This document shows positions 1-64,000 of a stretch of 64,000 bases of DNA, in pieces. The stretch lies in the NCBI RefSeq assembly GCF_003334815.1, contig NZ_QOWO01000008.1. The stretch is one strand, 5' to 3'. The notes beneath the pieces were generated by a model. That model was not told the DNA's origin. It worked only from the letters and a program-made list of their open reading frames with translations, and made no database searches. The stretch is from Escherichia coli (GTDB taxonomy: Bacteria > Pseudomonadota > Gammaproteobacteria > Enterobacterales > Enterobacteriaceae). Numbering within the stretch: the stretch's first letter is position 1; each line of letters starts with the position of its first letter. The position numbers and the translations under genes are program-made.

Positions 1-24908: not shown

Positions 24909-25778
24909 ATGAATATGCTGGAAAAAATCCAGTCTCAGCTGGAACATTTGAGCAAATCAGAGCGCAAAGTTGCCGAGGTCATTCTGGCTTCGCCCGATAA
25001 CGCGATCCATTCGAGTATTGCTGCTATGGCACTGGAAGCCAATGTTAGCGAACCGACGGTGAATCGTTTCTGTCGCAGCATGGACACGCGCGGTTTTCCT
25101 GATTTTAAACTTCATCTGGCACAGAGTCTGGCGAATGGCACTCCCTATGTTAATCGCAATGTCAATGAAGATGACAGCGTTGAATCATACACAGGGAAAA
25201 TATTTGAGTCCGCAATGGCAACGCTTGATCATGTCCGTCATTCACTGGATAAATCTGCCATCAACCGCGCCGTCGACTTGCTCACTCAGGCAAAAAAAAT
25301 CGCCTTTTTCGGATTAGGCTCTTCAGCCGCCGTTGCCCACGATGCGATGAATAAGTTCTTTCGTTTTAATGTTCCGGTGGTGTACTCCGATGATATCGTG
25401 CTGCAACGCATGAGTTGTATGAATTGTAGCGACGGAGACGTGGTGGTGCTGATTTCTCACACTGGAAGAACAAAAAATCTGGTCGAGCTGGCGCAGCTGG
25501 CACGCGAAAACGACGCCATGGTGATTGCCCTCACCTCTGCGGGTACCCCGCTCGCCCGGGAAGCAACGCTGGCAATTACCCTCGACGTACCGGAAGATAC
25601 TGACATTTATATGCCCATGGTTTCTCGACTTGCACAGCTGACCGTGATAGATGTGCTGGCGACAGGATTTACTTTGCGACGCGGTGCAAAATTCAGAGAT
25701 AACTTGAAGCGGGTCAAAGAAGCGCTGAAGGAATCGCGTTTTGATAAGCAGTTACTTAATTTAAGTGACGATCGCTAA
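24909..25778 (+). CDS. hexR: RpiR-family transcriptional regulator HexR (HTH plus SIS domain), 289 aa
   Basis: Full-length [60 protein letters not shown]...; divergent from zwf. Confidence 0.9.
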
Positions 25779-25905
25779 AAACGACTGTCACTGTCCTAAT
25801 CTTATACGACATCCGAATGAGATTAATTTATCGCCATCGCGGCGTTATTTCATTCGGATTTCATGTTCAAGCAACACCTGGTTGTTTCAGTCAACGGAGT
25901 ATTAC

Positions 25906-27348
25906 ATGTCCAGAAGGCTTCGCAGAACAAAAATCGTTACCACGTTAGGCCCAGCAACAGATCGCGATAATAATCTTGAAAAAGTTATCGCGGCGGGTGC
26001 CAACGTTGTACGTATGAACTTTTCTCACGGCTCGCCTGAAGATCACAAAATGCGCGCGGATAAAGTTCGTGAGATTGCCGCAAAACTGGGGCGTCATGTG
26101 GCTATTCTGGGTGACCTCCAGGGGCCCAAAATCCGTGTATCCACCTTTAAAGAAGGCAAAGTTTTCCTCAATATTGGGGATAAATTCCTGCTCGACGCCA
26201 ACCTGGGTAAAGGTGAAGGCGACAAAGAAAAAGTCGGTATCGACTACAAAGGCCTGCCTGCTGACGTCGTGCCTGGTGACATCCTGCTGCTGGACGATGG
26301 TCGCGTCCAGTTAAAAGTACTGGAAGTTCAGGGCATGAAAGTGTTCACCGAAGTCACCGTCGGTGGTCCCCTCTCCAACAATAAAGGTATCAACAAACTT
26401 GGCGGCGGTTTGTCGGCTGAAGCGCTGACCGAAAAAGACAAAGCAGACATTAAGACTGCGGCGTTGATTGGCGTAGATTACCTGGCTGTCTCCTTCCCAC
26501 GCTGTGGCGAAGATCTGAACTATGCCCGTCGCCTGGCACGCGATGCAGGATGTGATGCGAAAATTGTTGCCAAGGTTGAACGTGCGGAAGCCGTTTGCAG
26601 CCAGGATGCAATGGATGACATCATCCTCGCCTCTGACGTGGTAATGGTTGCACGTGGCGACCTCGGTGTGGAAATTGGCGACCCGGAACTGGTCGGCATT
26701 CAGAAAGCGTTGATCCGTCGTGCGCGTCAGCTAAACCGAGCGGTAATCACGGCGACCCAGATGATGGAGTCAATGATTACTAACCCGATGCCGACGCGTG
26801 CAGAAGTCATGGACGTAGCAAACGCCGTTCTGGATGGTACTGACGCTGTGATGCTGTCTGCAGAAACTGCCGCTGGGCAGTATCCGTCAGAAACCGTTGC
26901 AGCCATGGCGCGCGTTTGCCTGGGTGCGGAAAAAATCCCGAGCATCAACGTTTCTAAACACCGTCTGGACGTTCAGTTCGACAATGTGGAAGAAGCTATT
27001 GCCATGTCAGCAATGTACGCAGCTAACCACCTGAAAGGCGTTACGGCGATCATCACCATGACCGAATCGGGTCGTACCGCGCTGATGACCTCCCGTATCA
27101 GCTCTGGTCTGCCAATTTTCGCCATGTCGCGCCATGAACGTACGCTGAACCTGACTGCTCTCTATCGTGGCGTTACGCCGGTGCACTTTGATAGCGCTAA
27201 TGACGGCGTAGCAGCTGCCAGCGAAGCGGTTAATCTGCTGCGCGATAAAGGTTACTTGATGTCTGGTGACCTGGTGATTGTCACCCAGGGCGACGTGATG
27301 AGTACCGTGGGTTCTACTAATACCACGCGTATTTTAACGGTAGAGTAA
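25906..27348 (+). CDS. pykA: Pyruvate kinase II (AMP-activated), 480 aa
   Basis: ORF track 25765..27348 over-extended; known start [42 protein letters not shown] at ATG 25906. Confidence 0.93.
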
Positions 27349-27355
27349 GTACGTT

Positions 27356-27390
27356 GCCGGATGCGGCGAAAACGCCACATCCGGCCTACA
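27356..27390. repeat. REP (repetitive extragenic palindromic) element
   Basis: GCCGGATGCGGCGAAAACGCCACATCCGGCCTACA, the canonical E. coli REP palindrome. Confidence 0.8.
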
Positions 27391-27455
27391 GTTCAATGAT
27401 AGTTCAACAGATTTCGAATATTCTGAAGCAAACTTGAACTTATCATCAGGCGAAG

Positions 27456-27483
27456 GCCTCTCCTCGCGAGAGGCTTTTTTATT
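27456..27483 (+). terminator. Rho-independent terminator of pykA (overlaps lpxM stop codon)
   Basis: GCCTCTC-ctcgc-GAGAGGC followed by TTTTTTATTT. Confidence 0.7.
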
Positions 27484-28450
27484 TGATGGGATAAAGATCT
27501 TTGCGCTTATACGGCTGGATTTCGCCCGGTTTGCGAGTTTTCAGCAATTTTAGTATCCAGGTGTATTGTTCTGGTCGCGGACCAACAAAAATCTCGACTT
27601 CTTCATTCATCCGCCGCGCAATCGTATGATCATCCGCCTCTAACAGATCATCCATCGGTGGGCGCACCTGAATCGTCAGACGATGCGTCTTGCCATCATA
27701 AATCGGAAACAGCGGTACAACGCGCGCACGGCACACTTTCATCAAACGACCAATCGCGGGCAACGTCGCTTTATAGGTGGCAAAGAAATCCACAAATTCG
27801 CTGTGCTCTGGGCCATGATCCTGATCGGGTAAATAATATCCCCAGTACCCCTGACGTACCGACTGGATGAATGGTTTAATACCGTCATTTCTCGCATGCA
27901 GACGACCGCCAAAGCGACGACGCACCGTGTTCCAGACATAATCAAAAACCGGGTTGCCCTGATTATGGAACATCGCTGCCATTTTCTGCCCTTGCGAGGC
28001 CATCAGCATGGCAGGAATATCGACGGCCCAACCGTGCGGCACCAGAAAGATAACTTTCTCGTTATTACGCCGCATCTCTTCGATGATCTCCAGCCCTTGC
28101 CAGTCAACGCGCGGCTGAATTTTCTCCGGCCCGCGTATTGCCAACTCAGCCATCATTGCCATCGCTTGCGGCGCGGTGGCAAACATCTCATCAACAATCG
28201 CTTCGCGTTCAGCTTCACTACGTTCTGGAAAGCAGAGCGACAGATTGATTAACGCACGACGGCGTGAGCTTTTTCCCAGTCGTCCGGCAAAACGTCCCAG
28301 CCGTGCCAGAATGGGATCACGGAACTTTGGCGGCGTTAAAGCGATACCCGCCATCGCTGCTACGCCCAGCCATGCTCCCCAGTAGCGCGGGTGGCGAAAG
28401 GATTTATCAAACTCAGGAATGTATTCGCTATTATTTTTTTTCGTTTCCAT
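27479..28450 (-). CDS. lpxM: Lipid A biosynthesis myristoyltransferase LpxM (MsbB), 323 aa
   Basis: Full-length [59 protein letters not shown]... Confidence 0.92.
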
Positions 28451-28521
28451 GCTTTTCCAGTTTCGGATAAGGCAAAAATCAATCTGGTGATAGTGTAGCG
28501 GCGCAACTTGCCCCGCACCAA

Positions 28522-28554
28522 ATAAAAAAAGCCGGTACTGACTGCGTACCGGCT
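28522..28554 (-). terminator. Rho-independent terminator downstream of mepM
   Basis: Minus strand: GCCGGTAC-gcagtca-GTACCGGC followed by TTTTTTTATTT. Confidence 0.7.
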
Positions 28555-28569
28555 GCGAATGGATGTTAA

Positions 28570-29892
28570 TTAATCAAACCGTAGCTGCGGCACAATCTCT
28601 TTGGCCTGCGCCAGGAATTCGCGACGATCGGAGCCGGTCAGCCCTTCGGTACGCGGCAGTTTTGCCGTCAGCGGGTTTACGGCCTGCTGGTTTATCCATA
28701 CTTCATAGTGCAGATGCGGCCCGGTTGAACGTCCGGTATTACCGGAAAGCGCGATACGGTCGCCACGTTTCACCTTCTGTCCCGGTTTCACCAGAATCTT
28801 GCGCAAGTGCATATAACGCGTGGTGTAGCTGCGACCATGACGAATAGCCACATAATAACCTGCTGCGCCACTGCGTTTGGCAACCACCACTTCACCGTCA
28901 CCCACTGAAAGCACTGGCGTACCCTGCGGCATGGCGAAATCAACACCTCTGTGTGGTGCAACGCGACCGGTCACCGGATTAGTACGACGCGGGTTAAAGT
29001 TAGACGAGATACGGAACTGTTTCGCCGTCGGGAATCGCAAGAATCCTTTCGCCAGACCAGTACCGTTACGATCGTAGAATTTGCCATCTTCAGCGCGGAT
29101 AGCGTAATAATCTTTACCTTCTGAACGCAAACGTACGCCCAGCAGCTGGCTTTGCTCACGTTTACCATCAAGCATTTCTCGAGACATTAACACCGCAAAT
29201 TCATCGCCTTTTTTCAGTTTGCGGAAATCCATTTGCCACTGCATGGCTTTAATCACTGCGCTCACTTCGGCGCTGGTTAAACCGGCGTTTCTGGCGCTGG
29301 CAACAAAGCTTCCCCCGACGGTACCTTTCAGCAGATTGTTAACCCACTCTCCTTGCTGCATTTCGCTGGTCATTTTAAAACCGTTAGCGGCAGTACGGTC
29401 ATAGGTTCGGGTTTCACGACGAGACACTTCCCAGGTGAGGCGCTGCAGTTCGCCGTCCGCGGTTAATGTCCAGGAGAGTTGTTGACCGATTTTCAGGTTA
29501 CGCAATTCTTTGTCGGCCGCAGCCAGTTGGGTGATATCACCCATATCAATACCATACTGATTGAGAATGCTGCTTAGCGTATCGCCAGTGGAAACAACAT
29601 ATTCATGCACGCCCGCTTCACCGGCGATTTTGTCATCCAGTTCGTCCTGGGGAATGGCTTCATCTTCTTGTGCAGCTTGATCAATCGGCTCACTGGCTTC
29701 AGGTAAGAGCGAACGAATTTCGTTCTGTTCCAGCTCAATGGTTTTGACAATTGGCGTGGCATCACGGTGATAAACATAAGGCCGCCAGACAGCGACGGCC
29801 AGAGTAAGAACGGTGAGCGACCCCAACATAACGCGGTGTGGTCGCGGTAAATTATTAAACGCCAGGGCGACAGAGCGGGCTATCTGTTGCAC
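28570..29892 (-). CDS. mepM: Murein DD-endopeptidase MepM (YebA; LysM plus M23 peptidase), 440 aa
   Basis: Full-length [43 protein letters not shown]...; M23 signature HxxxD...HLHYE near C-terminus. Confidence 0.92.
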
Positions 29893-29907
29893 GTAATCAC
29901 TTCCTCA

Positions 29908-30840
29908 TTAATCTCCTTTCAGGCAGCTCGCATACTGGTTGGCTAATTGACTCAGGAATTCTGAATAGCTTGTTTTACCCAGTTTGATATTCGTCCCCAG
30001 GGGATCCAACGTTCCCATACGAACGGATGTCCCTCGTGCGACGCTCTCAACGACCGCTGGCCTGAACTGTGGCTCAGCAAAAACGCAGGTTACTTTTTGC
30101 TCAACCAACTGTGTTCTTATTTCATGTAAACGCTGCGCGCCAGGTTGAATCTCAGGGTTAACGGTAAAATGACCAAGCGGTGTCAGTCCAAACTGTTTTT
30201 CGAAATAGCCGTAAGCATCGTGAAAAACGAAATAACCTTTCCCCTTGAGCGGCGCGAGCTCGTTACCAACCTGCGTTTCGGTTGAGGCTAATTGTGCCTC
30301 AAAATCCTTCAGGTTGGCGTCAAGTTTGGCTCGACTTTGCGGCATAAGTTCCACTAATTTTCCATGGATTGCAACCGCTGTAGCCCGCGCTATCTCTGGG
30401 GAAAGCCAAAGATGCATGTTGAAATCGCCGTGATGGTGATCTTCGTCACTTTTTTCCGCGTGGTCGTGATCATCATCATCGCCGTGAATACTTTTCATCA
30501 GTAGCGGTTTCACATCTTCAAGCTGCGCAATCGTTACCTGCTTCGCTCCTGGTAATTTGCTTACCGGTTTTTGCATAAACGCTTCCATCTCCGGGCCAAC
30601 CCAAACGACTAAGTCCGCGTTCTGTAAGCGTTTTACATCCGATGGGCGCAGTGAATAATCATGTTCTGAAGCGCCGTCAGGAAGTAAAACCTCTGTTTCT
30701 GTTACCCCATCAGCAATGGCAGAAGCGATGAACCCAACGGGTTTAAGCGAAGCGACAACGGCGGCATCTGCGGCCTGTGTTGCACCTCCCCAGAGAGCGG
30801 CGGATAATGCTGCGAAAAGAAGCGTTTTTTTATGTAACAT
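29908..30840 (-). CDS. znuA: High-affinity zinc ABC transporter periplasmic binding protein ZnuA, 310 aa
   Basis: ORF track 29908..30966 over-extended; known start [26 protein letters not shown] at ATG 30838-30840; His/Asp-rich loop [25 protein letters not shown]. Confidence 0.93.
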
Positions 30841-30870
30841 AATGCGACCAATAATCGTAATGAATATGAG

Positions 30871-30892
30871 AAGTGTGATATTATAACATTTC
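30871..30892. promoter_or_regulatory. Zur box in the divergent znuA / znuCB promoter region
   Basis: AAGTGTGATATTATAACATTTC, an AT-rich palindrome matching the Zur operator (GAAATGTTATAATATCACACTT on the other strand), within the 78-bp intergenic region. Confidence 0.8.
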
Positions 30893-30918
30893 ATGACTAC
30901 TGCAAGACTAAAATTAAC

Positions 30919-31674
30919 ATGACAAGTCTGGTTTCCCTGGAAAATGTCTCGGTTTCTTTTGGCCAACGCCGCGTCCTCTCTGATGTGTCGCTGGAACTTA
31001 AACCTGGAAAAATTTTGACTTTACTTGGGCCAAATGGCGCAGGTAAGTCGACACTGGTACGGGTAGTGCTCGGGCTGGTAACACCCGATGAAGGGGTTAT
31101 CAAGCGCAACGGAAAACTGCGCATCGGCTATGTACCGCAGAAGCTGTATCTCGACACCACGTTGCCACTGACCGTAAACCGTTTTTTACGCTTACGCCCT
31201 GGTACACATAAAGAAGATATTTTGCCTGCACTGAAACGTGTCCAGGCCGGGCACCTGATTAACGCACCGATGCAAAAGCTCTCTGGTGGCGAAACGCAGC
31301 GTGTACTATTAGCGCGAGCATTGTTAAATCGCCCGCAATTATTAGTGCTGGATGAACCCACTCAAGGCGTGGATGTAAATGGCCAGGTGGCGTTATATGA
31401 CCTTATTGACCAACTGCGTCGTGAACTGGATTGTGGCGTTTTAATGGTTTCTCACGATCTGCATCTGGTGATGGCAAAAACCGATGAAGTGCTGTGCCTG
31501 AATCACCACATTTGTTGTTCCGGCACACCGGAAGTTGTTTCCCTGCATCCGGAGTTTATTTCAATGTTTGGTCCTCGTGGTGCTGAACAACTGGGTATCT
31601 ATCGCCATCATCATAACCATCGTCACGATTTACAGGGACGAATTGTTTTGCGTCGGGGAAATGATCGCTCATGA
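30919..31674 (+). CDS. znuC: Zinc ABC transporter ATP-binding protein ZnuC, 251 aa
   Basis: Full-length ORF with Walker [13 protein letters not shown] signature LSGGETQR and Walker B LLVLDEP. Confidence 0.95.
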
Positions 31675-32456
31675 TTGAATTATTATTTCCCGGTTGGTTA
31701 GCCGGGATCATGCTCGCCTGTGCCGCGGGTCCGCTGGGTTCGTTTGTAGTCTGGCGTCGTATGTCTTATTTCGGTGATACGCTGGCTCATGCCTCATTAC
31801 TTGGCGTCGCGTTTGGTTTGTTGCTGGACGTGAATCCATTCTATGCGGTGATTGCCGTTACGCTGCTGCTGGCGGGCGGTCTGGTATGGCTGGAGAAGCG
31901 TCCACAGCTGGCGATCGACACGTTATTAGGGATTATGGCGCACAGTGCCCTGTCGCTGGGCCTGGTGGTCGTGAGTCTGATGTCTAATATTCGTGTTGAT
32001 TTGATGGCTTACCTGTTCGGTGATTTGCTGGCAGTGACGCCAGAAGATCTCATCTCTATTGCGATTGGCGTGGTCATCGTGGTGGCTATTTTGTTCTGGC
32101 AATGGCGCAATTTGCTGTCAATGACGATAAGCCCGGATCTGGCGTTTGTTGATGGTGTGAAATTACAGCGAGTGAAATTGTTGTTGATGCTGGTGACGGC
32201 ATTGACGATTGGTGTAGCGATGAAATTTGTCGGTGCGTTGATTATTACTTCGTTGCTGATTATTCCTGCTGCTACTGCGCGTCGCTTTGCCCGCACGCCG
32301 GAACAGATGGCTGGTGTCGCTGTTTTGGTGGGGATGGTGGCAGTGACTGGCGGTTTAACCTTTTCCGCGGTTTACGATACGCCGGCGGGTCCGTCGGTGG
32401 TGCTATGTGCGGCACTGTTATTTATTCTCAGTATGATGAAAAAGCAGGCCAGCTAA
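31671..32456 (+). CDS. znuB: Zinc ABC transporter permease ZnuB, 261 aa
   Basis: Full-length polytopic [39 protein letters not shown]...; 4-bp overlap with znuC. Confidence 0.95.
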
Positions 32457-32475
32457 TCTATCGCTGAACACATTT

Positions 32476-33616
<1,141 letters not shown>

Positions 33617-33621
33617 TTACC

Positions 33622-34233
33622 TCATAACGCGGCGCGTAGGGCTTCGCGAATTAAAGTTTCACTGCTGGCGTCAGGGCGAGCGATTTTGCTCACCATGCGG
33701 CTTGCTTCTTGTGGTTTATAGCCCAGCGCCACCAGCGCGGCAACCGCTTCTTGTTCAGCATCGTCGGTCGCCGGGCTGGCAGGAGACGTGAGTACCAGGT
33801 CGGCGGCTGGCGTAAAGAGATCGCCATGCAAACCTTTAAATCGGTCTTTCATTTCAACAATCAAGCGTTCGGCGGTTTTTTTGCCAATACCCGGCAGTTT
33901 CACCAGTGCCCCCACTTCTTCACGCTCAACGGCATTAACGAACTGCTGCGCTGACATTCCGGAGAGGATCGCCAGCGCCAACTTCGGGCCGACGCCGTTG
34001 GTTTTGATCAACTCTTTGAACAATGTGCGCTCTTGTTTATTGTTAAAACCGTACAGCAGTTGCGCGTCTTCACGCACCACAAAGTGGGTGAAAACGATCG
34101 CTTCCTGACCCGCTTCAGGGAGTTCATAAAAACAGGTCATCGGCATATGCACTTCATAGCCTACGCCGCCCACTTCAATTAACACCAGCGGGGGTTGTTT
34201 TTCAATGATGATGCCTCTGAGTCTGCCTATCAC
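33622..34233 (-). CDS. ruvA: Holliday junction DNA-binding protein RuvA, 203 aa
   Basis: Full-length [66 protein letters not shown]... Confidence 0.96.
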
Positions 34234-34284
34234 ATGACGCTCCTGCGTAATGAATCAAAGATAATGCTGTATGATAAAAAAATG

Positions 34285-34300
34285 CTGGATAGATATCCAG
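34285..34300 (-). promoter_or_regulatory. LexA (SOS) box of ruvAB promoter
   Basis: CTGGATAGATATCCAG, a perfect palindrome about 50-65 bp upstream of ruvA; matches the remembered ruvAB SOS box (CTGG variant). Confidence 0.75.
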
Positions 34301-34507
34301 CGAAGGATGAAGAAAACTTGCGAGGTGTCTCGATGAACTGAAAAATGGCACAGTATAATTTATTCTACAGGTTATATTGGAAGCAAATATTTTAATATTA
34401 CATATTCAGTGAAGAAATGCGTAATAAAAATATACATTGCGCCTCCTGAAAAAATAAATTTTTTATGCTATTACGTATATTTGTATCTATTTCAATGGAA
34501 TGACAAC

Positions 34508-35110
34508 GTGAATATTAATTACCCTGCTGAATATGAAATTGGAGATATCGTCTTTACATGTATAGGTGCTGCCTTATTTGGTCAAATATCAGCTGCATCA
34601 AATTGCTGGAGTAATCACGTCGGGATCATTATCGGTCATAACGGTGAAGACTTCCTGGTTGCAGAAAGCCGGGTTCCCCTTTCAACCATCACCACGCTAT
34701 CTCGTTTTATTAAACGTTCGTCTAATCAACGCTATGCTATAAAGCGATTAGACGCTGGGCTGACAGAACGACAAAAACAACGAATTGTTGAACAGGTTCC
34801 CTCCCGGCTACGCAAACTTTACCACACCGGTTTTAAATACGAATCTTCGCGCCAGTTCTGTTCAAAATTTGTTTTTGATATTTATAAAGAAGCGCTATGT
34901 ATTCCGGTGGGTGAAATAGAGACGTTTGGAGAATTGTTAAATAGCAATCCGAATGCAAAACTCACTTTCTGGAAATTCTGGTTCCTGGGTTCTATTCCGT
35001 GGGAGCGTAAAACCGTCACGCCAGCCAGTTTGTGGCATCATCCGGGTTTGGTGTTGATTCATGCGGAGGGAGTGGAAACGCCTCAGCCGGAACTGACCGA
35101 GGCGGTATAA
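34508..35110 (+). CDS. yebB: Uncharacterised protein YebB (DUF830 / permuted papain-like fold family), about 200 aa; start uncertain
   Basis: ORF track 34409..35110 (233 aa, starts on GTG); the translation has no Met codon, so the start must be GTG or TTG; GTG at 34508 gives a 200-aa product [18 protein letters not shown]... consistent with my memory of the K-12 annotation. Confidence 0.65.
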
Positions 35111-35111
35111 C

Positions 35112-35633
35112 TTAACGCAGTCGCCCTCTCGCCAGGTTCAGCCGCGATTCGCTCATCTGCATCGCATTCTGACTAACGTGGCAGTGGGTGATAGCAATCG
35201 CCAGCGCATCGGCGGCATCCGCCTGTGGATTAGCGGGCAGTTTCAGCAAGGTGCGGACCATATGCTGCACCTGGCTTTTTTCGGCACTGCCAATACCTAC
35301 CACCGTTTGCTTTACCTGACGTGCCGCGTATTCAAATACTGGCAACTCCTGATTCACCGCCGCCACAATCGCCACGCCGCGCGCCTGGCCCAGTTTCAGG
35401 GCTGAGTCAGCGTTCTTTGCCATAAAGACTTGTTCAATGGCGAAATAATCAGGCTGGAACTGGGTGATGATTTCCGTCACGCCCGCATAGATGAGTTTCA
35501 GACGAGACGGTAAATCATCCACTTTGGTGCGGATGCATCCGCTACCCAGGTAGGACAGTTGCCTACCTACCTGGCGGATGACGCCGTAGCCGGTCACGCG
35601 CGAACCCGGATCAATGCCGAGAATAATAGCCAT
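35112..35633 (-). CDS. ruvC: Holliday junction resolvase RuvC, 173 aa
   Basis: Known start [18 protein letters not shown] (RNase H-like fold) at ATG 35631-35633. Confidence 0.95.
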
Positions 35634-35667
35634 CACGCGTCTCCGTTTTGCTGTTTAGCAGGCCTCA

Positions 35668-36408
35668 TCAGAGAGTCGCTGCGACCTCATCAGAGATTTC
35701 ACCGTTATGGTAAACTTCCTGCACGTCGTCGCAATCTTCCAGCATATCGATCAGACGCATCAGTTTCGGTGCGGTTTCTGCATCCATATCAGCTTTGGTA
35801 GACGGGATCATGGAAACTTCCGCGCTGTCTGCTTTCAGACCTGCCGCTTCCAGAGCGTCGCGCACTTTACCCATTTCTTCCCATGCAGTGTAGACATCAA
35901 TCGCGCCGTCATCATAGGTCACAACGTCTTCAGCACCTGCTTCCAGTGCTGCTTCCATGATGGTGTCTTCATCGCCTTTCTCGAAGGAGATCACGCCTTT
36001 TTTGCTGAACAGATAGGCAACGGAACCATCAGTACCGAGGTTACCGCCACATTTGCTAAATGCATGACGCACTTCAGCAACGGTACGGTTGCGGTTGTCA
36101 GACAGACATTCAATCATGATTGCCGTGCCGCCAGGACCGTAACCTTCGTAGATGATGGTTTCCATGTTTGCATCATCATCACCGCCCACACCACGTGCAA
36201 TTGCGCGGTTCAGTGTGTCACGGGTCATGTTGTTAGACAGTGCTTTATCCACCGCCGCACGCAGACGCGGGTTAGCGTCCGGATCGCCACCGCCCAGCTT
36301 AGCCGCGGTTACCAGCTCACGAATGATTTTAGTGAAGATTTTACCGCGCTTAGCATCCTGCGCAGCTTTACGATGTCTGGTGTTGGCCCATTTACTATGA
36401 CCTGCCAT
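35668..36408 (-). CDS. yebC: YebC/PmpR-family (TACO1-like) probable transcriptional/translational regulator, 246 aa
   Basis: Full-length [53 protein letters not shown]... Confidence 0.92.
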
Positions 36409-36436
36409 AAAAATATCTCCAGATAGCCCTGCCTGT

Positions 36437-36889
36437 TCAGGCAGCGTTAATTACAAACTGTTCAATCGCCTGCCGGTTGCTCCAGGACTTAGTGAGCGCC
36501 GCCGCAGCAGGCGCATCAAGCCACTTGTAAGCCAGATGTTCAGTGAAAACGATCTGCCGCTCGTGCGGAAGCGCAAGACAGAACCATGATTCCGTATTAC
36601 GCGTCACGCCCGGCGCATAGCGATGACGTAAATGTGAAAAAATTTCAAACTCTACCGTGCGCTGACAGTCAATTAAGGTCAGTTGTTCAGCGACAACATC
36701 AATGGTGACCTCTTCCTTTACTTCGCGCATGGCAGCTTGCGGCGCGGTTTCACCCTCTTCCACGCTGCCGGTTACCGACTGCCAGAAATCGGGATCGTCA
36801 CGCCGCTGCAACATCAGCACCCGTTTCGTATCTTGTGCGTAGATGACCACTAAGATCGAAACGGGACGCTTATACACTTTATCCTTCAC
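36437..36889 (-). CDS. nudB: Dihydroneopterin triphosphate diphosphatase NudB (Nudix), 150 aa
   Basis: ORF track 36437..36946 over-extended; known product begins [17 protein letters not shown] from GTG at 36887-36889; Nudix box [21 protein letters not shown]. Confidence 0.85.
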
Positions 36890-37006
36890 GCTGCCTCTTC
36901 GTTGACTGCCTTCGCTCATCCCATTCACATAGTTATCTATGCTCATGGGAGTTCACTCAGTTGCCGCCTCGATGCAACGCGAATGATTTCGTGTATTTGA
37001 GTCATA

Positions 37007-38779
37007 TCAGTTATTCTCAGCCTTCTTCACAACCTGAATGCTCAGCTCAGCCAGTGCAGTCGGGTTAGCAAAGCTCGGTGCTTCAGTCATCAGACACGCT
37101 GCCGCCGTGGTTTTCGGGAAGGCGATAACGTCACGGATATTGTCGGTGCCGGTCAGCAGCATGGTCAGACGGTCAAGACCGAATGCCAGACCTGCGTGCG
37201 GCGGAGTACCGTATTTCAGAGCGTCGAGCAGGAAGCCGAATTTCTCGCGCTGTTCCTCTTCGTTGATACCCAGAATACCAAACACCGTCTGCTGCATATC
37301 ACCATTATGGATACGTACTGAACCACCGCCCACTTCGTAACCATTGATGACCATATCGTAAGCGTTCGCCACCGCATTTTCCGGTGCAGCTTTCAGTTCT
37401 GCAGCCGTCATATCTTTCGGTGAGGTGAACGGATGGTGCATTGCCGTCAGGCCGCCTTCACCGTCGTCTTCAAACATCGGGAAGTCGATAACCCACAGCG
37501 GTGCCCATTTGCTTTCGTCGGTCAGACCAAGGTCTTTACCCACTTTCAGGCGCAGTGCACCCATCGCGTCGGCAACAATTTTCTTGTTGTCGGCACCGAA
37601 GAAAATCATATCGCCATCTTGCGCGGCAGTACGATCCAGGATGTCTTCGATGATTTCTGCATTAAGGAACTTCGCTACCGGGCTGTTGATACCTTCCAGA
37701 CCTTTCGCGCGTTCGTTAACTTTGATGTAAGCCAGACCTTTCGCGCCGTAGATTTTAACGAAGTTACCGTATTCGTCGATCTGCTTACGGGTCAGCGATG
37801 CGCCGCCCGGAACGCGCAGAGCCGCTACGCGACCTTTCGGATCGTTCGCCGGACCTGCAAATACAGCAAACTCAACAGATTTCAGCAGATCAGCAACGTC
37901 AGTCAGTTCCATCGGGTTACGCAGATCCGGTTTATCAGAACCATAACGGCGTTCTGCTTCCGCAAAGGTCATTACCGGGAAATCGCCCAGATCCACACCC
38001 TTCACTTCCAGCCACAGATGACGCACCAGCGCTTCCATCACTTCACGCACTTGCGGCGCGGTCATGAAAGAAGTTTCCACATCGATCTGAGTAAATTCAG
38101 GCTGACGGTCAGCACGCAGGTCTTCGTCACGGAAGCATTTAACGATCTGATAGTAACGGTCAAAACCGGACATCATCAGCAGCTGTTTGAACAACTGCGG
38201 GGATTGCGGCAGTGCGTAGAATTTACCTTTGTGCACACGAGAAGGCACCAGGTAGTCACGCGCGCCTTCCGGCGTGGCTTTGGTCAGCATCGGAGTTTCG
38301 ATGTCGAGGAAGCCGTGGTCATCCATAAAACGGCGCACCAGGCTGGTGATTTTAGCGCGGGTTTTCAGGCGCTGAGCCATTTCCGGACGACGCAGGTCGA
38401 GGTAGCGGTATTTCAGACGCGCTTCTTCGGTGTTGACGTGGTTAGAGTCAAGCGGCAGAACATCTGCGCGGTTGATGATAGTCAGCGAGGACGCCAGCAC
38501 TTCGATTTCGCCGGTCGCCATATCGCGGTTAATATTTTTTTCGTCACGCGCACGTACGGTGCCCGTGACCTGAATGCAGAACTCATTACGCAGTTCAGAG
38601 GCCAGCTTTAACGCGTCCGCACGATCCGGATCGAAAAATACCTGCACGATACCTTCGCGGTCGCGCATATCGATGAAGATCAGGCTACCAAGATCACGAC
38701 GACGGTTGACCCAACCACACAGAGTCACCTGCTGCCCCACGTGGGACAAACGGAGCTGTCCACAATATTCTGTACGCAT
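37007..38779 (-). CDS. aspS: Aspartate--tRNA ligase, 590 aa
   Basis: Full-length [54 protein letters not shown]... with class II aaRS motifs. Confidence 0.96.
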
Positions 38780-39088
38780 GAGATATCCCTTAACTTAGCT
38801 GCCGGCGGATGCCCCCTGCTGCGCAGGTGACCAAGTCGCAGCGTTAGCTGTATGTCACAACTGAATGAAAAAAGGCGGCTATTATACTGGAAATTCTGCC
38901 GCACCGTAAGAGCCTGGCCCGCGCTGGAACGCCTCGTTACCACTTTATATCGGGCCTGAAATCAGACTCTACGCCAGTTTGCTATAAAGGTGTTGCCCGA
39001 ACTCATAAAAATTAACAAAATTTGTCGTTCCGCCATCGGCTAATCGCATTAAGGTGTGAGGCACGATTTTGTTTTTTCAGGAGTCATT

Positions 39089-39655
39089 ATGCTTGAACTT
39101 AATGCTAAAACCACTGCGCTGGTGGTGATCGATTTACAAGAAGGCATCTTACCTTTTGCCGGTGGTCCACATACTGCCGATGAGGTAGTTAATCGCGCCG
39201 GGAAGCTGGCGGCGAAATTTCGCGCCAGCGGTCAGCCCGTGTTTCTGGTGCGCGTTGGCTGGTCTGCCGATTACGCTGAAGCATTAAAACAGCCGGTCGA
39301 TGCGCCCTCACCGGCTAAAGTGTTGCCCGAAAATTGGTGGCAACATCCTGCTGCATTAGGTGCAACCGACAGCGATATCGAAATCATCAAACGTCAATGG
39401 GGTGCGTTTTACGGTACGGATCTGGAGTTGCAATTACGCCGCCGAGGTATCGATACAATAGTGTTATGTGGGATCTCGACCAATATCGGTGTTGAATCCA
39501 CCGCCCGCAATGCCTGGGAACTTGGCTTTAATCTGGTGATTGCCGAAGACGCCTGTAGTGCCGCCAGCGCCGAGCAGCACAATAACAGTATCAACCATAT
39601 CTACCCGCGCATCGCCCGTGTGCGTAGCGTGGAAGAGATCCTCAACGCGTTATGA
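39089..39655 (+). CDS. yecD: Isochorismatase-family hydrolase YecD, 188 aa
   Basis: ORF track 39056..39655; known start [20 protein letters not shown] at ATG 39089, preceded by CAGGAG Shine-Dalgarno; catalytic Cys in [11 protein letters not shown]. Confidence 0.88.
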
Positions 39656-40470
39656 TTTACATCGGTCTACCGCAATGGTCGCATCCTAAATGGGTGCGGT
39701 TGGGGATCACCAGCCTTGAAGAGTATGCCCGCCACTTTAACTGCGTGGAGGGCAACACCACGCTTTACGCCCTGCCGAAACCCGAGGTTGTCCTGCGCTG
39801 GCGTGAGCAGACCACAGATGACTTCCGCTTCTGTTTTAAGTTTCCGGCGACCATTTCGCATCAGGCAGCATTACGGCATTGCGATGATTTAGTGACTGAA
39901 TTTTTGACCCGCATGTCACCGTTGGCTCCGCGCATTGGGCAATACTGGCTGCAACTGCCTGCCACATTCGGCCCACGGGAGCTGCCTGCGCTTTGGCATT
40001 TTCTCGATTCTCTTCCTGGCGAATTTAATTATGGCGTGGAAGTCCGCCATCCACAGTTTTTCGCCAAAGGAGAAGAGGAACAAACGCTTAATCGCGGTTT
40101 ACATCAGCGCGGCGTTAATCGGGTGATTTTAGACAGCCGCCCGGTTCATGCAGCACGTCCACACAGTGAAGCTATTCGCGACGCTCAACGAAAAAAACCT
40201 AAAGTTCCGGTACATGCTGTACTGACGGCGACAAATCCGCTGATCCGTTTTATCGGTAGTGATGATATGACGCAAAACCGGGAATTATTTCAGGTCTGGT
40301 TACAAAAATTAGCGCAGTGGCATCAGACCACTACGCCTTATCTTTTTTTACATACGCCAGACATTGCCCAGGCACCGGAACTGGTACATACCCTGTGGGA
40401 AGACTTACGTAAAACGCTTCCAGAGATCGGAGCAGTTCCGGCTATTCCACAGCAATCTTCTCTTTTCTGA
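39652..40470 (+). CDS. yecE: DUF72-family protein YecE, 272 aa
   Basis: Full-length [45 protein letters not shown]...; 4-bp overlap with yecD. Confidence 0.88.
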
Positions 40471-40522
40471 ATTTGCCACCTATCATAGACAGGTGCCATC
40501 GGCCATTTTAAAGGGAGTTTGT

Positions 40523-42670
<2,148 letters not shown>

Positions 42671-42684
42671 AGGTCTGGTATTAC

Positions 42685-42784
42685 TGCCGGATGCGGCGTG
42701 AACGCCTTATCCGGCCTACAAAACCTTGCTAATTCAATATATTGCAGGGACTATGTAGGCCTGATAAGCATAGCGCATCAGGCA
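42685..42784. repeat. BIME: two REP palindromes between cmoB and torZ
   Basis: TGCCGGATGCGGCGTGAACGCCTTATCCGGCCTACA and inverted TGTAGGCCTGATAAGCATAGCGCATCAGGCA. Confidence 0.8.
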
Positions 42785-42834
42785 GCTTTACGTTTGCATA
42801 ACCTCAGCGCCCGTTTCCGGGCGCTATTCACGTC

Positions 42835-45264
42835 TTACGCCTGAACAGCTGGCTGATCAAACGCCGTTAACTTCGGTGCATTGCCCGTATATTTTTCGAT
42901 ATACACCAACGCTGAGTTACCGGCACAGGCATTTGCCAGCTGCGAGCTGGGGATATCCGCCGTTAACACGTTCGCACTGCCGTTTTTACACAAGCCATTT
43001 TCCAGATCTGGCCATGCACCTTCATGCACGCATACCACGCCTTTTTTGATCCCGTCAGTCACCACCGCGCCTGTCAAAATCTGACCACGTTTGTTCCAGA
43101 CACGCACCAGATCGCCATTCGCAATACCAAAGCGTGCAGCATCTTCGGTGTGAATAGTGATTGGTTCACGATCGGCGATCGCATATTTTTTACGCAGTTC
43201 CGCATAGTTAAGCTGACTGTGTAAACGGTGTGCCGGATGTGCGGTCAGAAGCTGTAACTGCTTCTCGTCGGCGGTACCTTTCCATTCATCAGGAGCCAGC
43301 CAGGTTGGGTGTGCCGGGCAATCCTTATAGCCAAATTTTTCCAACGTTTTTGAATAGATTTCAATTTTGCCGCTTGGCGTACCCAGCGCATTTTTCACCG
43401 GATCGGCGCGGAAATCACCATAACGAACGTACTGTTCGTTCTTCTCGCTGCGGCGCATTTCGATCAGTTTATTTTGCTGCCAGAAGGCATTAAACATTGG
43501 CATAGTGACGCGTTGCGCACGGGCACCTTTCTGAGCGGCATCATAGAAAAATTTCAGCCACGCCATTTCATCTTTACCTTCGGTATAGATCTCTTTTCCG
43601 CCAGGTTTGAGTAATTCCGCAAGATCGGCAAACACGTCAAAATCGTTACGCGCTTCAAATTGCGGAGCAACAGCCTGCTTCATCGGCACAATATGCTGGT
43701 TGCTGTAATCACCGGTCATCGTCAAGTCATTGCGCTCAAACGATGTGGTGATCGGTAATACGATATCTGCGTGTTTGGCTGCTGCGGTCCAGTAGCATTC
43801 AGAAACGACGATCATCTCCGGTTTCTGCCATGCTTTAATCAGACGATTAGTATCCTGGTGATGGGTAAAGTTACCGCCACCCGCCCACCAGATCATTTTG
43901 ATATTCGGATACGTTTGTTCTTTACCGTTATGCTGATATTTGCCGCCAGGATTTTCCAGCGCATCGACGATACGGGCAACAGGAATCGCCGTCATTCCGC
44001 CATCATCAGCGGCCTCGCTGGCATGTCCGGCAATCGCCGCAGACATTTCCGGCAGCACGCCGCCAACACGCGTCGGGTTGCCACCGTTGGAGTAATGATA
44101 AGAGAAACCAAAACCGCCGCCCGGTGTACCAATCTGCCCTAACATCGCCGCCAGCGTCACCAGCATCCAGTGTTTCTGTTCACCATATTGCTGGCGCTGA
44201 ATTCCCCAGCCTGCCATCAGCATTGTGCGATTCGCCGCCATCAGTTCAGCGAGTTTGACTATCTGCGCTTCCGGTACGCCAGTAATTTCCGCCGCCCAGA
44301 CCGCGCTCTTCGGCGTATTATCGCTCTTACCTGTCAGATACTCTTCAAACTGCGGATACCCGGTAGTGTATTTTTCAAGGAACACTTTATCGTGTTTGCC
44401 TTGTGTCATCAGGGTATGCGCAATCCCTAACATCAGTGCCACGTCGGTGCCCATATTCGGCGCGATCCAGGTGGCATTATCGTCAAAGAATTCGATGGTT
44501 TCGGAGCGGATAGGATCAATGGCAATCACTGGTTTGCCAGATTTTTTCAGCTGATGGAAGTATTCCAGCCCTTGCTCATCGGTACTGCTCCAGGCAATTT
44601 TTAAGGTATTCAGCGGGTTCATTCCCCACAGCACCACAACCTGGCTGTTTTCCAGAATCAGCGGCCAGGAGGTCTGCTGTTCATACACCTCTACAGAACC
44701 GACCACATGCGGCATGATCACCTGTGCTGCCCCGGTTGAATAATCGCCGCTATGCCCGGAATAACCGCCCGCCAGGTTCATATAACGTTGCAGTAAGGTT
44801 TGCGCTTTATGCAACACGCCAGAAGAGCGCCAGCCGTAAGATCCGGCAAAAATGGCCGATGGTCCGTTAGCTTTACGAATACGATCATGTTGCTCATGAA
44901 TCAGTTTTAATGCCTGTTCCCAGCTCACCTGTACATAGGTATCTTCGCCACGACCTTTCGCCGGTTGCAGTGGATTATCGAGATAGCTTTTTCTCACCAT
45001 CGGATGCTGAATACGCGCCGTGGTGTGTACCTGATCCGCCGCCGTAGACTGTAAGGAATTCGGTATGGTTTTCGCCAGCGCGCCTGTTGAAGAAACAATC
45101 TTGCCGTCCTTCACTTCTACGTTCATCGCTCCCCAACGTCCCGCGGTGAGGATTTTACCGCCCTTCTCTTCTGCCCATGCGGGGAGCGGTGCTGCCGATG
45201 TCACCACCAGCGCTCCAGCGGCAATACCGCTGTGTTTAATAAATTCACGTCTTGTTAATGTCAT
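42835..45264 (-). CDS. torZ: TMAO/N-oxide reductase catalytic subunit TorZ (BisZ; molybdopterin, Tat-exported), 809 aa
   Basis: ORF track 42835..45282; known start [31 protein letters not shown] (twin-arginine signal) at ATG 45262-45264. Confidence 0.93.
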
Positions 45265-45288
45265 AACTTCCTCCCTGATCAACGAGGA

Positions 45289-46389
45289 TCACTGTTTCTC
45301 GGTAATATCTTTGGCGTTGTACTGGAAATACCGCGTTAAAATGTCCAGTTCGTTTTCGCTCATGCTGGTTCGTGCCCCCATTCCTTTGGCAATGGACGGC
45401 CACGCATTGACGGTGTAATGGTCGGCGGCAATAGGGGCATGACAACCAGCGCAATAGGTATCGTCAAGTTTTTCAGCGTATTGCCATAGCGGTTTACGGT
45501 CCGCTAATGCGGGATCGGTAAGCGCACCCTGTAAAGACGCCTGACGCCATTGATTGCCGTATTCGTCAGCCTGCCATTCCCCGTTTACAGTGAGCGCCTT
45601 GATACCTTCTTCACTTAATGTGGCTAGCGCCAGCCGTTGACCTGCCGCCAGGTAGAGCGTGTTTTCACTGCCCTGCATTTGATAACCCTGCAACAGAACG
45701 ATCGGCTGTTTGCCACTGGCATCAACGACGGTGAGATCGGTTCCAGGATTCACGGTAGCCAGCTCGCCTATGTGAGAAGTTTTGAAAGGATAAATATGTG
45801 CGCCATTAGTAACTGAAGTAGCGGCCTGACTTTCCAGCTCATGCGCCGCGTTGTCATCCATTTTTATTTCTGGCGGAAAATGGGCAATGCCTTTATGACA
45901 ATCGATACAGGTTTCGCTGTCCTTTTGTGCTTTGTTATGCATTTTCTGCGCAGATTCACTTTGCGAGGCAATATCCATGGCATCAAAAGAATGGCAACTA
46001 CGGCACGTTGCAGAGTCAGTGGCTTTTAATTCTTTCCATACTGTTTCGGCCATTTCCTGGCGATGAGCTTCGAACTTATCGTCACTGTCTATTTTGCCGC
46101 TAACAAATTCATGATAAATATCTTTAGATGCCTTTAATTTAGCAAATAAATAATCCATCCCTGACTTTGGAATATGGCAATCGGCACATTCCGCACGTAT
46201 CCCTTTCTGGTTCGAAAAGTGGACAGTTCCCTGATATTCCTCAAAAGGTTTACTCATCGAGTGGCAGGAAAGGCAAAATGCTGTATCCGACGTTTTATGT
46301 AAGGCTTTTTGCGCCAGCAATAACCCGCCGCCACCAACCACAACCGCTATCAGCAAAAACAATAACCCAATGCGTTTTTTCCCTCGCAT
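45289..46389 (-). CDS. torY: Pentahaem c-type cytochrome TorY (NapC/NirT family), 366 aa
   Basis: Full-length ORF with N-terminal TM segment and five CxxCH haem motifs (CLSCH, CADCH, CRSCH, CIDCH, CAGCH). Confidence 0.93.
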
Positions 46390-46696
46390 AGATTCCTCTA
46401 ATTAAATTACTGGACACCGAAATCATTGTATAATTAAATATACAACGAATTAACCGCTTGCATAATTAGGCACAACACTGCCTGAAACAATCGATAAAGA
46501 ATATGATTTATTACAATGTAATCATTAATTGCTAAGGAATAACCCAGTTGCTATTTAGAATATATATTTATCAGTTTTAGTAATTTAAATCCCATAATTA
46601 ATGTGAATATATACAATATTTTTAGCACAACGCTATGCGCACTGTCACCCGCTCAACAGATCACGGTTATCGTTCGTTTTTTATACTGTTCAGGGA

Positions 46697-47532
<836 letters not shown>

Positions 47533-47536
47533 TTAA

Positions 47537-48103
47537 TTACGCCGACTGCTCGCTGGCAACGATCTCTTCAATGGACCACGGATGAAACTTAATAGTTGTT
47601 TTGCCATCGGTGACCGCCAGCGTCGGATTCGGTAATCGCTCATGCTCACCTTTTGGCGAACTGGTTTTCACTGAGATCCCCGGTAGGCTGAGTCCTTCAT
47701 CAGAAAGCAATGCCAGCGCACGGGCATTCAGCGTTTCTGGATCACCCGGCAGAACGATTTCAATATGTTCCCAACCTTCGTGTGGGTAACGTTTTTCCCC
47801 GGGCCACGGTAGCTCCACAATAGAAAACTGCCAGTGCGCAACCTGTACCGGTTCATGCAATTTAAACAGACAAATCGGTCTGCCATTGATCATATTTTCT
47901 GACAAAAGCTCGCCACACTGTTCAAACCCGCGACGCCAGCGTTCAGCAGTGGCGTTTTGATGGCAACGCAAAGAAATGTGATCGGCAGTCAGCGGAGTGA
48001 TATTCAACCCCAGACGGCGGGAAAGTTCATCTAATGCGTGGATAAATCGCGGTAAATCCGATGCAATATCCTGCAGCTCGTCGATAGATTGCCAGTTCGC
48101 CAT
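47537..48103 (-). CDS. yecM: Putative metal-binding VOC/glyoxalase-like protein YecM, 188 aa
   Basis: ORF track 47537..48109; known start MANWQSIDELQDIASDLPRFIHALDELSRRLG at ATG 48101-48103. Confidence 0.85.
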   Translation of the reverse strand: MANWQSIDELQDIASDLPRFIHALDELSRRLGLNITPLTADHISLRCHQNATAERWRRGFEQCGELLSENMINGRPICLFKLHEPVQVAHWQFSIVELPWPGEKRYPHEGWEHIEIVLPGDPETLNARALALLSDEGLSLPGISVKTSSPKGEHERLPNPTLAVTDGKTTIKFHPWSIEEIVASEQSA

Positions 48104-48318
48104 AATCACTCTTCGTCTTTCAGTAAAAGCGTTAATTTACCCTGTTGCCCTGTGCCAACCAACCGCTGATTTCACGCCGCTTCTGATGCAATAGTGAAAA
48201 CGGCAATACGCCACGCGCACGTTGCTGACGAAAACAGCCATTTGCAGTATACTCCCGCCCTAATTTCTTTAACTGGTGCGGGCAATTTTTGCTCGCTTCA
48301 TCAATGTAAGGTATTCCG

Positions 48319-50052
48319 GTGAATATTCAGGCTCTTCTCTCAGAAAAAGTCCGTCAGGCCATGATTGCGGCAGGCGCGCCTGCGGATTGCGAACCGCAGG
48401 TTCGTCAGTCAGCAAAAGTTCAGTTCGGCGACTATCAGGCTAACGGCATGATGGCAGTTGCTAAAAAACTGGGTATGGCACCGCGACAATTAGCAGAGCA
48501 GGTGCTGACTCATCTGGATCTTAACGGTATCGCCAGCAAAGTTGAGATCGCCGGTCCAGGCTTTATCAACATTTTCCTTGATCCGGCATTCCTGGCTGAA
48601 CATGTTCAGCAGGCGCTGGCGTCCGATCGTCTCGGTGTTGCTACGCCAGAAAAACAGACCATTGTGGTTGACTACTCTGCGCCAAACGTGGCGAAAGAGA
48701 TGCATGTCGGTCACCTGCGCTCTACCATTATTGGTGACGCAGCAGTGCGTACTCTGGAGTTCCTCGGTCACAAAGTGATTCGCGCAAACCACGTCGGCGA
48801 CTGGGGCACTCAGTTCGGTATGCTGATTGCATGGCTGGAAAAGCAGCAGCAGGAAAACGCCGGTGAAATGGAGCTGGCTGACCTTGAAGGTTTCTACCGC
48901 GATGCGAAAAAGCATTACGATGAAGATGAAGAGTTCGCCGAGCGCGCACGTAACTACGTGGTAAAACTGCAAAGCGGTGACGAATATTTCCGCGAGATGT
49001 GGCGCAAACTGGTCGACATCACCATGACGCAGAACCAGATCACCTACGATCGTCTCAACGTGACGCTGACCCGTGATGACGTGATGGGCGAAAGCCTCTA
49101 CAACCCGATGCTGCCAGGAATTGTGGCGGATCTCAAAGCCAAAGGTCTGGCAGTAGAAAGCGAAGGGGCGACCGTCGTATTCCTTGATGAGTTTAAAAAC
49201 AAGGAAGGCGAACCGATGGGCGTGATCATTCAGAAGAAAGATGGCGGCTATCTCTACACCACCACTGATATCGCCTGTGCGAAATATCGTTATGAAACAC
49301 TGCATGCCGATCGCGTGCTGTATTACATCGACTCCCGTCAGCATCAACACCTGATGCAGGCATGGGCGATCGTCCGTAAAGCAGGCTATGTACCGGAATC
49401 CGTACCGCTGGAACACCACATGTTCGGCATGATGCTGGGTAAAGACGGCAAACCGTTCAAAACCCGCGCGGGTGGTACAGTGAAACTGGCCGATCTGCTG
49501 GATGAAGCCCTGGAACGTGCACGCCGTCTGGTGGCAGAAAAGAACCCGGATATGCCAGCCGACGAGCTGGAAAAACTGGCTAACGCGGTTGGTATTGGTG
49601 CGGTGAAATATGCGGATCTCTCCAAAAACCGCACCACGGACTACATCTTCGACTGGGACAACATGCTGGCGTTTGAGGGTAATACCGCGCCATACATGCA
49701 GTATGCATACACGCGTGTATTGTCCGTGTTCCGTAAAGCAGAAATTGACGAAGAGCAACTGGCTGCAGCTCCGGTTATCATCCGTGAAGATCGTGAAGCG
49801 CAACTGGCAGCTCGCCTGCTGCAGTTTGAAGAAACCCTCACCGTGGTTGCCCGTGAAGGCACGCCGCATGTAATGTGTGCTTACCTGTACGATCTGGCCG
49901 GTCTGTTCTCTGGCTTCTACGAGCACTGCCCGATCCTCAGCGCAGAAAACGAAGAAGTGCGTAACAGCCGTCTAAAACTGGCACAACTGACGGCGAAGAC
50001 GCTGAAGCTGGGTCTGGATACGCTGGGTATTGAGACTGTAGAGCGTATGTAA
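48319..50052 (+). CDS. argS: Arginine--tRNA ligase, 577 aa
   Basis: Full-length [55 protein letters not shown]...; class I HIGH-type motif in [16 protein letters not shown]. Confidence 0.96.
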
Positions 50053-50073
50053 TCGATTTTTCGTGAGAGTGAA

Positions 50074-50108
50074 GCCTGATCAGGGTTAGCCGATCAGGCT
50101 TTTTTATT
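50074..50108 (+). terminator. Rho-independent terminator of argS
   Basis: GCCTGATC-agggttagcc-GATCAGGC followed by TTTTTTATT. Confidence 0.8.
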
Positions 50109-50228
50109 GCCATCTAAATGTATTCTGAAAATGGACATGCCATTGTTTTCTCACTGTTGGATAAGAGGCCAGAAGCGTAATATCCGGCCCCAGGGAAACG
50201 ATAACGGTTGAATTTAAGGAATACCGCA

Positions 50229-50717
50229 GTGTTTAAATTTCTTGTATTAACATTAGGCATTATCTCTTGCCAGGCTTACGCAGAAGATACGGTTATAGTA
50301 AACGACCATGACATTTCAGCCATCAAAGATTGTTGGCAAAAAAATTCAGATGATGATACTGACGTTAACGTGATCAAATCATGCCTGCGACAAGAATACA
50401 ATCTCGTCGATGCGCAATTAAATAAAGCCTATGGTGAAGCTTATCGTTATATAGAACAAGTGCCACGCACAGGTGTAAAAAAACCTGATACCGAACAACT
50501 TAACTTGCTTAAAAAATCACAGCGAGCCTGGCTGGATTTTAGGGACAAAGAATGTGAATTAATCCTTTCAAATGAGGACGTTCAGGATTTAAGTGACCCT
50601 TATTCTGAATCAGAATGGCTCTCATGTATGATCATACAGACCAATACGCGAACTCGCCAGTTGCAGCTATACCGTAACTCTGAAGATTTTTATCCAAGCC
50701 CTTTGACAAGAGGATAA
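50229..50717 (+). CDS. yecT: Exported protein YecT (DUF1311 / LprI-like family), about 162 aa; start uncertain
   Basis: ORF track 50208..50717 starts on TTG; in-frame GTG at 50229 gives MFKFLVLTLGIISCQAYA... (signal peptide), consistent with my memory of the K-12 product length. Confidence 0.65.
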   Translation: MFKFLVLTLGIISCQAYAEDTVIVNDHDISAIKDCWQKNSDDDTDVNVIKSCLRQEYNLVDAQLNKAYGEAYRYIEQVPRTGVKKPDTEQLNLLKKSQRAWLDFRDKECELILSNEDVQDLSDPYSESEWLSCMIIQTNTRTRQLQLYRNSEDFYPSPLTRG

Positions 50718-50836
50718 TTCACATCTTTTTGGCATGTTTTGTTGCAAGCTATTCCTGATAAATAATTGCAACAAGACATCGAGCCTTTTTCACTGAGTTA
50801 TTAAACATACTCGCGAGCGCGTAATTTTTTTGTCCT

Positions 50837-51229
50837 TCAGCGATAATTCACAATCACTTCATTACGTTGTACCTTTAGCGGTGGAATTAACCGCCCACCG
50901 CCTGGCACTTCCCAGATAAATCGCAACGGTTCTGCTGCCGCTATACCGGAAAAGGCCACGGTGGTTCCGCTCTGCCCCTCTAATTCCACACAACGAGATT
51001 GCGAACACAAGCGAACCCGCAGTCCTGAAGGTGTCGGGCCGATAAGCTGATAACGCCACGCTACCAGCGTCATCAATCCTGAAGCAGGTTGTCGCGTAGA
51101 AAGAGGCGCAGACGACATCGACTCACCGCGATGATTTAGCGTAATTCCTACACTACTTGCCTGCCACATCCCCTCCCCGGCGGCTTGCACCAGCAGCGGA
51201 AACAATAATATTGCTAATAAGGTTCTCAT
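50837..51229 (-). CDS. flhE: Flagellar protein FlhE, 130 aa
   Basis: Full-length ORF MRTLLAILLFPLLVQAAGEGMWQASSVGITLNHRGES...; last gene of flhBAE. Confidence 0.9.
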   Translation of the reverse strand: MRTLLAILLFPLLVQAAGEGMWQASSVGITLNHRGESMSSAPLSTRQPASGLMTLVAWRYQLIGPTPSGLRVRLCSQSRCVELEGQSGTTVAFSGIAAAEPLRFIWEVPGGGRLIPPLKVQRNEVIVNYR

Positions 51230-53307
51230 TATTTGCCGCCAATTGTCGCCGTCATGCGGATATGTCGGTTATCAGACAGTTCCAGATTCGACAGGACCAC
51301 TAACTGCGGCAAGCTGCGGCGCAGGAAGCGAGACAATAATGGTCGCAGCGCGTGGTTCACCAACAATACTGGCGGCGCACCCAGCATCTCCTGACGGGAT
51401 AGCGCTTCCTGAGTTTGCGCCAGTAAACGATCCGCCAGCCCTGGCTCCAGTCCTCCCCCGCCCTGCAGCGCCTGTAGTAACAAACGTTCCAGCGGTGTAT
51501 CGAGGCCAATAACATGGACTTCATCTTTGCCAGGAAACCACTGCTGGGTAATCGCCCGTCCCAACGCCACGCGCACGGCGGCGGTTAATTCATGTGGATC
51601 GCTTTGGATGGGCGCATGTTCCGCCAGCGTTTCGAGAATGGTGCGCATATCGCGAATCGGTACTTTTTCATCGAGGAGATTTTGCAGCACTTTATGCAGT
51701 GTGGTGAGCGTGACGACGCCAGGAACGAGATCTTCCGTCAGCTTTGGCATCTCCTGGGCGACGCGATCCAACAGCTGTTGCGCCTCCTGACGACCAAACA
51801 GCTCTGCGGCATGCTGGCTAATGAGGTGGTTAAGATGCGTTGCTACCACCGTGCTGGCCTCAACCACTGTGTACCCCTGAATCTGCGCCTGTTCTTTTAG
51901 CGCACTTTCAATCCAGATAGCATTCAGGCCAAATGCCGGATCGACGGTCGCCTCACCAGGTAACGTCCCGGCAGCGGTTCCAGGGTTAATCGCCAGCCAG
52001 CGCCCCGGATAAGCATCACCACTGCCAATCTCCACGCCTTTCATCAAAATGCGATAGCGGGCAGGTTGCAGATCCATATTGTCGCGAATGTGCACCACTG
52101 GCGGCAGAAATCCCATCTCCTGGGCAAATTTCTTGCGGATACTGCGTATACGGCCCAACAACTCACCATCCTGCTGGAAATCGACCATCGGGATCAGTCG
52201 ATAACCCACTTCCATTCCCAGAGAATCTTCCAGTTGTACATCGTTCCACGTCGCTTCGACAACGGTATTATTCTCTGCCATTTTTACCGGTTTGGGTTCG
52301 GCAGGCGCTTTTTGTTCGCGTCCGCGTATCCACCAGGCCAGCCCGAGCAATCCGGCAGTGAACAGCAAAAATACCAGGTTCGGCATTCCAGGCACCAGGC
52401 CGAGTAAACCGAGCACGGCGGCGCTTAACAACATAACGCTTGGGTTACTGAAAAGCTGATTCACCATCTGCTCGCCAACATCCTGATCGGTGCTGACACG
52501 CGTAACGATGACCCCCGCGGCGGTAGAAATCACCAGCGCCGGAATTTGTGCCACCAGACCGTCGCCAATGGTCAATAGCGTATAACTTTCCGCCGCGTGT
52601 CCCATGCTCATGCCATGTTGCAGCACGCCGACCAGCAACCCGCCGACAATGTTAATGACCATGATGAGGATCCCGGCGATGGCATCGCCGCGAACAAACT
52701 TACTTGCCCCGTCCATTGAGCCGTAAAAATCGGCTTCCTGAGTCACTTCGGAGCGGCGTTTTTTCGCCTCATCTTCACCAATCAATCCGGCGTTAAGGTC
52801 GGCGTCAATCGCCATCTGCTTACCCGGCATACCATCGAGAACAAAGCGCGCACCCACTTCTGCGATACGCCCGGCACCTTTGGTAATGACCATAAAGTTG
52901 ATGATCACGAGAATGACAAACACCACGATACCGATAGCGAAATTGCCACCAACGAGGAAGTGACCGAACGCTTCGACCACCTTCCCTGCCGCCGCCGCGC
53001 CGGTATGCCCTTCCATTAAAATGATACGGGTTGAAGCCACGTTAAGTGCCAGACGCAACAGCGTGGTAAACAACAGAATGGTCGGAAACGCAGCAAACTC
53101 AAGCGTGCGCTGGGTAAACATCGCCACCAGCAACACCATGATCGACAAGGCAATATTGAAGGTAAACAACAGGTCGAGTATGAATGCGGGCAGTGGCAGC
53201 ACCATCATCGACAAGATCAACAGGATCAAAATCGGTCCGGCAAGGATCTGCCATTGTGTCGATTTCAGGTTTGCGGGCAGGCGCAGCATCGCGGCCAGAT
53301 TACTCAT
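51229..53307 (-). CDS. flhA: Flagellar type III export apparatus protein FlhA, 692 aa
   Basis: ORF track 51229..53382 over-extended into flhB; known start MSNLAAMLRLPANLKSTQWQILAGPILILLIL at ATG 53305-53307. Confidence 0.93.
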   Translation of the reverse strand: MSNLAAMLRLPANLKSTQWQILAGPILILLILSMMVLPLPAFILDLLFTFNIALSIMVLLVAMFTQRTLEFAAFPTILLFTTLLRLALNVASTRIILMEGHTGAAAAGKVVEAFGHFLVGGNFAIGIVVFVILVIINFMVITKGAGRIAEVGARFVLDGMPGKQMAIDADLNAGLIGEDEAKKRRSEVTQEADFYGSMDGASKFVRGDAIAGILIMVINIVGGLLVGVLQHGMSMGHAAESYTLLTIGDGLVAQIPALVISTAAGVIVTRVSTDQDVGEQMVNQLFSNPSVMLLSAAVLGLLGLVPGMPNLVFLLFTAGLLGLAWWIRGREQKAPAEPKPVKMAENNTVVEATWNDVQLEDSLGMEVGYRLIPMVDFQQDGELLGRIRSIRKKFAQEMGFLPPVVHIRDNMDLQPARYRILMKGVEIGSGDAYPGRWLAINPGTAAGTLPGEATVDPAFGLNAIWIESALKEQAQIQGYTVVEASTVVATHLNHLISQHAAELFGRQEAQQLLDRVAQEMPKLTEDLVPGVVTLTTLHKVLQNLLDEKVPIRDMRTILETLAEHAPIQSDPHELTAAVRVALGRAITQQWFPGKDEVHVIGLDTPLERLLLQALQGGGGLEPGLADRLLAQTQEALSRQEMLGAPPVLLVNHALRPLLSRFLRRSLPQLVVLSNLELSDNRHIRMTATIGGK

Positions 53308-64000: not shown

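Follow-up and report, generated by a model that had tools for sequence, protein, structure and literature searches.

Shared repression of znuA and znuCB from a Zur operator in the Escherichia coli bidirectional promoter was reportedly published by Patzer and Hantke between 1998 and 2000 (works of 1998 and 2000), and the 2001 work of Outten and O'Halloran is said to be among the studies of this K-12 znuA/znuCB Zur system. The wider literature has Zur binding one element in the bidirectional promoter and repressing both transcription units, with both promoters active in vivo. Zur is reported to protect ~30 bp with the stoichiometry (Zur2)2, the two dimers sitting on opposite faces of the DNA. 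The exact operator sequence has been reported in EMSA, in footprints, and in a crystal structure with Zur, and the Zur-DNA structure shows two dimers bound cooperatively, as a dimer of dimers, to a 31-bp znuABC duplex (Gilston 2014, PMC4219657). PMC2706843, citing Patzer and Hantke, gives a single protected region for E. coli. In both E. coli and E. amylovora, the region has been described as 78 bp long, with sigma-70 elements that overlap the Zur box. The sequence, footprint, stoichiometry, and atomic structure of the znu operator are textbook knowledge, and its naming from the sequence by a reader without tools, in the earlier note followed up here, is a sanity check on one of the best-characterised metalloregulatory operators rather than a discovery.

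We analyzed a 64,000-nucleotide stretch of E. coli DNA (hereafter, the window) that contains this locus. A 478-bp query taken around znuA/znuC was 100% identical to K-12 MG1655, and with this query the znuA/znuC intergenic region was matched in all 5426 complete E. coli genomes. The genes follow the order lpxM, mepM, znuA (minus strand), then znuC and znuB (plus strand), then ruvB, with znuA divergent from znuC-znuB and all three ZnuABC importer models, as well as the MepM model, scoring far above their curated cut-offs (Table 1). The assignment of the flanking genes to znuA and znuCB, which had been made from the sequence, agrees with both the NCBIfam equivalog scores and the RefSeq annotation. 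Likewise, the length of exactly 78 bp given beforehand for the divergent control region was confirmed by the start codons, which lie at 30838-30840 for znuA (minus strand, CAT on the plus strand) and at 30919-30921 for znuC (ATG, plus strand), and by the gap in the K-12 reference, which is also 78 bp (NC_000913.3, 1942584-1942661) between znuA (1941651-1942583) and znuC (1942662-1943417) in the RefSeq annotation. The znuC stop and the znuB start share 4 bp (ATGA).

Table 1. Coordinates of genes and of observed, predicted, and candidate regulatory features around the znuA/znuCB control region (window numbering).
Feature	Position	Strand	Details and basis
Terminator-like hairpin and T-run	28530-28554	-	9-pair stem, 6 G-C pairs, then TTTTTTTATTT; directly past mepM stop codon
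mepM (yebA)	28570-29892	-	NF008652, 892 bits
znuA, periplasmic zinc-binding protein, 310 aa	29908-30840	-	NCBIfam NF007091 equivalog, 523 bits (cut-off 268); RefSeq
znuA/znuC intergenic control region (bidirectional promoter and operator)	30841-30918		78 bp; sequence, ORFs, RefSeq annotation of identical K-12 DNA
Candidate -35 of znuCB promoter, TCGTAA	30855-30860	+	Conserved TCGT block; TATTAT follows after 18 bp
znuABC operator duplex from the crystal structure with two Zur dimers	30869-30899		31 bp, identical; approximates the ~30-bp footprint
Zur box, 23-bp imperfect palindrome GAAGTGTGATATTATAACATTTC	30870-30892		Axis T30881; consensus, two-dimer motif, PWM, conservation
Predicted extended -10 of znuCB promoter, TGaTATTAT	30876-30884	+	Motif scan; inside Zur box
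Predicted extended -10 of znuA promoter, TGtTATAAT	30880-30888	-	Motif scan; inside Zur box, overlaps znuC -10
Candidate -35 of znuA promoter, TTGCAG	30900-30905	-	Conserved TGCAA block; spacer 14 bp (TATAAT) or 16 bp (TAATAT)
znuC, ABC-transporter ATPase	30919-31674	+	NF007090, 536 bits (cut-off 306); RefSeq
znuB, permease	31671-32456	+	NF007089, 533 bits (cut-off 284)

A 352-aa open reading frame that begins at a TTG at 30966 and runs across the intergenic region was rejected as an artefact of mechanical ORF listing; both RefSeq and the NCBIfam ZnuA model support the start at 30840. At position 30853 the window carries A, the K-12-like allele, where C is found in other E. coli strains, in E. 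albertii, and in most Enterobacteriaceae; the C creates an in-frame ATG on the minus strand, five codons ahead of the annotated znuA start, and RefSeq retains the start of the 310-aa product in strains with this upstream ATG. The K-12 78-mer itself is found at an identity of at least 99% in only 836 of the 5292 matching genomes. Beyond the importer genes, REP/BIME-like repeats (GCCGGATGCGGCGCGAGCG... and ...CCTTATCCGACCTACG) occupy 32470-32600, between the convergent znuB and ruvB, and the terminator scan called no canonical terminator after znuB. Elsewhere in the window, Rfam matches at the gathering score comprised the MicL sRNA (46698-47005, minus strand), the overlapping RyeA/SdsR (RyeB) pair (11357-11501, plus and minus strands), C0465 (60996-61073, plus strand), and ES036 (42720-42762, plus strand), and the 64 kb contained no tRNA genes.

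The control region had been described as centred on a palindrome, quoted as the 22-mer AAGTGTGATATTATAACATTTC. This sequence is present at 30871-30892 and belongs to the Zur box, and two details of the description required adjustment. The symmetric element starts one base earlier, at G30870, as a 23-mer with an 11-1-11 layout, and the palindrome is imperfect, with 9 of the 11 arm pairs complementary; the repeat finder returned no more than a 9-nt core palindrome, since the arms hold two mismatches. Its central placement holds approximately: the intergenic midpoint falls at 30879.5 and the palindrome axis at 30881, and the crystallised Zur complex is centred at ~30884. Symmetry as such was dropped as evidence for an operator: the window contains 12 generic 11-1-11 palindromes with at least 9 of 11 pairs, compared with 8.9±3.5 in Markov-1 simulations, which is no rarer than chance. 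The significance of the palindrome comes instead from its specific sequence.

Comparison with the gamma-proteobacterial 23-bp Zur consensus GAAATGTTATANTATAACATTTC revealed two mismatches at 30870-30892, namely G30873 and G30877, and no other site within three mismatches of this consensus in the 64 kb; 100 shuffles yielded none. The structure-based two-dimer motif TGWNAYRWTATAWYRTNWCA matched exactly at 30874-30893, with 0.12 matches per shuffle expected even at up to two mismatches. The skeletal motif RNNNYRNNRYNNYRNNNY was non-specific on its own (247 occurrences found vs 284 expected) and was discarded as a detector. A PWM scan, proposed earlier as the check on the site with a sub-threshold score as the outcome that would speak against it, was performed with a matrix trained solely on the other three E. 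coli Zur sites (zinT, ykgM, and pliG), located in MG1655, which themselves score 27.8-30.6 bits. The znu box obtained 25.65 bits, compared with 11.7 for the next-best position in the window and with null maxima of 11.3±2.4 per 64 kb (largest, 19.6). The runner-up sites in the PWM and consensus scans, 34384-34406 and 46505-46527, have six mismatches and ~11.4-11.7 bits, the level of the null maximum, and were set aside as AT-rich chance matches. Neither scan located a second Zur box within the 78 bp. Furthermore, the primer 31mer2bpOH-f (Table S2, PMC4219657) reproduces window positions 30869-30899 base for base. The site at 30870-30892 is a Zur operator, with a match far beyond chance.

These data bear on two other readings of the palindrome. 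It could be incidental, an AT-rich overlap of two -10 hexamers with no dedicated repressor, as would suit the chance-level frequency of generic 11-1-11 palindromes in the window and the coincidence of the box core with TATAAT-like hexamers on both strands. We consider this extremely improbable because both the Zur consensus and an independently trained PWM are matched far beyond chance, the conserved positions extend past the -10 hexamers, and this exact DNA has been co-crystallised with Zur; structure and footprints have in practice already refuted it. We give equally little credence to the assignment of the site to Fur, as an iron box, or to another Fur-family regulator. According to the literature, the boxes of Zur and Fur alike are AT-rich inverted repeats recognised by dimers of the Fur family, but the Fur box GATAATGATAATCATTATC has no match with three or fewer mismatches anywhere in the window, its best intergenic match has six mismatches and lies outside the Zur box, and the central TATA, contacted by Tyr45, has been described as Zur-specific.

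We further assessed the conservation of the operator by a ZnuC scan with one genome per species, which provided 80 Enterobacterales loci. A divergent znuA was found at all 80 of them, and the intergenic length was 75-79 bp in 49 of the 52 species with unambiguous start codons. The best Zur box was centred 35-39 bp (~37 bp) upstream of the znuC ATG in 69 of the 80 species. The alignment with other enterics, also suggested in the earlier note, bore out the operator: in 49 aligned sequences, 14 of the 15 columns of the core GT[G/T]ATATTATAACAT (30875-30889) were invariant and its position was fixed, whereas the outer arms drift. The conserved positions that extend past the -10 hexamers are GT at 30875-76 and ACAT at 30886-89. 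Within E. coli and in E. albertii the box is conserved as well. A convincing Zur box was missing at only two of the 80 loci, those of Candidatus Steffania adelgidicola and of an uncultured Enterobacterales MAG. Both retain the znuA/znuC pair with a degenerate or absent box, and mepM was undetected beside znuA in them; the loss of the box may represent regulatory decay in reduced genomes.

Two divergent sigma-70 promoters with overlapping -10 elements are inferred within the control region, the hexamers and start points being predicted for E. coli. The Zur box lies in a zinc-homeostasis gene context, and its overlap with -10 elements on both strands is predicted at the sequence level. In the predicted rightward extended -10, TATTAT does not vary, and 41 of 49 species have the TG; the predicted leftward extended -10 is kept in 47 of 49. 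On either side of the box, the TCGT block (30855-30858) is kept in 42-45 and the TGCAA block (30901-30905) in 44-49 of the 49 sequences, and the distance from TGCAA to the box core is a constant 11 bp, even in species with longer intergenic regions. PznuC and PznuA probably have their -35 regions in the TCGT and TGCAA blocks, respectively, judging from the spacing and conservation of these blocks. A generic sigma-70 -35/-10 scan called no promoter in 30700-31050. This result was not read as promoter absence because extended -10 motifs are present; the silence of the scanner fits weak -35 elements offset by extended -10s, without being proof of them.

Based on these results, we concluded that the 78-bp gap almost certainly comprises two sigma-70 promoters and one Zur operator that serves both znuA(-mepM) and znuCB. 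Under zinc sufficiency, two zinc-loaded Zur dimers would bind cooperatively to opposite faces of ~30 bp (roughly 30869-30899) around GAAGTGTGATATTATAACATTTC. Both predicted -10 elements, TGaTATTAT reading rightward (30876-30884) and TGtTATAAT reading leftward (30888-30880), would then lie within the occupied box, and the predicted start points, at ~30890-30893 for znuC and ~30871-30876 for znuA, would fall inside or at the edge of the Zur-covered region. With both -10 elements and both starts under the footprint, one complex would therefore shut RNA polymerase out of both promoters. When zinc becomes scarce, Zur would shed its regulatory zinc and leave the DNA, so that both units could be transcribed and derepression would yield the high-affinity importer ZnuABC and probably MepM too. 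For zinc-dependent binding by Zur, its dimer-of-dimers stoichiometry, and the repression of both units, we rely on the literature, and the shared-repression step depends on the overlap of the operator with both core promoters, which is predicted for E. coli. The proposal that one operator represses both units, made in the earlier note, is backed by this literature, with the promoter overlap predicted from sequence. Its claim of a single shared Zur site was borne out insofar as the consensus and PWM scans place one box in the 78 bp, with the qualification that two Zur dimers occupy this box. Nor is Zur the sole input, as the literature also reports an activation of znuACB by SoxS.

The leftward unit very probably continues from znuA into mepM. 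The two genes are separated by 15 bp, in which the terminator scan found no convincing terminator, and in 77 of 80 species mepM lies downstream of znuA in the same orientation. The strong hairpin beyond mepM (Table 1) likely marks the end of the znuA-mepM transcript, as judged from its stem and T-run. Induction of mepM by zinc starvation and its co-transcription with znuA have been reported in the literature.

Alternatively, the control region may be more than a single shared operator, with flanking protein-binding determinants that act on one or both promoters. The candidates are TCGT at 30855-58, TGCAA at 30901-05, and the in-phase AT-rich hexamers of 30850-30867, serving as a second Zur contact that lacks a box, like 'site 2' of Y. 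pestis, as the SoxS site, or as the site of another activator. Conservation of the two flanking blocks nearly equals that of the box, with TGCAA held at its constant distance; two separate footprints have been observed in the orthologous 73-bp region of Y. pestis (PMC2706843); and the literature reports both SoxS activation of znuACB and a c-di-GMP-dependent input to the znu promoters in Erwinia. Nevertheless, we regard this arrangement as unlikely. Both blocks occupy the places expected for the -35 elements of the two promoters, which is the simpler account of their conservation, and no second Zur-like site was detected by PWM or consensus. A credible marbox is also lacking: the SoxS/MarA/Rob marbox AYNGCACNNWNNRYYAAAYN has no match with three or fewer mismatches in or near the region, and the best one in 30750-31000 has four, a degree of match that occurs 623 times in the window. 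The single protected region attributed to E. coli in PMC2706843, citing Patzer and Hantke, argues in the same direction. By eye, the left flank and the box (30850-30891) resolve into in-phase AT-rich hexamers (AATAAT, CGTAAT, GAATAT, GAGAAG, TGTGAT, ATTATA, and ACATTT), a phasing that recalls Fur-type hexamer arrays and could relate to the 'site 2' footprint of Y. pestis. By analogy with the second Y. pestis footprint, the notion of one operator may be oversimplified in some species.

A related feature is the asymmetry of the operator. G30877 is a conserved break from perfect symmetry that supplies the TG of the rightward extended -10. That the conserved flanks and this asymmetry exceed what ordinary -35 and -10 elements require, reflecting either a further regulator site or a selected operator asymmetry, is a tentative idea to which we assign a low probability. 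A further site could belong to SoxS or to a c-di-GMP-dependent factor, or could be a second Zur contact of the kind seen in Y. pestis. A selected asymmetry, if real, would set the relative strength of two mutually exclusive promoters and weaken the affinity for Zur, so that znu would be derepressed first in the regulon. The affinity of Zur for the znu operator has been reported as among the weakest in the regulon, >100-fold below those of zinT and L31p, which fits the two departures from the consensus at G30873 and G30877. The femtomolar zinc threshold of the main zinc importer is set by the znu site, and this importer has a part in the virulence of several enteric pathogens.

Compared with described systems, the locus shows no difference of substance from the E. 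coli K-12 znuA/znuCB operator, with which it shares position, sequence, and the 78-bp gap. The Y. pestis znuA/znuCB locus (Li et al. 2009, PMC2706843) resembles that of E. coli in its divergent gene pair, its short intergenic region (73 bp), the overlap of Zur sites with the -10 elements of the znuA and znuC promoters, and the repression of both units by Zur, and the Yersinia loci in our set have the same box core, at -36. In contrast, Y. pestis displays two footprints, sites 1 and 2, the second of which has no Zur box (PMC2706843), and its box has A at the position of E. coli G30877, so that the TG of the rightward extended -10 is missing. Fur-type bidirectional operators share with znu an AT-rich inverted repeat, two dimers on opposite faces, and promoter occlusion; they differ from the znu box, which has no Fur consensus match and carries the Zur-specific central TATA contacted by Tyr45. 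In MG1655, the ykgM Zur box (3785-3812 of the ykgM upstream stretch) ends just 7 bp away from the annotated start codon of ykgM. It admits two readings, in registers offset by 5 bp, and its geometry relative to the gene is unlike that of the znu site. The zinT, ykgM (L31B), and pliG operators belong to the same box family (TGTnAyrwTATAACA...), all four sites align in one register, and all are reported to bind two Zur dimers; however, two diverging promoters are served by the znu site, and the zinT, ykgM, and pliG sites control a single unit each.

Follow-up and report, generated by a model that had tools for sequence, protein, structure and literature searches.

yebB, encoding a predicted permuted papain-like enzyme, in a variable AT-rich islet at the ruv locus of Escherichia coli

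The ruvA and ruvC genes of Escherichia coli are separated by an islet that holds the gene yebB, and the account that we consider likely as a whole is that yebB encodes a permuted papain-like, acyl-directed enzyme, in an islet that was inserted at the ruv locus and thereafter exchanged. The analysis concerns a 64-kb stretch of E. coli DNA (contig NZ_QOWO01000008.1), referred to throughout as the window. The identity and the family of yebB were already known, and the first-pass annotation of this DNA, which drew attention to the gene, read correctly a feature that is real and ordinary. What is added here is the placement of the start codon at GTG 34508 by a comparative argument, the description of the ruvA-ruvC spacer as a variable islet with a precise insertion point beside the ruvAB operator and with evidence of allele replacement, and the observation that minimal cargo alone has been retained in E. 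coli. The features of the region are as follows.

33622-34233, minus strand: ruvA, the conserved left flank
34271-34299, minus strand: ruvAB promoter-like site, TGGATA-17-TATCAT, found by consensus scan and overlapping the LexA box
34285-34300, no strand assigned: LexA-box palindrome CTGGATAGATATCCAG of the ruvAB promoter, found by pattern match; border of the islet on the ruvA side
34305-35110, no strand assigned: the islet, an AT-rich stretch of variable content bounded by the ruvAB operator and the stop codon of ruvC, here holding only yobI and yebB
34372-34437, minus strand: yobI, a 21-codon small-protein gene (RefSeq, translation, NCBIfam NF038179)
34409-34507, plus strand: open, non-coding 5' extension of the yebB frame (GTG 34409, TTG 34481), comprising promoter region and leader, antisense to yobI
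34446-34474, plus strand: putative sigma-70 promoter of yebB, CTGAAA-17-TATTAC (prediction; hexamers from PMC3946193)
34497-34500, plus strand: GGAA, a ribosome-binding-like motif upstream of GTG 34508
34508-35110, plus strand: yebB coding sequence, 200 codons and stop, with a GTG start (RefSeq, NF008547, Pfam, orthologue starts, dN/dS)
35112-35633, minus strand: ruvC, the conserved right flank

The yebB gene and its start codon

The gene is an annotated one in E. coli: the RefSeq annotation of the identical sequence gives a product of 200 residues starting at GTG 34508, and the coding sequence is 100% identical to that of strain MG1655p. The product scores 404.7 bits against the NCBIfam YebB equivalog NF008547 (cutoff 227), with residues 1-199 covered, and matches Pfam PF05708 (Peptidase_C92, formerly DUF830) with E = 2.2e-45 over model positions 3-165 of 166; these matches, together with a predicted fold close to that of YiiX (PDB 2IF6), agree with the initial assignment to the DUF830 / permuted papain-like family. 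It was likewise correctly noted that a plus-strand gene splits the ruv genes, the open reading frame (34409-35110) having ruvA on one side and ruvC on the other. yebB and ruvC are convergent, with their stop codons 1 nt apart, and this tight junction is shared with Salmonella, Citrobacter, Kluyvera and Pseudocitrobacter faecalis. yebB was present in 5426/5426 complete E. coli genomes and is a core gene, fixed in the species. A literature search for yebB found no functional study of the enterobacterial gene; the sole phenotype found is the long lag phase of one transposon mutant (PMC5996734).

The first-pass annotation had described a frame devoid of ATG codons, initiated at GTG 34409 or GTG 34508. 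The frame is open from 34337, just after the stop TGA 34334, and indeed contains no ATG up to its own stop at 35108-35110; it offers GTG 34409, TTG 34481 and GTG 34508 as alternative starts. All orthologues start at the codon homologous to GTG 34508, which is ATG in Superficieibacter, Citrobacter, Kluyvera georgiana, Klebsiella and the Budviciaceae, GTG in Escherichia and P. vendiensis, and TTG in K. sichuanensis, and E. albertii carries in-frame TAA TAA immediately upstream of the homologous GTG. On the comparative evidence of these start codons and of the E. albertii stops, translation of yebB starts at GTG 34508, which narrows the earlier choice to one codon. The GGAA motif upstream of it has a GGA-containing counterpart, as read by eye, at roughly the same distance from the start in 15/15 ruv-linked loci and in most other orthologues.

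A product of 233 residues from GTG 34409, or of 209 residues from TTG 34481, would be permitted by the open frame, GTG and TTG being legitimate bacterial starts, but we hold such a product to be extremely improbable. The 33 extra codons are unconserved even inside Escherichia (homology to E. albertii and Escherichia sp. E1V33 returns no more than about 25 nt ahead of the GTG), the E. albertii stops directly precede the homologous codon, and the orthologues as well as the Pfam and NCBIfam profiles all begin at the 34508 position. Moreover, the extension overlaps yobI on the opposite strand, with GTG 34409 lying inside yobI; no ribosome-binding motif was seen by eye before 34409 or 34481; and the promoter hexamers listed for yebB in a genomic SELEX study, CTGAAA and TATTAC (PMC3946193), lie downstream of 34409. 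The long frame was rejected on the grounds of the yobI overlap, the lack of conservation and the E. albertii stops. The putative promoter formed by these hexamers, which would place the transcription start of yebB at about 34481, was not reported by a strict consensus scan.

Two further features of the frame were considered and set aside. A mini-uORF, ATG ACA ACG TGA (34500-34511), overlaps GTG 34508 as GTGA in an arrangement resembling translational coupling, and is treated as chance because it is unconserved in E. albertii or E1V33. The absence of methionine has a probability of P = 0.004 for 199 residues at the methionine frequency of the window. However, the orthologues of E. albertii, Salmonella, Citrobacter, Klebsiella and Pseudocitrobacter contain internal methionines, and a second gene of the window, yobA (124 aa), is also methionine-free, so that the idea of a meaningful trait was rejected; the methionine-free state of YebB looks like an unconserved product of chance.

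A variable interval beside the ruvAB operator

Related taxa have no such islet at the corresponding position. The two ruv genes are adjacent in Xenorhabdus, Yersinia ruckeri, Edwardsiella and Erwinia, with ruvC-ruvA gaps of 129, 142, 98 and 33 nt, respectively, and the LexA box follows the ruvC stop codon by 6-52 nt. The placement of yebB between the ruv genes is confined to some Enterobacteriaceae and is not seen in four other families of the Enterobacterales; homologues with 65-74% identity in Proteus, Providencia and the Budviciaceae are found at other loci. Overall, the family motifs were matched in at least 99 of 100,044 species genomes, a very patchy distribution that is to be read as a lower bound, the genome scan having used two peptide motifs with the best 80 loci kept.

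The occupants of the site are themselves diverse. K. oxytoca carries an orphan gene there and no yebB, Dickeya a NicO transporter, and extra orphan genes occur in the interval in E. albertii, Escherichia E1V33, Citrobacter, Superficieibacter, Pseudocitrobacter and Salmonella, so that the interval in sister taxa contains one to three more orphan genes than in E. coli. The E. coli islet is the minimal version, consisting of yobI and yebB. It had been described as a single-gene islet, which is right as to yebB but missed yobI on the minus strand, a gene that scores 59.3 bits against NCBIfam NF038179 (cutoff 33). Whether yobI or the E. coli spacer is a relic of the orphan genes of about 225 residues was checked by tblastn, which gave no match, and no Rfam family was matched in the islet.

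On the ruvA side the homology to E. albertii and E1V33 stops 5-15 nt past the LexA box, whose distance to the start of ruvA is 52-55 nt across 15 loci. On the minus strand the same palindrome forms a hairpin followed by a U7 run (34301..34284), detected as terminator-like by a scan for such structures, with a calculated RNA fold of -10.6 kcal/mol (z = -5.7). LexA control of yebB was predicted in a network-inference study (PMC2689187) from expression data and a high-scoring site in the shared spacer, which contains two CTG-N10-CAG motifs, at 34285-34300 and 34338-34353. Membership of yebB in the SOS (LexA) regulon, with divergent control from the ruvAB operator, nevertheless strikes us as improbable. 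While the distance of the box from ruvA is fixed (15/15 loci), that from yebB ranges from 200 to 1700 nt, other genes separate the two in most genera, as yobI does in E. coli, and neither the SCPM strain nor other genera have the second motif. An operator at yebB's own promoter and conserved with yebB was not found among the 15 loci, and the operator geometry gives no support for LexA control of the gene.

Composition, allele exchange and origin of the islet

The impression by eye that the islet is more AT-rich than its neighbours was confirmed by windowed GC, GC3 and codon usage. For the 200 codons of yebB the GC is 0.441 and the GC3 0.398, as against 0.52-0.56 and 0.50-0.63 in znuB, ruvB, ruvA, ruvC, yebC, nudB and aspS, and the ruvA-yebB spacer has a GC of 0.31. 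Only one of the 56 gene-like ORFs in the window is more AT-rich than yebB (z(GC3) = -2.2), whose codon-usage score is z = -1.7 to -2.2. The 806-bp islet (34305-35110) has a GC of 0.403, matched or undercut by only 1.25% of windows of the same size, and the GC minimum of the whole 64 kb for 806-bp windows, 0.378, falls at 34171-34976. By these three measures (GC3, codon score and lowest-GC stretch) the composition departs from the host norm. Across the ruv-linked orthologues the GC gap to the flanks varies from -0.016 to -0.15, and a single old transfer followed by amelioration would not predict so uneven a spread. The homologues at other loci in Proteus, Providencia and the Budviciaceae have a GC equal to that of their flanks.

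Judged from a neighbour-joining tree calculated without bootstrap or reconciliation and from pairwise identities, the divergence of yebB is discordant with that of the flanking core genes. P. vendiensis and P. faecalis share 0.93 identity in core genes and 0.69 in yebB; within Kluyvera the values are 0.89 for the flanks and 0.74 for yebB, and between E. coli and Escherichia E1V33 they are 0.93 and 0.81, the latter pair having a dS of 1.02 in yebB compared with 0.42 in ruvA and 0.24 in ruvC. Conversely, unusually similar yebB alleles occur between genera, in Citrobacter FP75, Salmonella and K. georgiana; for Citrobacter FP75 and Salmonella the yebB identity (0.853) equals or exceeds that of the core (0.845), whereas yebB usually lies about 0.10 below the core.

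Signatures of mobility were not found. No flanking direct repeats were seen at the islet, only two short inverted pairs at chance level, and it contains no integrase and no tRNA gene. No yebB match occurred in 50,697 phage records, and the 15 matches in a plasmid collection were all chromosome- or chromid-sized and non-mobilizable, none being a genuine plasmid copy. The islet resembles the small enterobacterial islets found at conserved intergenic hot spots in its atypical GC, fixed site, patchy presence, orphan cargo and flank-mediated allele exchange; it differs from them in lacking an integrase, tRNA gene and direct repeats, and in that its gene is fixed in E. coli.

We suggest that an islet of about 0.8 kb would have entered the genome of an organism ancestral to some of the Enterobacteriaceae. 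It would have inserted precisely between the stop codon of ruvC and the hairpin of the LexA operator before ruvA, splitting the ancestrally contiguous block aspS-nudB-yebC-ruvC-ruvA-ruvB. The same site would later have gained, lost and exchanged cargo, in the form of orphan membrane proteins and different yebB alleles, probably by homologous recombination via the highly conserved ruv flanks. We infer both the direction and the mechanism of the original transfer. The first-pass annotation had spoken of an old insertion into the ruv locus: the insertion is supported by the atypical composition and by the absence of yebB from the site in other families of the Enterobacterales, but its age is only part of the history, alleles having also been exchanged later.

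Since the YebB tree roughly tracks family taxonomy (Budviciaceae, Morganellaceae, Enterobacteriaceae), the original event could also be the intragenomic relocation of a vertically inherited gene. Horizontal transfer would then not be required at all: an old Enterobacterales yebB would have moved to the ruv locus, and its AT-richness would reflect weak expression and codon selection, fast evolution and AT-biased mutation. The missing mobility signatures, the status of core gene in E. coli (5426/5426 genomes) and a dN that is 5-10 times that of ruvA and ruvC are all compatible with such a history. We regard it as unlikely in view of the within-genus discordance in Pseudocitrobacter, Kluyvera and E1V33, the alikeness of some alleles between genera, the unrelated cargo at the site in Dickeya and K. 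oxytoca, the patchy distribution, and a GC3 (0.40) well under that of the other genes of the window. Far less probable still is that yebB is on its way to becoming a pseudogene, the functionless and decaying remainder of an islet that was once larger, even though some E. coli strains have an IS1 insertion within it, the copies in a few genomes are truncated or frameshifted, and E. coli no longer has the remaining genes of the islet. The dN/dS of 0.03-0.125 over all comparisons indicates purifying selection, the catalytic tetrad is invariant in 42 homologues, at least 80% of the gene length is covered in 5417/5426 E. coli genomes, and the fold is predicted with confidence. Insertion at the ruv locus followed by exchange thus remains the reading that we prefer.

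The predicted enzyme and its relatives

By sequence and predicted structure YebB is a YaeF/YiiX-like, circularly permuted NlpC/P60 (papain-like) enzyme. Its sequence matches PDB 2IF6 (YiiX) with E = 1.5e-17, and in a Foldseek search the AlphaFold model (pLDDT 90.4) matched 2IF6 with a TM of 0.81-0.90 and 3KW0 with a TM of about 0.6, with no further significant matches; the predicted fold is accordingly papain-like and agrees with that of solved family members. The permutation is seen in His37 (NHVG) preceding Cys118 (RQFCS), both of which align to YiiX motifs. His37, Glu53, Tyr105 and Cys118 are invariant in the 42 homologues, with identity down to 40%, and correspond to the Cys/His/polar triad and the additional Tyr, with roles assigned by homology to BcPPNE (C154/H49/E64/Y127) and YiiX (C128/Y115) (PMC3142127). 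In this scheme Cys118 would be the nucleophile, His37 would activate it, Glu53 would orient His37, and Tyr105 would position the scissile carbonyl. The N-terminus, read by eye, is acidic and devoid of a signal-peptide-like n-region, and the protein is probably cytoplasmic.

The catalytic chemistry and the substrate class are suggested by analogy. The substrate of YebB is most likely lipid-like, a fatty-acyl amide or ester whose acyl group would be released by hydrolysis or transferred, in line with the proposal for its paralogue YiiX, and a hydrophobic S1 pocket with lipid-directed amidase or acyl-transferase activity may be presumed from the published work on that family (PMC3142127). YiiX (NCBIfam NF007458) shares with YebB the PF05708 domain, the permuted order with His before Cys, and the motifs H-x-G, A/F-E-S/A, Y-x-x-x-F and RQ(F/Y)CS. 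The two are nevertheless only 26-27% identical, and the YiiX equivalog gives YebB a score of 78 bits, short of its cutoff of 216, which makes YebB a separate equivalog. It begins about 15 positions later than the YiiX profile and has a Trp-rich, highly conserved stretch, FWxxWFxGxIPWxRxTVTP (residues 154-172), that is much weaker in YiiX; YiiX was co-crystallised with a fatty acid (PMC3142127), and nothing comparable is reported for YebB.

Among more distant relatives, BcPPNE of Bacillus cereus (PDB 3KW0) is a cytoplasmic permuted papain-like enzyme with a Cys/His/Glu triad and Tyr, proposed to be an amidase for the lipid-amino acid bond (PMC3142127), and matches the YebB model with a larger deviation (Foldseek E = 1e-6, TM about 0.6, 16% identity, rmsd about 4 A). 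The permuted catalytic core is also shared with LRAT / HRASLS (H-Rev107), LnsA of S. aureus and the T6SS toxin Tox-Act1; lipid-directed permuted NlpC/P60 enzymes of the LRAT/HRASLS type form an acyl-thioester on Cys and act on lipid substrates (PMC7387801, PMC12994826). These are, however, other families of the superfamily, for which no sequence-level match to YebB was found, and unlike them YebB has no partner gene, secretion-system context or immunity-like neighbour. Clustering of the ORFs within 4 kb of the best 80 homologues gave only synteny at the level of genus or family, with no conserved operon partner, PADLOC applied to YebB and the islet orphans returned nothing beyond noise for a link to defence systems, and the orphan genes had no NCBIfam match.

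A bolder scenario, which we find doubtful, is that the Enterobacterales have a recurrent exchange hot spot where the ruvC stop codon meets the LexA hairpin of ruvAB, that YebB and the orphan membrane proteins, as fast-evolving cargo, form a functional module, and that YebB is a fatty-acyl amidase or acyl-transferase of the cytoplasm acting on one particular lipid substrate. If so, the module could serve, for example, in envelope-lipid or lipoprotein remodelling, or in inter-bacterial or phage conflict, and its transcription could be tied either to that of ruvAB, which is under SOS control, or to read-through from ruvC.

As an observation, yebB is of little consequence: the gene has long been annotated, a curated NCBIfam equivalog exists, and the structure of the paralogue YiiX has been solved. 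The sequence observation alone adds no testability to the main question that the gene poses, which is the substrate of YebB, a conserved and apparently cytoplasmic permuted papain-like protein under purifying selection.

The islet between ruvA and ruvC

The gene order in the window, znuB, ruvB, ruvA, yobI, yebB, ruvC, yebC, nudB, aspS, is that of the E. coli chromosome, and the yebB coding sequence is 100% identical to that of strain MG1655p. A first-pass annotation had described yebB as an AT-rich single-gene islet that splits the ruv genes, carries a reading frame devoid of ATG and suggests an old horizontal insertion. Frame reading (34334-35110) bears out the split and the ATG-free frame, which extends from an in-frame TGA at 34334 through the 3' end. 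The islet does contain yebB, but it is not strictly single-gene, since yobI lies in the ruvA-yebB spacer, antisense to the 5' extension of the yebB frame. The elements of the locus are as follows.

about 34305-35110: E. coli islet, 806 bp, GC 0.403
34284-34301, minus strand: hairpin at the ruvAB LexA operator, G(G)CUGGAUAU..AUCCAGC(C), then U6-U7
34338-34353: second CTG-N10-CAG motif, CTGAAAAATGGCACAG, between the ruvAB operator and the yobI 3' end
34372-34437, minus strand: yobI, 21-codon small-protein gene (NCBIfam stress_YobI, 59 bits vs cutoff 33)
34409 to stop 35108-35110, plus strand: open frame of yebB from GTG, by frame reading
34508-35110, plus strand: yebB coding sequence as annotated in RefSeq, 200 aa

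The AT-richness suspected by eye is real: the 200-codon version of yebB has GC 0.441 and GC3 0.398 against 0.52-0.56 and 0.50-0.63 in seven neighbouring genes, the ruvA-yebB spacer has GC 0.31, and the minimum for 806-bp stretches across the 64 kb falls at 34171-34976 (GC 0.378). Only one of the 56 gene-like ORFs in the window is more AT-rich than yebB (z(GC3) = -2.2), whose codon usage is also atypical (z = -1.7 to -2.2). Two further low-GC stretches lie at 49871-51057 and 45701-47227; a 169-aa ORF (50208-50717, plus strand; GC 0.389, GC3 0.343) exceeds every other gene in the window in AT content and has only a sub-threshold match to the UmoC family (36 bits vs cutoff 120).

Genomes lacking yebB at this site were located via RuvC homologues. 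In Xenorhabdus, Yersinia ruckeri, Edwardsiella tarda and Erwinia the block aspS-nudB-yebC-ruvC-ruvA-ruvB is contiguous, with ruvC-ruvA gaps of only 129, 142, 98 and 33 nt, respectively, and the ruvAB LexA box (CTGGATAT..ATCCAG) and hairpin stand 6-52 nt past the ruvC stop. The site thus lacks yebB in these other Enterobacterales and the composition of yebB differs from that of its neighbours, both of which support an insertion into the ruv locus. The insertion point is precise: between E. coli, E. albertii and Escherichia sp. E1V33, homology ends 5-15 nt beyond the LexA box. At the other border the yebB and ruvC stops are convergent with 1 nt between them (35108-35114), and an equally tight junction in Salmonella, Citrobacter, Kluyvera and Pseudocitrobacter faecalis argues for one founding event for this junction. 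A window scan found no terminator-like site between or near the two stops, so each transcript must run antisense into the other gene, and transcriptional interference between yebB and ruvC is possible.

A motif-based scan of one genome per species (100,044 species) returned at least 99 loci with relatives, and tblastn with the flanking proteins of the window divided these into two groups by synteny. Among the best 80 of the 99, yebB lies between ruvA and ruvC in Enterobacteriaceae only (Escherichia, Superficieibacter, one Citrobacter, Pseudocitrobacter, Kluyvera, one Enterobacter, Klebsiella spallanzanii and an uncultured genome); the copy of Salmonella enterica is also ruv-linked. Homologues in Proteus, Providencia, Budvicia, Leminorella, Limnobaculum and Pragia occupy other loci with unrelated neighbours, as do all more distant homologues, and some Citrobacter and Salmonella diarizonae carry a second type of copy away from ruv. 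GC of the ruv-linked copies is below that of their flanks in every case, by 0.016 to 0.15; that of the Morganellaceae homologue equals its own flanks. Amphritea has two tandem YebB-like genes (4375-4893 and 5001-5522 in one genome locus, L069; 4335-4847 and 5001-5486 in another, L080), whose products are 39-42% identical to E. coli YebB.

The founding event could also have been a relocation within the genome under a vertical history, and the roughly taxonomic YebB tree at family level fits this, as would the absence of mobility signatures at the islet, where no repeats, tRNA gene, or plasmid or phage copies were found; it leaves the later discordances between yebB and its flanks unexplained, and we consider it unlikely, though deserving some weight. 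One network study predicted SOS control of yebB (PMC2689187). The operator geometry does not favour this: the box is tied to ruvA, at 52-55 nt from its start in 15/15 ruv-linked loci, and lies 200-1700 nt from yebB, which makes SOS control distinctly improbable. The second CTG-N10-CAG motif is shared by E. coli and Escherichia sp. MOD1; strain SCPM and other genera lack it.

Read on the ruvC strand, the operator hairpin recurs in four genomes without the islet (L084:4528-4545, L086:3573-3592, L088:3548-3567, L089:3528-3547). Across these and the window its folding energy ranges from -10.6 to -18.4 kcal/mol (z = -3.0 to -5.7). The element seems to serve two ends, terminating yebC-ruvC transcription and acting as the ruvAB operator. 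The E. coli islet puts about 800 nt between ruvC and this hairpin, which would now serve yobI too. In the divergent E. coli strain at locus L004 the yobI region aligns with a 7-nt gap and many substitutions, and yobI may not be intact there.

Start codon and protein of yebB

The in-frame candidates for a non-ATG start are GTG 34409, which falls within yobI on the opposite strand, TTG 34481 and GTG 34508. The last is the RefSeq start, and its position is shared by 17 orthologues from Escherichia to Providencia and Budvicia, with GTG in Escherichia and P. vendiensis, TTG in K. sichuanensis, and ATG in Superficieibacter, Citrobacter, Kluyvera georgiana, Klebsiella, Enterobacter sp., P. faecalis and Budviciaceae. 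A GGA-containing, ribosome-binding-like motif precedes it at 15/15 ruv-linked loci and in most other orthologues (distances read by eye). A non-ATG start is thus confirmed, and the comparative evidence supports GTG 34508. A four-codon mini-ORF overlapping this GTG (ATGACAACGTGA) is not conserved and was dismissed as chance.

That the longer ORF is the true product is scarcely credible, given the orthologue starts. In E. albertii and E1V33 the sequence becomes homologous to E. coli again no farther than about 25 nt upstream of the GTG, and in E. albertii an in-frame TAA TAA immediately upstream makes a longer product impossible. The predicted promoter hexamers from a genomic SELEX study (CTGAAA-17-TATTAC; PMC3946193) map to 34446-34474, downstream of GTG 34409, leaving a predicted leader of roughly 25 nt before 34508. 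A pseudogene is just as hard to believe: pairwise dN/dS of 0.03-0.125 indicates purifying selection, and hence a functional gene, the catalytic residues are invariant, and yebB is found in all 5426 complete E. coli genomes, covered over at least 80% of its length in 5417 and less in nine, with identities mostly of 95.5-100%. It is fixed in E. coli, with IS1A interrupting it in a few strains (e.g., NZ_CP025842.1 and NZ_OZ547461.1; matches H1/H41 and H25).

The proposed DUF830, permuted papain-like assignment holds: YebB matches Pfam PF05708 (Peptidase_C92, formerly DUF830; E = 2e-45) and the NCBIfam equivalog "YebB family permuted papain-like enzyme" (404.7 bits vs cutoff 227), whereas it reaches only 78 bits against the YiiX equivalog (cutoff 216) and begins roughly 15 positions into the YiiX profile. 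E. coli YiiX (2IF6) is the nearest solved structure by sequence (E = 1.5e-17), and an AlphaFold model from 42 homologues (mean pLDDT 90.4) matches it at TM 0.81-0.90 and BcPPNE of B. cereus (3KW0) at about 0.6; the structure search gave no other significant match. The permuted NlpC/P60 branch uses Cys/His/Glu plus Tyr; a fatty acid was found in YiiX and lysine in BcPPNE, and the activity proposed was that of an amidase cleaving a bond between lipid and amino acid (Xu et al., 2011; PMC3142127). The equivalents in YebB, His37, Glu53, Tyr105 and Cys118, align with the YiiX motifs and are invariant in the 42 homologues, down to 40% identity. We infer that YebB would hydrolyse or transfer the acyl group of a lipid-type amide or ester through a thioester at Cys118. 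The N-terminus is acidic without a basic n-region, which points to a cytoplasmic location, and an almost invariant, family-specific Trp-rich segment (FWxxWFxGxIPWxRxTVTP, residues 154-172) may be a hydrophobic or membrane-facing element. A methionine-free protein of 199 residues has P = 0.004 at the window's internal Met frequency of 2.75%, unusual for a single gene and expected a few times per proteome; yobA (CopC-domain protein, 124 aa; 12852-13226, minus strand) is the only other gene in the window without internal Met. Internal Met does occur in the orthologues from E. albertii, Salmonella, Citrobacter, Klebsiella and Pseudocitrobacter, and we attach no biological meaning to its absence here.

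Variable cargo and probable allele exchange at the ruv site

The ruvA-yebB spacer varies within Escherichia (275 nt with yobI in E. coli, 1090 in E. albertii, 1766 in E1V33). In E. albertii, E1V33, Citrobacter, Superficieibacter and K. oxytoca this interval holds predicted membrane orphans of about 225 aa from two unrelated families, with within-family identities of 30-64%.

Family one: L003:4006-4692, L042:3368-4054, L006:4102-4797, all minus strand
Family two: L005:3905-4591, L010:3551-4246, L066:4203-5012, L006:3319-3999 and L090:2600-3274, minus strand; L082:4813-5475, plus strand

Islets elsewhere also hold a 274-349-aa orphan, a 331-aa protein and a 293-aa lipoprotein-like protein. NCBIfam and PADLOC gave no assignment for the islet orphans, nor NCBIfam for a 224-aa Salmonella orphan in the same position. 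Klebsiella oxytoca-type genomes have one orphan at the site and no yebB, and in Dickeya the ruvC-ruvA interval holds a NicO-family nickel/cobalt transporter gene (L087:3777-4808), unrelated cargo that took up the site independently.

In DNA identity yebB normally trails the mean of ruvA, ruvB, ruvC and yebC by about 0.10. Exceptionally, its identity is 0.69 against a flanking mean of 0.93 between P. vendiensis and P. faecalis, 0.74 against 0.89 between K. georgiana and K. sichuanensis, and 0.81 against 0.93 between E. coli and E1V33 (dS 1.02 for yebB, 0.42 for ruvA, 0.24 for ruvC); between Citrobacter FP75 and Salmonella enterica it is 0.853, at or above the mean of 0.845. A neighbour-joining tree places E1V33 with P. 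vendiensis and FP75 with K. georgiana; as it carries no support values, it is only indicative of later allele replacement, which would have proceeded by recombination through the conserved ruv flanks.

Among publications mentioning the gene name we found no functional study of enterobacterial yebB; the sole phenotype is a long lag phase in one transposon mutant (PMC5996734). RefSeq and NCBIfam already record yebB, the family it belongs to, the annotated start and the placement between the ruv operons. An exchange hot spot with a functional lipid, envelope or conflict module, possibly coupled to ruv transcription, is a speculative and rather improbable extension of these data. To the existing record, the comparative picture of the ruv islet makes a modest addition rather than a discovery.
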